Shown here one piece after another: positions 1 to 64,000 of a DNA stretch of 64,000 nt. Both the position numbers and the translations under genes were made by a program. How positions within the stretch are numbered: the first letter of the stretch is position 1; every line of letters starts with the position of its first letter. Below the pieces are notes generated by a model that did not search any database, was not told where the DNA came from, and saw nothing but the letters and a program-made list of their open reading frames with translations. Origin of the DNA: Escherichia coli (GTDB lineage: Bacteria; Pseudomonadota; Gammaproteobacteria; Enterobacterales; Enterobacteriaceae); the NCBI RefSeq assembly GCF_003991155.1, contig NZ_CP031295.1. The stretch is one strand, 5' to 3'.

Positions 1-1
1 G

Positions 2-1282
2 CCTGTGCCGGATATGACCGGTGTGGTGGATACGACCTTTGATGACAAGGTGCGTCAGCATGCCACCACCGAGATGCAGGTGACGGCAGCGCAGATGCAG
101 AAGCAGTATGAGGAAATCCGTCGTGAGCTGGATGTTCTGAACAAACAGCGCGGTGATGACCAGCGTCGTATTGAAAAGTTGGGACAGGACAATGCCGCCC
201 TGGCAGAGCAGGTAAAAGCCCTGGGTGCTAATCCCGTCACGGCGACCGGTGAGCCTGTACCGCAGATGCCTGCCTCACCGCCCGGCCCGGAAGGCGAACC
301 ACAGCCAGGAAACACCCCCGTATCCTTCCCGCCGCAGGGCAGCGTTGCTGTTCCACCGCCGACGGCGTTTTATCCCGGGAATGGTGTCACGCCACCACCA
401 CAGGTGACGTACCAGTCTGTGCCGGTGCCTAACCGGATACAGCGTAAGGTGTTTACCCGTAATGAGGGAAAACAGGGACCATCACTGCCGTACATTCCGT
501 CAGGAAGTTTTGCGAAAGCCATGCTGATTGAAGGGGCGGATGCCAATGCCTCTGTCACCGGTAATGAATCCACGGTGCCGATGCAGCTGCGTATCACCGG
601 CCTGGTGGAAATGCCGAACAGCAAGACGTATGACGCAACGGGATGTTTTGTTGGTCTGGAAGCCTGGGGGGATGTGTCCAGTGAGCGTGCCATTGTACGT
701 ACCCGCAATATCAGCTGCCTGAAGGACGGCAAAACTATTGATATGCCGATTAAGGGGCATGTCAGCTTCCGGGGTAAAAACGGTATCAAGGGCGAAGTGG
801 TGATGCGTAACGGCAAAATCCTCGGCTGGGCATGGGGCGCGGGATTTGTTGACGGTATCGGTCAGGGAATGGAGCGCGCCTCCCAGCCGGCTGTCGGGCT
901 GGGTGCCACTGCTGCTTACGGGGCCGGCGATGTCCTTAAAATGGGTATCGGTGGCGGCGCATCGAAAGCCGCACAGACGCTCAGTGACTACTACATCAAA
1001 CGTGCCGAACAGTATCACCCGGTGATACCGATTGGTGCGGGCAACGAAGTGACCGTGGTGTTCCAGGACGGCTTCCAGCTGAAAACCGTGGAAGAGATGG
1101 CGCTGGAACGCACGCAGAGCAGAGCGGAAGAAGACAATCCGGAAAGTCCGGTTCCTGTTCCGCCATCAGCTGAAAGTCATCTTAACGGCTTTAATACTGA
1201 CCAGATGCTGAAGCAGCTGGGCAACCTGAATCCGCAGCAGTTTATGTCCGGCAGTCAGGGAGGGGGCAATGATGGCAAATAA
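2..1282 (+). CDS. traB: TraB, F-type conjugative transfer protein (N-terminus lies upstream of window)
   Basis: 425-aa ORF running from window edge, proline-rich linker, followed by traP-trbD-trbG-traV synteny typical of F tra operon. Confidence 0.85.
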   Translation, partial: PVPDMTGVVDTTFDDKVRQHATTEMQVTAAQMQKQYEEIRRELDVLNKQRGDDQRRIEKLGQDNAALAEQVKALGANPVTATGEPVPQMPASPPGPEGEPQPGNTPVSFPPQGSVAVPPPTAFYPGNGVTPPPQVTYQSVPVPNRIQRKVFTRNEGKQGPSLPYIPSGSFAKAMLIEGADANASVTGNESTVPMQLRITGLVEMPNSKTYDATGCFVGLEAWGDVSSERAIVRTRNISCLKDGKTIDMPIKGHVSFRGKNGIKGEVVMRNGKILGWAWGAGFVDGIGQGMERASQPAVGLGATAAYGAGDVLKMGIGGGASKAAQTLSDYYIKRAEQYHPVIPIGAGNEVTVVFQDGFQLKTVEEMALERTQSRAEEDNPESPVPVPPSAESHLNGFNTDQMLKQLGNLNPQQFMSGSQGGGNDGK

Positions 1283-1862
1283 TACGTCGTCCCGTCAGGC
1301 GGGCCATGCCGCCCGGTATGTTGTCGCCCGGGTTCTGCGAGGACTGTTCTGGTGTCTGAAGTACACCGTCATTCTGCCACTGGCCACAATGGCCCTGATG
1401 GCTCTGTTTGTTTTATGGAAGGACAACACCACGCCGGGGAAATTACTGGTTAAGGAGATTAACTTCGTAAGACAAACAGCACCTGCCGGACAGTTCCCGG
1501 TCAGTGAATGCTGGTTTTCTTCCTCTGATTCTTCAGGCAGATCAGAAATACAGGATATCTGCCATTACCGCGCGGCTGATGCTGCAGATTATGTCAGGGA
1601 GACTGACCGGTCACTGATGCAACTGGTCACCGCATTATGGGCAACACTGGCACTGATGTATGTCTCGCTGGCAGCGATCACCGGGAAATATCCGGTGCGA
1701 CCCGGAAAAATGAAATGTATCCGGGTGGTAACCGCAGATGAACATCTGAAGGAAGTTTATACGGAAGACGCTTCCCTGCCGGGAAAAATCAGGAAATGCC
1801 CTGTTTATCTTCCTGATGACAGAACAAACAGAAACAACGGAGATAAAAATGAACATGCGTAA
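1269..1862 (+). CDS. traP: TraP conjugal transfer protein
   Basis: 197-aa membrane protein ORF overlapping traB stop; position in F-like gene order. Confidence 0.7.
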   Translation: MMANNTSSRQAGHAARYVVARVLRGLFWCLKYTVILPLATMALMALFVLWKDNTTPGKLLVKEINFVRQTAPAGQFPVSECWFSSSDSSGRSEIQDICHYRAADAADYVRETDRSLMQLVTALWATLALMYVSLAAITGKYPVRPGKMKCIRVVTADEHLKEVYTEDASLPGKIRKCPVYLPDDRTNRNNGDKNEHA

Positions 1863-2046
1863 TATTAATGTTATTACAGCCCTCTCTGTGCCGGGTAAAA
1901 CCGTGTCAGATGATTTTATGCATGCTGTTCTCAGTAACTGCGCCACAAGAATCGTACTTCCTGCACCGGAGAAATTCGGTTCTGAGTCATTGCCGGACAA
2001 TTTTAATATGACTGCTGTCGGTGTGATGAAGAATTCAGAAATATAA
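1849..2046 (+). CDS. trbD: TrbD small tra protein (internal ATG chosen, 65 aa)
   Basis: Small ORF between traP and trbG; synteny only. Confidence 0.5.
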   Translation: MNMRNINVITALSVPGKTVSDDFMHAVLSNCATRIVLPAPEKFGSESLPDNFNMTAVGVMKNSEI

Positions 2047-2057
2047 GGAACCCTTCG

Positions 2058-2309
2058 ATGAATAAGCTGGTTTCTGATGGCAGCGTCAAAAAAATAAATT
2101 ATCCGGTGCTGTATGAGTCCGGAATAACACCTCCGTTATGTGAAGTCAGTGCACCAGAACCTGATGCGGGTGGGAAACGCATTGTGGCATATGTTTATAA
2201 ATCATCACGGAGTACGGTTTTTGAAAATCCTGACATTGTAAAAACCTGTACGGTCAGGGATTTGAAGAAGGATTTTGTGAACTGCGATGAGAAAGGTGAG
2301 GGACAATGA
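2058..2309 (+). CDS. trbG: TrbG
   Basis: 83-aa ORF in expected position upstream of traV. Confidence 0.55.
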   Translation: MNKLVSDGSVKKINYPVLYESGITPPLCEVSAPEPDAGGKRIVAYVYKSSRSTVFENPDIVKTCTVRDLKKDFVNCDEKGEGQ

Positions 2310-2821
2310 AACAGATTTCTTTCTTTATTCCTCTGCTGGGGACCTTATTACTTTCCGGCTGTGCCGGAACCAGTACGGAATTTGAGTGTAACGCCACCAC
2401 ATCCGATACCTGTATGACGATGGAGCAGGCCAATGAGAAGGCCAAAAAACTGGAGCAGTCCTCAGAAGCAAAGCCGGTTGCGGCATCACTGCCGCGCCTG
2501 GCTGAAGGGAACTTCCGGACAATGCCGGTGCAGACCGTCACCGCGACCACTCCGTCCGGCAGCAGACCTGCGGTGACAGCACATCCGGAGCAGAAACTGC
2601 TGGCACCTCGCCCGCTGTTTACCGCTGCCCGGGAAGTGAAAACGGTTGTTCCGGTCAGTTCAGTTACGCCGGTAACACCTCCTCGTCCGCTAAGAACGGG
2701 TGAGCAGACGGCAGCATTATGGATAGCGCCTTATATTGATAACCAGGATGTTTATCATCAGCCATCCAGCGTGTTTTTTGTTATTAAACCGTCTGCGTGG
2801 GGAAAACCACGTATTAATTAA
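2306..2821 (+). CDS. traV: TraV outer-membrane lipoprotein of F-type T4SS
   Basis: 171 aa, lipobox LLLSGCAG after signal peptide, start overlaps trbG stop. Confidence 0.8.
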   Translation: MKQISFFIPLLGTLLLSGCAGTSTEFECNATTSDTCMTMEQANEKAKKLEQSSEAKPVAASLPRLAEGNFRTMPVQTVTATTPSGSRPAVTAHPEQKLLAPRPLFTAAREVKTVVPVSSVTPVTPPRPLRTGEQTAALWIAPYIDNQDVYHQPSSVFFVIKPSAWGKPRIN

Positions 2822-2955
2822 CTGGCCCTGAAGTTGTATATCAGCCGGCAATGCCGGCGGGCTTTCTGTATTCAAAATCTGCCTGTAAAACGAGTGCCCT
2901 GTGCGTGAAAAGGGATGGGCGGTAGCGTGTCAGAACATGTCGGGAGGAATATTCC

Positions 2956-3177
2956 GTGAGTGATGAAGCCGATGAAGCATATTCAGTGACAGAACAACTG
3001 ACCATGACAGGAATAAACCGGATACGCCAGAAAATAAATGCTCATGGTATTCCTGTTTATCTCTGTGAAGCATGCGGAAATCCTATTCCGGAAGCCCGGC
3101 GGAAAATATTTCCCGGTGTGACGTTGTGCGTTGAATGTCAGGCGTATCAGGAAAGACAGAGAAAACATTATGCATAA
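2956..3177 (+). CDS. traR: TraR, DksA-like zinc-finger protein
   Basis: 73 aa with CxxC...CxxC (CEACGNP...CVECQ) C4 zinc finger. Confidence 0.8.
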   Translation: MSDEADEAYSVTEQLTMTGINRIRQKINAHGIPVYLCEACGNPIPEARRKIFPGVTLCVECQAYQERQRKHYA

Positions 3178-3336
3178 GTCAGTCGCAGAACATAGTGATT
3201 TAATTCCGGATGAACATGAGTGGATATTCAGAAAACAGAAATCTTTGTATATGCGCCGGGAAATGGCGCGTTAATTACAGGTATTCCCTTCATGGCTACC
3301 GCATTTCTCGCTTTATTTTTCAACTAAGGAATTCAT

Positions 3337-5964
3337 GTGAATAACCCACTTGAGGCCGTCACTCAGGCGGTTAACTCCCTCGTCACAGCACTGAAACTGC
3401 CTGACGAATCCGCAAAGGCCAATGAAGTTCTGGGCGAAATGAGCTTCCCGCAGTTCAGCCGTCTGCTGCCGTACCGTGATTACAACCAGGAATCCGGTCT
3501 GTTCATGAATGACACCACGATGGGCTTTATGCTGGAAGCCATCCCCATCAATGGGGCGAATGAGTCCATTGTGGAGGCCCTCGATCACATGCTGCGCACC
3601 AAACTGCCGCGCGGTATTCCGTTGTGTATCCATCTGATGTCCAGTCAGCTGGTTGGTGACAGGATTGAATACGGGCTGCGTGAGTTCTCCTGGTCAGGTG
3701 AACAGGCTGAACGGTTTAACGCCATTACCCGGGCCTATTATATGAAAGCGGCAGCGACACAGTTTCCGCTGCCGGAGGGGATGAATCTGCCCCTGACCCT
3801 GCGCCATTACCGGGTGTTTATCTCGTACTGTTCTCCTTCGAAGAAAAAAAGCCGGGCCGACATTCTGGAAATGGAAAACCTGGTGAAAATCATCCGGGCG
3901 TCGTTACAGGGGGCCAGTATCACCACACAGACGGTGGATGCACAGGCCTTTATCGATATTGTCGGGGAGATGATTAACCATAACCCGGACTCCCTGTATC
4001 CGAAAAGACGTCAGCTGGACCCGTATTCTGATCTGAATTATCAGTGTGTGGAGGACAGTTTTGATCTGAAAGTCCGGGCTGATTACCTGACGCTGGGCCT
4101 GCGTGAGAACGGCAGGAACAGCACGGCCCGCATCCTGAATTTCCATCTGGCCCGTAACCCGGAAATCGCCTTCCTGTGGAACATGGCCGACAACTACAGC
4201 AACCTGCTGAACCCGGAACTGTCCATCTCCTGTCCGTTCATCCTGACGCTGACTCTGGTGGTGGAAGACCAGGTGAAAACCCACAGCGAAGCCAACCTGA
4301 AGTACATGGACCTGGAGAAAAAGTCGAAGACCTCCTATGCCAAATGGTTTCCGTCCGTGGAGAAAGAGGCGAAGGAGTGGGGGGAACTGCGTCAGCGGCT
4401 GGGCTCCGGTCAGTCCTCTGTCGTGTCCTACTTCCTCAACATCACAGCATTCTGCAAGGACAATAATGAAACGGCGCTGGAAGTGGAGCAGGACATCCTG
4501 AACAGCTTCCGTAAAAACGGTTTTGAGCTGATTTCACCGCGCTTTAACCACATGCGCAATTTCCTGACCTGCCTGCCCTTTATGGCCGGGAAAGGGCTGT
4601 TTAAACAGTTGAAAGAGGCCGGAGTGGTTCAGCGCGCAGAGAGCTTTAATGTTGCCAACCTGATGCCGTTAGTGGCGGATAACCCCCTGACACCGGCAGG
4701 TCTGCTGGCACCCACCTACCGTAACCAGCTGGCGTTTATCGATATTTTCTTCCGGGGGATGAATAACACCAACTACAACATGGCGGTCTGTGGCACCTCC
4801 GGGGCCGGTAAAACCGGGCTGATACAGCCACTTATCCGCAGCGTGCTGGACTCCGGAGGCTTTGCCGTGGTGTTTGACATGGGGGATGGATACAAGTCCC
4901 TGTGTGAGAACATGGGCGGGGTGTATCTGGACGGTGAAACCCTGCGTTTTAACCCGTTTGCGAACATCACCGATATTGACCAGTCAGCGGAGCGTGTCCG
5001 TGACCAGTTGTCGGTGATGGCCAGCCCCAACGGTAACCTGGATGAAGTGCATGAAGGTCTGCTGCTGCAGGCGGTCAGGGCCTCCTGGCTGGCTAAAAAG
5101 AACAGGGCGCGCATCGATGATGTGGTGGATTTCCTGAAAAACGCCCGTGATAACGACCAGTATGTCGAGTCACCGACCATCCGCAGCCGTCTGGATGAAA
5201 TGATTGTCCTGCTGGATCAATATACCGCCGGCGGCACTTACGGCCGGTATTTTAACTCTGATGAGCCGTCCCTGCGGGATGATGCGAAAATGGTGGTGCT
5301 GGAGCTGGGCGGACTGGAAGACCGTCCGTCACTGCTGGTTGCGGTGATGTTCAGCCTCATTATTTACATCGAGAACAGGATGTACCGCACGCCGCGTAAC
5401 CTCAAAAAACTGAACGTCATTGATGAGGGATGGCGTCTGCTGGACTTCAAAAATCACAAGGTCGGTGAGTTTATTGAGAAAGGTTACCGTACCGCCCGCC
5501 GTCATACCGGTGCCTATATCACCATCACACAGAACATCGTCGACTTTGACTCTGACAAGGCCTCCAGTGCTGCCCGCGCGGCATGGGGTAACTCCTCCTA
5601 CAAAATTATCCTCAAACAGAGTGCGAAGGAGTTCGCGAAATACAACCAGCTGTATCCGGACCAGTTCCTGCCACTGCAGCGTGACATGATTGGTAAGTTC
5701 GGTGCGGCCAAAGATCAGTGGTTCAGTTCCTTCCTGCTGCAGGTGGAAAACCATTCCTCCTGGCACCGTCTGTTTGTGGACCCGTTAAGCCGCGCCATGT
5801 ACAGCTCTGACGGCCCGGATTTTGAGTTTGTGCAGCAGAAGCGTAAAGAGGGGCTGAGTATTCATGAGGCGGTATGGCAGCTGGCGTGGAAGAAGTCAGG
5901 GCCGGAGATGGCTTCGCTGGAAGCCTGGCTGGAAGAACATGAGAAATACAGGAGTGTGGCATGA
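3337..5964 (+). CDS. traC: TraC, VirB4-like T4SS ATPase (GTG start)
   Basis: 875-aa ORF, Walker A-like GTSGAGKT, size and position as in F. Confidence 0.9.
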   Translation: MNNPLEAVTQAVNSLVTALKLPDESAKANEVLGEMSFPQFSRLLPYRDYNQESGLFMNDTTMGFMLEAIPINGANESIVEALDHMLRTKLPRGIPLCIHLMSSQLVGDRIEYGLREFSWSGEQAERFNAITRAYYMKAAATQFPLPEGMNLPLTLRHYRVFISYCSPSKKKSRADILEMENLVKIIRASLQGASITTQTVDAQAFIDIVGEMINHNPDSLYPKRRQLDPYSDLNYQCVEDSFDLKVRADYLTLGLRENGRNSTARILNFHLARNPEIAFLWNMADNYSNLLNPELSISCPFILTLTLVVEDQVKTHSEANLKYMDLEKKSKTSYAKWFPSVEKEAKEWGELRQRLGSGQSSVVSYFLNITAFCKDNNETALEVEQDILNSFRKNGFELISPRFNHMRNFLTCLPFMAGKGLFKQLKEAGVVQRAESFNVANLMPLVADNPLTPAGLLAPTYRNQLAFIDIFFRGMNNTNYNMAVCGTSGAGKTGLIQPLIRSVLDSGGFAVVFDMGDGYKSLCENMGGVYLDGETLRFNPFANITDIDQSAERVRDQLSVMASPNGNLDEVHEGLLLQAVRASWLAKKNRARIDDVVDFLKNARDNDQYVESPTIRSRLDEMIVLLDQYTAGGTYGRYFNSDEPSLRDDAKMVVLELGGLEDRPSLLVAVMFSLIIYIENRMYRTPRNLKKLNVIDEGWRLLDFKNHKVGEFIEKGYRTARRHTGAYITITQNIVDFDSDKASSAARAAWGNSSYKIILKQSAKEFAKYNQLYPDQFLPLQRDMIGKFGAAKDQWFSSFLLQVENHSSWHRLFVDPLSRAMYSSDGPDFEFVQQKRKEGLSIHEAVWQLAWKKSGPEMASLEAWLEEHEKYRSVA

Positions 5965-6347
5965 GTTCAACGCAGAAACCCGCCGACGTCACGGCAGAAC
6001 AACGCATCCACTGGTGGTGGATGGTGCCGGGATGCCTGGCAATGGTGTTACTGAACGCAGCCGTCAGTTACGGCATTGTCAGACTGAACGCACCGGTGAC
6101 TGTCGCCTTCAACATGAAACAGACCGTGGATGCGTTTTTTGACAGCGCCAGTCAGAAACAACTGTCAGAAGCACAGTCAAAAGCCCTTTCAGCGCGTTTT
6201 AACACGGCACTGGAAGCCAGCCTGCAGGCGTGGCAGCAGAAACACCACGCGGTCATTCTGGTGTCGCCTGCTGTGGTACAGGGGGCACCGGATATCACCC
6301 GGGAAATCCAGCAGGATATTGCCCGGCGAATGAGGGCGGAACCATGA
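5961..6347 (+). CDS. trbI: TrbI
   Basis: 128-aa ORF with N-terminal TM helix, overlaps traC stop and traW start. Confidence 0.7.
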   Translation: MSSTQKPADVTAEQRIHWWWMVPGCLAMVLLNAAVSYGIVRLNAPVTVAFNMKQTVDAFFDSASQKQLSEAQSKALSARFNTALEASLQAWQQKHHAVILVSPAVVQGAPDITREIQQDIARRMRAEP

Positions 6348-6976
6348 GATGCCGGGGGCTGATTGCCCTGCTGATATGGGGGCAGAGTGTGGCCGCCGCC
6401 GATCTTGGTACCTGGGGCGATCTGTGGCCGGTAAAGGAGCCGGACATGCTGACGGTGATCATGCAGCGCCTGACGGCACTGGAGCAGTCCGGTGAGATGG
6501 GCCGGAAAATGGATGCCTTTAAGGAGCGGGTGATCCGCAACAGTCTGCGGCCCCCTGCCGTGCCCGGTATCGGACGCACGGAGAAATACGGCAGCCGGTT
6601 GTTTGACCCGTCCGTCAGACTGGCTGCGGATATCCGGGATAACGAAGGGCGGGTGTTTGCCCGTCAGGGTGAAGTGATGAATCCGCTGCAGTATGTTCCT
6701 TTTAACCAGACGCTGTATTTCATCAATGGCGATGATCCGGCGCAGGTGGCCTGGATGAAACGCCAGACGCCGCCCACACTGGAGAGCAAAATTATCCTCG
6801 TGCAGGGCAGTATCCCGGAGATGCAGAAAGCGCTGGACAGCCGTATTTACTTTGACCAGAACGGTGTGCTCTGCCAGCGCCTCGGCATTGATCAGGTCCC
6901 GGCACGGGTGAGCGCCGTTCCCGGCGATCGCTTCCTGAAGGTGGAATTTATTCCGGCAGAGGAGGGCAGAAAATGA
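6344..6976 (+). CDS. traW: TraW pilus assembly protein (internal ATG at 6344 used instead of the longer ORF start at 6230)
   Basis: MRCRGLIALLIWGQSVAA signal peptide; ATGA overlap with trbI stop. Confidence 0.8.
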   Translation: MRCRGLIALLIWGQSVAAADLGTWGDLWPVKEPDMLTVIMQRLTALEQSGEMGRKMDAFKERVIRNSLRPPAVPGIGRTEKYGSRLFDPSVRLAADIRDNEGRVFARQGEVMNPLQYVPFNQTLYFINGDDPAQVAWMKRQTPPTLESKIILVQGSIPEMQKALDSRIYFDQNGVLCQRLGIDQVPARVSAVPGDRFLKVEFIPAEEGRK

Positions 6977-7965
6977 AGCGAGGCCTGTGGCTGCTGATGT
7001 TCTTCCTTCTCGCCGGTCATGTCCCTGCGGCGTCTGCGGATTCTGCCTGTGAGGGGCGTTTTGTAAACCCGATCACGGATATCTGCTGGAGCTGTATTTT
7101 CCCGCTCTCGCTGGGCAGTATCAAAGTCAGTCAGGGTAAGGTCCCCGACACGGCGAACCCGTCGATGCCCATTCAGATTTGTCCGGCACCGCCGCCGCTG
7201 TTCAGGCGTATCGGGCTGGCCATTGGTTACTGGGAGCCGATGGCGCTGACGGACGTCACCCGGTCACCGGGATGCATGGTTAACCTGGGCTTCAGCCTGC
7301 CGGCTTTTGGTAAAACGGCACAGGGAACGGCGAAAAAGGATGAGAAGCAGGTGAACGGGGCGTTCTATCACGTTCACTGGTACAAATACCCGCTGACGTA
7401 CTGGCTGAACATCATCACATCGCTGGGCTGTCTGGAAGGTGGTGACCTGGATATCGCTTATCTTTCTGAAATTGACCCCACCTGGACGGACAGCAGCCTG
7501 ACCACCATTCTCAATCCGGAAGCTGTCATCTTTGCCAATCCGATAGCACAGGGGGCCTGTGCAGCAGATGCCATTGCCAGCGCCTTTAATATGCCTCTCG
7601 ATGTTCTGTTCTGGTGTGCCGGTTCGCAGGGCAGTATGTACCCGTTCAATGGCTGGGTGAGTAATGAGTCCAGTCCGTTGCAGTCCTCCCTGCTGGTCAG
7701 TGAACGCATGGCGTTCAAGCTGCACCGTCAGGGCATGATTATGGAAACCATCGGGAAAAATAACGCCGTCTGTAATGAATATCCGTCCCCAATCCTGCCC
7801 AAAGAACGCTGGCGTTACCAGATGGTGAATATGTATCCGGACAGCGGGCAGTGCCACCCGTTCGGGCGCAGCGTGACCCGCTGGGAAACCGGGAAAAATC
7901 CGCCCAACACAAAGAAAAACTTCGGCTACCTGATGTGGCGTAAACGTAACTGTGTCTTCCTGTGA
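6973..7965 (+). CDS. traU: TraU pilus assembly/DNA transfer protein
   Basis: 330-aa ORF with signal peptide, overlaps traW stop. Confidence 0.85.
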   Translation: MKRGLWLLMFFLLAGHVPAASADSACEGRFVNPITDICWSCIFPLSLGSIKVSQGKVPDTANPSMPIQICPAPPPLFRRIGLAIGYWEPMALTDVTRSPGCMVNLGFSLPAFGKTAQGTAKKDEKQVNGAFYHVHWYKYPLTYWLNIITSLGCLEGGDLDIAYLSEIDPTWTDSSLTTILNPEAVIFANPIAQGACAADAIASAFNMPLDVLFWCAGSQGSMYPFNGWVSNESSPLQSSLLVSERMAFKLHRQGMIMETIGKNNAVCNEYPSPILPKERWRYQMVNMYPDSGQCHPFGRSVTRWETGKNPPNTKKNFGYLMWRKRNCVFL

Positions 7966-7972
7966 GGTGAAT

Positions 7973-8606
7973 GATGAAGCTGAGTATGAAATCTCTGGCA
8001 GCACTGCTGATGATGCTGAACGGGGCGGTTATGGCGTCAGAAAACGTGAACACTCCTGAAAACCGCCAGTTCCTGAAGCAGCAGGAAAATTTAAGCAGAC
8101 AACTGCGTGAAAACCTGACCATCAGCTGAAAGCCGGGCGGAGAAGCAGGTGCTGGAAACCCCTTCAGCGTTCAGATAACCATTTCTGGATGAGCTGGTTC
8201 GTAAACAGCAGGCTTCGCAGGACGGGAAACCCGGCAGGGTGCTCTGTATTTTGTGTCGTTTTCCATTCCCGAAGAGGGGCTGAAACGAATGCTGGGCGAA
8301 ACCCGGCACTACGGTATACCCGCCACACTGCGGGGCATGGTGAACAATGACCTGAAGACCACCGCTGAAGCCGTGCTGTCCCTGGTGAAAGACGGCGCGA
8401 CTGATGGTGTTCAGATCGACCCGACGCTGTTTTCACAGTACGGCATTCGCAGTGTACCGGCACTGGTGGTGTTCTGCAGTCATGGATACGACATCATCCG
8501 GGGAAACCTGCGGGTCGGCCAGGCGCTGGAGAAAGTGGCCGCCACGGGTGACTGCCGGCAGGTGGCTCATGATTTACTGGCAGGGAAAGGAGATTCCGGG
8601 AAATGA
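7973..8606 (+). pseudogene. trbC: trbC, disrupted by several frameshifts (signal-peptide N-terminus 7973-8129 stops early; TrbC-like C-terminus in another frame 8253-8606)
   Basis: N-terminal MMKLSMKSLAALLMMLNGAVMA ORF ends after 52 codons; recognisable TrbC C-terminal sequence resumes in a different frame; indels sit at homopolymer runs. Confidence 0.6.
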
Positions 8607-10411
8607 AACGTATTTTACCTCTGATACTGGCTCTGGTTGCCGGCATGGCACAGGCTGACAGCAACAGTGATTACCGGGCCGGTTCTGATTTTGCTCACCA
8701 GATCAAAGGGCAGGGAAGCAGCAGTATTCAGGGCTTTAAGCCACAGGAGAGTATCCCCGGCTATAACGCGAATCCGGACGAGACAAAATATTACGGTGGC
8801 GTGACTGCCGGCGGGGATGGCGGCCTGAAAAATGACGGCACCACGGAATGGGCGACCGGTGAAACCGGAAAAACCATTACAGAGTCATTCATGAACAAGC
8901 CGAAAGACATTCTTTCACCGGATGCACCGTTTATCCAGACCGGCAGGGATGTGGTGAACCGGGCTGACAGCATTGTGGGAAACACCGGGCAGCAGTGCAG
9001 TGCGCAGGAGATTAGCAGGAGTGAATACACGAATTACACCTGTGAGCGGGATTTACAGGTGGAGCAGTACTGCACACGAACTGCCCGTATGGAGCTGCAG
9101 GGGAGTACCACATGGGAAACCCGGACGCTGGAGTATGAAATGAGTCAGCTACCTGCACGTGAAGTGAATGGTCAGTATGTTGTCTCCATTACCTCTCCCG
9201 TTACCGGTGAAATTGTCGATGCGCATTACAGCTGGAGTCGTACTTACTTGCAGAAGAGTGTACCTATGACAATTACAGTACTGGGAACCCCACTGAGCTG
9301 GAATGCCAAATACTCAGCAGATGCCTCATTTACACCAGTACAGAAAACACTGACTGCCGGTGTGGCTTTTACGTCATCTCACCCCGTCCGGGTCGGGAAT
9401 ACAAAATTCAAACGTCATACGGCAATGAAGCTGCGTCTGGTTGTCAGGGTAAAAAAAGCCTCGTACACCCCGTATGTTGTCTGGTCTGAAAGCTGCCCGT
9501 TCAGCAAGGAGCAGGGGAAACTGACAAAAACAGAATGTACGGAGGCTGGCGGGAACAGGACGCTGGTGAAAGACGGTCAGTCATACAGCATGTACCAGAG
9601 CTGCTGGGCATACCGGGACACGTATGTCACGCAGTCAGCAGACAAGGGAACCTGTCAGACCTACACCGACAATCCTGCCTGTACCCTGGTGTCACACCAG
9701 TGTGCCTTTTACTCCGAAGAAGGTGCCTGTCTGCATGAATATGCCACGTACTCCTGTGAGTCAAAAACATCCGGGAAAGTGATGGTCTGTGGGGGAGACG
9801 TATTCTGTCTCGATGGCGAATGCGATAAGGCTCAGAGCGGGCAGAGTAATGATTTTGCCGAAGCCGTTTCTCAGCTGGCGGCACTGGCCGCAGCAGGTAA
9901 GGATGTTGCGGCGCTGAACGGGGGGGATGTCCGTGCTTTCACCGGTCAGGCGAAATTTTGTAAGAAGGCTGCAGCCGGATACAGCAACTGCTGTAAGGAC
10001 AGCGGCTGGGGACAGGATATCGGGCTGGCCAAATGCAGCAGTGATGAAAAGGCCCTGGCTAAAGCAAAATCAAACAAACTGACCGTCAGCGTCGGGGAGT
10101 TCTGTTCGAAGAAAGTGCTGGGTGTCTGTCTGGAGAAAAAACGCAGCTACTGTCAGTTTGATTCGAAGCTGGCGCAGATAGTCCAGCAGCAGGGGCGCAA
10201 CGGTCAGTTGCGTATCAGTTTTGGTAGTGCGAAGCATCCTGACTGTCGGGGGATTACGGTTGATGAGCTGCAGAAAATTCAGTTCAACAGACTGGATTTC
10301 ACTAACTTCTACGAAGACCTGATGAATAACCAGAAAATCCCGGACAGTGGCGTTCTGACGCAGAAAGTGAAAGAGCAGATTGCTGACCAGCTGAAACAGG
10401 CAGGACAGTAA
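8603..10411 (+). CDS. traN: TraN mating-pair stabilisation outer-membrane protein
   Basis: 602-aa cysteine-rich secreted protein in F gene order. Confidence 0.85.
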   Translation: MKRILPLILALVAGMAQADSNSDYRAGSDFAHQIKGQGSSSIQGFKPQESIPGYNANPDETKYYGGVTAGGDGGLKNDGTTEWATGETGKTITESFMNKPKDILSPDAPFIQTGRDVVNRADSIVGNTGQQCSAQEISRSEYTNYTCERDLQVEQYCTRTARMELQGSTTWETRTLEYEMSQLPAREVNGQYVVSITSPVTGEIVDAHYSWSRTYLQKSVPMTITVLGTPLSWNAKYSADASFTPVQKTLTAGVAFTSSHPVRVGNTKFKRHTAMKLRLVVRVKKASYTPYVVWSESCPFSKEQGKLTKTECTEAGGNRTLVKDGQSYSMYQSCWAYRDTYVTQSADKGTCQTYTDNPACTLVSHQCAFYSEEGACLHEYATYSCESKTSGKVMVCGGDVFCLDGECDKAQSGQSNDFAEAVSQLAALAAAGKDVAALNGGDVRAFTGQAKFCKKAAAGYSNCCKDSGWGQDIGLAKCSSDEKALAKAKSNKLTVSVGEFCSKKVLGVCLEKKRSYCQFDSKLAQIVQQQGRNGQLRISFGSAKHPDCRGITVDELQKIQFNRLDFTNFYEDLMNNQKIPDSGVLTQKVKEQIADQLKQAGQ

Positions 10412-10434
10412 GGTATGGGAAATAACCGGGGGAA

Positions 10435-10695
10435 ATGATGAAAGTCATATTCACGTCGAACCGTTTTATTGATTTTCTTATCCGGCTTTTGATTACAGCG
10501 ATTGTCATTTCTCCGGTAATTATCTGGTCGTGGGATACGGTAAAAGAAACCACGGCAGACGGGATGCTTGCCGCTGCTTTCGTTATCCTTTACTCCGGTG
10601 TGCTCCTGTTTATTCTGTATTTTTGTTTTTCTGCCCTGACTGACCTGCAGAAACCTGATGAAAGAAAAAGTGATGAAAGGAATGAAGATGAATAA
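10435..10695 (+). CDS. trbE: TrbE
   Basis: 86-aa membrane ORF between traN and traF. Confidence 0.55.
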   Translation: MMKVIFTSNRFIDFLIRLLITAIVISPVIIWSWDTVKETTADGMLAAAFVILYSGVLLFILYFCFSALTDLQKPDERKSDERNEDE

Positions 10696-11431
10696 AGCAT
10701 TACTGCCACTGTTACTCTGCTGCTTTATTTTTCCGGCGTCAGGAAAAGATGCAGGCTGGCAGTGGTATAACGAGAAAATAAATCCGAAGGAAAAAGAAAA
10801 TAAACCTGTATCTGCAGCCCCCCGTCAGGAACCGGATATTATGCAGAAACTGGCCGCACTGCAGACGGCAACAAAGCGGGCGCTGTACGAAGCCATTCTG
10901 TATCCCGGCGTGGATAATTTTGTGAAATATTTCCGGCTGCAAAATTACTGGACTCAGCAGGCCGGGCTTTTCACCATGAGCGCCAGAAAGGCCATGCTGG
11001 CACATCCTGAACTGGACTATAACCTGCAGTACAGCCATTACAACGGCACGGTACGGAACCAGCTGGCAGCAGACCAGGCGCAGCAGCGACAGGCCATTGC
11101 GAAACTGGCTGAACACTACGGCATCATGTTTTTTTACCGGGGGCAGGACCCCATCGACGGGCAACTGGCGCAGGTCATTAATGGCTTCCGGGATACGTAT
11201 GGTCTGAGTGTTATTCCCGTTTCCGTGGATGGCGTGATTAATCCGCTGTTGCCGGATTCCCGGACTGACCAGGGGCAGGCGCAGCGCCTCGGCGTGAAAT
11301 ATTTCCCGGCCATGATGCTGGTTGACCCGAAACAGGGCAGTATTCGCCCGTTATCATACGGCTTTATTTCGCAGGACGACCTGGCAAAACAGTTCCTGAA
11401 CGTTTCTGAAGATTTTAAACCCAATTTTTAA
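10688..11431 (+). CDS. traF: TraF pilus assembly protein (thioredoxin-like fold, no CxxC)
   Basis: 247 aa from MNKALLPLLLCCFIFPASG signal peptide; overlaps trbE stop. Confidence 0.8.
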   Translation: MNKALLPLLLCCFIFPASGKDAGWQWYNEKINPKEKENKPVSAAPRQEPDIMQKLAALQTATKRALYEAILYPGVDNFVKYFRLQNYWTQQAGLFTMSARKAMLAHPELDYNLQYSHYNGTVRNQLAADQAQQRQAIAKLAEHYGIMFFYRGQDPIDGQLAQVINGFRDTYGLSVIPVSVDGVINPLLPDSRTDQGQAQRLGVKYFPAMMLVDPKQGSIRPLSYGFISQDDLAKQFLNVSEDFKPNF

Positions 11432-11446
11432 TCGCGGATTTGATTT

Positions 11447-11815
11447 ATGAGTGAAGATTATTTGAAAATGTTTACAGGTGTTGTTCTGTTAATATTTGTC
11501 ATTATTGCCGGTTATTTCTTTTCTGAGCGTAATGACAGGAAAATGTTTCTCCTGAGCTCACTGGTTTTCCTTGTTATTAATATCGCGTGTTTATATGTGC
11601 TTACCGCCAGTCTCTGGTTTCTGTGTGGTGCAATTATGAGTCAGGGCGCAGCACTGGTTGTTTCAATAGTTGCGGCCGCATTACCGGACGTTACGAGCTT
11701 CGACAGGTTCAGAAGAATATTTATCTGTATTGTGTTGTCATCGGTATGGTCCGGAGTGATGTGGTTTTTTATAAGGGGGGCTTATGACAGGCTAAGTCAT
11801 ATAAAACGGTCATAA
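11447..11815 (+). CDS. trbA: TrbA membrane protein
   Basis: 122-aa hydrophobic ORF in F position. Confidence 0.55.
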   Translation: MSEDYLKMFTGVVLLIFVIIAGYFFSERNDRKMFLLSSLVFLVINIACLYVLTASLWFLCGAIMSQGAALVVSIVAAALPDVTSFDRFRRIFICIVLSSVWSGVMWFFIRGAYDRLSHIKRS

Positions 11816-12111
11816 AAACCATACAAAATAATGAGGTTGATTACTGAAGACCATATGATAAACCATACCGCAATCCAGTGGCTTCTGAATAGCTCACAAA
11901 AATAAATATAGATAATTGAAAATAACCATAATACAACGATGCCTGCTGCGATACTTAATAAACTTATTACAAGATAGTCAGGGAAGGCATTGACCGGTAA
12001 TGAATGTGATGCTGCATATATCAGCGCAATAATTGCCGCATTTCCCGGTAACGACTCTCTTATTATGTTTCTGATTATTTCCAGTTTTTCTTTAAAAGAT
12101 CGCTTTTCCAT
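11797..12111 (-). CDS. artA: ArtA, antisense-strand ORF in tra operon
   Basis: 104-aa hydrophobic ORF on minus strand between trbA and traQ, as in F. Confidence 0.45.
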   Translation of the reverse strand: MEKRSFKEKLEIIRNIIRESLPGNAAIIALIYAASHSLPVNAFPDYLVISLLSIAAGIVVLWLFSIIYIYFCELFRSHWIAVWFIIWSSVINLIILYGFYDRFI

Positions 12112-12191
12112 TTGTACCTCTGATTAATATCACACAAACGCGAATATTACAGACATGAATACTCTCATGTAAATAATAACCGGAGTTTAAC

Positions 12192-12476
12192 ATGATAAGT
12201 AAACGCAGATTCTCTTTACCCCGGCTTGATATTACGGGAATGTGGGTATTTTCCCTGGGTGTCTGGTTTCATATCGTCGCCCGTCTTGTTTACAGCAAAC
12301 CCTGGATGGCTTTTTTTCTGGCGGAGCTGATTGCGGCCATTCTCGTACTGTTCGGCGCATACCAGGTGCTGGATGCATGGATTGCCCGTGTCAGCCGGGA
12401 AGAGCGTGAGGCACTGGAAGCCAGGCAACAGGCCATGATGGAAGGGCAGCAGGAGGGCGGACATGTCTCTCACTAA
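12192..12476 (+). CDS. traQ: TraQ pilin chaperone
   Basis: 94-aa ORF with TM helix, position. Confidence 0.7.
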   Translation: MISKRRFSLPRLDITGMWVFSLGVWFHIVARLVYSKPWMAFFLAELIAAILVLFGAYQVLDAWIARVSREEREALEARQQAMMEGQQEGGHVSH

Positions 12477-13008
12477 ATCACTGCTGTTCACCCTGTTGCT
12501 GAGCGCCGCTGCTGTGCAGGCCTCCACCCGGGATGAAATAGAGCGACTCTGGAATCCGCAGGGTATGGCTACGCAGCCTGCACAACCGGCAGCAGGCACG
12601 TCAGCCAGGACAGCAAAGCCGGCTCCCCGCTGGTTCCGCCTCAGTAATGGCAGGCAGGTTAACCTGGCCGACTGGAAGGTGGTGCTGTTTATGCAGGGGC
12701 ATTGCCCTTACTGTCACCAGTTTGACCCGGTACTGAAACAGCTGGCACAGCAGTACGGCTTTTCCGTTTTTTCCTACACCCTGGATGGTCAGGGGGATAC
12801 GGCCTTTCCTGAAGCATTACCGGTGCCACCGGAGGTGATGCAGACCTTCTTCCCGAATATCCCGGTGGCCACACCGACCACCTTCCTGGTCAACGTCAAC
12901 ACGCTTGAGGCATTACCGCTTTTACAGGGGGCAACGGATGCCGCCGGTTTTATGGCGCGGGTGGATACCGTTTTGCAGATGTACGGAGGAAAAAAAGGTG
13001 CGAAATAA
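12463..13008 (+). CDS. trbB: TrbB periplasmic thioredoxin-like disulfide isomerase
   Basis: 181 aa, signal peptide, CPYC active-site motif. Confidence 0.8.
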   Translation: MSLTKSLLFTLLLSAAAVQASTRDEIERLWNPQGMATQPAQPAAGTSARTAKPAPRWFRLSNGRQVNLADWKVVLFMQGHCPYCHQFDPVLKQLAQQYGFSVFSYTLDGQGDTAFPEALPVPPEVMQTFFPNIPVATPTTFLVNVNTLEALPLLQGATDAAGFMARVDTVLQMYGGKKGAK

Positions 13009-13279
13009 GCAGGTGGTGTTACTCATTGCCGGAATATCCGGCATCGTGACGGGAATAATCGTCAGCCTGAATATCCCCTTTATCCGTCAGGGGCTTTTTT
13101 ATCCCGCCAGCCCTGTAGAAATTGTCGTTTCGCTGAGTCTTACCTTTTCTGTTTCTGTTGTGTTTTTTGTGGGGGCAATTGTGGGATGGATTTCGGTGTC
13201 TGAAATATATTACAGCCGCATGACCGGTCTGAATGAATCATCGGAAATATCAGAGGGAACTTATAATGAGAGAAAATAA
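12998..13279 (+). CDS. trbJ: TrbJ (GTG start overlapping trbB stop)
   Basis: 93 codons from GTG at 12998 in frame with ORF 12905-13279; membrane protein; synteny. Confidence 0.45.
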   Translation: MRNKQVVLLIAGISGIVTGIIVSLNIPFIRQGLFYPASPVEIVVSLSLTFSVSVVFFVGAIVGWISVSEIYYSRMTGLNESSEISEGTYNERK

Positions 13280-13646
13280 AAGTAATCCTGAGCTCAAAAT
13301 CAGAAGTACAGAACGAGATTATAAATACATTTCCAGAATTACTGGCAGGTATGCTGGGTTGTCTCTGGTATTCCTGACTGCCGGAATTGTTTTATGGACA
13401 GTTATGGATATTATTTTTGATGCCTGTATTGATTCGTGGAAAGCGGACCCGGAATTAAATAATTCGAGTTATATGTGGAATATCCTGATATATGCCATTC
13501 CGTATGCGTTATATGCGCTTGCAGCCGGGTTTCTTGTTACATTTTTTTCTGTCCCCAATGTACGAATTAATATACGGAAATATCGAGATATTCCTGCTGA
13601 AATGTCGTATGCACCGGGAGAACACATTAAGGGAGGGCAAGAATGA
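13266..13646 (+). CDS. trbF: TrbF
   Basis: 126 codons from MRENK start, two TM helices, overlaps traH start. Confidence 0.5.
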   Translation: MRENKSNPELKIRSTERDYKYISRITGRYAGLSLVFLTAGIVLWTVMDIIFDACIDSWKADPELNNSSYMWNILIYAIPYALYALAAGFLVTFFSVPNVRINIRKYRDIPAEMSYAPGEHIKGGQE

Positions 13647-15019
13647 TGCCACGCATTAAACCTCTTCTGGTTCTTTGTGCCGCCTTACTGACGGTGACGC
13701 CTGCAGCGTCAGCGGATGTGAACAGCGACATGAATCAGTTCTTTAATAAGCTGGGATTTGCTTCCAATACCACACAGCCGGGCGTCTGGCAGGGGCAGGC
13801 CGCCGGCTATGCTTACGGTGGCTCCCTGTATGCCCGTACTCAGGTCAAAAATGTTCAGCTAATTTCCATGACGCTGCCGGATATCAATGCTGGATGTGGC
13901 GGCATCGACGCCTATCTCGGCTCGTTCAGTTTTATTAATGGTGAGCAGTTGCAGCGTTTTGTTAAGCAGATTATGAGCAATGCTGCCGGTTACTTTTTTG
14001 ACCTTGCCCTGCAGACAACGGTGCCGGAAATAAAAACCGCAAAAGACTTCGTGCAGAAAATGGCAAGCGACATTAACAGTATGAACCTCAGTTCCTGCCA
14101 GGCTGCACAGGGGATTATCGGCGGGCTTTTCCCCCGGACGCAGGTGTCCCAGCAAAAAGTCTGTCAGGACATTGCCGGTGAGAGCAATATTTTTGCTGAC
14201 TGGGCGGCTTCCCGGCAGGGATGTACCGTTGGCGGGAAATCTGACAGTGTCAGGGATAAAGCCAGCGACAAGGATAAGGAGCGGGTGACCAAAAACATCA
14301 ACATCATGTGGAATGCGCTTTCCAAAAACAGAATGTTTGACGGCAACAAAGAGCTGAAAGAATTTGTGATGACGCTGACCGGCTCACTGGTGTTTGGTCC
14401 CAACGGCGAAATCACACCGCTGTCAGCCAGAACCACTGACCGCTCAATTATCCGGGCCATGATGGAAGGCGGCACAGCAAAAATTTATCACTGCAACGAT
14501 TCTGATAAATGCCTGAAAGTGGTGGCAGACACACCGGTGACTATCAGCCGGGATAATGCACTGAAGTCTCAGATTACTAAACTTCTGGCCAGCATTCAGA
14601 ACAAGGCGGTCAGTGACACGCCTCTGGATGACAAGGAAAAAGGCTTTATTTCCAGTACCACCATCCCCGTCTTCAAATACCTGGTTGACCCGCAGATGCT
14701 CGGAGTTTCCAACAGCATGATTTACCAGCTGACGGACTATATCGGTTACGACATCCTGCTGCAGTACATTCAGGAGCTGATACAGCAGGCCCGGGCGATG
14801 GTGGCCACGGGAAATTATGACGAAGCGGTTATCGGACATATTAACGACAACATGAATGATGCCACCCGGCAGATTGCGGCGTTTCAGTCACAGGTGCAGG
14901 TACAGCAGGATGCGCTGCTGGTTGTCGATCGTCAGATGAGCTACATGCGTCAGCAGCTTTCCGCCCGCATGCTCAGTCGTTACCAAAACAACTATCACTT
15001 CGGAGGGAGCACGCGGTGA
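13643..15019 (+). CDS. traH: TraH pilus assembly protein
   Basis: 458-aa secreted protein, synteny. Confidence 0.85.
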   Translation: MMPRIKPLLVLCAALLTVTPAASADVNSDMNQFFNKLGFASNTTQPGVWQGQAAGYAYGGSLYARTQVKNVQLISMTLPDINAGCGGIDAYLGSFSFINGEQLQRFVKQIMSNAAGYFFDLALQTTVPEIKTAKDFVQKMASDINSMNLSSCQAAQGIIGGLFPRTQVSQQKVCQDIAGESNIFADWAASRQGCTVGGKSDSVRDKASDKDKERVTKNINIMWNALSKNRMFDGNKELKEFVMTLTGSLVFGPNGEITPLSARTTDRSIIRAMMEGGTAKIYHCNDSDKCLKVVADTPVTISRDNALKSQITKLLASIQNKAVSDTPLDDKEKGFISSTTIPVFKYLVDPQMLGVSNSMIYQLTDYIGYDILLQYIQELIQQARAMVATGNYDEAVIGHINDNMNDATRQIAAFQSQVQVQQDALLVVDRQMSYMRQQLSARMLSRYQNNYHFGGSTR

Positions 15020-17838
15020 ATGAAGTTTATGTGATTGCCGGTGGTGAGTGGTTGCGGAATAACCTGAACGCCATTGCCGCCTTTATGGGAACCAGGACGT
15101 GGGATTCCATTGAAAAAATTGCGCTCACATTGTCTGTTCTCGCGGTGGCCGTAATGTGGGTACAGCGGCACAACGTGATGGATTTGCTGGGCTGGGTGGC
15201 CGTATTTGTGCTTATCAGCCTGCTGGTTAATGTCCGCACATCGGTGCAGATTATTGATAACAGTGACCTGGTCAAAGTTCACCGGGTGGATAATGTGCCG
15301 GTCGGACTGGCGATGCCACTTTCACTGACGACCCGTATCGGGCATGCAATGGTGGCCAGTTACGAGATGATCTTCACGCAACCGGACAGTGTCACCTACA
15401 GCAAAACGGGGATGCTGTTTGGCGCAGAACTGGTATCAAAAAGCACCGACTTTTTGTCCCGCAATCCGGAAATCGCCAATCTTTTCCAGGATTATGTGCA
15501 GAACTGTGTTATGGGGGATATTTACCTGAACCACAAATACACGCTGGAGGAGCTGATGGCCTCCGCTGATCCCTACACGCTGATTTTTTCCCGCCCCAGC
15601 CCGCTGCGGGGCGTTTATGACAGCAATAATAATTTCGTAACCTGTAAGGACGCGTCGGTTTCGCTGAAAGACAAGCTGAATCTGGACACACAGAGTGGCG
15701 GAAAAACCTGGCATTATTATGCCCAGCAGCTATTTGGTGGACGCCCTGATCCTAACCTGCTGTTCAGTACGCTGATTGGCGACAGTTACAGTTACTTCTA
15801 TGGCTCAAGTAAATCAGCCAGCCAGATCATCCGCCAGAATGTCACCATCAATGCGCTGAAGGAGGGGATCACCAGTTATGCCGCACGTAATGGTGATTCG
15901 GCCAGCCTGGTGAATCTGGCCACCACGTCATCGATGGAGAAACAACGTCTGGCACATGTCTCCATCGGTCATGTGGCGATGCGGACACTGCCCATGACGC
16001 AGACCATCCTGACGGGGATCGCCATCGGTATTTTCCCGCTCCTGGTACTGGCGGCTGTATTCAACAAACTGACGCTGTCTGTCCTGAAAGGTTATGTGTT
16101 TGCCCTGATGTGGCTGCAGTCATGGCCACTCTTGTACGCCATTCTGAACAGTGCCATGACATTTTATGCGAAACAGAATGGTGCGCCGGTGGTGCTCTCT
16201 GAAATTTCACAGATACAACTGAAATACTCCGATCTGGCTTCCACTGCCGGGTATCTTTCCATGATGATCCCGCCATTATCCTGGATGATGGTCAGGGGGC
16301 TTGGGGCCGGATTTTCCAGTGTGTACAGCCATTTCGCTTCCTCTGCTATCAGCCCGACTGCCAGTGCGGCAGGTAGTGTGGTTGACGGTAATTACTCCTA
16401 CGGCAACATGCAGACGGAAAACGTGAACGGCTTCAGCTGGAGCACCAACAGCACCACGTCGTTTGGTCAGATGATGTACCAGACCGGCAGTGGCGCAACC
16501 GCCACACAGACCCGTGACGGTAATATGGTGATGGATGCAAGCGGAGCGATGTCCCGTTTACCGGTCGGTATCAATGCAACGCGTCAGATTGCAGTGGCAC
16601 AACAGGAAATGGCCCGGGAGGCGTCGAACAGAGCAGAAAGTGCCCTGCATGGTTTCAGCAGCAGTATTGCCAGTGCCTGGAACACGCTCAGTCAGTTTGG
16701 TTCTAACCGGGGGAGCAGTGACTCTGTCACCAGTGGTGCTGACAGTACGATGAGTGCACAGGACTCCATGATGGCCAGCCGTATGCGCAGTGCAGTGGAA
16801 AGCTATGCGAAGGCGCATAATATCAGTAATGAGCAGGCGACTCAGGAACTGGCATCCAGAAGTACGAGAGCTTCTGCCGGGATGTATGGAGATGCTCATG
16901 CTGAATGGGGGGTTAAACCTAAAATTCTTGGTGTTGGTGGAGGATTAGGCGTTAGAGGTGGTGGTCGGGCTGGCATTGACTGGAGTGATGATGATGCGCA
17001 TCAGGCCAGCAGTGGTTCACGGGCCAGCTATGATGCTCGTCATGATATTGACGCTAAAGCCAGTAAGGACTTTAAAGAGGCCAGCGATTACTTTACCAGT
17101 CGCAAAGTCAGTGAATCCGGCAGCCATACTGACAATAATGCTGATTCCCGGGTGGATCAACTGTCTGCAGCCCTGAATTCAGCGAAACAGAGTTACGACC
17201 AGTACACGACGAATATGACCCGCAGCCATGAATATGCTGAAATGGCATCCCGTACTGAAAGCATGAGTGGGCAGATGAGCGAAGATTTGTCGCAACAGTT
17301 TGCACAGTATGTGATGAAACACGCACCGCAGGATGCCGAAGCTATTCTGACAAATACCAGTTCGCCGGAGATTGCAGAACGCCGTCGGGCAATGGCCTGG
17401 TCTTTTGTGCAGGAACAGATACAGCCTGGTGTTGATAATGCCTGGCGGGAATCCCGTGGCGATATTGGTAAAGGAATGGAGAGCGTACCTTCGGGTGGAG
17501 GCAGTCAGGATATTATTGCTGACCATCAGGGACATCAGGCCATTATTGAGCAAAGAACGCAGGACAGTAATATCCGTAATGATGTAAAACATCAGGTTGA
17601 TAATATGGTCACAGAATATAAAGGGAATATAGGTGATACTCAGAACAGCATACGTGGCGAGGAAAATATTGTAAGAGGACAGTATTCTGAACTGCAGAAT
17701 CACCATAAAACAGAGGCATTATCTCAGAATAATAAATATAATGAAGAAAAGTCGGCTCAGGAAAGAATGCCCGGGGCTGACAGTCCACAGGAACTGATGA
17801 AAAGGGCAAAGGAGTATCAGGATAAGTATAAGCAATAA
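15016..17838 (+). CDS. traG: TraG mating-pair stabilisation/entry exclusion inner-membrane protein
   Basis: 940-aa ORF with polytopic N-terminus, overlaps traH stop. Confidence 0.85.
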   Translation: MNEVYVIAGGEWLRNNLNAIAAFMGTRTWDSIEKIALTLSVLAVAVMWVQRHNVMDLLGWVAVFVLISLLVNVRTSVQIIDNSDLVKVHRVDNVPVGLAMPLSLTTRIGHAMVASYEMIFTQPDSVTYSKTGMLFGAELVSKSTDFLSRNPEIANLFQDYVQNCVMGDIYLNHKYTLEELMASADPYTLIFSRPSPLRGVYDSNNNFVTCKDASVSLKDKLNLDTQSGGKTWHYYAQQLFGGRPDPNLLFSTLIGDSYSYFYGSSKSASQIIRQNVTINALKEGITSYAARNGDSASLVNLATTSSMEKQRLAHVSIGHVAMRTLPMTQTILTGIAIGIFPLLVLAAVFNKLTLSVLKGYVFALMWLQSWPLLYAILNSAMTFYAKQNGAPVVLSEISQIQLKYSDLASTAGYLSMMIPPLSWMMVRGLGAGFSSVYSHFASSAISPTASAAGSVVDGNYSYGNMQTENVNGFSWSTNSTTSFGQMMYQTGSGATATQTRDGNMVMDASGAMSRLPVGINATRQIAVAQQEMAREASNRAESALHGFSSSIASAWNTLSQFGSNRGSSDSVTSGADSTMSAQDSMMASRMRSAVESYAKAHNISNEQATQELASRSTRASAGMYGDAHAEWGVKPKILGVGGGLGVRGGGRAGIDWSDDDAHQASSGSRASYDARHDIDAKASKDFKEASDYFTSRKVSESGSHTDNNADSRVDQLSAALNSAKQSYDQYTTNMTRSHEYAEMASRTESMSGQMSEDLSQQFAQYVMKHAPQDAEAILTNTSSPEIAERRRAMAWSFVQEQIQPGVDNAWRESRGDIGKGMESVPSGGGSQDIIADHQGHQAIIEQRTQDSNIRNDVKHQVDNMVTEYKGNIGDTQNSIRGEENIVRGQYSELQNHHKTEALSQNNKYNEEKSAQERMPGADSPQELMKRAKEYQDKYKQ

Positions 17839-17853
17839 TACTGTGTTTGGGAG

Positions 17854-18351
17854 ATGATAATGAGATGTTTAGCCCATATTGCTCTGGTAACAGTGATACA
17901 GTTTATCGCCTGTTATCTGGCTGATTGGGGGAATGCCGAAACAGTTTTTATGCTGTTCTTCATAGTGCTATGGCAGGGACTGTTTATCTGGTTGTTCTCT
18001 CAAATACGAAAAAAACGGGATGTGTCGGATGAGTTTAAGTTTAGTAAAGGCGTTTGGTATATAACGATGCCAGTATCTTCCTTACTCTCTCCGTTATTAA
18101 GCCTGATGGTTTTTATCATTGGTACACTATACGAATTAAGGCAAGTTAGTGGTTGCATAAGCATAAAAAAATGGGGGCAAAATCAACTCAAAGACCAATA
18201 TGATGGGAGTGAAAAGTTAGACTTCGGGGGCATTGAACAGACCCCAACGATCTACTATAACCCTTCAACCGGATATCCTATGCATGGAGGCTTTGATTCA
18301 GCGGGAAATACTTTTGGGACTCGTTGGCAGGACTATTATGACAGGCAATAA
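17854..18351 (+). CDS. traS: TraS entry-exclusion inner-membrane protein
   Basis: 165-aa hydrophobic ORF between traG and traT. Confidence 0.55.
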
Positions 18352-18382
18352 GAAAACTGTAGTTTGTAAAAAAGGTAATTTG

Positions 18383-19114
18383 ATGAAAACAAAAAAATTG
18401 ATGATGGTTACACTGGTCAGTTCCACTCTGGCCCTTTCAGGGTGTGGTGCGATGAGCACAGCAATCAAGAAGCGTAACCTTGAGGTGAAGACTCAGATGA
18501 GTGAGACCATCTGGCTTGAACCCGCCAGCGAACGCACGGTATTTCTGCAGATCAAAAACACGTCTGATAAAGACATGAGTGGGCTGCAGGGCAAAATTGC
18601 TGATGCTGTGAAAGCAAAAGGGTATCAGGTGGTGACTTCTCCGGATAAAGCCTACTACTGGATTCAGGCGAATGTGCTGAAGGCCGATAAGATGGATCTG
18701 CGGGAGTCTCAGGGATGGCTGAACCGTGGTTATGAAGGCGCAGCAGTTGGTGCAGCGTTAGGTGCCGGTATCACCGGATATAATTCCAATTCTGCCGGTG
18801 CCACACTCGGTGTGGGCCTTGCTGCCGGTCTGGTGGGTATGGCTGCAGATGCGATGGTGGAAGATGTGAACTATACCATGATCACGGATGTGCAGATTGC
18901 AGAGCGTACTAAGGCAACGGTGACAACGGATAATGTTGCCGCCCTGCGTCAGGGCACATCAGGTGCGAAAATTCAGACCAGTACTGAAACAGGTAACCAG
19001 CATAAATACCAGACCCGTGTGGTCTCAAATGCGAACAAGGTTAACCTGAAATTTGAAGAGGCGAAGCCTGTTCTCGAAGACCAGCTGGCCAAATCAATCG
19101 CAAATATTCTCTGA
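18383..19114 (+). CDS. traT: TraT surface-exclusion/serum-resistance lipoprotein
   Basis: Internal ATG giving [21 protein letters not shown] lipoprotein signal; 243 aa. Confidence 0.8.
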
Positions 19115-19177
19115 TTATCTTCCGGAGGCTGGTCTGACCGGCCTCCTGACTGACGCCTCGCTTTGCTCGTTGTCCAA

Positions 19178-19215
19178 CCCCGGGGAGAAATAAAATAAAT
19201 TTTATTTCTCCCCGG
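19178..19215 (+). terminator. Hairpin downstream of traT (ccggggagaaataaaat/attttatttctccccgg)
   Basis: Near-perfect inverted repeat seen directly; a second GC hairpin lies at 19122-19146. Confidence 0.4.
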
Positions 19216-19366
19216 CGTTTCCGAAATAAATATGAAAACACTGAGCGGTTGTGCAAATTCTTTGTGCGACCGTGAAGTGTTGCCGGCGAAGCCGGAATTT
19301 AACGGTTATTAATCTTTTCATCATTAATAATCAGTCCGACTGACTTTCTTTCTTCAGAATATCATC

Positions 19367-21507
19367 ATGAGTTTTAACGCAAAGGATATGACCCAGGGCG
19401 GTCAGATTGCGTCCATGCGTATCCGCATGTTCAGTCAGATCGCCAATATCATACTTTACTGCCTGTTTATTTTTTTCTGGATCCTAGTTGGTCTGGTTTT
19501 ATGGGTAAAAATAAGCTGGCAGACGTTTGTGAATGGCTGCATTTACTGGTGGTGCACCACGCTGGAAGGCATGCGGGATTTAATCAGGTCCCAGCCGGTC
19601 TATGAGATCCAGTATTACGGCAAAACCTTCCGGATGAACGCGGCTCAGGTACTGCATGATAAATATATGATCTGGTGCGGAGAGCAGCTATGGTCCGCAT
19701 TCGTTCTGGCCACAGTTGTGGCACTGGTTATTGCCTGATTACCTTCTTTGTTGTCTCACGGATTCTGGGGCGTCAGGGTAAACAACAGAGCGAAAATGAA
19801 GTCACAGGTGGTCGTCAGCTGACAGACAATCCGAAAGACGTTGCCCGGATGCTGAAAAAGACGGCAAGGACTCCGATATACGGATTGGCGACCTGCCGAT
19901 TATCCGGGATTCCGAAATCAGAACTTCTGTCTGCACGGCACGGTCGGGGCCGGTAAGTCGGAAGTTATCCGTCGTCTGGCCAACTACGCCCGTCAGCGTG
20001 GAGATATGGTGGTGATTTATGACCGTTCAGGGAATTTGTTAAAAGTTACTATGATCCCTCCATCGATAAAATCCTGAATCCGCTGGATGCCCGCTGTGCC
20101 GCACGGGATTTGTGGAAGAGTGCCTGACACAGCCAGATTTTGATAATACCGCAAATACTCTGATCCCGATGGGGACAAAAGAGGACCCGTTCTGGCAGGG
20201 TTCAGGACGTACCATTTTTGCGGAAGCGGCATACCTGATGCGTAATGACCCCAACCGCAGCTACAGCAAACTGGTGGACACACTGCTTTCCATCAAAATT
20301 GAAAAGCTGCGTACCTTCCTGCGTAATTCACCGGCGGCCAACCTGGTGGAAGAGAAAATCGAGAAAACGGCCATATCCATCCGTGCTGTGCTGACCAACT
20401 ACGTGAAAGCCATCCGTTACCTGCAGGGGATTGAGCATAACGGTGAGTCTTTACCATCCGTGACTGGATGCGTGGTGTCCGGAAGATCAGAAAAACGGCT
20501 GGCTGTTTATCTCGTCGAATGCCGACACCCATGCCTCCCTGAAGCCGGTGATCTCCATGTGGCTGTCCATTGCCATTCGTGGTCTGCTGGCAATGGGAGA
20601 AAACCGTAACCGTCGTGTGTGGTTTTCTGTGATGAGCTACCCACGTTACACAAACTGCCGGACTGGTGGAGATCCTGCCGGAAGCCCGTAAGTTCGGTGG
20701 CTGTTATGTGTTTGGTATCCAGTCTATGCCCAGCTGGAAGATATCTACGGTGAAAGCGGCTGCCACGCTGTTTGACGTCATGAACACCCGTGCCTTTTTC
20801 GTTCTCCCAGCCATAAGATTGCAGAGTTCGCTGCCGGTGAGATTGGTGAGAAAGAGCACCTGAAAGCCAGCGAGCAGTATTCCTACGGTGCTGATCCGGT
20901 ACGTGACGGGGTATCGACCGGTAAGGATATGGAGCGTCAGACGCTGGTCAGTTATTCCGACATTCAGTCTCTGCCGGATCTGACCTGTTATGTCACCCTG
21001 CCCGGACCGTATCCGGCAGTAAAACTCTCCCTGAAATATCAGACACGACCGAAGGTCGCTCCGGAGTTTATTCCGCGTGACATCAACCCGGAAATGGAGA
21101 ACCGTCTGAGTGCCGTACTTGCCGCAAGGGAAGCAGAAGGTCGTCAGATGGCCAGCCTCTTCGAACCGGATGTCCCGGAGGTTGTTTCCGGAGAAGACGT
21201 GACTCAGGCTGAACAGCCGCAACAGCCGGTGTCTCCTGCCATCAACGATAAGAAGTCAGATGCAGGTGTGAATGTTCCGGCAGGGGGGATCGAGCAGGAG
21301 CTGAAAATGAAACCGGAAGAAGAGATGGAACAGCAACTGCCACCCGGGATCAGTGAATCCGGTGAAGTGGTGGATATGGCCGTTTATGAGGCATGGCAAC
21401 GGGAGCAGAATCCGGATATCCAGCAGAAGATGCAGCGTCGTGAAGAGGTGAACATCAATGTGCACCGGGAGCGCGGGGAGGATGTTGAGCCGGGAGATGA
21501 TTTCTGA
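19367..21507 (+). pseudogene. traD: traD coupling protein, fragmented into at least 5 frames by small indels
   Basis: TraD N-terminus ([12 protein letters not shown]...), middle and QQP-rich C-terminus (...EPGDDF) are all present but in different frames (ORFs 19367-19738, 19675-19956, 20112-20609, 20666-20863, 20929-21507). Confidence 0.7.
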
Positions 21508-21515
21508 TGAACAGG

Positions 21516-21914
21516 TCAGCTCCAGTCTTCAATTCTCAGACCGTCCACACGTTCAAATTCCCGGGTGTTATTAGTCACAATAATCAGTCCCCGACTGCGG
21601 GCATGACCTGCGATCATTTGATCAAATGGCCCGACAGGGCGTCCCTGACGGGCAAGTTCTGCTCTTATCTGGCCGCTGTGTGTGGCTGCGGCAGCGTCGT
21701 AATCCAGAACATCAATGCGGGAAACAAATCCCTCGATCACAGCGAGATTACGTTCAGGCATCTGGCTTTTTTCTGCACCATATATCAGCTCCATCAGGGT
21801 GACCGAACTGATACACATTCTCCCCTGGTTCAGGTTAAAACGCTCCCTGACGCTGGCGGGTTTGTTCTTTATCGTGAAAATGCAGATGTTGGTATCGAGC
21901 ATAAACTTCAGCAT
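21516..21914 (-). CDS. vapC: VapC PIN-domain toxin
   Basis: 132 aa, N-terminal MLKFMLDTNICIF typical of PIN domains; overlaps upstream antitoxin gene. Confidence 0.8.
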   Translation of the reverse strand: MLKFMLDTNICIFTIKNKPASVRERFNLNQGRMCISSVTLMELIYGAEKSQMPERNLAVIEGFVSRIDVLDYDAAAATHSGQIRAELARQGRPVGPFDQMIAGHARSRGLIIVTNNTREFERVDGLRIEDWS

Positions 21915-22141
21915 CAGAATGACTCCCTTTCCTGCATGCCGGGCTGTTCCCTGTTATCCATAAAATCGGCGCTGACGTTGTGTCCGTCGAACCATTCGTC
22001 CCATGTCTCTCCGGCTGGCGTAATGATTCTGGTTCGTCCGACAGCAATCACTTCAACGCGTTTTACGTTTTCCGGCAATGCAACCGCTTTTGGCAGTCTG
22101 ACCGCCTGGCTGCGGTTGCTGAAAAATACGGTGGTTTCCAT
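21914..22141 (-). CDS. vapB: VapB antitoxin (AbrB/SpoVT-like)
   Basis: 75-aa ORF immediately upstream of and overlapping vapC. Confidence 0.75.
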   Translation of the reverse strand: METTVFFSNRSQAVRLPKAVALPENVKRVEVIAVGRTRIITPAGETWDEWFDGHNVSADFMDNREQPGMQERESF

Positions 22142-22222
22142 TATTTGCCTCCTTATGTGGATATGTCTTGTGTATATCCATTGTGGGATTGATACCGGGA
22201 TATGTCAAAGGGATATACGTTT

Positions 22223-25200
22223 ATGATGAGTATCGCGCAGGTCAGATCGGCCGGAAGTGCCGGTAACTATTATACCGACAAGGATAATTACTATGTGCTG
22301 GGCAGCATGGGAGAACGCTGGGCCGGCAGGGGGGCTGAACAGCTGGGGCTGCAGGGCAGCGTCGATAAGGATGTTTTTACCCGTCTTCTGGAGGGGAAGC
22401 TGCCGGACGGAGCGGATTTAAGCCGCATGCAGGATGGCAGTAATAAGCATCGTCCCGGCTACGACCTGACCTTCTCCGCCCCCAAAAGTGTCTCCGTGAT
22501 GGCCATGTTAGGCGGTGATAAACGTCTTATTGATGCACATAACCAGGCCGTGGATTTTGCTGTCCGTCAGGTGGAGGCGCTGGCTTCCACACGGGTTATG
22601 ACGGACGGACAGTCAGAAACGGTGCTGACCGGTAATCTGGTGATGGCACTGTTTAACCACGACACCAGTCGCGATCAGGAACCACAGTTACACACACATG
22701 CGGTAGTGGCCAATGTCACGCAGCATAACGGCGAGTGGAAGACATTGAGCAGTGACAAAGTGGGGAAAACGGGGTTCATTGAGAATGTGTACGCTAATCA
22801 GATTGCCTTCGGCAGGCTCTACCGGGAAAAACTGAAAGAGCAGGTTGAGGCGCTAGGCTATGAAACGGAAGTGGTTGGTAAGCACGGTATGTGGGAGATG
22901 CCGGGCGTACCGGTGGAGGCCTTCTCCGGACGCTCACAGGCTATCCGGGAGGCCGTCGGGGAAGACGCCTCGCTGAAATCCCGGGATGTGGCGGCACTGG
23001 ATACGCGAAAATCCAAACAGCACGTCGATCCTGAAGTCAGAATGGCTGAATGGATGCAGACGCTGAAGGAAACCGGGTTCGACATCCGGGCGTATCGTGA
23101 CGCGGCGGACCAACGGGCGGAGACCCGCACGCAGACGCCCGGACCCGCTTCACAGGACGGGCCGGATGTGCAGCAGGCGGTGACACAGGCCATTGCCGGA
23201 TTAAGTGAACGCAAAGTGCAGTTTACGTACACGGACGTGCTGGCCAGAACGGTCGGCATACTGCCGCCGGAAAATGGTGTGATTGAACGGGCACGCGCCG
23301 GTATCGATGAGGCCATCAGCCGTGAGCAGCTTATCCCCCTCGATCGTGAGAAGGGGCTGTTCACGTCCGGGATTCATGTGCTCGATGAGCTGTCAGTCCG
23401 GGCACTCAGTCGTGACATCATGAAACAGAACCGGGTGACCGTACATCCGGAGAAAAGTGTCCCCCGGACGGCCGGTTACAGCGATGCGGTCAGTGTTCTG
23501 GCACAGGATCGCCCGTCGCTGGCTATTGTGTCCGGGCAGGGCGGTGCAGCCGGGCAGCGTGAGCGGGTGGCGGAGCTGGTCATGATGGCCCGGGAGCAGG
23601 GGCGGGAGGTGCAGATTATCGCCGCTGACCGTCGCTCGCAGATGAACCTGAAGCAGGATGAACGGCTGTCCGGTGAGCTGATAACCGGACGTCGTCAGCT
23701 GCAGGAGGGCATGGCCTTCACGCCGGGCAATACTGTTATCGTTGACCAGGGCGAAAAACTCTCCCTGAAAGAGACGTTAACCCTGCTGGACGGTGCCGCA
23801 CGTCATAACGTACAGGTCCTGATAACCGACAGCGGGCAGCGAACCGGTACAGGCAGTGCACTGATGGCCATGAAAGATGCCGGGGTGAACACATATCGCT
23901 GGCAGGGGGGAGAACAGCGGCCGGCCACCATCATCAGTGAACCGGACCGTAATGTCCGCTATGCCCGGCTGGCAGGAGATTTTGCTGCCAGCGTGAAAGC
24001 CGGAGAAGAGAGCGTGGCACAGGTCAGCGGGGTACGGGAACAGGCCATACTGACACAGGCCATTCGCAGTGAGCTGAAAACACAGGGCGTGCTCGGACGC
24101 CCGGAGGTAACCATGACCGCCCTGTCGCCGGTCTGGCTGGACAGCCGGAGCCGTTATCTGCGGGATATGTACCGTCCGGGGATGGTGATGGAGCAGTGGA
24201 ACCCGGAGACACGCAGTCATGACCGCTATGTTATCGACCGGGTGACGGCGCAGAGTAACAGCCTGACCCTGCGGGATGCGCAGGATGAAACGCAGGTGGT
24301 GCGTATTTCCTCCCTGGACAGCAGCTGGTCGCTGTTCCGGCCGGAAAAAATGCCGGTGGCAGACGGCGAGCGACTGAGGGTGACAGGGAAAATTCCCGGA
24401 CTCCGCGTCTCCGGCGGTGACCGCCTGCAGGTGGCATCCGTCAGTGAAGATGCGATGACGGTTGTTGTGCCGGGGCGGGCTGAACCGGCCTCCCTGCCTG
24501 TGAGCGATTCACCATTCATGGCACTGAAGCTGGAGAACGGCTGGGTGGAAACGCCCGGGCATTCCGTCAGCGACAGTGCGAAGGTTTTTGCCTCCGTCAC
24601 ACAGATGGCAATGGACAACGCCACCCTGAACGGTCTGGCCCGCAGCGGTCGTGATGTCCGGCTGTATTCCTCACTGGATGAAACCCGTACTGCGGAAAAA
24701 CTTGCCCGCCATCCCTCCTTTACGGTGGTTTCTGAGCAGATAAAGGCGCGTGCCGGTGAGACATTGCTGGAAACCGCTATCAGTCTGCAGAAAACCGGGC
24801 TTCACACGCCGGCACAGCAGGCTATTCATCTGGCGCTTCCTGTGGTGGAAAGTAAAAACCTGGCCTTCAGCATGGTGGACCTGCTGACAGAGGCGAAGTC
24901 GTTTGCTGCAGAAGGAACCAGTTTTACTGAACTGGGAGGGGAAATCAATGCGCAGATAAAACGCGGTGATTTACTGTATGTGGATGTGGCAAAAGGCTAT
25001 GGCACAGGCCTGCTGGTTTCCCGTGCGTCGTATGAGGCAGAAAAGAGCATTCTTCGCCATATTCTCGAAGGTAAGGAGGCGGTCACGCCACTGATGGAGA
25101 GAGTACCTGGCGAACTCATGGAGAAACTGACATCAGGACAGCGTGCCGCTACCCGCATGATACTGGAAACGTCCGACCGTTTCACGGTGGTGCAGGGCTA

Positions 25201-27493
25201 TGCCGGTGTGGGTAAGACCACACAGTTCCGGGCGGTGATGTCAGCCGTGAACATGCTGCCGGAGAGTGAACGTCCCCGTGTCGTGGGGCTGGGGCCCACG
25301 CACCGTGCGGTCGGTGAGATGCGCAGCGCCGGCGTGGATGCACAGACGCTGGCGTCCTTTCTGCATGACACGCAGCTGCTGCAGCGCAGCGGAGAAACGC
25401 CGAATTTCAGCAACACGCTGTTCCTGCTCGATGAGAGCTCTATGGTGGGCAATACCGACATGGCACGGGCATACGCCCTGATTGCGGCCGGTGGCGGTCG
25501 TGCCGTGGCCAGTGGTGACACGGACCAGTTGCAGGCCATCGCGCCCGGTCAGCCTTTCCGTCTCCAGCAGACGCGCAGTGCTGCCGATGTGGTCATCATG
25601 AAGGAGATTGTGCGTCAGACGCCGGAACTGCGGGAGGCGGTATACAGCCTGATTAACCGGGATGTGGAAAGGGCACTGTCCGGGCTTGAGAGTGTGAAAC
25701 CGTCTCAGGTTCCCCGTCAGGAGGGCGCATGGGCACCGGAGCACTCCGTGACGGAGTTCAGTCACAGCCAGGAAGCGAAACTGGCAGAAGCGCAGCAGAA
25801 GGCGATGCTGAAAGGCGAGGCTTTCCCGGATATCCCCATGACACTGTATGAAGCCATTGTCCGCGACTATACCGGCAGGACACCGGAAGCACGGGAGCAG
25901 ACGCTGATTGTCACACACCTGAATGAGGACCGGCGCGTACTGAACAGCATGATTCATGATGCACGGGAAAAGGCCGGTGAGCTGGGCAAAGAGCAGGTCA
26001 TGGTGCCTGTCCTGAACACAGCGAATATACGTGACGGAGAACTGCGTCGTCTCTCCACCTGGGAGAATAACCCGGATGCCCTTGCCCTGGTGGATAGTGT
26101 GTATCACCGGATTGCCGGTATCAGCAAGGATGACGGGCTGATAACCCTGGAGGATGCGGAAGGTAACACGCGGCTGATTTCGCCCCGGGAGGCGGTGGCT
26201 GAAGGCGTCACACTGTACACCCCGGACACCATCCGGGTGGGAACCGGTGACCGGATGCGCTTCACGAAGAGTGACCGGGAGCGAGGTTATGTGGCCAACA
26301 GCGTCTGGACGGTGACAGCGGTTTCCGGTGACAGTGTCACGCTGTCGGACGGACAGCAGATCCGGGTGATTCGCCCAGGTCAGGAGCGGGCAGAGCAACA
26401 TATTGACCTGGCTTATGCCATCACCGCCCACGGTGCGCAGGGGGCAAGTGAAACCTTTGCCATCGCGCTTGAAGGCACGGAAGGTAACCGGAAACTGATG
26501 GCCGGCTTTGAGTCAGCCTACGTGGCCCTGTCGCGTATGAAGCAGCATGTGCAGGTGTACACCGATAACCGTCAGGGCTGGACGGATGCCATCAACAATG
26601 CCGTACAGAAAGGAACTGCCCACGATGTGCTAGAGCCGAAATCGGACCGGGAGGTCATGAATGCAGAGCGGCTGTTCAGTACGGCGCGGGAGCTGCGGGA
26701 CGTGGTGGCCGGCCGTGCCGTTCTCCGTCAGGCAGGGCTGGCCGGGGGAGACAGTCCTGCACGGTTTATTGCACCCGGGCGCAAATATCCGCAGCCGTAT
26801 GTGGCACTGCCGGCTTTTGACCGTAACGGCAAGTCAGCTGGTATCTGGCTGAACCCGCTGACCACGGATGACGGAAACGGGCTGCGGGGCTTCAGTGGTG
26901 AAGGCCGGGTGAAAGGCAGCGGGGATGCGCAGTTCGTGGCCCTGCAGGGCAGCCGTAACGGAGAGAGCCTGCTGGCTGATAATATGCAGGATGGTGTCCG
27001 GATTGCCCGTGATAATCCTGACAGCGGTGTGGTGGTAAGAATCGCCGGTGAAGGTCGTCCGTGGAATCCCAGAACCATCACCGGTGGTCGCGTGTGGGGG
27101 GATATCCCGGACAACAGCGTTCAGCCGGGAGCCGGAAATGGCGAACCGGTCACGGCAGAGGTACTGGCACAGCGGCAGGCTGAAGAGGCCATCCGCCGTG
27201 AAACGGAACGCCGTGCGGATGAAATTGTCCGTAAAATGGCAGAGAACAAACCTGACCTGCCGGACGGCAAAACAGAGCAGGCTGTCAGGGATATTGCCGG
27301 GCTGGAGCGTGACCGGTCTGCCATATCTGAACGGGAAGCCGCGCTGCCGGAGAGTGTACTGCGTGAACCACAACGGGTGCGGGAAGCGGTCCGGGAGGTT
27401 GCCCGGGAAAATCTGCTGCAGGAGCGACTGCAGCAGATGGAGCGGGATATGGTTCGTGACCTGCAGAAAGAGAAAACCCTGGGCGGAGACTGA
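22223..27493 (+). CDS. traI: TraI relaxase/helicase (start set at MMSIAQVRSAGS)
   Basis: 1756 codons; N-terminal relaxase motif region, helicase Walker A GYAGVGKT. Confidence 0.9.
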   Translation: MMSIAQVRSAGSAGNYYTDKDNYYVLGSMGERWAGRGAEQLGLQGSVDKDVFTRLLEGKLPDGADLSRMQDGSNKHRPGYDLTFSAPKSVSVMAMLGGDKRLIDAHNQAVDFAVRQVEALASTRVMTDGQSETVLTGNLVMALFNHDTSRDQEPQLHTHAVVANVTQHNGEWKTLSSDKVGKTGFIENVYANQIAFGRLYREKLKEQVEALGYETEVVGKHGMWEMPGVPVEAFSGRSQAIREAVGEDASLKSRDVAALDTRKSKQHVDPEVRMAEWMQTLKETGFDIRAYRDAADQRAETRTQTPGPASQDGPDVQQAVTQAIAGLSERKVQFTYTDVLARTVGILPPENGVIERARAGIDEAISREQLIPLDREKGLFTSGIHVLDELSVRALSRDIMKQNRVTVHPEKSVPRTAGYSDAVSVLAQDRPSLAIVSGQGGAAGQRERVAELVMMAREQGREVQIIAADRRSQMNLKQDERLSGELITGRRQLQEGMAFTPGNTVIVDQGEKLSLKETLTLLDGAARHNVQVLITDSGQRTGTGSALMAMKDAGVNTYRWQGGEQRPATIISEPDRNVRYARLAGDFAASVKAGEESVAQVSGVREQAILTQAIRSELKTQGVLGRPEVTMTALSPVWLDSRSRYLRDMYRPGMVMEQWNPETRSHDRYVIDRVTAQSNSLTLRDAQDETQVVRISSLDSSWSLFRPEKMPVADGERLRVTGKIPGLRVSGGDRLQVASVSEDAMTVVVPGRAEPASLPVSDSPFMALKLENGWVETPGHSVSDSAKVFASVTQMAMDNATLNGLARSGRDVRLYSSLDETRTAEKLARHPSFTVVSEQIKARAGETLLETAISLQKTGLHTPAQQAIHLALPVVESKNLAFSMVDLLTEAKSFAAEGTSFTELGGEINAQIKRGDLLYVDVAKGYGTGLLVSRASYEAEKSILRHILEGKEAVTPLMERVPGELMEKLTSGQRAATRMILETSDRFTVVQGYAGVGKTTQFRAVMSAVNMLPESERPRVVGLGPTHRAVGEMRSAGVDAQTLASFLHDTQLLQRSGETPNFSNTLFLLDESSMVGNTDMARAYALIAAGGGRAVASGDTDQLQAIAPGQPFRLQQTRSAADVVIMKEIVRQTPELREAVYSLINRDVERALSGLESVKPSQVPRQEGAWAPEHSVTEFSHSQEAKLAEAQQKAMLKGEAFPDIPMTLYEAIVRDYTGRTPEAREQTLIVTHLNEDRRVLNSMIHDAREKAGELGKEQVMVPVLNTANIRDGELRRLSTWENNPDALALVDSVYHRIAGISKDDGLITLEDAEGNTRLISPREAVAEGVTLYTPDTIRVGTGDRMRFTKSDRERGYVANSVWTVTAVSGDSVTLSDGQQIRVIRPGQERAEQHIDLAYAITAHGAQGASETFAIALEGTEGNRKLMAGFESAYVALSRMKQHVQVYTDNRQGWTDAINNAVQKGTAHDVLEPKSDREVMNAERLFSTARELRDVVAGRAVLRQAGLAGGDSPARFIAPGRKYPQPYVALPAFDRNGKSAGIWLNPLTTDDGNGLRGFSGEGRVKGSGDAQFVALQGSRNGESLLADNMQDGVRIARDNPDSGVVVRIAGEGRPWNPRTITGGRVWGDIPDNSVQPGAGNGEPVTAEVLAQRQAEEAIRRETERRADEIVRKMAENKPDLPDGKTEQAVRDIAGLERDRSAISEREAALPESVLREPQRVREAVREVARENLLQERLQQMERDMVRDLQKEKTLGGD

Positions 27494-27512
27494 CACAGGA
27501 AGATAAACGCTG

Positions 27513-28259
27513 ATGACAACGGATAACACGAACACAACACGTAATGATTCACTGGCTGCCCGGACCGATACCTGGTTGCAGTCGTTGCTGGTCTGGTCAC
27601 CCGGACAGCGGGATATCATCAAAACGGTGGCACTGGTGCTGATGGTTCTGGACCATGCAAACCGCATTCTGCATCTGGACCAGTCGTGGATGTTTCTGGT
27701 CGGGCGTGGGGCCTTTCCGCTGTTTGCCCTGGTGTGGGGGCTGAATCTGTCCCGTCATACGCATATCCGGCAGGAGGCCATTAACCGGCTGTGGGGATGG
27801 GCGGTGATTGCCCAGTTCGCATATTATCTGGCCGGCTTTCCTTGGTATGAGGGGAATATCCTGTTTGCCTTTGCAGTTGCGGCACAGGTGCTGACATGGT
27901 GTGAAACGCGCACCTGGTGGCGTTCCGCAGAGACCATGTTGCTTCTGGCAATGTGGTTGCCTTTCTCCGGCACCAGTTACGGCATTGCCGGGCTGCTGAT
28001 GCTGGCAGTCAGCCACAGGCTGTACCGGGCGGAAGACAGAATGGAACGTCTGGCGCTGGTCGCCTGCCTGCTGGCTGTTATTCCGGCGCTTAACCTTGCC
28101 ACCAGTGATGCAGCGGCGGTGGCCGGCCTTGTGATGACGGTGCTGACTGTTGGTCTGGTGTCCTGTACAGGGAAATCACTACCCCGTTTCTGGTACGGGG
28201 ATTTTTTCCCGACGTTCTATGCCTGTCATCTTACTGTGCTGGGCGTTCTGGCTGTGTGA
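27513..28259 (+). CDS. traX: TraX pilin acetylase
   Basis: 248-aa polytopic membrane ORF after traI. Confidence 0.8.
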   Translation: MTTDNTNTTRNDSLAARTDTWLQSLLVWSPGQRDIIKTVALVLMVLDHANRILHLDQSWMFLVGRGAFPLFALVWGLNLSRHTHIRQEAINRLWGWAVIAQFAYYLAGFPWYEGNILFAFAVAAQVLTWCETRTWWRSAETMLLLAMWLPFSGTSYGIAGLLMLAVSHRLYRAEDRMERLALVACLLAVIPALNLATSDAAAVAGLVMTVLTVGLVSCTGKSLPRFWYGDFFPTFYACHLTVLGVLAV

Positions 28260-28317
28260 CTGGTATGATGCTGGCGCTGATTCTGCTTATTAATAAACAA
28301 CATAACACAGGATATTT

Positions 28318-29178
28318 ATGAAAATTACGGATCACAAACTCCCTGAAGGTATTGCCCTGACATTTCGTGTCCCGGAAGGAAATATAAAACATCCTTTGAT
28401 TCTCTTATGCCATGGATTTTGCGGTATCCGGAATGTTCTGCTGCCTTCCTTTGCGAATGCGTTTACAGAAGCCGGGTTTGCAACGATTACTTTTGATTAT
28501 CGTGGATTCGGTGAGAGTGAAGGGGAACGAGGTCGTCTGGTTCCGGCAATGCAGACCGAAGATATTATTTCAGTTATCAATTGGGCAGAAAAGCAGGTAT
28601 GTATTGATAATCAGCGTATAGGATTATGGGGAACATCGCTGGGTGGGTGTCATGTATTCAATGCAGCTGCGCAGGATAAAAGAGTGAAAAGTATTGTCAG
28701 CCAGCTGGCTTTTGCTGACGGTGAGGTTCTGGTTACCGGAGAAATGAATGAACTGGAGAAAGCTTCTTTTCTGTCCACGCTGAATAAAATGGCAGAAAAG
28801 AAGAAAAATACCGGGAAAGAGATGTTTGTGGGGGTTACCCGGGTACTGAGTGATAATGAATCAAAGGTATTCTTCGAGAAGGTAAAAGGTCAGTATCCTG
28901 AAATGGATATAAAAATACCTTTCCTTACGGTTATGGAGACGTTGCAATATAAACCGGCAGAGAGCGCAGCCAAAGTACAGTGCCCAGTTTTGGTTGTTAT
29001 TGCCGGCCAGGATAGTGTTAATCCACCAGAACAGGGAAGAGCCTTATATGATGCTGTTGCTTCTGGTACTAAGGAATTATACGAGGAAGCTGACGCATGC
29101 CATTATGATATTTATAAAGGCGCGTTTTTTGAACGTGTGGCGGCAGTACAGACGCAATGGTTTAAAAAACATCTTTAA
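28318..29178 (+). CDS. alpha/beta-fold hydrolase
   Basis: 286 aa with GTSLGG nucleophile elbow (GxSxG); sits between traX and finO. Confidence 0.6.
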   Translation: MKITDHKLPEGIALTFRVPEGNIKHPLILLCHGFCGIRNVLLPSFANAFTEAGFATITFDYRGFGESEGERGRLVPAMQTEDIISVINWAEKQVCIDNQRIGLWGTSLGGCHVFNAAAQDKRVKSIVSQLAFADGEVLVTGEMNELEKASFLSTLNKMAEKKKNTGKEMFVGVTRVLSDNESKVFFEKVKGQYPEMDIKIPFLTVMETLQYKPAESAAKVQCPVLVVIAGQDSVNPPEQGRALYDAVASGTKELYEEADACHYDIYKGAFFERVAAVQTQWFKKHL

Positions 29179-29280
29179 TTGTCGGTATTAATATGTCAGA
29201 GGTCGTTGAGGTCAGCTTAATATCATAGTGAGTAGTTTCAACGACCTGGAGGACATATTTTCACAAAGGTCAGGGCAATC

Positions 29281-29841
29281 ATGACAGAGCAGAAACGACC
29301 GGTACTGACACTGAAACGGAAAACGGAAGGGGAAACACCGACCCGGAGCCGGAAAACCATCATCAATGTCACCACGCCACCAAAATGGAAGGTGAAAAAG
29401 CAGAAACTGGCGGAGAAGGCTGCCCGGGAAGCAGAGCTGGCGGCGAAGAAAGCACAGGCCAGACAGGCGCTGTCCATTTATCTGACGCTGCCCTCGCTGG
29501 ATGAGGCGGTGAACACTCTGAAACCTTGGTGGCCGGGATTGTTTGACGGTAACACGCCCCGGCTTCTGGCCTGCGGTATCCGGGACGTGTTACTGGAAGA
29601 CGTGGCGCAGCGGAATATCCCGCTCTCGCATAAAAAACTGCGCCGGGCGCTGAAGGCCATCACCCGTTCAGAAAGCTATCTGTGTGCCATGAAAGCCGGT
29701 GCCTGCCGGTATGACACGGAAGGGTATGTGACGGAGCATATTTCTCAGGAGGAGGAAGCGTATGCGGCAGGGCGTTTGGAGAAAATTCGCCGCCAGAACC
29801 GGACAAAGGCAGAACTTCAGGCCGTGCTTGATGGGAAATAA
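29281..29841 (+). CDS. finO: FinO fertility-inhibition RNA chaperone
   Basis: 186 aa, basic N-terminus and FinO/ProQ-type C-terminal domain; terminal gene of tra region. Confidence 0.85.
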
Positions 29842-29845
29842 AAAA

Positions 29846-29870
29846 AGCCTCCCCGGAAACCGGGGAGGCT
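29846..29870 (+). terminator. Hairpin after finO (agcctccccgg aaa ccggggaggct)
   Basis: Perfect inverted repeat immediately after the finO stop. Confidence 0.45.
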
Positions 29871-30812
29871 GAAACAATAAGGCTTAAAAGGAAATAACTT
29901 CCGTACCCGAAAGGAAGCCAGTCCACTGAATTATTTACCACAATAATACTGACGACTAAAAGGGAGGAGCAGAAAAATGAATGGATTCAGAAACAGTTCA
30001 CGGAACGGTCAGGTCTGGCGTTACCAGCGTGCCGGCGGGCGGGCCGTTATTCTGGAGGTCAGTGGACGCTGGATGGAAGCGGCAGAAGCATGGCGACGGG
30101 CTGCCTGCATAGCTCCCCGGACAGACTGGCAACAGTTTGCCCGGAAAAGGGCTGAACACTGCCACCGGCGCTGCCGGGGAAGGGTGTAACGAAAAAAGCA
30201 GCCTTCATTACTCCAGGAGTCAGAAGGCTGAAAGGAGTTTATGAGATTTGCTTTTTTTAATATCCGGTCGGGCAGTATGACCGGCCAGTTCTGAGTAGCA
30301 CAGAGTTTTTTCCGTATTAAGTCGCGATTTTATATTTTGTGATTAATTTCACAAAATAAGGTCTTATTCAATGTGTGCTGCGATATTCAGGGGGGCTGAA
30401 ATACAGGTGCCATTTATCTGATATGGAGAATAACATGAGGAAATATATTCCACTGGTATTATTTATCTTTTCATGGCCGGTATTGTCTGCAGATGTTCAC
30501 GGGCAGATTTATGCACCAGACAGAATGAATGTTAATTAGTTTATGAATACAACAGGGGCTGATCAGCAATCACCGGAACATCGTAGCTGACGCGTTCGCA
30601 ATGCTCAGTTGTCCCCCCCGGAAACGGGAAAAAGTAAGTTTTCCCCCGCTCCCGGCGTTTTTGTAACAAAAACAGGCAAATGGGGGTAATAGTCAGCAAC
30701 AGGGAATGTGGTATTATCGCGGCGGGTGTTTGAGCCTTTCTGGTTCAGGCAAGACGCAGGTACCAGAAATGCGAAGACCCCACTCGTTAATCCATTAACT
30801 CGTGAGGTCTGC

Positions 30813-31019
30813 ATGAAGTACCTTAACACTACTGATTGTAGCCTCTTCTTTGCTGAGAGGTCAAAGTTTATGACGAAATATGCCCTTATCGGGTTGCTCG
30901 CCGTGTGCGCCACGGTGTTGTGTTTTTCACTGATATTCAGGGAACGGTTATGTGAGCTGAATATTCACAGAGGAAATACAGTGGTGCAGGTAACTCTGGC
31001 CTACGAAGCACGGAAGTAA
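30813..31019 (+). CDS. srnB: Hok/Gef-family type I toxin reading frame (SrnB-like); toxin core 30870-31019 with overlapping leader ORF
   Basis: C-terminal ...LIGLLAVCATVLCFSLIFRERLCELNIHRGNTVVQVTLAYEARK matches Hok-family pattern (TM helix, LCEL, AYE). Confidence 0.7.
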   Translation: MKYLNTTDCSLFFAERSKFMTKYALIGLLAVCATVLCFSLIFRERLCELNIHRGNTVVQVTLAYEARK

Positions 31020-31302
31020 GCTGCCGGGCGGGGACGGAAGTCCCCGCTTTCCGGAAGTGTGAGGTATTTCAGGGGCAGACACCCTATATACCAGAAACAG
31101 CCGGTCCCGCCCGGGGCCGGCACCCTGGCTAAGGCATTTCCAGCTTTTCAGTCATTTCATTATCAAAATCACATTAAACGGTCGTAATCAGACATGATTT
31201 GTGCGCCAACACAGATCATCGTCACAACTTTCAAGTCGCTGATTTCAAAAAACTGTAGTATTCTCTGCGAAACGATCCCTGTTTGAGAATTGAGGAGGCG
31301 AG

Positions 31303-31560
31303 ATGTCGCAGACAGAAAATGCAGTGACTTCCTCATCAGGCACCAAGCGTACATACCGGAAAGGTAACCCTGTTCCGGCCAGAGAGAGGCAAAGAGCTTC
31401 TCTGGCTCGCAGAAGCAACACTCATAAGGCTTTTCATGCGGTTATTCAGGCCCGGTTAAAAGACAGGCTGAGTGAACTGGCGGATGAGGAAGGTATTACT
31501 CAGGCGCAGATGCTTGAAAAACTGATTGAATCAGAGCTGAAACGCAGAGCGACTTCGTAA
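31303..31560 (+). CDS. copB: CopB/RepA2 copy-number repressor of RepFIIA replicon
   Basis: 85 aa beginning [11 protein letters not shown] and ending ...[18 protein letters not shown], upstream of tap/repA1. Confidence 0.8.
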
Positions 31561-31694
31561 ATATTCACATTCTTGCTTATCTCAGGAGTGAGTGGTAGAT
31601 TGCTGATCGTTTAAGGAATTTTGTGGCTGGCCACGCCGTAAGGTGGCAGGGAACTGGTTCTGATGTGGATTTACAGGAGCCAGAAAAGCGAAAA

Positions 31695-31778
31695 CCCCGA
31701 TAATCTTCTTCAAGTTTGGCGACTAGAAAGATTACCGGGGCCCCATAAAACCGCATAGCCAACAATTCAGCTATGCGG
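31695..31778 (-). ncRNA. copA: Putative CopA antisense RNA / CopT target region (two stem-loops)
   Basis: Long imperfect inverted repeat 31695-31740 plus hairpin 31751-31778 just upstream of tap; strand and ends inferred from RepFIIA organisation. Confidence 0.35.
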
Positions 31779-31791
31779 GGAGTATAGTTAT

Positions 31792-31866
31792 ATGCCCGGA
31801 AAAGTTCAAGACTTCTTTCTGTGCTCACTCCTTCTGTGCATTGTAAGTGCAGGATGGTGTGGCTAA
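31792..31866 (+). CDS. tap: Tap (RepA6) leader peptide, 24 aa
   Basis: [24 protein letters not shown] read directly from sequence. Confidence 0.75.
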
Positions 31867-32333
31867 TCATGAAACACATTCAGTAATAGCGGGTGGGATT
31901 GAATCAGATCTTCACATTGATTCCAGCAAGTATCCTCACCCGTTTTGCAGCCTTCTCCAGAAAAGGGCTCATTTTGACTCCTTCAAGCATCTGATCTTCA
32001 TCAGAGGTTTGCTTGCAATAGCGCATGGCAAACGTAAAAATAAAATCAGCGCGTCGATGGTTAGTTTTTATGTTTCCCTCGTACAAGTAATGTGCGCACA
32101 CTACATCCCTGATACGAACAAAGTTAACTTATCTGTTAAAGAGCTTTCAGTTTGTAGTGGAGGTTCATACACTCGTGTTTGGAGAGCCCTCAAAACTCTT
32201 GATAATGATCTTCATCTCATCGCTTTTGATGGAGGAACCATCTGGTTCAGACCAGATATGTTCGAAACTTTACGTGTCGGCCCAGACGAGCTAGTTACCG
32301 CCCGTAGGAGGGGGAATAGTGTTGGAGGGGGAC

Positions 32334-33191
32334 ATGGCTGATCTCCTTCAAAAATACTATTCACAGGTTAAAAATCCGAATCCGGTGTTCACACCCCGTG
32401 AAGGTGCCGGAACGCTGAAGTTCTGCGAAAAACTGATGGAAAAGGCGGTGGGCTTCACCTCCCGTTTTGATTTCGCCATTCATGTGGCACATGCCCGTTC
32501 GAAGGGACTGCGTCGGCGCATGCCACCGGTACTGCGTCGCCGGGCTATTGATGCGCTGCTGCAGGGGCTGTGTTTTCACTATGACCCGCTGGCCAACCGC
32601 GTCCAGTGCTCCATCACTACGCTGGCCATTGAGTGCGGACTGGCGACGGAGTCTGCTGCCGGAAAACTCTCCATCACCCGGGCCTCCCGAGCCTTGACGT
32701 TCCTTGCAGAGCTGGGACTGATTACCTACCAGACGGAATATGATCCGCTTATCGGGTGCTACATTCCGACCGATATCACGTTCACACCGGCGTTATTTGC
32801 CGCCCTTGATGTGTCTGAGGATGCAGTGGTTGCTGCGCGCCGCAGTCGTGTTGAATGGGAAAACAGACAGCGCAAAAAGCAGGGGCTGGATACCCTGGGT
32901 ATGGATGAACTGATAGCGAAAGCCTGGCGTTTTGTGCGTGAGCGTTTCCGCAGTTACCAGACAGAGCTTAAGTCCCGTGGAATAAAGCGTGCCCGTGCGC
33001 GTCGTGATGCGAACAGGGAACGTCAGGATATCGTCACCCTGGTGAAACGGCAGCTGACGCGTGAAATCTCGGAAGGGCGCTTCACTGCCAATCGTGAGGC
33101 GGTAAAACGCGAAGTGGAGCGTCGTGTGAAAGAGCGCATGATTCTGTCACGTAACCGTAATTACAGCCGGCTGGCCACAGCTTCCCCCTGA
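32334..33191 (+). CDS. repA1: RepA1 replication initiator of RepFIIA-type replicon
   Basis: 285 codons from [27 protein letters not shown]...; C-terminus ...[12 protein letters not shown]. Confidence 0.85.
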
Positions 33192-33199
33192 AAGTGACC

Positions 33200-33500
33200 T
33201 CTTCTGAATAATCCGGCCCGCACCGGAGGCATTCGCACGCCTGAAGCCTGCCAGCGAACAAAAAAGCAGCACCTCATACAAAAAACAACCTCATCATCCA
33301 CCTTCTGGTGCATCTGGCCCCCCCTGTTTTTGATACAAAACACGCCTCACAGACGGGGAATTTTGCTTATCCACATTTAACTGCAATGGACTTCCCCATA
33401 AGGTTACAACCGTTCATGTCATAAAGCGCCAGGCGCCAGCCTTACAGGGTGCAATGTATCTTTTAAACACCTGTTTATATCTCCTTTAAACTACTTAATT
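33200..33500 (+). other. Putative oriR region with DnaA box TTATCCACA at 33367-33375
   Basis: Consensus DnaA box downstream of repA1 in AT-rich sequence. Confidence 0.4.
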
Positions 33501-34129
33501 ACATTCATTTAAAAAGAAAACCTATTCACTGCCTGTCCTGTGGACAGACAGATATGCACCTCCCACCGTAAACGGCGGGCCCCAACCGGAGCCACTTTAG
33601 TTACAACACACAAAACCAACCTCCAGAAAAACCCCGAACCAGCGCAGAACTGAAACCACAAAGCCCCTCCCTCATAACTGAAAAGCGGCCCCGCCCCGGC
33701 CCTTCGGGCCGGAACAGAGTCGCTTTTAATTATGAATGTTGTAACTACATCTTCATCGCTGTCAGTCTTCTCGCTGGAAGTTCTCAGTACACGCTCGTAA
33801 GCGGCCCTCACGGCCCGCTAACGCGGAGATACGCCCCGACTTCGGGTAAACCCTCGTCGGGACCACTCCGACCGCGCACAGAAGCTCTCTCATGGCTGAA
33901 AGCGGGTATGGTCTGGCAGGGCTGGGGATGGGTAAGGTGAAATCTATCAATCAGTACCGGCTTACGCCGGGCTTCGGCGGTTTTACTCCTGTATCATATG
34001 AAACAACAGAGTGCCGCCTTCCATGCCGCTGATGCGGCATATCCTGGTAACGATATCTGAATTGTTATACATGTGTATATACGTGGTAATGACAAAAATA
34101 GGACAAGTTAAAAATTTACAGGCGATGCA

Positions 34130-34780
34130 ATGATTCAAACACGTAATCAATATCTGCAGTTTATGCTGGTTATGCTGGCTGCATGGGGCATTAGTTGGGG
34201 AGCCAGATTTGTCATGGAGCAGGCCGTTCTGCTTTATGGATCAGGAAAAAACTATTTGTTCTTCAGTCATGGTACTGTTCTGATGTACCTGCTGTGTGTT
34301 TTCCTGGTATACCGCCGTTGGATAGCTCCGCTACCGGTCGTTGGTCAGCTGCGCAACGTTGGCGTACCGTGGCTGGTCGGTGCGATGGCCGTGGTGTATG
34401 TCGGTGTATTTCTGCTCGGTAAGGCGCTGGCTCTGCCTGCTGAGCCATTTATGACGAAACTTTTTGCCGATAAGTCCATACCTGACGTGATCCTGACGTT
34501 GCTGACCATCTTTATCCTTGCCCCGTTGAATGAGGAAACGCTGTTCCGGGGGATTATGCTGAACGTCTTCCGTTCACGGTACTGCTGGACGATGTGGCTG
34601 GGGGCGCTGATAACGTCGTTGTTGTTCGTCGCCGCGCACAGCCAGTATCAGAACCTGCTGACACTGGCAGAACTGTTCGGTGGGTTGATTACATCAGTGG
34701 CCAGGATCAGAAGTGGTGGCCTGCTGCTGCCGGTATTGCTGCATATGGAAGCAACCACGCTGGGTTTACTGTTTGGTTGA
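34130..34780 (+). CDS. CPBP-family intramembrane protease (tir-like)
   Basis: 216-aa polytopic protein with EExxxR-like (NEETLFRG) and HxxxH-like motifs. Confidence 0.65.
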   Translation: MIQTRNQYLQFMLVMLAAWGISWGARFVMEQAVLLYGSGKNYLFFSHGTVLMYLLCVFLVYRRWIAPLPVVGQLRNVGVPWLVGAMAVVYVGVFLLGKALALPAEPFMTKLFADKSIPDVILTLLTIFILAPLNEETLFRGIMLNVFRSRYCWTMWLGALITSLLFVAAHSQYQNLLTLAELFGGLITSVARIRSGGLLLPVLLHMEATTLGLLFG

Positions 34781-34872
34781 AAGTTATATTTTTATTAAAC
34801 ATTGTGCGTTAAAGCCTGGTGTGTTTTTTTAGTGGATGTTATATTTAAATATAACTTTTATGGAGGTGAAGA

Positions 34873-35130
34873 ATGCATACCACCCGACTGAAGAGGGTTG
34901 GCGGCTCAGTTATGCTGACCGTCCCACCGGCACTGCTGAATGCGCTGTCTCTGGGCACAGATAATGAAGTTGGCATGGTCATTGATAATGGCCGGCTGAT
35001 TGTTGAGCCGTACAGACGCCCGCAATATTCACTGGCTGAGCTACTGGCACAGTGTGATCCGAATGCTGAAATATCAGCTGAAGAACGAGAATGGCTGGAT
35101 GCACCGGCGACTGGTCAGGAGGAAATCTGA
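34873..35130 (+). CDS. pemI: PemI antitoxin (MazE-like)
   Basis: 85-aa ORF directly upstream of pemK. Confidence 0.8.
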   Translation: MHTTRLKRVGGSVMLTVPPALLNALSLGTDNEVGMVIDNGRLIVEPYRRPQYSLAELLAQCDPNAEISAEEREWLDAPATGQEEI

Positions 35131-35131
35131 C

Positions 35132-35464
35132 ATGGAAAGAGGGGAAATCTGGCTTGTCTCGCTTGATCCTACCGCAGGTCATGAGCAGCAGGGAACGCGG
35201 CCGGTGCTGATTGTCACACCGGCGGCCTTTAATCGCGTGACCCGCCTGCCTGTTGTTGTGCCCGTAACCAGCGGAGGCAATTTTGCCCGCACTGCCGGCT
35301 TTGCGGTGTCGTTGGATGGTGTTGGCATACGTACCACAGGTGTTGTACGTTGCGATCAACCCCGGACAATTGATATGAAAGCACGGGGCGGAAAACGACT
35401 CGAACGGGTTCCGGAGACTATCATGAACGAAGTTCTTGGCCGCCTGTCCACTATTCTGACTTGA
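35132..35464 (+). CDS. pemK: PemK toxin (MazF/Kid endoribonuclease)
   Basis: 110 aa from MERGEIWLVSLDPTAGHEQQGTRPVLIV. Confidence 0.85.
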   Translation: MERGEIWLVSLDPTAGHEQQGTRPVLIVTPAAFNRVTRLPVVVPVTSGGNFARTAGFAVSLDGVGIRTTGVVRCDQPRTIDMKARGGKRLERVPETIMNEVLGRLSTILT

Positions 35465-35657
35465 ACATGGGGTTTGAGGGGCAACTGGATGAAAACGTAC
35501 GATTTAGGGCACTAAAACCGCTGTTGTCCCACCATTCTGGTGATTCCCAAACGTTATTTGGCTAAAAAGTAGTTTTGATGTGGTTTATTTTCCGAATTCC
35601 AAGCGCAGCCCTACTTTCTTGTGCGTATTTGCGTGTTTTGCGCAGTTTTGAAGTTCC

Positions 35658-36127
35658 GGTGATGCTGCCAACTTACTGATTTAGTGTATGATGGTGTTTT
35701 TGAGGTGCTCCAGTGGCTTCTGTTTCTATCAGCTGTCCCTCCTGTTCAGCTACTGACGGGGTGGTGCGTAACGGCAAAAGCACCGCCGGACATCAGCGCT
35801 ATCTCTGCTCTCACTGCCGTAAAACATGGCAACTGCAGTTCACTTACACCGCTTCTCAACCCGGTACGCACCAGAAAATCATTGATATGGCCATGAATGG
35901 CGTTGGATGCCGGGCAACCGCCCGCATTATGGGCGTTGGCCTCAACACGATTTTCCGCCATTTAAAAAACTCAGGCCGCAGTCGGTAACCTCGCGCATAC
36001 AGCCGGGCAGTGACGTCATCGTCTGCGCGGAAATGGACGAACAGTGGGGATACGTCGGGGCTAAATCGCGCCAGCGCTGGCTGTTTTACGCGTATGACAG
36101 GCTCCGGAAGACGGTTGTTGCGCACGT
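35658..36127 (+). mobile_element. insA: Truncated IS1 (left IR, insA intact at 35713-35988, insB truncated)
   Basis: IS1 terminal sequence GGTGATGCTGCCAACTTACTGAT; InsA zinc-finger protein; insB breaks off at ~36127. Confidence 0.8.
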
Positions 36128-36722
36128 ATTGGGGTCTGACGCTCAGTGGAACGAAAACTCACGTTAAGCAACGTTTTCTGCCTCTGACGCCTCTTTTAAT
36201 GGTCTCAGATGTCCTTTGGTCACCAGTTCTGCCAGCGTGAAGGAATAATGGCCGAGCATATTGATATGTCCGTGGCAAAGCGGGGAGAGGCGTGCGATAT
36301 CTTCATCATTCAGTGTTTCACCCTGCGCCCGGAGATGATCCAGGGCTGCCTGCATATAAATAGTGTTCCATAACACGACGGCGTTAGTGACCAGCCCCAG
36401 TGCGCCCAGTTGATCTTCCTGACCGTCGGTATATCGTTTTCTTATCTCACCTTTTTGACCGTGACAGATGGCTCTGGCAACGGCATGGCGACTTTCTCCC
36501 CGATTAAGCTGGGTCAGAATGCGCCGGCGGTAATCTTCATCATCAATATAATTAAGCAGATACAGCGTTTTGTTGATGCGCCCCACTTCAATGATTGCCT
36601 GAGTCAGTCCGGAAGGACGTTCACTTTTCAGCAATGAACGGACCAGCACTGAAGCCTGTACTTTGCCCAGCTTCAGGGAGCCAGCGGTCCGGATCATTTC
36701 GTCCCACTGAAGGACTATTTTT
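36128..36722 (-). mobile_element. Tn3-family (Tn3/Tn2-like) 38-bp IR plus tnpA 3' fragment, truncated by IS26
   Basis: GGGGTCTGACGCTCAGTGGAACGAAAACTCACGTTAAG at 36128-36165; minus-strand ORF encodes a Tn3-type transposase C-terminus. Confidence 0.7.
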
Positions 36723-37542
36723 GGCACTGTTGCAAAGTTAGCGATGAGGCAGCCTTTTGTCTTATTCAAAGGCCTTACATTTCAAAAACTCTGCTTACCA
36801 GGCGCATTTCGCCCAGGGGATCACCATAATAAAATGCTGAGGCCTGGCCTTTGCGTAGTGCACGCATCACCTCAATACCTTTGATGGTGGCGTAAGCCGT
36901 CTTCATGGATTTAAATCCCAGCGTGGCGCCGATTATCCGTTTCAGTTTGCCATGATCGCATTCAATCACGTTGTTCCGGTACTTAATCTGTCGGTGTTCA
37001 ACGTCAGACGGGCACCGGCCTTCGCGTTTGAGCAGAGCAAGCGCGCGACCATAGGCGGGCGCTTTATCCGTGTTGATGAATCGCGGGATCTGCCACTTCT
37101 TCACGTTGTTGAGGATTTTACCCAGAAACCGGTATGCAGCTTTGCTGTTACGACGGGAGGAGAGATAAAAATCGACAGTGCGGCCCCGGCTGTCGACGGC
37201 CCGGTACAGATACGCCCAGCGGCCATTGACCTTCACGTAGGTTTCATCCATGTGCCACGGGCAAAGATCGGAAGGGTTACGCCAGTACCAGCGCAGCCGT
37301 TTTTCCATTTCAGGCGCATAACGCTGAACCCAGCGGTAAATCGTGGAGTGATCGACATTCACTCCGCGTTCAGCCAGCATCTCCTGCAGCTCACGGTAAC
37401 TGATGCCGTATTTGCAGTACCAGCGTACGGCCCACAGAATGATGTCACGCTGAAAATGCCGGCCTTTGAATGGGTTCATGTGCAGCTCCATCAGCAAAAG
37501 GGGATGATAAGTTTATCACCACCGACTATTTGCAACAGTGCC
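36723..37542 (-). mobile_element. tnp26: IS26 copy 1 (820 bp; tnp26 36775-37479, minus strand)
   Basis: 14-bp terminal inverted repeats GGCACTGTTGCAAA at both ends; intact 234-aa transposase from MNPFKGRHF. Confidence 0.9.
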
Positions 37543-39043
37543 ACTTCGACGACTACCTGCTGCCGGCCGAGAAGTTCGCCGCACTCAAGCGCGAGCAGGC
37601 CCTGCCCCTGGCGATCAACCCGAACAGCGACCAGTACCTGGAAGAGCGTTTGCAGCTGCTGGACGAGCAGTTGGCCACCGTCACCCGCCTGGCCAAGGAC
37701 AACGAGCTGCCCGATGCCATCCTCACCGAGTCAGGGCTGAAAATCACCCCGCTGGATGCGGCGGTGCCGGATCGGGCGCAGGCGCTGATCGACCAAACCA
37801 GCCAGTTACTGCCGCGCATCAAGATCACCGAACTGCTGATGGACGTGGACGACTGGACGGGCTTCAGCCGCCACTTCACCCACTTGAAGGACGGGGCCGA
37901 GGCCAAAGACAGGACGTTGCTGCTGTCCGCAATCCTCGGTGATGCGATCAACCTCGGGCTGACCAAGATGGCCGAGTCGAGCCCCGGCCTGACCTACGCC
38001 AAGCTGTCCTGGCTGCAAGCCTGGCACATCCGCGACGAAACCTATTCGGCGGCCTTGGCCGAGCTGGTCAACCACCAGTATCGCCACGCCTTTGCCGCCC
38101 ACTGGGGCGACGGCACGACCTCATCCTCCGATGGCCAGCGCTTCCGCGCGGGTGGCCGGGGCGAGAGCACCGGGCACGTCAACCAAGTACGGTAGCGAGC
38201 GGGACGGCTGTTCTATACCCATATCTCCGACCAGTACGCGCCGTTCAGCACCCGCGTGGTGAATGTCGGCGTCCGCGATTCCACCTATGTGCTCGACGGC
38301 CTGCTGTACCACGAGTCCGACCTGCGGATCGAGGCACTACACCGACACGGCCGGCTTCACCGATCACGTCTTTGCCCTGATGCACCTGCTAGGCTTCCGC
38401 TTCGCGCCGCGCATCCGCGACCTCGGCGAAACCAAGCTGTACGTGCCGCAGGGCGTGCAAGCTACCCGACGTTGCGCCCGCTGATCGGCGGCACCCTGAA
38501 CATCAAGCACGTGCGTGCCCACTGGGACGACATCCTGCGCGGCCAGCTCGATCAAGCAGGGCACCGTCACCGCCTCGCTGATGCTGCGCAAGCTCGGCAG
38601 CTACCCGCGCCAGAACGGACTGGCCGTGGCCCTGCGCGAGCTGGGCCGGATCGAGCGCACGCTGTTCATCCTGGACTGGCTGCAAAGTGTTGAACTGCGC
38701 CGCCGCGTGCATGCCGGCCTGAACAAAGGTGAGGCGCGCAACTCGCTGGCGAGGCGGTGTTCTTCAACCGCCTTGGGGAAATCAGGATCGGAGCTTCGAG
38801 CAGCAGCGCTACGGCCAGCGGCCTCAACACGGTGACGGCGGCTATCGTGCTGTGGAACACGGGTACACGGAACGCCACCCGGGGTTGGTCGAGGCCGGCA
38901 AGCCGGTGGACGGCGAGCTGCTGCAATTCCTGTCGCCGCTGGGCTGGGAGCACATCAACCTAACCGGCGATTACGTCTGGCGGCAGAGCCGCAGACTGGA
39001 AGACGGGAAGTTTCGGCCCTTACGGATGCCCGGAAAACCTTAG
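37543..39043 (+). pseudogene. tnpA: Tn1721/Tn21-subgroup tnpA 3' fragment (copy A), 5'-truncated by IS26, with several frameshifts
   Basis: Tn3-family transposase sequence spread over at least 4 frames; ends at the Tn1721 IR. Confidence 0.75.
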
Positions 39044-39076
39044 CGTACGATTTTTTCCGAATTCTGCGGGCTCCCC
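39039..39076 (+). repeat. Tn1721 38-bp terminal inverted repeat
   Basis: Reverse complement of GGGGAGCCCGCAGAATTCGGAAAAAATCGTACGCTAAG. Confidence 0.7.
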
Positions 39077-39374
39077 TATCTCATCTGCGCAAGGCAGAAC
39101 GTGAAGACGGCCGCCCTGGACCTCGCCCGCGAGCGCCAGGCGCACGAGGCCGGCGCGCGGACCCGCGCCACGGCCCACGAGCGGACGCCGCAGCAGGAGC
39201 GCCAGAAGGCCGCCAGAGAGGCCGAGCGCGGCCGTGAGGCTTGGACGCTAGGGCAGGGCATGAAAAAGCCCGTAGCGGGCTGCTACGGGCGTCTGACGCG
39301 GTGGAAAGGGGGAGGGGATGTTGTCTACATGGCTCTGCTGTAGTGAGTGGGTTGCGCTCCGGCAGCGGTCCTGA

Positions 39375-40025
39375 TCAATCGTCACCCTTTCTCGGTCCTT
39401 CAACGTTCCTGACAACGAGCCTCCTTTTCGCCAATCCATCGACAATCACCGCGAGTCCCTGCTCGAACGCTGCGTCCGGATCGGCTTCGTCGAAGGCGTC
39501 TATCGCGGCCCGCAACAGCGGCGAGAGCGGAGCCTGTTCAACGGTGCCGCCGCGCTCGCCGGCATCGCTGTCGCCGGCCTGCTCCTCAAGCACGGCCCCA
39601 ACAGTGAAGTAGCTGATTGTCATCAGCGCATTGACGGCGTCCCCGGCCGAAAAACCCGCCTCGCAGAGGAAGCGAAGCTGCGCGTCGGCCGTTTCCATCT
39701 GCGGTGCGCCCGGTCGCGTGCCGGCATGGATGCGCGCGCCATCGCGGTAGGCGAGCAGCGCCTGCCTGAAGCTGCGGGCATTCCCGATCAGAAATGAGCG
39801 CCAGTCGTCGTCGGCTCTCGGCACCGAATGCGTATGATTCTCCGCCAGCATGGCTTCGGCCAGTGCGTCGAGCAGCGCCCGCTTGTTCCTGAAGTGCCAG
39901 TAAAGCGCCGGCTGCTGAACCCCCAACCGTTCCGCCAGTTTGCGTGTCGTCAGACCGTCTACGCCGACCTCGTTCAACAGGTCCAGGGCGGCACGGATCA
40001 CTGTATTCGGCTGCAACTTTGTCAT
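39375..40025 (-). CDS. tetR: TetR(A) tetracycline repressor
   Basis: 216 aa from MTKLQPNTVIRAALDLLNEVG; divergent from tetA. Confidence 0.9.
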   Translation of the reverse strand: MTKLQPNTVIRAALDLLNEVGVDGLTTRKLAERLGVQQPALYWHFRNKRALLDALAEAMLAENHTHSVPRADDDWRSFLIGNARSFRQALLAYRDGARIHAGTRPGAPQMETADAQLRFLCEAGFSAGDAVNALMTISYFTVGAVLEEQAGDSDAGERGGTVEQAPLSPLLRAAIDAFDEADPDAAFEQGLAVIVDGLAKRRLVVRNVEGPRKGDD

Positions 40026-40029
40026 GCTT

Positions 40030-40085
40030 GACACTTTATCACTGATAAACATAATATGTCCACCAACTTATCAGTGATAAAGAAT
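40030..40085 (+). promoter_or_regulatory. tet operator palindromes in tetR-tetA intergenic region
   Basis: ttatcactgataa and cttatcagtgataaaga palindromic half-sites between divergent tetR and tetA. Confidence 0.55.
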
Positions 40086-40130
40086 CCGCGCGTTCAATCG
40101 GACCAGCGGAGGCTGGTCCGGAGGCCAGAC

Positions 40131-41330
40131 GTGAAACCCAACAGACCCCTGATCGTAATTCTGAGCACTGTCGCGCTCGACGCTGTCGGCATCGGCCTGA
40201 TTATGCCGGTGCTGCCGGGCCTCCTGCGCGATCTGGTTCACTCGAACGACGTCACCGCCCACTATGGCATTCTGCTGGCGCTGTATGCGTTGATGCAATT
40301 TGCCTGCGCACCTGTGCTGGGCGCGCTGTCGGATCGTTTCGGGCGGCGGCCGGTCTTGCTCGTCTCGCTGGCCGGCGCTGCTGTCGACTACGCCATCATG
40401 GCGACGACGCCTTTCCTTTGGGTTCTCTATATCGGGCGGATCGTGGCCGGCATCACCGGGGCGACTGGGGCGGTAGCCGGCGCTTATATTGCCGATATCA
40501 CTGATGGCGATGAGCGCGCGCGGCACTTCGGCTTCATGAGCGCCTGTTTCGGGTTCGGGATGGTCGCGGGACCTGTGCTCGGTGGGCTGATGGGCGGTTT
40601 CTCCCCCCACGCTCCGTTCTTCGCCGCGGCAGCCTTGAACGGCCTCAATTTCCTGACGGGCTGTTTCCTTTTGCCGGAGTCGCACAAAGGCGAACGCCGG
40701 CCGTTACGCCGGGAGGCTCTCAACCCGCTCGCTTCGTTCCGGTGGGCCCGGGGCATGACCGTCGTCGCCGCCCTGATGGCGGTCTTCTTCATCATGCAAC
40801 TTGTCGGACAGGTGCCGGCCGCGCTTTGGGTCATTTTCGGCGAGGATCGCTTTCACTGGGACGCGACCACGATCGGCATTTCGCTTGCCGCATTTGGCAT
40901 TCTGCATTCACTCGCCCAGGCAATGATCACCGGCCCTGTAGCCGCCCGGCTCGGCGAAAGGCGGGCACTCATGCTCGGAATGATTGCCGACGGCACAGGC
41001 TACATCCTGCTTGCCTTCGCGACACGGGGATGGATGGCGTTCCCGATCATGGTCCTGCTTGCTTCGGGTGGCATCGGAATGCCGGCGCTGCAAGCAATGT
41101 TGTCCAGGCAGGTGGATGAGGAACGTCAGGGGCAGCTGCAAGGCTCACTGGCGGCGCTCACCAGCCTGACCTCGATCGTCGGACCCCTCCTCTTCACGGC
41201 GATCTATGCGGCTTCTATAACAACGTGGAACGGGTGGGCATGGATTGCAGGCGCTGCCCTCTACTTGCTCTGCCTGCCGGCGCTGCGTCGCGGGCTTTGG
41301 AGCGGCGCAGGGCAACGAGCCGATCGCTGA
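40131..41330 (+). CDS. tetA: TetA(A) tetracycline efflux MFS transporter (GTG start)
   Basis: 399 aa from (M)KPNRPLIVILSTVALDAVGIG; 12-TM MFS. Confidence 0.9.
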   Translation: MKPNRPLIVILSTVALDAVGIGLIMPVLPGLLRDLVHSNDVTAHYGILLALYALMQFACAPVLGALSDRFGRRPVLLVSLAGAAVDYAIMATTPFLWVLYIGRIVAGITGATGAVAGAYIADITDGDERARHFGFMSACFGFGMVAGPVLGGLMGGFSPHAPFFAAAALNGLNFLTGCFLLPESHKGERRPLRREALNPLASFRWARGMTVVAALMAVFFIMQLVGQVPAALWVIFGEDRFHWDATTIGISLAAFGILHSLAQAMITGPVAARLGERRALMLGMIADGTGYILLAFATRGWMAFPIMVLLASGGIGMPALQAMLSRQVDEERQGQLQGSLAALTSLTSIVGPLLFTAIYAASITTWNGWAWIAGAALYLLCLPALRRGLWSGAGQRADR

Positions 41331-41468
41331 TCGTGGAAACGATAGGCCTATGCCATGCGGGTCAAGGCGACTTCCGGCAAGCTATACGCGCCCTAGGAGT
41401 GCGGTTGGAACGTTGGCCCAGCCAGATACTCCCGATCACGAGCAGGACGCCGATGATTTGAAGCGCAC

Positions 41469-42245
41469 TCAGCGTCTGATCAAGAACAACCATCCTAGCA
41501 ACACGGCGGTCCCCGGGCTGAGAAAGCCCAGTAAGGAAACAACTGTAGGTTCGAGTCGCGAGATCCCCCGGAACCAAAGGAAGTAGGTTAAACCCGCTCC
41601 GATCAGGCCGAGCCACGCCAGGCCGAGAACATTGGTTCCTGTAGGCATCGGGATTGGCGGATCAAACACTAAAGCTACTGGAACGAGCAGAAGTCCTCCG
41701 GCCGCCAGTTGCCAGGCGGTAAAGGTGAGCAGAGGCACGGGAGGTTGCCACTTGCGGGTCAGCACGGTTCCGAACGCCATGGAAACCGCCCCCGCCAGGC
41801 CCGCTGCGACGCCGACAGGATCTAGCGCTGCGTTTGGTGTCAACACCAACAGCGCCACGCCCGCAGTTCCGCAAATAGCCCCCAGGACCGCCATCAATCG
41901 TATCGGGCTACCTAGCAGAGCGGCAGAGATGAACACGACCATCAGCGGCTGCACAGCGCCTACCGTCGCCGCGACCCCGCCCGGCAGGCGGTAGACCGAA
42001 ATAAACAACAAGCTCCAGAATAGCGAAATATTAAGTGCGCCGAGGATGAAGATGCGCATCCACCAGATTCCCGTTGGAATCTGTCGGACGATCATCACGA
42101 GCAATAAACCCGCCGGCAACGCCCGCAGCATCGCGACCGTCATCGGTGAGAAGTTCGGCAGGTATTGGGTGGTGACAATGTAGGTGCTGCCCCAAATGGC
42201 AGGTGCTATCGCTGTGAACAATAAATCGGGCGTGCGTAATGACAT
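41469..42245 (-). CDS. pecM: PecM-like EamA/DMT-family transporter
   Basis: 258-aa polytopic protein convergent with tetA, as in Tn1721. Confidence 0.7.
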   Translation of the reverse strand: MSLRTPDLLFTAIAPAIWGSTYIVTTQYLPNFSPMTVAMLRALPAGLLLVMIVRQIPTGIWWMRIFILGALNISLFWSLLFISVYRLPGGVAATVGAVQPLMVVFISAALLGSPIRLMAVLGAICGTAGVALLVLTPNAALDPVGVAAGLAGAVSMAFGTVLTRKWQPPVPLLTFTAWQLAAGGLLLVPVALVFDPPIPMPTGTNVLGLAWLGLIGAGLTYFLWFRGISRLEPTVVSLLGFLSPGTAVLLGWLFLIRR

Positions 42246-42382
42246 GCGATTACAAGACCTCCGCTACGGCGATGGGTTTTTGAGAGTTGCAGGCGCCGCG
42301 ATGACCGCACCCTGACTTGGACTGGCCCTGCCTCGCACCAATCCACCTGCGGCTATGGCCGCGATCATGCGAGGCCCGAAAA

Positions 42383-42720
42383 TTACACGACCTGTACACG
42401 TCCGCCGAACCCGGAACGCAACAGAGCTTCGTGGGCATCCCGATCCGGGTCGTAGCAGCAGTCCTGGACCAAACGCACGTCGTAGTCCGCATCACTAGCC
42501 CAGGCGACGCTTGAAAGAACAACGCCGGTGGTGCTTATCCCGGCCATGACAAGCGTGCTTACGCCGCGCGTCCGAAGGTCGGCGTCGAGCGCCGTGCCAT
42601 AAAAGACGCTGGCTCGCGGACATGCATAGAAAAGGTCGCCCCGTTCGATCGCAAGCCCTTCGACGGGCAGACCGGTGCGAAATCGTCCGCTCGGGAGATA
42701 CGGTGAGATTTGGCGATTCG
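42383..42720 (-). pseudogene. Isochorismatase-family (cysteine hydrolase) C-terminal fragment
   Basis: C-terminus ...STLVMAGISTTGVVLSSVAWASDADYDV... resembles isochorismatase family; no N-terminus; upper boundary approximate. Confidence 0.35.
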
Positions 42721-42739
42721 TCGCCGGCGGCGCATGTTC

Positions 42740-44320
42740 ATACTCTTCGCCGAGCGAAAAGTTGGGGAACAGCACGGGCCGGCCGCGCAAGGCGTGCTGG
42801 CAGCCGTGCAGACCCTGCGTGAGATGAACGCCGACAACCTGCGCAAGGTGCCGGCCGATGCACCCACGGCCTTCATCAAGCCGCGCTGGAAGCCGCTGGT
42901 GATCACCCCGGAAGGCCTCGACCGGAAATTCTACGAAATCTGCGCCCTGTCCGAGCTGAAGAACGCCCTGCGCTCCGGCGACATCTGGGTCAAGGCTCGC
43001 GGCAGTTCCGCGACTTCGACGACTACCTGCTGCCGGCCGAGAAGTTCGCCGCACTCAAGCGCGAGCAGGCCTGCGGCGATCAACCCGAACAGCGACCAGT
43101 ACACGGAAGAGCGTTTGCAGCTGCTGGACGAGCAGTTGGCCACCGTCACCCGCGGCCAGGACGGCAAGCTGCCCGATGCCATCCTCACCGAGTCAGGGCT
43201 GAAAATCACCCCGCTGGATGCGTGCCGGATCGGCGCAGGCGCTGATCGACCAAACCAGCCAGGTTACTGCCGCGCATCAAGATCACCGAACTGCTGATGG
43301 ACGTGGACGACTGGACGGGCTTCAGCCGCCACTTCACCCACTTGAAGGACGGGCCGAGGCCAAAGACAGGACGTTGCTGCTGTCCGCAATCCTCGGTGAT
43401 GCGATCAGCCCGGGCTGACCAAGATGGCCGAGCCGAGCCCGGCCTGACTGCCAAGCTGTCGTCGCGGCAAGCACGGCACATCCGCGACGAAACCTATTCG
43501 GCGGCCTTGGCCGAGCTGGTCAACCACCAGTATCGCCACGCCTTTGCCGCCCACTGGGGCGACGGCGACCTCATCCTCCGATGGCCAGCGCTTCCGCGCG
43601 GGTGGCCGGGCGAGAGCACCGGCACGTCAACCCGAATACGGTAGCGAGCCGGGACGGCTGTTCTACCCATATCTCCGACCAGTACGCGCCGTTCAGCACC
43701 CGCGTGGTGAATGTCGGCGTCCGCGATTCCACCTATGTGCTCGACGGCCTGCTGTACCACGGTCCGACCTGCGGATCGAGGAGCACTACACCGACACGGC
43801 CGGCCCGCGATCACGTCTTTTGCCCTGATGCACCTGCTGGGCTTCCGCTTCGCGCCGCGCATCCGCGACCTCGGCGAAACCAAGCTGTACGTGCCGCAGG
43901 GCGTGCAAGCCTACCCGACGTTGCGCCCGCTGATCGGCGGCACCCTGAACATCAAGCACGTGCGTGCCCACTGGGACGACATCCTGCGCCTGGCCAGCTC
44001 GATCAAGCAGGGCACCGTCACCGCCTCGCTGATGCTGCGCAAGCTCGGCAGCTACCCGCCAGAACGGACTGGCCGTGGCCCTGCGCGAGCTGGGCGGATC
44101 GAGCACGCTGTTCATCTGGACTGGCTGCAAAGTGTTGAACTGCGCCGCCGCGTGCATGCCGGCCTGAACAAAGGTGAGGCGCGCAACTCGCTGGCGGGGG
44201 TGTTCTTCAACCGCCTTGGGGAAATCAGGGATCGGAGCTTCGAGCAGCAGCGCTACCGGGCCAGCGGCCTCAACCTGGTGACGGCGGCTATCGTGCTGTG
44301 GAACACGGTGTACCTGGAAC
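42740..44320 (+). pseudogene. tnpA: Second copy (copy B) of Tn1721-type tnpA 3' segment, heavily affected by indels/substitutions, 3'-truncated by IS26
   Basis: Same transposase sequence as 37543-39043 but extends further 5' and is broken into many frames; 5' boundary approximate. Confidence 0.65.
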
Positions 44321-45140
44321 GGCACTGTTGCAAAGTTAGCGATGAGGCAGCCTTTTGTCTTATTCAAAGGCCTTACATTTCAAAAACTCTGCTTACCAGG
44401 CGCATTTCGCCCAGGGGATCACCATAATAAAATGCTGAGGCCTGGCCTTTTGCGTAGTGCACGCATCACCTCAATACCTTTGATGGTGGCGTAAGCCGTC
44501 TTCATGGATTTAAATCCCAGCGTGGCGCCGATTATCCGTTTCAGTTTGCCATGATCGCATTCAATCACGTTGTTCCGGTACTTAATCTGTCGGTGTTCAA
44601 CGTCAGACGGCACACGGCCTTCGCGTTTGAGCAGAGCAAGCGCGCGACCATAGGCGGGCGCTTTATCCGTGTTGATGAATCGCGGGATCTGCCACTTCTT
44701 CACGTTGTTGAGGATTTTACCCAGAAACCGGTATGCAGCTTTGCTGTTACGACGGGAGGAGAGATAAAATCGACAGTGCGGCCCCGGCTGTCGACGGCCC
44801 GGTACAGATACGCCCAGCGGCCATTGACCTTCACGTAGGTTTCATCCATGTGCCACGGGCAAAGATCGGAAGGGTTACGCCAGTACCAGCGCAGCCGTTT
44901 TTCCATTTCAGGCGCATAACGCTGAACCCAGCGGTAAATCGTGGAGTGATCGACATTCACTCCGCGTTCAGCCAGCATCTCCTGCAGCTCACGGTAACTG
45001 ATGCCGTATTTGCAGTACCAGCGTACGGCCCACAGAATGATGTCACGCTGAAAATGCCGGCCTTTGAATGGGTTCATGTGCAGCTCCATCAGCAAAAGGG
45101 GATGATAAGTTTATCACCACCGACTATTTGCAACAGTGCC
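44321..45140 (-). mobile_element. tnp26: IS26 copy 2 with frameshifted transposase
   Basis: Terminal IRs present; tnp26 split into ORFs 44419-44703 and 44700-45095 by single-base indels relative to copies 1 and 3. Confidence 0.8.
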
Positions 45141-45479
45141 CGCCCGCCTATGGTCGCGCGCTTGCTCTGCTCAAACGCGAAGGCCGGTGCCCGTCTGACG
45201 TTGAACACCGACAGATTAAGTACCGGAACAACGTGATTGAATGCGATCATGGCAAACTGAAACGGATAATCGGCGCCACGCTGGGATTTAAATCCATGAA
45301 GACGGCTTACGCCACCATCAAAGGTATTGAGGTGATGCGTGCACTACGCAAAGGCCAGGCCTCAGCATTTTATTATGGTGATCCCCTGGGCGAAATGCGC
45401 CTGGTAAGCAGAGTTTTTGAAATGTAAGGCCTTTGAATAAGACAAAAGGCTGCCTCATCGCTAACTTTGCAACAGTGCC
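45141..45479 (+). mobile_element. Partial IS26 (3' 339 bp with IRR), inverted relative to copy 2
   Basis: tnp26 C-terminal coding sequence plus terminal IR TTTGCAACAGTGCC at 45466-45479. Confidence 0.75.
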
Positions 45480-45616
45480 AATTTATGAGTAAAGGATTAT
45501 GTCCACGATAAGCACCTGGGTCGATTCCTGGGAGGCGGCCATGAGGGTAGGGAAGCGCCGTCCCGTCAAGTCAGCGTAATGCTCTGCCAGTGTTACAACC
45601 AATTAACCAATTCTGA

Positions 45617-46432
45617 TTAGAAAAACTCATCGAGCATCAAATGAAACTGCAATTTATTCATATCAGGATTATCAATACCATATTTTTGAAAAAGCCGTTT
45701 CTGTAATGAAGGAGAAAACTCACCGAGGCAGTTCCATAGGATGGCAAGATCCTGGTATCGGTCTGCGATTCCGACTCGTCCAACATCAATACAACCTATT
45801 AATTTCCCCTCGTCAAAAATAAGGTTATCAAGTGAGAAATCACCATGAGTGACGACTGAATCCGGTGAGAATGGCAAAAGCTTATGCATTTCTTTCCAGA
45901 CTTGTTCAACAGGCCAGCCATTACGCTCGTCATCAAAATCACTCGCATCAACCAAACCGTTATTCATTCGTGATTGCGCCTGAGCGAGACGAAATACGCG
46001 ATCGCTGTTAAAAGGACAATTACAAACAGGAATCGAATGCAACCGGCGCAGGAACACTGCCAGCGCATCAACAATATTTTCACCTGAATCAGGATATTCT
46101 TCTAATACCTGGAATGCTGTTTTCCCGGGGATCGCAGTGGTGAGTAACCATGCATCATCAGGAGTACGGATAAAATGCTTGATGGTCGGAAGAGGCATAA
46201 ATTCCGTCAGCCAGTTTAGTCTGACCATCTCATCTGTAACATCATTGGCAACGCTACCTTTGCCATGTTTCAGAAACAACTCTGGCGCATCGGGCTTCCC
46301 ATACAATCGATAGATTGTCGCACCTGATTGCCCGACATTATCGCGAGCCCATTTATACCCATATAAATCAGCATCCATGTTGGAATTTAATCGCGGCCTC
46401 GAGCAAGACGTTTCCCGTTGAATATGGCTCAT
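45617..46432 (-). CDS. aph(3')-Ia: APH(3')-Ia aminoglycoside phosphotransferase (kanamycin/neomycin resistance)
   Basis: 271 aa MSHIQRETSCSRPRLNSNMDADLYGYKWARDNVGQSG...; flanked by IS26 as in Tn4352-like structures. Confidence 0.9.
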   Translation of the reverse strand: MSHIQRETSCSRPRLNSNMDADLYGYKWARDNVGQSGATIYRLYGKPDAPELFLKHGKGSVANDVTDEMVRLNWLTEFMPLPTIKHFIRTPDDAWLLTTAIPGKTAFQVLEEYPDSGENIVDALAVFLRRLHSIPVCNCPFNSDRVFRLAQAQSRMNNGLVDASDFDDERNGWPVEQVWKEMHKLLPFSPDSVVTHGDFSLDNLIFDEGKLIGCIDVGRVGIADRYQDLAILWNCLGEFSPSLQKRLFQKYGIDNPDMNKLQFHLMLDEFF

Positions 46433-46519
46433 AACACCCCTTGTATTACTGTTTATGTAAGCAGACAGTTTTATTGTTCATGATGATATATTTTTATCTT
46501 GTGCAATGTAACATCAGAG

Positions 46520-47339
46520 GGCACTGTTGCAAATAGTCGGTGGTGATAAACTTATCATCCCCTTTTGCTGATGGAGCTGCACATGAACCCATTCAAAGGC
46601 CGGCATTTTCAGCGTGACATCATTCTGTGGGCCGTACGCTGGTACTGCAAATACGGCATCAGTTACCGTGAGCTGCAGGAGATGCTGGCTGAACGCGGAG
46701 TGAATGTCGATCACTCCACGATTTACCGCTGGGTTCAGCGTTATGCGCCTGAAATGGAAAAACGGCTGCGCTGGTACTGGCGTAACCCTTCCGATCTTTG
46801 CCCGTGGCACATGGATGAAACCTACGTGAAGGTCAATGGCCGCTGGGCGTATCTGTACCGGGCCGTCGACAGCCGGGGCCGCACTGTCGATTTTTATATC
46901 TCCTCCCGTCGTAACAGCAAAGCTGCATACCGGTTTCTGGGTAAAATCCTCAACAACGTGAAGAAGTGGCAGATCCCGCGATTCATCAACACGGATAAAG
47001 CGCCCGCCTATGGTCGCGCGCTTGCTCTGCTCAAACGCGAAGGCCGGTGCCCGTCTGACGTTGAACACCGACAGATTAAGTACCGGAACAACGTGATTGA
47101 ATGCGATCATGGCAAACTGAAACGGATAATCGGCGCCACGCTGGGATTTAAATCCATGAAGACGGCTTACGCCACCATCAAAGGTATTGAGGTGATGCGT
47201 GCACTACGCAAAGGCCAGGCCTCAGCATTTTATTATGGTGATCCCCTGGGCGAAATGCGCCTGGTAAGCAGAGTTTTTGAAATGTAAGGCCTTTGAATAA
47301 GACAAAAGGCTGCCTCATCGCTAACTTTGCAACAGTGCC
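46520..47339 (+). mobile_element. tnp26: IS26 copy 3 (tnp26 46583-47287)
   Basis: 14-bp IRs at both ends, intact transposase. Confidence 0.9.
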
Positions 47340-47660
47340 ACGAACAGCACCTTCAGATAATGGTATCCAGTCAATTTGTGCCTTCATAATACCAGTCATC
47401 GCTCCATGTCGTTCCGGAGAGCACCACACCATTCCTTCAGACCAGCGAACCAGTTCACGCAACTCCATAACTTTTGGATGTGATTCCGGTGCATCATCAG
47501 GAAGTGGAAGGCCAGATGGATTAAAAATGCGGACGTCTGCGCCCATTGCAGTTAACAAACGGCCTGCTTCCTCTGTCGCCAGTCGACTGTATGAGCGCTC
47601 ACGAACTGAGCCATAAAGCATTAGAATACGAGGTGGGTGAGATATTGCCGGTATCCCCAT
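47340..47660 (-). pseudogene. arsH: arsH (NADPH-dependent FMN reductase) 5' fragment truncated by IS26
   Basis: N-terminal ~107 codons with ...[13 protein letters not shown]...[24 protein letters not shown] then IS26 boundary. Confidence 0.6.
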
Positions 47661-47820
47661 TTTTTGCTCAGTTATTGCAGTATCAGATAAATCAGGAACT
47701 ATATTATTTAACCTATTAATTTTTATGATTTTCTCTATATATTCTTGGCTTAATTAGGTGTGCTTCGCACGGGTAGATACAGCATTCGTCAATCATGACA
47801 GTTATGAGTTTTCCGGTTAC

Positions 47821-48144
47821 TTACCCATTTTTGCCAGCGGGTTCCGCAACATCTGTTTTACTGTTTACACAGCACTCTTCACGTAAGAATTCGATGATAG
47901 CTTCCAGTATTTCATATTGAGAGACGCACATGAGCGTTCGACTCTCCCGGTTTTGTGTGACGAGTCCTACTGATACCAGGGCTGAAATATGATGACTTAA
48001 CGTTGATGAAGGAATGCCAAGCTGCTTTTGCAATTCACCTACAGGTAAACCTTGTTCTCCAGCTTTTACAAGATGTTTGAATATGAACAAACGGGTCGGG
48101 TGACCCAGTTCTTTTAGAGCTTTAGCTACTTCTTCCAGTTGCAT
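47821..48144 (-). CDS. arsR: ArsR/SmtB-family metalloregulator
   Basis: 107 aa with HTH (PTRLFIFKHL...LPVGELQKQLGIPSSTLSHHISAL) and C-terminal cysteine pair. Confidence 0.65.
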   Translation of the reverse strand: MQLEEVAKALKELGHPTRLFIFKHLVKAGEQGLPVGELQKQLGIPSSTLSHHISALVSVGLVTQNRESRTLMCVSQYEILEAIIEFLREECCVNSKTDVAEPAGKNG

Positions 48145-48248
48145 GTGACAACCCTCTGCCTGATGATATTTCGATAATACCAGAAATATCTTGACTATAA
48201 TTATATTTCGATTATTCTAGAATAATAGATTCTGTCAAGAGGTTTAGT

Positions 48249-49328
48249 ATGAATAGTTGGATTCCTATGTTGCAAGATGCCGCAGAGATGTTTGTTTTTC
48301 TGGCTGTTGAGCTTTCATTGCTGTTTATTGTCATTAGTGCCGGTGTGAGCCTGATAAGGCAAAAAGTCCCGGATCATAAAATTCAGCAGATGATGGGGGC
48401 GAGAAAAGGTAAGGGGTATCTGTTGGCCTCGTTGCTGGGAGCCGTTACCCCTTTCTGTAGTTGCTCAACAATTCCAATGTTGCGAGGATTGTTGTCTGCG
48501 AAAGCGGGGTTTGGTCCGACACTCACTTTTTTGTTTGTTTCACCGTTGCTTAATCCCATTATCGTGGGACTAATGTGGGTTACCTTTGGCTGGAAAGTAA
48601 CTTTGCTGTATGCGATCATCGCTGCCGGTGTTTCAGTTCTTTCCAGTATTATACTGGATTATTTAGGGTTTGAACGTCATATTGTTGAATACAAAAATTC
48701 AGTATCAGGTAGTTGCGCCACCAAGTGCGGTGATTCTGAAGCTTCGGTAAAAACGAATTGCTGTACTTCATCAGCAAAAACCATAATTAACTTAAAGACA
48801 GTAAAGAAAGAGCAAAATATATCGGCGTGTTGTCCCTCAATTCTATCAGAAAAATCTTCTGAAAGTTGTTGCAGCAGCGAGAGTCAGGGCAACAGAAATC
48901 TCACAATGAATGCCACCTCTGGTCTAATAAAATTAGCAATGAAAGATGCCTTACAACAGTTTAAGGATGTTCTGCCTTATCTTTTGTTAGCTATATTAAT
49001 AGGTTCATTTATTTATGGTTTTATCCCTTCAGAGTGGATTGCAGCTCATGCCGGTGCAGATAATCCATTAGCCATACCGCTCAGTGCTGTTGTTGGTATT
49101 CCGCTGTATATTCGTGCTGAGGCCGTAATACCACTTGCATCAGTTCTGATGACTAAAGGTATGGGCCTCGGAGCTTTAATGGCCTTGATAATCGGTAGTG
49201 CTGGAGCGAGTCTGACAGAAGTAATATTGCTTAAATCAATGTTCAGAATGCCCATGATAATCGCATTTCTGACGGTTATCTTAGGTATGGCAATCCTTAT
49301 GGGATATTTAACGCAATTTTTGTTTTAA
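48249..49328 (+). CDS. arsP: ArsP-like permease (putative organoarsenical efflux)
   Basis: 359-aa polytopic protein with TPFCSCS motif; divergent from arsR. Confidence 0.6.
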   Translation: MNSWIPMLQDAAEMFVFLAVELSLLFIVISAGVSLIRQKVPDHKIQQMMGARKGKGYLLASLLGAVTPFCSCSTIPMLRGLLSAKAGFGPTLTFLFVSPLLNPIIVGLMWVTFGWKVTLLYAIIAAGVSVLSSIILDYLGFERHIVEYKNSVSGSCATKCGDSEASVKTNCCTSSAKTIINLKTVKKEQNISACCPSILSEKSSESCCSSESQGNRNLTMNATSGLIKLAMKDALQQFKDVLPYLLLAILIGSFIYGFIPSEWIAAHAGADNPLAIPLSAVVGIPLYIRAEAVIPLASVLMTKGMGLGALMALIIGSAGASLTEVILLKSMFRMPMIIAFLTVILGMAILMGYLTQFLF

Positions 49329-49620
49329 TCCTTATGAGAAGGGATTTTTGCGTCAATATGAAAATCCCTTCAGTCTTACGGCGCGGTTCTAACGGTGTAG
49401 CCCTTTTATTGTTATCCCTAAACCACCTCCTAGGGAGGTGGTGATTGATCCTGTAAGGCTATAGCCTGAAGAATGCCCATGTCGGAATATCTCTGCTTAC
49501 TGACCACAAGTAAAAGCAACTGTTCTACCAGCAGCCTGCAAAAAACATATAAGCTGATCTGAAAGGAATACTTCACAATGAATATTATTGTGTTTGTAAC
49601 CTGCTGTTATCGCGATGAAA

Positions 49621-50238
49621 TTACCGTTCAGTTTTTTCGGTTGACGCGGACTGTTCCTGCATGGTTTTCATCTTTAGCTTCTGTTGTTCCCTTACTGCCA
49701 GCCAGCGTCTGGCATTCAGCGCATCGCATTCTGATACCTGACCTGCTGGTAGTCCATCCAGTCCATAACGAGGGATACCTGCGACAGCAGTACGCTGCAG
49801 ATATACCTGTCGGGTGGTGATGCAGGATATTGCACAGGACCATTCATCCAGTGTCAGTTCTGTCTCAGGGTGTTCTGTCAGGAATGCGGCAAAATCATTG
49901 GTTATGCCAATTTTCAGTGGAAGAAATCCTCCGCCTTCTGCGCGAAGATGGGGAAACAGAGACTTCACTTTTTCCACGCAATCGTGAGTAAATTCATGAG
50001 TCCAATGAGGCTGGCGTGGAAAACGGCGTCTTTTCTTTTTTTTCTTACAGGCAGGAGCATCAGGGGTATGAGTATCGACGGCAGGCGAACTGATCCCCTC
50101 AGAGACTGATTCTTCCATCTTTTCTGTCTCTGAACGTGCGATAACACCTGTTTTTTCAGATAAGGAAGGGGGTAAAAGAGTGCGACGTTTTTTCACCATA
50201 ATGATGGGTGTTTTCTTTTCTTCCTGATATTTCCCCAT
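49621..50238 (-). CDS. FinO/ProQ-domain RNA-binding protein (second FinO-family gene in window)
   Basis: Lys/Arg-rich N-terminus followed by FP..PLKIGI...YL...A.RYGLDG pattern shared with FinO/ProQ domain. Confidence 0.55.
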   Translation of the reverse strand: MGKYQEEKKTPIIMVKKRRTLLPPSLSEKTGVIARSETEKMEESVSEGISSPAVDTHTPDAPACKKKKKRRRFPRQPHWTHEFTHDCVEKVKSLFPHLRAEGGGFLPLKIGITNDFAAFLTEHPETELTLDEWSCAISCITTRQVYLQRTAVAGIPRYGLDGLPAGQVSECDALNARRWLAVREQQKLKMKTMQEQSASTEKTER

Positions 50239-50525
50239 AAAAACCTCTACGATGTGTTCTTATATAATAATATATATCATATTTTCACGATTAACATAAT
50301 ATCTTCGTTAAGAAAACAACAGAGCAAAATTTGTTTTTTTTTGACAGGCATGAAATGAGCCAGCATAATTATATTAATTATTATCCCAAATGAGTTTTTG
50401 TATTTGCTCATTCGGGATGGTTGGATATTTTAAGTTATATCTACTGTATCATTCTCAGGTAATCGTTCCATTAAATCAGAAACTACGGGCTGTAACCAGT
50501 CAGTGACTTCACTCACATACTGATG

Positions 50526-51992
50526 TCATTCGGGATGCCTGGAGGCCAGATCCATCACTCGTGTTAACCCGGACGGACGATCAATGCCCAATTTAGTTAA
50601 AATATTCGAGATATAATTATGAGCATCAAGTTCAACTCTGATATCCCTTGCTGCTTCGATTATTTCTAAATATTCGCCACCCAATCCGTCCAGTGGGACA
50701 TTTGTAATAAGATAATGAATGTATTGTTCAGGCTTAACCCCATTTGGGAGATTAAATTGTTTTACTTTTCCTTCCGCTGCCGCTTTTAACTCATAAGTTC
50801 GTGATTCTGTGCCGGTGAAAACTTTATCACGAGCAGTTTTCTTTTCATTTTCTGTGGAATATTTATCGCCATCAAGAATATAAAGTTTACCAGATAGATT
50901 GTCACCACGAATAAGGGTACTGGCAAGTAGAGTGAATGCGTTTGAAGCTGCGCCAAATTTAAATATTTTTACATATTTGCTGGCCTTAAGTGAAGAACAT
51001 ATTTTATTTATTATGGCAACAGCTAAGTCATCTTCTACATATATTTCAATAGGCGTCGTTGATTCACCTGTTAATCTGTTTATAGCATCAGGTTTTGTTT
51101 CTTCAAATGAATAACTACGGCCTTGAATGTTTACGACGTGTCTTATATTTATCTTGTCTGATAAAGTGGTTATCATTTCTCTATGGGTAGTAAAGATGAT
51201 TTGTTTGTTTTTATCTTTGGCATGAGATGATATGACTTCTATTAACTTTTTCAATGCTTCGTCATGCAACAATAAATCTAATTCATCAATTAATATTAAG
51301 GCGTTCTTGTCCGCTTTCAATATTGTTTCCAGAATTAAAAATATCTTTTGCTCTCCTGCGCTCATACTCAATGATGAGTAGGCCAGTCCCCCTGACTCAA
51401 CTCCAATCAATATTTTTCCATTGGGTTGTTGATGCTGATTGAAACTTGTGTATGGTTTATTAAGTATATAGGAGGCGTAATGAAGAATGTTTGTTATTAA
51501 ATCATTACTGACACTGCTGGTTTCATACTGAATATTATTCTTTTTTTCTGATTCTATTATAGGAACACATTTATCAATGCCAAGATAGTAAACTTCTCTT
51601 AAAGGACGACGAGCATAAATCTGAATCCATCGTGAGCCTCGAATATCTGCTTTTCCATAATTTTTCAATTCATTTTCAATCATTACCCCATCTTTACGAT
51701 AAGTTAAATTTACAATGAAGTCACTGCCGTTCCATTCAGCATGTGGGCTGCGTGGAAAAAAATGCATTAACCGATGGTCTTCACCGGGGAAACCTTCTTC
51801 AGGCATGTATATGCTTGCTATAGCATGGAGTATTGTTGATTTTCCGCTTCCATTTGGACCTAAAATTGCGGTTAACGCATGAGGTTTAAAAATAATCTCG
51901 TTTAATCCATTTATACATTTTAGTTTGTTAATTTTAATGGAGTTCAAGACTTGACCAGTAATGGTTTTTTTATTTTTTTCTGCCATTTTCAA
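50526..51992 (-). CDS. ABC-type ATPase fused to TOPRIM/DUF4435-like domain (OLD-family or fused PARIS-like candidate)
   Basis: Walker A GPNGSGKST, signature-like LSMSAGEQK, Walker B LILIDELDLLLHDE, H-loop TTH; C-terminal VEDD ... LYILDGDK consistent with TOPRIM E and DxD. Confidence 0.6.
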   Translation of the reverse strand: MKMAEKNKKTITGQVLNSIKINKLKCINGLNEIIFKPHALTAILGPNGSGKSTILHAIASIYMPEEGFPGEDHRLMHFFPRSPHAEWNGSDFIVNLTYRKDGVMIENELKNYGKADIRGSRWIQIYARRPLREVYYLGIDKCVPIIESEKKNNIQYETSSVSNDLITNILHYASYILNKPYTSFNQHQQPNGKILIGVESGGLAYSSLSMSAGEQKIFLILETILKADKNALILIDELDLLLHDEALKKLIEVISSHAKDKNKQIIFTTHREMITTLSDKINIRHVVNIQGRSYSFEETKPDAINRLTGESTTPIEIYVEDDLAVAIINKICSSLKASKYVKIFKFGAASNAFTLLASTLIRGDNLSGKLYILDGDKYSTENEKKTARDKVFTGTESRTYELKAAAEGKVKQFNLPNGVKPEQYIHYLITNVPLDGLGGEYLEIIEAARDIRVELDAHNYISNILTKLGIDRPSGLTRVMDLASRHPE

Positions 51993-52248
51993 ATCCTAGC
52001 ATTATGTTGGGGGGATTCACCATGTAATTCAGAAACATATAACTGTGAACAGGGGATATATCAAATCCTTTTAATATTCTATTTGGCACAGTATTCTACA
52101 TCAGGCCTCTTTTATGCTACAGACTTTTTGAGATGTCTGTAATTTTAGACTTAATGTTATGACTGATCATATCTCCTATCCACTGGTGGCGCAGGAAAGT
52201 TAACCAGCTGCCACCATGGGATGATGTGTAAACCGTGCTGGTATGTTT

Positions 52249-52839
52249 TTACGGGGTGACGCTTTCATTAACCTGTACACGAACCTCCATTCCGGCATCG
52301 TGACAGGCCTGCAGCCACTGCGCCACTTCCAGCGGATCGCCCTCCAGGCGTACCACCCTGCCTTCTTTATTCCATAACTGCAGACAGGTGCTGCCGTCGA
52401 GACGTACCACAAAATCCCCACGGCAGGCCTGATACGTTATGCCGTTCAGCTGCACCGCCAGATCAGTGGCAGAAGTGCCGTCTGCGGGCAGACCTGCTGC
52501 CGGGACCAGCGGCAGTACGACGACTTCTGCCGCACGCTGTTCTGCCCGGAGGCGGTCCTGTTCTGCCAGCAGCAGAGGCTGTGCCACGGCCCGGCCGGCG
52601 TCCGTCAGCTCGACAGCCAGCTGCAGATTCGGGGCGCGCAGGGTACGCAGCCAGCCGGCATCCTCCAGACGACGGCAGGAGGCGCGCAGGTTTGGCCCGT
52701 AGACCGGGGCTTCCCCGCTTCGCTCCAGCACCCGTTCCAGGTCCCGCGTCAGCACGGGGCCCGGCCGTTTTTCATCAAGCGCAGCCAGCACAATCAGCAC
52801 TCTCCGCTGCAGTGGCGACGGTCGGCGGCTCTGGGTCAT
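52249..52839 (-). CDS. Hypothetical protein with possible N-terminal winged-helix domain (GC-rich)
   Basis: 196-aa ORF; start overlaps upstream gene stop (TAATG); family not recognised. Confidence 0.35.
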   Translation of the reverse strand: MTQSRRPSPLQRRVLIVLAALDEKRPGPVLTRDLERVLERSGEAPVYGPNLRASCRRLEDAGWLRTLRAPNLQLAVELTDAGRAVAQPLLLAEQDRLRAEQRAAEVVVLPLVPAAGLPADGTSATDLAVQLNGITYQACRGDFVVRLDGSTCLQLWNKEGRVVRLEGDPLEVAQWLQACHDAGMEVRVQVNESVTP

Positions 52840-53096
52840 TACCTGTCATCCTCCGGCCAGATGAGGTTTCTGAGGCGCTGAAAGTCGGCGTCAATGAGCT
52901 CCTGTCTCTTTATGGCATTCATTGAGGCATAGCCATTTATGGCCAGTTCATGCCAGAAGATCAGCACGGCTCCGGCTTTGGCTGACTCGCAGAGATAAAT
53001 CGCGCCCTGGCTGTCCAGATTGCATTCCCGGATGCGTTTTTCCGCAAACCGGGTCAGTTGTTCATAGCTGAGTGAAAACACCCTTTCTTCATCCAT
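52839..53096 (-). CDS. Hypothetical small protein, first gene of two-gene cassette
   Basis: 85-aa ORF translationally coupled to 52249-52839. Confidence 0.3.
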   Translation of the reverse strand: MDEERVFSLSYEQLTRFAEKRIRECNLDSQGAIYLCESAKAGAVLIFWHELAINGYASMNAIKRQELIDADFQRLRNLIWPEDDR

Positions 53097-53449
53097 CCTG
53101 CACGCTCCATCTGATAATGTACTGACAGGTAAAAATAATATCCTGCATGATTTGTGTGCTCATGATTTCTGATAATATCAGATATTGTTTTATCATCAAT
53201 GATGAAAACCATATCTGATATGATTTTATATATATTTCTTAATTATCATATCATTTGCGTCTTTTCTGCCGCGCAGATCCAGTTTCCGGCTAAGTCGGAT
53301 CGACCTAATCTTTGTTTCTGATATGAACACCTCGGAGAGGTGTAAGCAATGGTATAAACGAAATGTATTATGTATCTGCATCACAGCATGCGGGCACATT
53401 TTGCGGAAGGATATGAATCCCCCCGGAATAACTGGCAAAGGACAGATAA

Positions 53450-55588
53450 ATGGACATTGAAATACGCCACTGCAATAACATCGTACGAGCACATATCACC
53501 CTCACTGCCGATAAACTGAACATTAAGTTTGCGCCAAATGGTACTGGAAAAAGTACGCTGTCACGGGCCATAAGCTGTGCGGCGCGGGACGACATTCAGG
53601 GACTACAGGCACTGATGCCCTTCCGGCTGCGCGGAGAAAACCCCGATAGCACCGGGCCCATTGTCATCGGTGCTGACGGGATTGGGGACGTGATGTGCTT
53701 CAACGAGGAGTACGTCAGTCAGTTTACGTTCCAACCGGACGAGCTCATCAGTGATAGCTTTAATATTCTTATCCGCAATCAAGCCCATGCGGAAAGAGAG
53801 CGTGAAATAGAAGAAATGACGCAAAAGATCCGGGCTGTTTTCACGGATCACACTGAGCTGAACTCTCTGATAGACCATCTACAGGAACTCAGTAATGCTT
53901 TCAGATCAACCAGTTCCGGGATTTCACGTTCTTCAACCGGCATGAGAGGTCTGTCAGGCGGAAATAAAATACACCACATTCCGGCTGGTCTTGAGAACTA
54001 TCAACCCTACATCCGCAGTGAACGCCGCGTGGAATGGATTGACTGGCAGACAAAGGGACTCGAGTTTTCGCCCCTTTCGGATGGCTGCTGTCCGTTCTGT
54101 ACCGGTGATATCACGGGAAAGGAAGCACAAATTCGCCAAGTCAGAGAGGAATACGATAAATCCACCATTAAAAACCTGACCGCTATCATCAGACTGGTGG
54201 AAAACCTCGGTAATTACCTGACGGAGAGCGCCAGAGAACGCCTTCTGGCCATTACTATGCTTCAGAACGGTCCGGAAGCCGAACATATCGAGTACCTAGT
54301 GGCGTTGAAACGCCAGACCGATACGCTGACAGAGAAACTCACTGCGCTGAGAGGCCTGAATGTTTTCAGCCTGCAGGAACAGCAGAACGTTCGGGAGGTG
54401 CTCACTGCCAGGTTGATTGACCTGCAGTTCTTCCCTGATCTGCAATCCGAACTCATGCAGGGGATCACCGACAGACTGAACGCGGCCCTTATGGACCTGA
54501 TAAACCTTGCCGGACCGCTGCAGGGAAAAATTAACCGGCACCGGGACAGCATGATCCGGCTGATCGCACAGCACAAAACAAACATCAATAATTTCCTCAC
54601 TTATGCAGGCTATAAATACAGGGTGGATATAGCCGGCGAGGGAGAGCAGAGAAAACTCAGGCTACGACACATAGATTTTGACGGGTACGTCAGCGGCGGT
54701 AGCCAGCATCTCAGCTATGGAGAACGGAACGCCTTTGCGATTGTGTTATTCATGTATGAATGCCTGTCAAAAAACCCGGGACTGATTATCCTTGATGATC
54801 CCATATCTTCTTTTGATAAAAACAAGAAGTTTGCCATTCTTGAAATGCTGTTCAGACGTGCAAGTGGTGAATGCCTGAAGAACCGGACTGTACTTATGCT
54901 GACGCATGACGTGGAGCCTGTGATTGACACGCTGAAGTCAGTCAGAAGGTTGTTCAGTAATCAGGTGACCGCCTCCTGCCTGCGCCTGTCTGCTGGAGTC
55001 ATAGAAGAATTACCTGTTAACGACGGCGATATCATGACATTCATGCAGATCTGCAAATCCATCACCGCGTCAGCAGACTGTGAGGAGATCATTAAGCTCA
55101 TCTATCTTCGTCGCTACTTTGAAATCGTTGACGAACGTGGTGATGCTTATCAGCTTCTATCCAATCTATTCCATCGACGCGTCGTCCCGCTGGATTATCG
55201 CGAGCCTGCCGCTGCGGGCTCGGGCTATCCCAAAATGGCTCCTGAGAAAATTCAGCAGGCCTTGCGGGATATCCGGGAGTATGTGGACAGTTTTGATTAC
55301 CCGCGACTTCAGGCTCTCGTCAGCAGCCCAGATGAAATAAAAAACCTGTACCGTCGCTGTCGTAACGGCTATGAAAAACTGCAGGTATTCCGTTTACTGG
55401 AACTGGATCAGGACCATCCGGTAATACGAAAATTCGTTAACGAAACGTACCACATTGAAAATGAGTTCATCTGTCAACTAGATCCGTCCAGATTCGATCT
55501 CATCCCGGAGTACGTGATTATGGAATGTGACAAGCTCATCGCCCTGCCACCGGCAGCAAACCAGAGCTCGGTTGCCCGTATCGCTTGA
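53450..55588 (+). CDS. Rad50/SMC-like ABC ATPase with CxxC hook and C-terminal extension (RloC/PrrC-like anticodon-nuclease candidate)
   Basis: Walker A APNGTGKST at N-terminus, CCPFC ~200 aa in, signature LSYGERNAF, Walker B LIILDDP, H-loop LMLTHD ~430-480, then ~230 aa C-terminal region. Confidence 0.5.
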   Translation: MDIEIRHCNNIVRAHITLTADKLNIKFAPNGTGKSTLSRAISCAARDDIQGLQALMPFRLRGENPDSTGPIVIGADGIGDVMCFNEEYVSQFTFQPDELISDSFNILIRNQAHAEREREIEEMTQKIRAVFTDHTELNSLIDHLQELSNAFRSTSSGISRSSTGMRGLSGGNKIHHIPAGLENYQPYIRSERRVEWIDWQTKGLEFSPLSDGCCPFCTGDITGKEAQIRQVREEYDKSTIKNLTAIIRLVENLGNYLTESARERLLAITMLQNGPEAEHIEYLVALKRQTDTLTEKLTALRGLNVFSLQEQQNVREVLTARLIDLQFFPDLQSELMQGITDRLNAALMDLINLAGPLQGKINRHRDSMIRLIAQHKTNINNFLTYAGYKYRVDIAGEGEQRKLRLRHIDFDGYVSGGSQHLSYGERNAFAIVLFMYECLSKNPGLIILDDPISSFDKNKKFAILEMLFRRASGECLKNRTVLMLTHDVEPVIDTLKSVRRLFSNQVTASCLRLSAGVIEELPVNDGDIMTFMQICKSITASADCEEIIKLIYLRRYFEIVDERGDAYQLLSNLFHRRVVPLDYREPAAAGSGYPKMAPEKIQQALRDIREYVDSFDYPRLQALVSSPDEIKNLYRRCRNGYEKLQVFRLLELDQDHPVIRKFVNETYHIENEFICQLDPSRFDLIPEYVIMECDKLIALPPAANQSSVARIA

Positions 55589-55749
55589 GCCACTGTTTTT
55601 GCCGCCGGAAGATAGGCTTTAGCTCCCTGATAGTCTGATCTTCGAAGATACCCTACAGTTTAGGACCGCTTACTGTAGATATCTGTTAAAACAGCCCGTA
55701 TACGGGCTGTTTCTTGGTGCCCTTATCTCCTGACTTTGAAAAGAGTGTC

Positions 55750-56166
55750 TTACTTCACCCAGTCTTCCAGCACCAGGTCAGGCACTCGCTCAAATTCTCT
55801 TGTATTATTCGTTACCAGTATCGCCCCGGCGGCGATGGCGTGCCCGGCAATCGCCGTGTCGTTCGGGCCGATCGGCGTCCCGGCCAGCCGCAGTGCCACT
55901 TTAATCTTCGTGGTGGCGTCTACTGCGGCGCGATCCCAGGGCAGGATGGCATCGAGGCGGGCGCAGAATTCATCGACCAGTTGGACGTGACGTGGTGAGG
56001 CCTTTGGGCCGGTAGCCCCGAAGCGCATTTCAGAGTAGGTGATGGCCGAGACCACTATACGGTGGCCGCGTAGCACCGCCTGCTCCAGACGCTTCAGGAC
56101 GGCTTCTGGCTGTTCACGCATGATGAACGAGCAGATACAGGTATCAAGCATATAAGTCTTGTTCAC
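55750..56166 (-). CDS. vapC: VapC/VagD PIN-domain toxin
   Basis: 138 aa MNKTYMLDTCICSFIMREQ...; overlaps antitoxin gene. Confidence 0.85.
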   Translation of the reverse strand: MNKTYMLDTCICSFIMREQPEAVLKRLEQAVLRGHRIVVSAITYSEMRFGATGPKASPRHVQLVDEFCARLDAILPWDRAAVDATTKIKVALRLAGTPIGPNDTAIAGHAIAAGAILVTNNTREFERVPDLVLEDWVK

Positions 56167-56393
56167 AGGTTAAATCGCCCTTCGTCGCTGACAACATCCT
56201 CGCGCTCCGCCATAAAATCTGGATCGGCTTTTTCGTACTCTAGGAATGATCCCCAGGTTGGCCGGACGGGGCGCAGGATGATGCTGTCCCCTTCCCGGAC
56301 GATCTCGAGCTCGCTCACCCCCTCAAAATCCAGATCACGAGGCAGACGGATGGCGCGGTTGTTGCCATTTTTGAATATCGATACGGTTCTCAT
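56163..56393 (-). CDS. vapB: VapB/VagC antitoxin
   Basis: 76-aa ORF upstream of PIN toxin with 4-nt overlap. Confidence 0.8.
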   Translation of the reverse strand: MRTVSIFKNGNNRAIRLPRDLDFEGVSELEIVREGDSIILRPVRPTWGSFLEYEKADPDFMAEREDVVSDEGRFNL

Positions 56394-56409
56394 GTTTTTT
56401 CTCTCCCGA

Positions 56410-56545
56410 GCATATGGATATGTGAAACATATCCGGAATATTCAAAGCACCGGGTGTGTGCATATGTTTAGTATAGGCAGATGTGTGGCATATGTATAGC
56501 GGTAGCATATGTAGATGCCAGGCATATGTTTAGCATATCTCTATT
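56410..56545 (+). repeat. Array of 5-6 direct repeats with CATATG core in the divergent vapB / 56689-gene promoter region
   Basis: gcatatgg, catatcc, gcatatgtttag, gcatatgtatag, gcatatgtagat, gcatatgtttag seen at ~17-28 bp spacing. Confidence 0.45.
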
Positions 56546-56688
56546 TCTTTCTTTTTTATCGGAGATCCGAAAAAAGGTTAAGTCTGATCTTAATGAAATT
56601 ACATGGAATTTGAGTGATATCCCTTACCCCACATCTCCAACGTGCTATCTATAAAGGTTGATACATCTCACTTAGTCCGGAGGTTGTT

Positions 56689-56979
56689 ATGAGCGTCAAA
56701 ATCACAGGTTTAGACAAAATGCAGAAACAGCTAAAAGAGGTTGAGAGAGCAACAGAGGCATTAAACGGAAGTTATGATGTCCACTTCGATGCTAACGATC
56801 CTGTCAGCATTGAGAACGCGATTCAGGAAGCCTATTCCATGGTGTACGAACGCGCTTCTGGTTATGCCACTAATCCGATGGTCAGCCCATTAATCGAACA
56901 CATGAAAGAAAATCTGCGCCAACAGATTCTGGACAGAGCAGAACAACAAAGACAGGAGAGCGGGCAGGATGGCAATTGA
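56689..56979 (+). CDS. Hypothetical small protein (96 aa), first gene of operon with TIR-like protein
   Basis: ORF with 11-nt overlap onto downstream gene start; no recognised motif. Confidence 0.35.
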   Translation: MSVKITGLDKMQKQLKEVERATEALNGSYDVHFDANDPVSIENAIQEAYSMVYERASGYATNPMVSPLIEHMKENLRQQILDRAEQQRQESGQDGN

Positions 56980-57868
56980 TATCTTTCAGTCACTTAAAAA
57001 TTGCGTATTCGACCTTCAGCGCGCTGACGTTCAGAACTATCAGCAACCTCTTAAGCAATTGGCCCGGCTCTTGAACTCAGAGAATCTGCAGTCAGTTAAT
57101 GCACATCTGACCCGCAATGTTGAACTTGATACCTTTCTGGCCAGGAGTGAAGATACTGAATCCAGCATGGCTGGTTCCGCTGTTCTACAGTGGCCTGATG
57201 AGCCCGCTGATATTTTGGGCCTGAAGTTGCTGCTGATCGAGAAAATGGCAGACGATAACAATTTTTCCTTTAATTTCTGTCATACATTTTTCTATGATCG
57301 AAACATTATTGAATCCATTCGAAAATTCACGTCGTCATTAGTTGCCCCGTTCGTGCGCGATTACCAGTTGTATGTGGAAAACCAACACGATCCTGAGCCT
57401 GCAGTGTTTCGGCCGGTTTCCCGAAAAATTTTTATTGTTCATGGCCATGATAATGATGCCCTTCAGTCTGTTGCCCGTTTTATATCCCGGATAGGTCTTG
57501 AGGAAATCATTCTTTCAGAACGTCCTGACGGCTCCAGGACGATTATCGAGAAATTTGAAGCAGAGTCAGGGGATGTCAGTTTTGCCATCGTGCTGATGAC
57601 GCCCGACGATAGCGGCAGTGCTCTGGCATCTGAAAGCACACGTCTCCGCGCACGCCAGAATGTCCTGTATGAGCTCGGATATTTCGCCGGGAAGCTTGGA
57701 CGCGGGAAAGTACTTGTACTCAGGAAGGGAGATATCGAAATCCCTTCAGATCTTGCCGGGGTTCTCTATACCGAGCTTGATGAGCATGGTGGATGGAAAC
57801 GCAAACTGCTGAGTGAGCTTGCGTATGCCGGTGTTCCTTTTGACAAGGATAAAGCATTAAGCGCCTGA
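56969..57868 (+). CDS. Protein with C-terminal TIR-like nucleotide-binding domain
   Basis: C-terminal ~140 aa with KIFIVHGHD ... FAIVLMTPDD ... NVLYELGYFAGKLGRGKV pattern resembling bacterial TIR-like domains; N-terminal ~150 aa unrecognised; RBS aggagag upstream. Confidence 0.5.
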   Translation: MAIDIFQSLKNCVFDLQRADVQNYQQPLKQLARLLNSENLQSVNAHLTRNVELDTFLARSEDTESSMAGSAVLQWPDEPADILGLKLLLIEKMADDNNFSFNFCHTFFYDRNIIESIRKFTSSLVAPFVRDYQLYVENQHDPEPAVFRPVSRKIFIVHGHDNDALQSVARFISRIGLEEIILSERPDGSRTIIEKFEAESGDVSFAIVLMTPDDSGSALASESTRLRARQNVLYELGYFAGKLGRGKVLVLRKGDIEIPSDLAGVLYTELDEHGGWKRKLLSELAYAGVPFDKDKALSA

Positions 57869-57885
57869 TCTCCTTCATTTAGTAA

Positions 57886-57915
57886 GAAAAAGGCCGCTAA
57901 GCGGCCTTAATTTTT
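57886..57915. terminator. Bidirectional rho-independent terminator between convergent genes
   Basis: aaaaaggccgc taa gcggccttaattttt: GC stem flanked by A-run and T-run. Confidence 0.6.
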
Positions 57916-57917
57916 GG

Positions 57918-60143
57918 TCAGTCGTCATTTTCCAGCGCTGTTTTGAGCGCTTCCTGCTCCGGAGTCAGCTCGTTGCCGGACAGCATAACCTTCAACTTCT
58001 CTTCGACTGCTGGCCAGTCATCAAAGAACGGACTGACCTGGTCACGCGCAATCCGGCGATATGCCCCTCGGTGGGAGCTGAAGACACTGGTCTGTAATCG
58101 TATCAACAGGTTAACAAGGCCTTCATCAGTGGTAGTAACTTCTCTGACCCATTGCTTCACGGTTTCACCTGAACTCATGTCTCTCCAGGCGTAGAGATAC
58201 CCGAGAAGAGACTTGCGCAGGAGAAGCTGTTGCTGAAGTTCTGGTTGATTCATACGTTCCGCAAACCTGTCACGCAACCGTTCCGTAATATCGCGACTGA
58301 AAAGAGCGTCTGAAGGCGAAGGTACTGCATTCTGAGCAAGTCCATGTTCCCAGATAAGATCCCGCATAAAATCGGCTATCCAGAACGGCGAAGCACCCGT
58401 AACGATCAGTTTTTCCATAAGCGTGATCGTTCTGGTCTCATCAATATCCTGCATATGCTTCAGCAGATGCCGTACAACCTCATTAATGGCCATTTCACGC
58501 AGGGAAAACCATGGGTTACGGATACTGAAGCGAGTGCTCACCTCATCGGTGTGATCGAAGAAAAAATGAACCAGTCCTGCGCACTCTTCGAAATTACGTT
58601 CTCTTATCAGGCCTGGAGTCAGTCTGCTCAGTATATGTTCAAACCAGGTTCCGGACAGACTGCCCACACTGTTGATTTTTGAGAGCAGCAATTCAGAAAG
58701 CTGCTGCTGTTTTTCCGATACGCCAGCCTGTTCAAAAAGCTGTCTGAAGAATTCAGGTGGCAGAACATTCTGTGGTGAGGAGAAGGCAAAATAATATCGC
58801 CAGTGCGTCAGGCTGCTGAGTCGTTTACCGGTCGTCTGGATATGACGAAAATCCTCACTGACGGGCTCAAAAAGATTCAGATATTCATCATTATGTCCAC
58901 TGATACCTGGGATCCAGTCTGCAAGTGTCAGAAACGAGTCTGCATTTGATGCCCTGAACGTCTTCATACATCTGATAAGCCCCTCCCGGAAGTCTGCTTT
59001 CTCTCCGTCAGAAAGCATACCCTGACCGGTTTCAATCACGGACCGTTCTGTCAGGTAATGCTCTGTCCAGTCATACAGAGCCGGGTTTGTCACCCGTATA
59101 AGCTGAAGCAGGCACAAATCAGGGAAATAAACAAAATCCCGCATCCCCGGATAAAGAAAAATCAGGGAATTAATGGCCTGATGGATTTCCCGTGGCGTCG
59201 AAAGTGCGGCACCATAGGTATCAGTCACCGCGATGAGATCCCTTACCATTCCAGAGTCTGGCGGTTGATTATTAATTTGCTGATATAGAGCCTCAGCCCG
59301 CTGGCGAAATTCATTACGTAAATCAAAGGCTTCAGGTCGGGGTAATTTAAAACTAAGCTGAATGATTTTCTGGAGATAACGGCTGCCATCTTCGATATTC
59401 AGCGCATGTTCAACGGCATGAGTGATAATCTGCCTGTCATAACAGAGAATATGGGTAAAGCGGGGCAGATCGGCTACTGCACGCACAAGCCTGAACACTT
59501 CCGCCACCTGGGATGGCTCCAGTCGGTCCAGATCATCCATGACAACAATGAACTTCAGATCCAGACTCACCAGTTGTCCTGCAATTTCAGCCCGAAGCTT
59601 TGTCGTGGTTTTCTGATCAACAGCCAGACGGCTGTCTGAAAATACCTTTATTCCGCCTGCTATCCAGTTAATAATGCTGGAAAACTGTCCGATATATTGA
59701 ACCAGTGGAAGGACGCGCGATGAAGTATCCTGAGCATACTCAATCACTTTTTGAGCTTCCGGTGACAACAGATATTTACGCCAGAGCTTTTTGAAGCCCT
59801 TCGGGGGATAGCGTATTTCCATTTCCTGCTGGATAACCGTGGCAACCGGAAGAAAGAGCGCTTCAACCGGACTGCCGCCACTCAGCCAGGGAGAAATATG
59901 CAGCACATGCGTGTGAGCATCTTTTTTCAGGGCAAGGTTTCTCAGGATCAGATTAAGGAGGCTTGTTTTACCCGATCCCCATGCACCTTCTATTCCGACA
60001 ACATTTGAAGCCTCCAGAGGAAGAGTAAGGATGGAACGGGATATATTTTCTGCGATATTACCGAAACCGTATCGATCCTCAGGTACATCTTCAACTGCCG
60101 CATCAAGCCCTTTCTGGTTCCACAGCTGCCTCAGTATCTTCAT
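57918..60143 (-). CDS. KAP-family P-loop NTPase
   Basis: 741 aa; Walker A GIEGAWGSGKTSLLNLI, Walker B FIVVMDDLDRLEP, large helical C-terminal region. Confidence 0.7.
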   Translation of the reverse strand: MKILRQLWNQKGLDAAVEDVPEDRYGFGNIAENISRSILTLPLEASNVVGIEGAWGSGKTSLLNLILRNLALKKDAHTHVLHISPWLSGGSPVEALFLPVATVIQQEMEIRYPPKGFKKLWRKYLLSPEAQKVIEYAQDTSSRVLPLVQYIGQFSSIINWIAGGIKVFSDSRLAVDQKTTTKLRAEIAGQLVSLDLKFIVVMDDLDRLEPSQVAEVFRLVRAVADLPRFTHILCYDRQIITHAVEHALNIEDGSRYLQKIIQLSFKLPRPEAFDLRNEFRQRAEALYQQINNQPPDSGMVRDLIAVTDTYGAALSTPREIHQAINSLIFLYPGMRDFVYFPDLCLLQLIRVTNPALYDWTEHYLTERSVIETGQGMLSDGEKADFREGLIRCMKTFRASNADSFLTLADWIPGISGHNDEYLNLFEPVSEDFRHIQTTGKRLSSLTHWRYYFAFSSPQNVLPPEFFRQLFEQAGVSEKQQQLSELLLSKINSVGSLSGTWFEHILSRLTPGLIRERNFEECAGLVHFFFDHTDEVSTRFSIRNPWFSLREMAINEVVRHLLKHMQDIDETRTITLMEKLIVTGASPFWIADFMRDLIWEHGLAQNAVPSPSDALFSRDITERLRDRFAERMNQPELQQQLLLRKSLLGYLYAWRDMSSGETVKQWVREVTTTDEGLVNLLIRLQTSVFSSHRGAYRRIARDQVSPFFDDWPAVEEKLKVMLSGNELTPEQEALKTALENDD

Positions 60144-60144
60144 A

Positions 60145-61236
60145 TTACAGATCTCCGTACAGGCAGCGCAGCCCGGTCAGGGCCTCCGCCAGCGGGCCTT
60201 CTTGACACCGCGTGGCGAGCTCCCGGACCAGCGTCTCAAAGGCCTCCGCCGGCATAAAAATCCGCAGGCCGTCTATCCCGAAGAAGCCCTCCGGCGTGAC
60301 GTTTCCGGGCGGGGAGAACATCACTCGCTCCCCCTGGTGACCGTGCGTCAGGGCTTCCGGATGCCGGGCATACAGCGTGAACAGGCCCAGCAGTTCGGAT
60401 AACGCTTCCCAGCCGTACGGCACCACGAAGTCCTGGCCGGTGATCAGCAGGTGCAGACGGGGTGTGGTGTACCAGGCCCCCGGGCGTTCTCCGGGGTGCT
60501 GGCCGTCAACGCGGATCTCCAGGCGCAGCGTGCCGGCCTCAATGGTTTCCGTGACGGCAGAAATAACCGGGCGCAGCTCCTGTGCCAGCGTTCTTGCCTG
60601 TTCTGTGTTCCAGTCCAGGCCGCGCAGCATCAACGGGAAAACAGCTTTCAGCCGCGGCAGGGTGAAGATTTCTGCCAGCACCGCGTCCGGCACCTCCGCC
60701 AGGCCAAAACAGTCGCTCTCGAGCGGACGCAGGAGGTGTTCGGCATACATCTGATCCACCACGGGGCGCAGCGCTGCCCGGAAGGCTTCAAACTCTTCCG
60801 TCCAGTTTTTCCCGGCCAGGCGGAAAATCCCCTTCAGGTAGTGACCGTCCACAGGGCGATCGTGCTCCACCTGCCAGGCCAGCAGGTTGCCAGTGATGTC
60901 CAGCAGCGTGTCCAGGGCCGGGAGTGTGGCCAGCCTATTATGCCCGCGCAGGAAGGCCTCCCTGACGTGAACCAGGACAAAGCGCAGTTCGTCGCGGGAG
61001 AGCGCTGACGTGCCGAAGGTCTGGCCCAGAATGATATGCCGGTACAGCTGCCGGACCGTGGCCTCCGGATCGGCAATGAGCTGAAAATACCCGTCACCGG
61101 GCGCGACCGTTTTCAGGCCGTCATCGAGGAAGCGTTCGGCTAGGGCGTTGACCGAAGTATTTTCCCGACCGGCACGCGTTTTCAGCGCCTCGATAAGTTT
61201 TTTGTGAAAACGCAGGTTAAGCTGGCTTAGCATCAT
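60145..61236 (-). CDS. Protein with N-terminal ribbon-helix-helix (RHH) motif and large unknown C-terminal domain
   Basis: 363 aa; N-terminal LNLRFHKKLIEALKTRAGRENTSVNALAERFL resembles Arc/MetJ/CopG RHH; stop is 1 nt from KAP NTPase start. Confidence 0.5.
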   Translation of the reverse strand: MMLSQLNLRFHKKLIEALKTRAGRENTSVNALAERFLDDGLKTVAPGDGYFQLIADPEATVRQLYRHIILGQTFGTSALSRDELRFVLVHVREAFLRGHNRLATLPALDTLLDITGNLLAWQVEHDRPVDGHYLKGIFRLAGKNWTEEFEAFRAALRPVVDQMYAEHLLRPLESDCFGLAEVPDAVLAEIFTLPRLKAVFPLMLRGLDWNTEQARTLAQELRPVISAVTETIEAGTLRLEIRVDGQHPGERPGAWYTTPRLHLLITGQDFVVPYGWEALSELLGLFTLYARHPEALTHGHQGERVMFSPPGNVTPEGFFGIDGLRIFMPAEAFETLVRELATRCQEGPLAEALTGLRCLYGDL

Positions 61237-61777
61237 CGATCCTTTAATGTTTGTTTTGTTCTTAATGCTAACCTAGCATTTTATTATTAGCTATTAATCA
61301 GTTTTTTAGTTTTTGAAAATTGTGATGCTTCTAAAATTGAGGATTTTAATGCTACAACAATGCCTGCCTCTTCTTATTTCTCCGGAGATCCGAAAACCCC
61401 AGGTTACGGATCTTCCTCTCCCCCCACACAACGCCACCTCCTGTCAGCACAACATGTGGTATCTCATTCAGCTGCTCATGACACTATATGTTGTGTCATC
61501 TCCCTGACCTGTGATGCGCCGCGCAGGGGCGGAAAACAGCGATATGATTATTTTCTCAGCGTGGTACACTTCCGGAAAGTTGTGATATTCCGGAAAGTCG
61601 GATCTGACGGAAACGGCTCTCCGGTAATTTAACTGCGTTTCTATATGGCTACTTATTATTTCAGTATGTGAAATTCATTTTTTGTGAAAGTCACTGTTCT
61701 CAACAGAGTGGCACTCATCTGGCGATGATTGAGGTGTGGTAAAATTGCACGGCTAACTATTCAACTGAGGAAAGGAC

Positions 61778-62128
61778 ATGTTTACTGCATTCAATGAGAG
61801 AAATGATTTCAGTTATGCTTTTGAAAAAATCCGTAATGCGATTTCCGCGCCAGGAGAAAATAATCTTTATGCTGCAACAGAATTAGGTCTTGGCATTCTG
61901 CTCCGTAAATACGAGCAGTTTCGCCAGGAACTGGATGCGGCCGGTGAGCTGGGAAACTGGGAATATGATCTCGATACCTACAATCACTGTATTGCGGTGC
62001 TGCAACGTTACTTCACCGGCAATCCATCCGGGCTCACAGAACGTGATGCCCGGATTTACAGCCATTACCTGCAGACTGAGCACAAAGGCTTTGTGAAGCT
62101 GGCTGAAGAACTGGCTGCCGACCGCTGA
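61778..62128 (+). CDS. Hypothetical protein (116 aa)
   Basis: ORF with upstream promoter-like AT-rich region; no recognised motif. Confidence 0.3.
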   Translation: MFTAFNERNDFSYAFEKIRNAISAPGENNLYAATELGLGILLRKYEQFRQELDAAGELGNWEYDLDTYNHCIAVLQRYFTGNPSGLTERDARIYSHYLQTEHKGFVKLAEELAADR

Positions 62129-62171
62129 ATACATACAGAAGGCGGGATTTCTCAACAATAAAGGAATAAAC

Positions 62172-62861
62172 ATGGCTGACTGGTTTATTGCGACCGAAGG
62201 CGTGAAGGTGGTGAAGGACAGCGCCAGTCTGGGGCCGCAGATAATTACAGCTGTATCGACCATCGCATCTGCTGTCGGAGCGGTGTTCCTTACTCACCAC
62301 TTCACACTCAGACGTGAGGAGAGAACTGCAGCAGCGAAGCTGGCCAGCGAGCGTCTTTACATTAGTACAGAGCTGGTTTTTTTACTTGAGCGATTTGCGC
62401 AGCGTTGCGCTCCAGCAGCAACAGCAACTGTGGAGCACGATCAGGATGGCAGAGGAGAAGCTGAGTTCTTATTACCGGAAATCGATTATTCCCCGGTATC
62501 TGGTAACTGGCGCTCCCTTCCTTCTGGCCTGATGTATAGGCTCAGCGAACTCTCTGTTCTCAGCTACGAAGCTGTCGTGTGTGTAGATAATGTGTTTGTT
62601 GAAGATACTCCTTATGGTGGAGCGGGTGAATATAGTTTGCATAAAAACGCAGCTATGTTGGGAGTAAAAGCACTGCGGTTATCACGAGAACTGAGAATGT
62701 TATGTGGCCTCCCTCTGCACGGCCTTTCCGATACACTATCGCCAACGAGGTTGGTATTGTTGAAAGCCAGAGGTAAAACACTCCAAAAGGAGTACGAAAT
62801 GGTAAAGAAGTCTAAAAAGACCGAGCAAGAGATTGAGGATTTCATAAAGGGGACATCATGA
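62172..62861 (+). CDS. Hypothetical protein with N-terminal TM helix (229 aa)
   Basis: Hydrophobic segment QIITAVSTIASAVGAVFL; stop overlaps resD start. Confidence 0.3.
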   Translation: MADWFIATEGVKVVKDSASLGPQIITAVSTIASAVGAVFLTHHFTLRREERTAAAKLASERLYISTELVFLLERFAQRCAPAATATVEHDQDGRGEAEFLLPEIDYSPVSGNWRSLPSGLMYRLSELSVLSYEAVVCVDNVFVEDTPYGGAGEYSLHKNAAMLGVKALRLSRELRMLCGLPLHGLSDTLSPTRLVLLKARGKTLQKEYEMVKKSKKTEQEIEDFIKGTS

Positions 62862-63649
62862 GTGGCCCACAATTGCTTTCCCTGCCAGGTTCTTTTTTAA
62901 CGCCTCCGGCAACATTACCTGTTGCCATTGATTACCCGGCTGCGCTGGCACTACGTCAGATGGCACTTGTGCAGGACGAATTACCAAAATATCTGTTGGC
63001 GCCGGAGATCAGCGCCCTGCTCCACTATGTACCGGATCTGCACCGCAAAATGTTGCTGGCCACCCTGTGGAACACGGGCGCACGTATAAACGAAGCGCTG
63101 GCGCTGACGCGGGGAGATTTTTCTCTGGCGCCGCCATATCCGTTCGTACAGCTGGCCACGCTCAAACAACGGACTGAAAAAGCGACCAGAACGGCAGGCC
63201 GTGTCCCTGCTGGCAGTCAGGTGCATCGCCTGGTTCCCCTGTCCGATACACAATACGTCAGCCAACTGCAGATGATGGTGGCCACGCTGAAAATCCCACT
63301 GGAGCGCAGAAACAAACGAACCGGAAGAATGGAGAAGGCGCGCATCTGGGGAATCACCGACCGCACAGTTCGCACCTGGCTGAATGAAGCTGTAGAGGCC
63401 GCTGCGGCCGACGGCGTGACGTTCTCTGTTCCGGTTACCCCACATACTTTCCGCCATTCCTACGCGATGCATATGCTGTATGCTGGTATTCCGCTGAAGG
63501 TGCTGCAGAGCCTGATGGGGCACAAGTCGATTAGTTCGACAGAGGTGTACACGAAGGTGTTTGCGCTGGATGTGGCTGCACGGCACCGGGTGCAGTTTTC
63601 GATGCCTGAGTCCGATGCTGTCACAATGCTGAAAAACAGACACGCATAA
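62858..63649 (+). CDS. resD: ResD-like tyrosine site-specific recombinase (plasmid multimer resolvase)
   Basis: 263 aa with catalytic-domain HTFRHSYAMHMLYAGIPLKVLQSLMGHKSISSTEVYTKV (R..H..Y). Confidence 0.8.
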   Translation: MSGPQLLSLPGSFLTPPATLPVAIDYPAALALRQMALVQDELPKYLLAPEISALLHYVPDLHRKMLLATLWNTGARINEALALTRGDFSLAPPYPFVQLATLKQRTEKATRTAGRVPAGSQVHRLVPLSDTQYVSQLQMMVATLKIPLERRNKRTGRMEKARIWGITDRTVRTWLNEAVEAAAADGVTFSVPVTPHTFRHSYAMHMLYAGIPLKVLQSLMGHKSISSTEVYTKVFALDVAARHRVQFSMPESDAVTMLKNRHA

Positions 63650-63826
63650 GTCACAAATCATAATTATGAATTGTGATTTATTCTATAAAAGAAGAGACCA
63701 CTGCAATATGTGATCTCTTGTATTATTTCATAATTGTTAAAGCCACTTCACAGTATGCTCACATTGTACGGATATATTCGTAATGTTTTTTTATATCGAA
63801 TGAACGACAGAAGTTGTGGAGATTTT

Positions 63827-64000
63827 ATGAAAGTAATTAGCATGAAATTTATTTTTATTTTAACGATTATTGCTCTTGCTGCTGTTTTTTTCTGGTCTGA
63901 AGATAAAGGTCCGGCATGCTATCAGGTCAGCGATGAACAGGCCAGAACGTTTGTAAAAAATGATTACCTGCAAAGAATGAAACGCTGGGACAACGATGTA
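63827..64000 (+). CDS. Hypothetical membrane protein (partial, continues beyond window)
   Basis: ATG at 63827 with N-terminal TM helix MKVISMKFIFILTIIALAAVFF; no stop before window end. Confidence 0.3.
   Translation, partial: MKVISMKFIFILTIIALAAVFFWSEDKGPACYQVSDEQARTFVKNDYLQRMKRWDNDV

Follow-up and report, generated by a model that had tools for sequence, protein, structure and literature searches.

A coupled gene pair on an Escherichia coli plasmid as a copy of the F-plasmid pif operon

The window analysed here, a stretch of 64,000 nucleotides of Escherichia coli DNA, contains a tightly linked pair of genes that a first-pass annotation had put forward as a candidate for an uncharacterised and unnamed defence pairing. 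The question raised by the locus is whether the two proteins make up a new system or one that already has a name. Judged by its sequence, the pair is a real defence module that is already known and reproduces exactly the pif (phage inhibition by F) operon described from the F plasmid. It is almost certainly the pifC-pifA operon, and its carrier here is an E. coli plasmid of the ColV/ColBM type (IncFIB/FIC). The larger protein had been correctly placed in the KAP family (named for Kidins220/ARMS and PifA; PMC13001434), but the founding member of that family, PifA, was overlooked. PADLOC models it, and it is described as ranking among the best-studied E. coli abortive infection (Abi) systems (PMC8594841).

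The first gene, pifC, occupies 60145..61236 on the minus strand (363 aa from the first ATG; RefSeq 'pifC: transcriptional repressor PifC'), and is followed on the same strand by pifA at 57918..60143, which encodes the 741-aa phage T7 exclusion protein PifA, a P-loop NTPase of the KAP family; both open reading frames have the coordinates and lengths originally given to them. At the junction (60141..60156, minus strand) a GGAG motif (60153-60156) lies within the end of pifC and is followed by TAA-T-ATG, a layout of the kind associated with translational coupling. The spacing of a single nucleotide had been read properly, but its identity had not, the reported A being the plus-strand base. In homologous loci the junction is kept as a stop codon, 0 or 1 nt and an ATG, even where the downstream gene is a different one. 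Within the window the GC content is about 63% in pifC and about 48% in pifA, a change that coincides exactly with the junction. Downstream of pifA the predicted bidirectional intrinsic terminator is present at 57890..57908, as a hairpin AAGGCCGC-TTA-GCGGCCTT with an 8-bp stem (6 GC pairs) and a loop of 3 nt; T-runs are present on either strand, and the terminator is common to pifA and a convergent TIR-domain gene ending at 57868. The pair is flanked by vapBC and ATPase genes, so that the description of its surroundings holds, as does the view of a single operon with an abortive-infection defence gene among other defence-like genes.

The evidence for the identity of the operon is direct. PifA matches WP_000698737 of the F plasmid (NC_002483) at 741 of 741 residues, and PifC matches the PifC region of the same plasmid at 363 of 363, which already refutes the novelty of the pair. 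The profile-HMM searches proposed at the outset gave a clear answer for the 741-aa protein, with the PADLOC PifA profile PDLC02361 matching residues 8-740 at E 2.9e-290 (profile positions 2-718 of 720) and Pfam KAP_NTPase (PF07693) at E 6.3e-43. At the DNA level a 3.8-kb query is at least 80% covered in 871 plasmid records, 361 records match at 99% identity or more, and hundreds of IncF plasmids carry identical DNA (100% identity). Annotations in the IncF records read 'transcriptional repressor PifC' and P-loop NTPase, with 'phage T7 exclusion protein' in one record. The pairing recurs across hundreds of IncF plasmids, and PifC homologues are also found with unrelated downstream genes. A match of both proteins to a characterised non-defence operon had been set against the defence reading; both do match a characterised operon, but that operon is one of defence.

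The window and the F plasmid pif operon (pifO-pifC-pifA) have in common the gene order, the 1-nt junction, the terminator, the convergent TIR-domain neighbour and about the first 270 nt of the leader, counted upstream from the start codon. They differ in the replicon, which is of the ColV/ColBM-type IncFIB/FIC in the window, and in the region beyond about 400 nt upstream (above about 61620), where F has ccdAB and the window two other genes. Moreover, of a 9-bp tandem repeat present in F, AATTTTAGT, the window leader has one copy fewer, so that the expression of pif could differ here from that in F.

PifA contains a KAP NTPase domain at residues 28-331 (59151..60062, minus strand). Its Walker A motif, G53-AWGSGKT60, is encoded at 59964-59987 and its Walker B motif, I199-VVMDD204, within 59523-59549 (I199-R207), both on the minus strand, and residues G53, W55, G56, G58, K59, T60, D203 and D204 are invariant across 42 homologues, which together with the Pfam match upholds the original assignment. 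No transmembrane segment was detected in PifA, the highest Kyte-Doolittle score over a 19-residue window being 1.27. Transmembrane helices are typical of the KAP family, to which PifA is a reported exception. Since the published PifA is also without transmembrane helices (PMC13001434), the missing helices are no argument against KAP membership. Residues 144-177, where an insert would lie, are modelled at low confidence. There are no sequence relatives of PifA in the PDB, and by fold its model is closest to RADAR RdrA, ORC/Cdc6 and STAND ATPases, with RdrA (PDB 8hra, 8hr8, 8fnw) as the top solved-structure match (Foldseek E 1.2e-5, probability 1.0). The analogy with RdrA and the STAND ATPases suggests that PifA may undergo NTP-driven oligomerisation. 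Between PifA alleles the C-terminal third is only 15-30% identical, against 43-57% for the NTPase half, and this fast-diverging region is a candidate sensor.

For PifC, translation probably starts not at the first ATG but at the second (61233), giving a protein of 362 aa; this is the PGAP choice, the homologues mostly begin MLSQ, and a Shine-Dalgarno-like AAGGA (61240..61244, minus strand) lies 6 nt from the second ATG, the corresponding conserved motif in homologous leaders being AAAGGA. The original length of 363 aa is therefore probably one residue too long. The putative N-terminal Arc/RHH-like DNA-binding region (residues 4-42; 61111..61227, minus strand) shows the strongest conservation within the family and is suggested by PHROG and Pfam matches: residues 4-41 match several Arc-like repressor PHROGs, the best at E 2.8e-4 and 9e-4 with further Arc-like families weaker, and the Pfam match, to residues 2-44, is to DUF6364 alone (E 0.0015). 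The AlphaFold2 monomer model, built with 24 homologues, is of moderate quality (pLDDT 70) and has helices at residues 12-24 and 29-38, with residues 3-9 also helical (pLDDT 50-74). The strand of a ribbon-helix-helix would form only in a dimer, whereas the PifC model is a monomer. The N-terminal ribbon-helix-helix first proposed for this protein is thus weakly suggested by its Arc-like matches. This region has no sequence match in the PDB, the body of about 320 residues has no relative there by PDB profile search or Foldseek, and the structural search that had been recommended for the body yielded no PDB neighbour of the model better than E 0.3. NCBIfam gave a spurious 18-bit match only and PADLOC none.

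The first-pass annotation saw in PifC a defence partner, which it is not known to be. Miller, Lanka and Malamy, in a 1985 title cited in PMC5696584, named pifC a 'pif operon regulatory gene', RefSeq calls its product a repressor, and it is a tested fertility inhibitor that blocks the transfer of IncP and IncW plasmids via the type IV coupling proteins TraG/TrwB (PMC5696584).

The leader upstream of pifC is AT-rich, with a GC content of 32-35% at 61200-61399 as against about 63% within pifC. It contains a perfect inverted repeat, AATGCTA-N3-TAGCATT (61264..61280), whose core, TGCTA-N3-TAGCA (61266-61278), lies 33 nt upstream of where pifC probably starts. The core palindrome occurs once in the 64-kb window; it is conserved in the alignment of 9 out of 11 diverged upstream regions and stands at the same offset from pifC in 17 of the 21 loci fetched, always as one copy per locus save for L016, where a further copy precedes a second pifC-like gene. 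It is therefore a candidate for the PifC operator, pifO. Analysis of direct and inverted repeats identified a third half-site, TAGCATTAA, upstream of the palindrome (61346..61354, minus strand), which has 2 exact copies in 64 kb where 0.29 would be expected and a TAGCA core that is conserved in the alignment. In the same leader an AT-rich imperfect palindrome, ATTATTAGCTATTAAT (61283..61298), adjoins a -10-like hexamer TAAAAT (61278-61283), and together these are probably the promoter core. A consensus scan of the pif leader found no sigma-70 promoter; of the promoter region originally proposed, the AT-richness is confirmed. A text search of the literature for pifB and pifO returned unrelated uses only.

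The loci with PifC homologues are constant in three respects, namely a PifC of 81-93% identity, the TGCTA-N3-TAGCA site and the stop-0/1 nt-ATG junction. What lies behind the junction varies: it may be PifA itself (100% or 91% identity), one of three further KAP NTPase alleles with only 36-40% identity, an unrelated protein of 289 aa whose N-terminus is PDC-S64-like by PADLOC and possibly HEPN-like (271 plasmid records), or a 457-aa orphan protein. On one Cronobacter contig two pifC cassettes stand in tandem. Tentatively, and with rather less than even confidence, pifC may mark a modular 'cargo slot' with exchangeable genes.

After 50 years the mechanism of PifA is still described as incompletely understood (PMC10824729; PMC12632615). 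The following account of the operon takes identity, anatomy and conservation from this analysis and the trigger, the phenotype, the regulation by PifC and fertility inhibition from published work. Transcription would start in the AT-rich leader, read pifC and then pifA and end at the hairpin at 57890-57908, with translation of the two genes presumably coupled via TAA-T-ATG. PifC, with its Arc/RHH-like N-terminus, most likely binds TGCTA-N3-TAGCA and the related TAGCA half-sites in its own promoter, and such binding would hold the level of PifA low. PifA itself is described as a soluble, membrane-associated KAP P-loop NTPase. The sensitivity of T7 to PifA depends on gp1.2 and gp10 (PMC8594841; PMC8125068), and PifA is reported to respond to the gene 1.2 protein or the capsid protein gp10 in an infected cell. 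It defends against T7 through membrane depolarisation and nucleotide leakage (PMC13001434). After leakage all synthesis is reported to halt and the infection to abort, an outcome that can be suppressed when the host protein FxsA sequesters PifA at the membrane (PMC8125068). In its second role, also known from the literature, PifC prevents IncP and IncW plasmids in the same cell from transferring by conjugation, acting on their type IV coupling proteins.

It may be asked whether phage defence is the purpose of this operon at all, or whether its main role is in plasmid competition or maintenance and T7 exclusion by PifA is a side effect. Older reports that PifC takes part in replication from oriV1 next to the operon belong to this reading, and the pif operon always adjoins the oriV1/ResD region. 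The inhibition of IncP/IncW transfer through coupling proteins (PMC5696584) also speaks for it, as does the narrow range of PifA, which in the BASEL panel protects against two phages only, T7 and one relative; this made the authors question whether its primary role is defence and suggest that it may not have evolved for that role (PMC8594841), a doubt repeated in PMC12632615. However, the family of PifA has been shown to be anti-phage in other bacteria (PMC12632615), its C-terminal third is the most diverged, a pattern typical of arms-race sensor domains, and one of the alternative proteins encoded in this slot resembles a PADLOC defence candidate. On balance this reading is unlikely.

Considerably less probable is a role for PifC as an antitoxin or guard that neutralises PifA as a protein until phage infection sets it free. 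Type II antitoxins often have ribbon-helix-helix N-termini, the layout of the two genes is one of translational coupling, and one group reported that its attempts at a functional expression construct for pifA had failed (PMC8594841). Another group, however, used cloned pifA alone with success (PMC10824729), Klebsiella plasmids carry an intact pifA with a pifC remnant that lacks the RHH region, and in the literature consulted PifC is named only as the pif regulatory gene product or repressor, with no role at the protein level towards PifA. On the strength of the Klebsiella remnants and the cloning of pifA alone, a toxin-antitoxin-like relationship was judged unlikely. The original idea of an RHH protein and a KAP NTPase acting together as a previously uncharacterised two-component defence system has the tight coupling of the genes among defence-like neighbours and the PDB-orphan body of PifC in its favour, but is hardly credible given that both proteins are identical to the named and experimentally studied PifC and PifA of F, that pifA by itself, expressed from a foreign promoter, makes T7 infection abort (PMC10824729), that about 600 Klebsiella plasmids retain pifA with a 5'-truncated pifC, and that PifC homologues occur with unrelated downstream genes.

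With the locus identified as the F-type pifC-pifA operon, the value of the window's own copy is that of correct annotation only. The plasmid does carry what looks like a functional copy of the classical F system of exclusion, and hence T7-like phages, therapeutic or engineered ones included, may fail on its carriers. New but peripheral are the footprinting-defined candidate operator, the finding of no solved structure like PifC, the fold resemblance of PifA to RdrA, ORC/Cdc6 and STAND ATPases and the swapping of genes behind a conserved PifC. The candidate operator, the gene swapping, the fold resemblance to RdrA and STAND ATPases and the fast-diverging C-terminus may help those who work on PifA. 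If the alternative cargos were PifC-controlled defence genes, PifC would represent an unrecognised family of defence-associated regulators, comparable in role to those of the BrxR/CapW type with fertility inhibition in addition; this leaves the verdict on the window's own operon unchanged.

Among known systems, Qat shares with PifA the KAP P-loop NTPase core of QatA, with a partial PADLOC match at E 1.3e-14 and an NCBIfam match at E 3e-10. The match, however, covers only about 100 residues and the NCBIfam score is 39 bits against a cut-off of 600; Qat membership was rejected on this basis, there being no QatB, QatC or QatD among the scanned neighbours. The ring-forming RdrA of RADAR resembles PifA in its size of about 750-850 aa and in having a P-loop/AAA+-like domain at the N-terminus with a long helical region after it, but the TM-score is about 0.3, the sequence identity is about 10% and PifA is without the adenosine deaminase partner RdrB. 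Moreover, the reported output of PifA is a membrane lesion, as against RNA editing in RADAR. With a distant likeness of fold only, and no PADLOC match to RdrA or RdrB for PifA or its neighbours, RADAR membership was rejected as well. On the side of PifC, Osa (IncW) and FipA (IncN) also block rival conjugation through a type IV coupling protein, but they are unrelated to it in sequence (PMC5696584) and neither is the operon repressor of a defence gene. Tmn / YobI-family proteins and other membrane KAP NTPases such as EF_KAP have transmembrane helices, of which PifA has none. Like PifA they are P-loop NTPases that act at the membrane upon sensing a phage protein, and EF_KAP needs its Walker B motif for defence (PMC13001434, PMC12632615). 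Unlike PifA, Tmn brings about plasmolysis without depolarisation (PMC13001434).

The two genes at 57918-61236 are the textbook pif operon, the same as the copy carried by the Escherichia coli F plasmid, and thus an already known defence module. The first gene, pifC (363 aa, 60145..61236, minus strand), and the second, pifA (741 aa, 57918..60143, minus strand), both appear in the six-frame ORF list as the first-pass annotation had described them. In F (NC_002483) the same pair lies at 42445-45760, and the encoded proteins are identical at 741/741 residues for the second gene and 363/363 for the first. The earlier view of an uncharacterised defence module is therefore right about defence but not about its being uncharacterised, and the novelty of the operon is nil because it is identical to the F copy. 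The PADLOC PifA model matches the 741-aa protein along its entire length (residues 8-740, E 2.9e-290), the E-values of the next models, QatA and PDC-S20, being over 250 orders of magnitude worse. A megablast search of 72,556 plasmids with 57700-61500 matched 2,221 records, 871 at a query coverage of at least 80% and 361 at an identity of at least 99%; the matching records annotate the first gene as 'pifC: transcriptional repressor PifC' and the second as 'P-loop NTPase fold protein' or 'phage T7 exclusion protein'.

The leader is that of F from the start codon to ~270 nt upstream, except for AATTTTAGT, which is tandemly duplicated in the F leader and not in that of the window. Similarity falls beyond this distance and is gone by ~400-450 nt, past which F carries ccdAB and the window's plasmid two other genes. 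These (61778-62861, plus strand) lie between the pif leader and a ResD-like integrase (62858-63649) and encode a 116-aa protein without matches and a 229-aa protein matching PADLOC PDC-S67 (E 1.2e-17). The surroundings of the operon match IncFIB/FIC plasmids of the ColV/ColBM type, pO83_CORR among them.

On the minus strand the junction of the two genes reads ...GAT CTG TAA T ATG AAG..., so the 1-nt gap noted previously is correct but the intervening base is T, the reported A being its plus-strand complement. A GGAG lies within the 3' end of pifC, 9 nt ahead of the pifA ATG. The likely start of pifC is the second ATG, at 61233, since it is used by PGAP, most homologues begin MLSQ and an AAGGA Shine-Dalgarno sequence is 6 nt away. 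Downstream of pifA, the hairpin AAGGCCGC-TTA-GCGGCCTT (57890-57908) has T-runs on both strands and is common to pifA and the convergent gene ending at 57868, in agreement with the bidirectional terminator proposed at first pass. The 200 nt upstream of pifC have a GC content of 32-35% against ~63% within the gene; the AT-rich region suggested as a promoter is thus real, but a consensus scan of these 200 nt called no sigma-70 promoter. Composition also changes exactly at the pifC/pifA junction (60100-60200), where GC drops from ~63% to ~48%, with ~60-68% along pifC and ~40-57% along pifA, a break that would fit a separate origin for each gene.

Within the pifC leader are found a perfect inverted repeat, AATGCTA-N3-TAGCATT (61264-61280), an imperfect AT-rich palindrome (61283-61298) and a third copy of TAGCATTAA (61346-61354). 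When 11 upstream regions from loci with a PifC 52-93% identical to that of F are aligned, TGCTA-N3-TAGCA and the upstream TAGCA persist while the flanks diverge. The exact TGCTA-N3-TAGCA is present in 17 of the 21 fetched loci at the same offset, 33 nt ahead of pifC, and is single in each apart from L016, which has a second copy ahead of a second pifC-like gene. It occurs once in the 64-kb window, which by count alone is not significant, and it is on its conserved position that we propose it as a candidate pifO. Another inverted repeat, AGATCCG...CGGATCT (61386-61413), lies ~150 nt upstream of pifC, is kept in most diverged PifC loci and may be part of the neighbouring oriV1 region. PifC also goes by the names protein C and F3, and is reported to be required for replication from this adjacent origin.

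Arc-like repressor families match PifC at residues 4-41 (E 2.8e-4 and 9e-4) and Pfam DUF6364 gives a weak match, so the ribbon-helix-helix motif previously assigned to the N-terminus is supported, not proven. The remaining ~320 residues have no relative in Pfam, PADLOC, NCBIfam or PDB, and a structural model of moderate quality (pLDDT 70) gave no fold match. Miller, Lanka and Malamy (1985), cited in PMC5696584, call pifC the 'pif operon regulatory gene' in their title. The protein also acts on the type IV coupling protein and thereby inhibits the transfer of Agrobacterium T-DNA and of plasmids belonging to the IncP and IncW groups (PMC5696584).

The pairing of pifC with pifA is partly conserved: 1,498 plasmid records carry sequence resembling PifC and 1,112 sequence resembling PifA, but other pifC loci have a different downstream gene or none. 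A KAP NTPase only 36% identical to PifA follows a PifC 93% identical to that of F in one Klebsiella plasmid (L006), a 748-aa KAP NTPase (36%) follows an 87% PifC in E. coli contigs (L009-L014), and one of 40% follows a 67% PifC in a second Klebsiella plasmid (L005). In Salmonella, Cronobacter, Dickeya, Serratia and Kosakonia (PifC 81-84%) the downstream gene encodes an unrelated 289-aa protein, present in Kosakonia as two parts (110 + 178 aa). This cargo, carried by 271 plasmid records, has no convincing Pfam match (the best being a weak HEPN, E 0.026), and its N-terminus matches PADLOC PDC-S64, PDC-S19 and HEC-08 (E 1.5e-16 and weaker). One Cronobacter contig holds two pifC-cargo cassettes with TGCTA-N3-TAGCA at each; the second (PifC 85%) has a 457-aa cargo with no Pfam or PADLOC match. 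Such non-KAP cargos behind a PifC of 81-85%, joined to it across the same 1-nt gap, are seen at L008 (5091-5960), L016, L018-L021 and L022 (5100-6473). No co-directional gene follows the 52% PifC of the Salmonella plasmid pLG26p2 (L007). Conversely, ~600 Klebsiella IncFIB/HI1B plasmids keep a 91% identical PifA behind a 5'-truncated pifC remnant, with unrelated DNA in place of the promoter, palindrome and pifC codons 1 to ~63; in K. pneumoniae pS234-1 (L004, 2700-4000), for example, the replaced codons include the ribbon-helix-helix domain. Whatever the cargo, the junction of stop, 0 or 1 nt and ATG is retained. Together, the cargo variety, the truncated Klebsiella pifC, the kept junction and its GC drop suggest a conserved regulator, PifC, with an exchangeable downstream gene, of which no published description was found in a search that covered little older literature.

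Convergent to pifA, at 56689-57868 (plus strand), a 96-aa ORF overlaps the gene of a 299-aa protein with a CAP12/Pycsar-type TIR effector domain (Pfam PF10137, E 7.9e-37) that matches the PADLOC candidate system PDC-S35 (E 2.3e-65). The two accompany pifA in F, the window and Klebsiella plasmids, and presumably lie where the historical pifB, a third gene beside pifA, was mapped. The toxin-antitoxin genes said to be nearby are vapBC (55750-56393, minus strand; 76-aa VapB and 138-aa VapC), situated between the TIR pair and a 712-aa ABC/SMC-like ATPase (53450-55588, plus strand) that PGAP names merely 'AAA family ATPase' and that matches PADLOC candidate PDC-S06 at full length (E 4.8e-286). A further ATPase (50526-51992, minus strand) matches HEC-04 (PADLOC, E 4.4e-42) and, more weakly, AriA, Old, GajA and PtuA types. 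In other genera a similar 521-523-aa SMC_N/AAA_23 ATPase is convergent to the cassettes of pifC and the 289-aa cargo.

PifA gives its name to the KAP ('Kidins220/ARMS and PifA') family, of which it is a well-characterised member without transmembrane helices, guarding against T7 by membrane depolarisation and nucleotide leakage that lead to abortive infection (PMC13001434; PMC12632615). T7 sensitivity depends on gp1.2, with a role also for the capsid protein gp10 (PMC8594841), FxsA competitively sequesters PifA at the membrane (PMC8125068), and cloned pifA with a foreign promoter serves as negative selection against T7 (PMC10824729). Some NCBI records (P0121, whose cluster has 2,596 member sequences; CP052357.1, hit H47) name PifA 'exclusion suppressor FxsA', an annotation error, since that name belongs to the host suppressor of PifA.

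The KAP-type NTPase with Walker motifs recognised at the outset is confirmed by Pfam (KAP_NTPase, residues 28-331, E 6.3e-43) and by the motifs themselves, Walker A being G53-AWGSGKT60 and Walker B I199-VVMDD204, in which G53, W55, G56, G58, K59, T60, D203 and D204 are invariant across 42 homologues of 36-91% identity. No membrane-spanning hydrophobic segment is found in PifA (Kyte-Doolittle 19-residue window maximum 1.27). Diverged alleles share 43-57% identity in the NTPase half and 15-30% over the last ~200 residues, a pattern that would be expected of a specificity or sensor region. The AlphaFold2 model (pLDDT 79) has a P-loop domain, in which an insert at residues 144-177 is predicted with low confidence, and is all-helical from ~residue 272 to the C-terminal end. 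Foldseek against the PDB ranks the rings of RADAR RdrA first (E 1.2e-5), followed by ORC/Cdc6 and the NLR/Apaf-1 STAND ATPases, and this distant resemblance to RdrA and STAND ATPases makes trigger-induced oligomerisation of PifA a reasonable inference from the model. With a TM of ~0.3, the relation to RADAR RdrA is one of distant fold likeness and not of membership.

Follow-up and report, generated by a model that had tools for sequence, protein, structure and literature searches.

Two hypothetical genes between rfsF and resD on an Escherichia coli IncFIB/FIC plasmid: probable exchangeable cargo in the position that ccdAB occupies in F

The two small genes that precede resD in the 64,000-nucleotide stretch of E. 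coli plasmid DNA analysed here (the window), which we call orfA and orfB, are very probably independent, interchangeable cargo cassettes in the promoter-proximal bay of the rfsF-resD multimer-resolution operon. Judged by alignment, the bay that holds them is the same one that holds ccdAB in F. A Ccd-like addiction module formed by the two genes is unlikely. On its sequence orfB may, tentatively, be a membrane-anchored phage-exclusion protein with a defence function. The complete explanation that we favour, in which the genes are cargo cassettes, orfB serves in phage exclusion or abortive infection, and orfA is independent of it, is put forward as a possibility held with less than even confidence. 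We consider the apparent modularity of the rfsF-resD bay, together with its defence-rich surroundings, to be the more interesting result, and orfB to be a reasonable candidate for a defence gene.

The comparison with F (NC_002483) defines the position of the two genes. In F, pifA and pifC run leftward and are followed, in the rightward direction, by ccdA, ccdB, the integrase gene (resD), repE, and sopAB. From 56563 to 61645, a segment that covers pifA, pifC and the rfsF region, the window matches F at 98% identity, and the alignment then breaks; identity to R64 is 99% up to 61659, where IncI-gamma homology also ends. Beyond that point there is no homology to F until the interior of resD, where nucleotide identity is about 80%. 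The preliminary description of this DNA had assigned the two genes to the ccdAB position upstream of resD from the synteny of F-like plasmids. The order on NC_002483 bears this out, the window being homologous to F on both sides, and with an F flank that is 98% identical up to about 61645, the ccdAB-resD synteny does apply to this plasmid lineage.

The intergenic DNA to the left of the bay contains a 15-nt core, GTACACTTCCGGAAA (61564-61578), which occurs exactly in F, R64, IncR, IncI-gamma/K, Atlantibacter, Leclercia, Klebsiella, and Rahnella loci. It always lies upstream of the first bay gene, including in chromosomal or ICE loci, and a TTCCGGAAAGT repeat lies 18 bp beyond it. We identify the intergenic DNA containing this core as the rfsF region by homology, and the region around the core is a putative, indeed probable, crossover or binding site for ResD. 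On IncI1 and IncR plasmids, rfsF has been described as a switch point for the flanking gene sets (PMC8004404, PMC9412624).

The features of the operon and its flanks are listed in Table 1. The preliminary description had given reading frames of 116 and 229 amino acids followed by an intact resD. These coordinates were confirmed, as was the overlap of orfB with resD, in which the sequence ATGA combines the orfB stop (TGA, 62859-61) with the resD ATG (62858-60). The resD gene is intact: its product contains a Phage_integrase domain (E 1.2e-18) and, over 244 aa, shares 91% identity with F ResD. The plasmid is of the IncFIB/FIC ColBM type, with cmi after resD. To the left, pifA is 98-99% identical in nucleotide sequence to the genes of F and R64 and is recognized both by PADLOC (PifA, 963 bits) and by Pfam (KAP_NTPase, E 3e-43); in the twin plasmid NZ_CP024827 it is broken by IS100.

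Table 1. Coordinates of the resD operon, its upstream region and its neighbours in the window
Feature	Position	Strand	Description
pifA	57918-60143	-	intact; phage T7 exclusion, KAP P-loop NTPase; left-flank neighbour
pifC, pif repressor	60145-61236	-	transcribed away from the orfA operon; annotated 'transcriptional repressor PifC' (WP_000952217.1) in F and the twin plasmid
pifC-ccdA-type intergenic DNA with rfsF-homologous region	61237-61659	.	alignment with F, IncR, IncI-gamma; BLAST break points
Inverted repeats AGATCCGAAA/TTACGGATCT	61386-61413		inside the rfsF-region intergenic DNA
Palindrome	61448-61495		inside the rfsF-region intergenic DNA
Conserved core GTACACTTCCGGAAAGT	61564-61598	+	TTCCGGAAAGT twice, 18 bp apart; probable ResD site core
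orfA-cassette leader	61660-61777	+	kept with orfA in IncR, E. coli P0169-type and Citrobacter loci
Direct repeats TGTGAAAnTCA	61667-61698		within the orfA leader
Candidate extended -10, TGgTAAAAT	61737-61745	+	in the orfA leader; putative promoter element read by eye; conserved with orfA
orfA	61778-62128	+	116 aa; RBS GAGGAAAGGA; soluble acidic up-down four-helix bundle
Junction motif GGCGGGATTTCTCAA	62141-62155	+	15 nt; in the orfA-orfB spacer
orfB	62172-62861	+	229 aa; RBS AAGGA; apparent divergent PDC-S67 superfamily member, inner-membrane-anchored
resD	62858-63649	+	263 aa; F ResD-type tyrosine recombinase; final operon gene
cmi (colicin M immunity), 5' part	63827-64000	+	ends at the window edge; twin-plasmid annotation mapped; right-flank neighbour

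A hairpin resembling a terminator lies 3' of resD (63692-63719), and no convincing terminator was found between orfA, orfB, and resD. Because of this, and because of the ATGA overlap, the three genes are likely to be co-transcribed as a single orfA-orfB-resD message. The promoter would lie just to the right of rfsF, where the extended -10 sequence of Table 1 is the candidate; a consensus promoter scan returned no site upstream of orfA. Rfam and RNA folding, applied to the region and including the orfA-orfB spacer with its GGCGGGATTTCTCAA motif, gave no signal and no structure.

Bay contents differ between plasmids, and for this reason we regard rfsF and resD as the constant elements and the cargo as modular. 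Our census of bay contents is a sample and not a count, the contig scan having given 12 loci. F carries ccdAB, R64 carries one ORF of 137-150 aa, and Klebsiella ATCC 13883 carries a 312-aa RHH (FitA-like) gene, a 269-aa gene, and orfB. The commonest E. coli variant of orfA (71% identity) and the orfA of a Pantoea alhagi plasmid are followed by an unrelated protein of 202/204 aa. In Citrobacter and Pantoea ananatis the gene after orfA encodes a 273/257-aa protein with the motif R[NH]DLVHRNG and a weak match to HEPN_RiboL-PSP (E 0.0035, below threshold), while Leclercia has genes for 171 aa and 75 aa after orfA, and on one metagenomic contig (L050) the integrase is directly 3' of orfA. An intact orfB of 90% identity is present without orfA on an IncI-gamma/K plasmid, and orfB without orfA occurs also on the Atlantibacter chromosome and in a Pectobacterium ICE, where it is preceded by a 119-aa gene that is weakly DUF3223-like. 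The most direct comparison comes from IncR: here orfA is 98% identical in amino acid sequence, and the segment 61469-62170, leader included, is 88% identical in nucleotide sequence, whereas the orfB homologue that follows is only 30-35% identical and has a different N-terminus.

The motif GGCGGGATTTCTCAA precedes orfB whether or not orfA is upstream, and where the second gene is not orfB the orfA-side sequences diverge directly after GGATTTC. The alignments suggest that this motif marks the boundary at which cassette swaps break. Every one of the 11 orfA contexts lies between an rfsF region and a ResD-type recombinase gene, and in the contexts seen for it, the window and some 17 related loci, the enterobacterial branch of orfB was in an rfsF-resD operon. 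A ResD ortholog (64-93% identical) comes after the orfB homologue (32-51% identical) in nearly every informative locus. Each of the two genes is linked to resD, and they are not linked to one another.

The preliminary description had suggested that the pair might be an alternative addiction or exclusion module. In the addiction form of this idea, the toxin would be orfB, acting by damage to the membrane, and the labile cytoplasmic antidote would be orfA, so that plasmid-free cells would be killed in the manner of CcdAB. This has some appeal, given that the genes occupy the slot of ccdAB, that they are small and co-directional with the smaller gene first, that the setting is a plasmid maintenance region adjoined in relatives by vapBC-type loci, and that the other occupants of the bay include ccdAB, the RHH FitA-like protein and the HEPN-like protein. 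We nevertheless consider it very unlikely, since the expected dependence of the two genes on each other is not seen. The 90% identical orfB of IncI-gamma/K is intact without orfA, and orfA is missing from about half of the loci that carry orfB homologues. The near-identical orfA of IncR stands beside an orfB that has diverged to 30-35%, orfA at 84% or 71% identity is accompanied by unrelated proteins or by none, and orfA persists beside an orfB truncated by an IS. A spacer of 43 nt separates orfA from orfB, whereas orfB overlaps resD, and the core PDC-S67 relatives of orfB described below are solitary. Profiles and structural matches also revealed no RHH, HTH, AbrB, or Phd-type antitoxin DNA-binding domain in orfA. 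The two genes thus neither co-vary nor strictly co-occur, and on these comparisons they do not appear to be a cognate pair; the idea of a two-gene module analogous to ccdAB is one that we do not retain.

The sequences of the two proteins give little indication of function. As the preliminary description had proposed, the 229-aa protein is membrane-anchored and the 116-aa protein soluble: there is one hydrophobic segment in orfB, and none like it in orfA, which has a pI of 5.0. Neither protein has a Pfam or NCBIfam family above threshold, and no CcdA or CcdB match was obtained for either from these two collections at E<=1, in agreement with the earlier remark that neither resembles CcdA or CcdB. 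Profile searches of PDB sequences gave no match, the PHROGs matches are to families of unknown function only, and no enzymatic or pore-forming signature was found in either, both folds being generic helical bundles. A HEPN assignment for orfA, based on R89-x6-H96, was ruled out because H96 is not conserved.

A second explanation makes orfA and orfB accessory factors of the ResD/rfsF system, with orfB tethering or timing the resolvase at the membrane and orfA providing a helical domain, for DNA binding or regulation, that is missing from the short ResD. In the contexts examined both families lie only between rfsF and resD, and the stop of orfB overlaps the start of resD, a tight arrangement that could alternatively be a sign of a functional link with resolution. 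ResD itself has only about 44 residues ahead of its catalytic domain, and Pfam and NCBIfam identified no SAM-like N-terminal domain in it, while 20 of 33 members of the orfA family give sub-threshold matches to such a domain (Phage_int_SAM_4, PF13495; best E 4.4e-4). The orfA of the window scores 15 bits against a cut-off of 27 bits for this model. The signal failed both reciprocal tests: hhalign of orfA against the N-terminus of IntI1 gave a probability of 0.04, and the orfA HMM scored about 0 bits against the N-termini of IntI1, XerC, and XerD. The idea that orfA is a detached core-binding domain of ResD was not corroborated by them, and no recombinase domain was found among the structural matches of orfA or orfB. 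Moreover, the ResD orthologs of F, R64, and pSLT-type plasmids are about 90% identical and both genes are missing there. F ResD resolves rfsF dimers in mini-F. Because F and R64 have ResD without either gene, we consider orfA and orfB probably not needed for resolution. The acidic character of orfA, the lack of an adjacent recombinase gene in core PDC-S67 members, and the far faster evolution of orfB than of ResD, which would be unusual for an obligate partner, also speak against a role as accessory factors, which we consider unlikely.

The reading of orfB as a possible exclusion protein starts from its architecture and its family. Its single hydrophobic segment covers residues 22-43 (nt 62235-62300; Kyte-Doolittle 19-residue mean 1.72) and is followed by a strongly basic stretch. 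Because of this stretch, the positive-inside rule predicts an N-out/C-in topology, in which the short tail would be periplasmic and the C-terminal domain, about 185 aa long, cytoplasmic; the cytoplasmic part is a helical bundle. The PADLOC model PDC-S67 matches orfB with E 1.2e-17, and is the only informative match that Pfam, NCBIfam, PHROGs, and PADLOC gave for either protein. The alignment is co-linear, residues 34-210 of orfB (177) corresponding to positions 7-186 of the model (180 of its 203), and it is distant, at 62 bits vs 144-268 bits for core members of PDC-S67. The link also holds in the reverse direction: a profile of the orfB family retrieves 1014 cluster representatives, and all ten of the members of about 200 aa that were tested are core PDC-S67 proteins (PADLOC E 1e-43 to 1e-81). 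From these matches, we assign orfB to a divergent enterobacterial branch of the PDC-S67 superfamily.

Homologues of one core PDC-S67 member are found in Sulfuricurvum, Idiomarina, Marinobacter, Nitrosomonas, Aeromonas, and other Proteobacteria. In all four informative contexts the core members are solitary and without a nearby recombinase gene: one is beside an N6_Mtase/Methylase_S gene, and the others are in variable islets, one after guaA, one before recC, and one in an IS-flanked islet. The family therefore seems able to function as a single gene. PADLOC-DB v2 lists PDC-S67 as a phage defence candidate consisting of one gene. It belongs to a set of 145 PDCs (Payne et al., bioRxiv 10.1101/2024.01.29.577857), which were nominated because a member was found inside a BREX, DISARM, or type I RM locus. 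Neither in the window nor in some 17 related loci was orfB seen within or adjoining loci of these three kinds, and a literature search for PDC-S67 and for the four RefSeq protein accessions found no papers. The defence label of the family is a hypothesis. The exclusion half of the original proposal stands as a lead only, in that orfB belongs to the PDC-S67 superfamily and its locus adjoins defence genes.

Across the loci, the DNA to the left of rfsF is a hot spot for defence or toxin-antitoxin genes. PifCA is found there in the window, F, R64, and Pantoea alhagi, and a CBASS cyclase with a 4TM effector (503 and 549 bits) also occurs on this side. Further left-flank contents are a Ppl-like ATPase, an AbiJ-like protein, a DpdC-like protein with an SNase, a HEC-04 ATPase, and vapBC with a restriction endonuclease; a pair of small ORFs can be read as putative RelE/ParE-type genes. 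We note that on plasmids, in which genes for maintenance and for defence are intermingled, the proximity of defence genes is weak evidence.

Both genes are genuine and under purifying selection. Pairwise dN/dS is 0.15-0.35 for orfA, 0.23-0.27 for orfB, and 0.06-0.10 for resD, and the first two genes evolve 3-4 times faster than resD. The first 45 codons of orfB are strongly conserved and contain 6-18 synonymous codon differences between lineages. At the protein level, homologues of orfB are present in 2099 and homologues of orfA in 1606 of 72,556 PLSDB plasmids. At a query coverage of at least 80%, the exact pair is present in 325 PLSDB plasmids, and 330 of the 5426 complete E. coli genomes, about 6%, have it as well. 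The junction of ccdAB with resD occurs, by comparison, in 2425 plasmids. The genes are therefore common and conserved on enterobacterial plasmids. Phage origin was ruled out by their near-absence from 50,697 phage records: nothing matched in DNA, and a single weak match was obtained at the protein level. The preliminary description had also considered that related plasmids might carry these genes as conserved backbone with an assigned function. They are indeed part of the backbone of thousands of plasmids; no function label goes with them, and both proteins are annotated 'hypothetical' in all sources examined.

In a third alternative, orfA and orfB are backbone passengers with another role in plasmid fitness (host-range, conjugation-related, or, for the acidic orfA, anti-defence), one that has nothing to do with phage defence, addiction or resolution, and are present only through expression in the bay and exchange by recombination. 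The lack of an informative domain or fold, the very wide carriage on IncR, IncF, and IncI-type plasmids, and the purifying selection are all consistent with it, and because of this selection we conclude that some function of orfA and orfB has been kept. It does not, however, account for the place of orfB in a family picked up inside defence loci, nor for the defence-rich neighbourhood, and we consider it unlikely.

Under our preferred explanation, orfB would be inserted in the membrane in the N-out/C-in orientation and, from there, serve by itself in phage exclusion or abortive infection. Its variable, fast-evolving bundle may be the sensor of an infection cue, and the action at the membrane would fall to the conserved tail, transmembrane helix and stalk. 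For its part, orfA would be an independent small cytoplasmic protein, possibly a regulator, an anti-defence protein or a factor linked to ResD, and would not be the antidote of orfB.

A broader proposal can be made for the operon as a whole. The rfsF-resD operon would be a dedicated cassette-exchange platform, which shuffles defence and addiction genes (ccdAB, the orfB/PDC-S67 types, the HEPN-like proteins, and orfA) at an expressed bay, with swaps breaking at the rfsF core and GGCGGGATTTCTCAA. The operon and the defence island across rfsF would together make up a mobile immune locus, in whose reassortment ResD would assist, and orfA and orfB would be new plasmid-specific defence or counter-defence proteins. 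We regard this full version as improbable. In more modest terms, the surroundings of rfsF appear to be a place where addiction and defence cargo is swapped on both sides of the resolvase site, which, if true, would help to explain the mosaicism of clinically important plasmids. The carriers are ColV/ColBM virulence plasmids and IncR/IncF/IncI resistance plasmids, amounting to some 2-3% of sequenced plasmids. If orfB is a phage-exclusion protein, the PDC-S67 candidate family would be validated and the plasmids that carry PifA would have an extra defence gene. The interval between the rfsF core and resD would also provide a simple rule for finding unknown cargo genes.

Among the closest known systems, ccdA-ccdB-resD of F shares the arrangement: in both, the cargo is to the right of pifC and rfsF and co-oriented with resD, and the last cargo gene abuts the resD start. 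Unlike the Ccd proteins, the products of orfA and orfB have no CcdA/CcdB similarity or gyrase-poison fold (for the orfB profile, E 0.57 with F CcdA and 4.6 with F CcdB), are not co-inherited, and include a membrane-anchored protein. The likeness to type II toxin-antitoxin systems consists of two small adjacent co-directional genes in what is probably a single transcription unit; the difference is that orfA has no DNA-binding domain and that the two genes do not diverge together. The resemblance to PDC-S67 is in the single domain, the length of about 200-250 aa and the co-linear model match, whereas orfB has a longer conserved N-terminal tail and is set in the rfsF-resD operon, the core members being solitary chromosomal genes. 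The correspondence with the ResD/rfsF system applies to resD and not to orfA or orfB: the resD of the window is the ortholog of F ResD and has an rfsF-homologous site upstream with an exact core.

PifA and PifC of F provide a parallel in plasmid-borne phage exclusion at the same locus, divergent from a shared intergenic region, exclusion by orfB being putative. PifA is a 741-aa KAP NTPase with no kinship to orfA or orfB in sequence or fold, and the relation is one of neighbourhood only. T4 Imm, P22 SieA, lactococcal Sie2009, and AbiZ are small proteins with one or a few membrane helices and no enzymatic domain, borne on mobile elements and fast-evolving. The likeness of orfB to these, as they are generally described, is architectural only, and neither PADLOC nor PHROGs detected homology of orfA or orfB to any of the four. 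Finally, the bay can be compared with integron platforms, in which a tyrosine recombinase gene, a recombination site, promoter-proximal exchange of unrelated genes and a short conserved boundary motif are likewise combined. It differs from them in the placement of the cargo, which is flanked by the site on one side and the recombinase gene on the other and runs in the same direction as that gene, in having no attC-like repeats, and in that ResD is Xer-like and not an IntI; cassettes could be exchanged here by ordinary homologous recombination between the conserved flanks.

Between rfsF and resD lies a bay of swappable genes, occupied in the window by orfA (116-residue soluble protein) and orfB (229-residue membrane-anchored protein), and the spacer between these two genes contains the motif GGCGGGATTTCTCAA. 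The motif is kept 5′ of orfB with or without orfA upstream, the IncR type, whose orfB is 30% identical, included; where a gene other than orfB comes after orfA, the sequences part at this motif. No RNA structure signal was found at the motif, which might act as a translation element or mark a recombination junction.

The commonest E. coli variant of orfA is paired with a 202-residue protein (plasmid contigs L025–L029). Here the downstream resD has decayed into fragments of 92 and 97 residues, and the cargo genes can therefore outlast loss of the resolvase. Elsewhere the place of orfB after orfA is taken by a family of 257/273-residue proteins, which contain the motif R[NH]DLVHRNG and match HEPN_RiboL-PSP weakly (E = 0.0035), and which may be RNase-type effectors in the same bay as orfA. 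In some lineages a further small gene separates resD from the second cargo gene; two such products (L007 and L011) are 44% identical to one another, and neither gave a family match.

Positions of the features compared
Feature	Sequence	Position	Length
orfA	window	61778–62128	116 aa
GGCGGGATTTCTCAA, orfA–orfB spacer	window	62141–62155	15 nt
resD	window	62858–63649	
pifA	window	57918–60143 (−)	
Equivalent of compared left flank	window	57918–61236	
Equivalent of IS100 insertion point	window	~58606–58611	
TCACACTTCCGGAAAGC, rfsF-core-like	window	31046–31062 (−)	
Second tyrosine recombinase	L001 (twin plasmid)	20155–20895	246 aa
Decayed resD	L025–L029	~6100–6860	
257/273-residue family	L030	5414–6187	
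257/273-residue family	L033	4410–5231	
Extra small gene	L007	8734–9081	115 aa
Extra small gene	L011	6216–6443	75 aa

ResD has only about 44 residues N-terminal to its catalytic domain, and no SAM-like core-binding domain was detectable in it. Weak, sub-threshold matches to Phage_int_SAM_4 were obtained for 20 of 33 orfA-family proteins (best E = 4.4e-4), and reciprocal comparisons of the family with the N-termini of IntI1, XerC and XerD were negative. A second, shorter tyrosine recombinase is encoded in the near-identical twin plasmid, past the window end; it adjoins the RepFIB replication gene and is 49% identical to ResD, so that the plasmid has two ResD-like recombinases. A second rfsF-core-like sequence, TCACACTTCCGGAAAGC, has three mismatches and is near chance expectation (two matches in 2 of 100 shuffles).

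To the left of rfsF, pifA is intact in the window plasmid and is split by IS100 (about 1.95 kb) in the twin, NZ_CP024827, which is 99.9–100% identical to the window over the 12.7 kb compared. Each plasmid lineage has a different defence or toxin–antitoxin set left of the rfsF core (L002, L004, L007, L018, L025–L029, L033–L037): PifCA, a CBASS cyclase with a 4TM effector, a Ppl-like ATPase, an AbiJ-like protein, DpdC-like with SNase, an HEC-04 ATPase, or vapBC with a restriction endonuclease. The left flank of rfsF looks like a plasmid defence island, with the resolvase site as its anchor.
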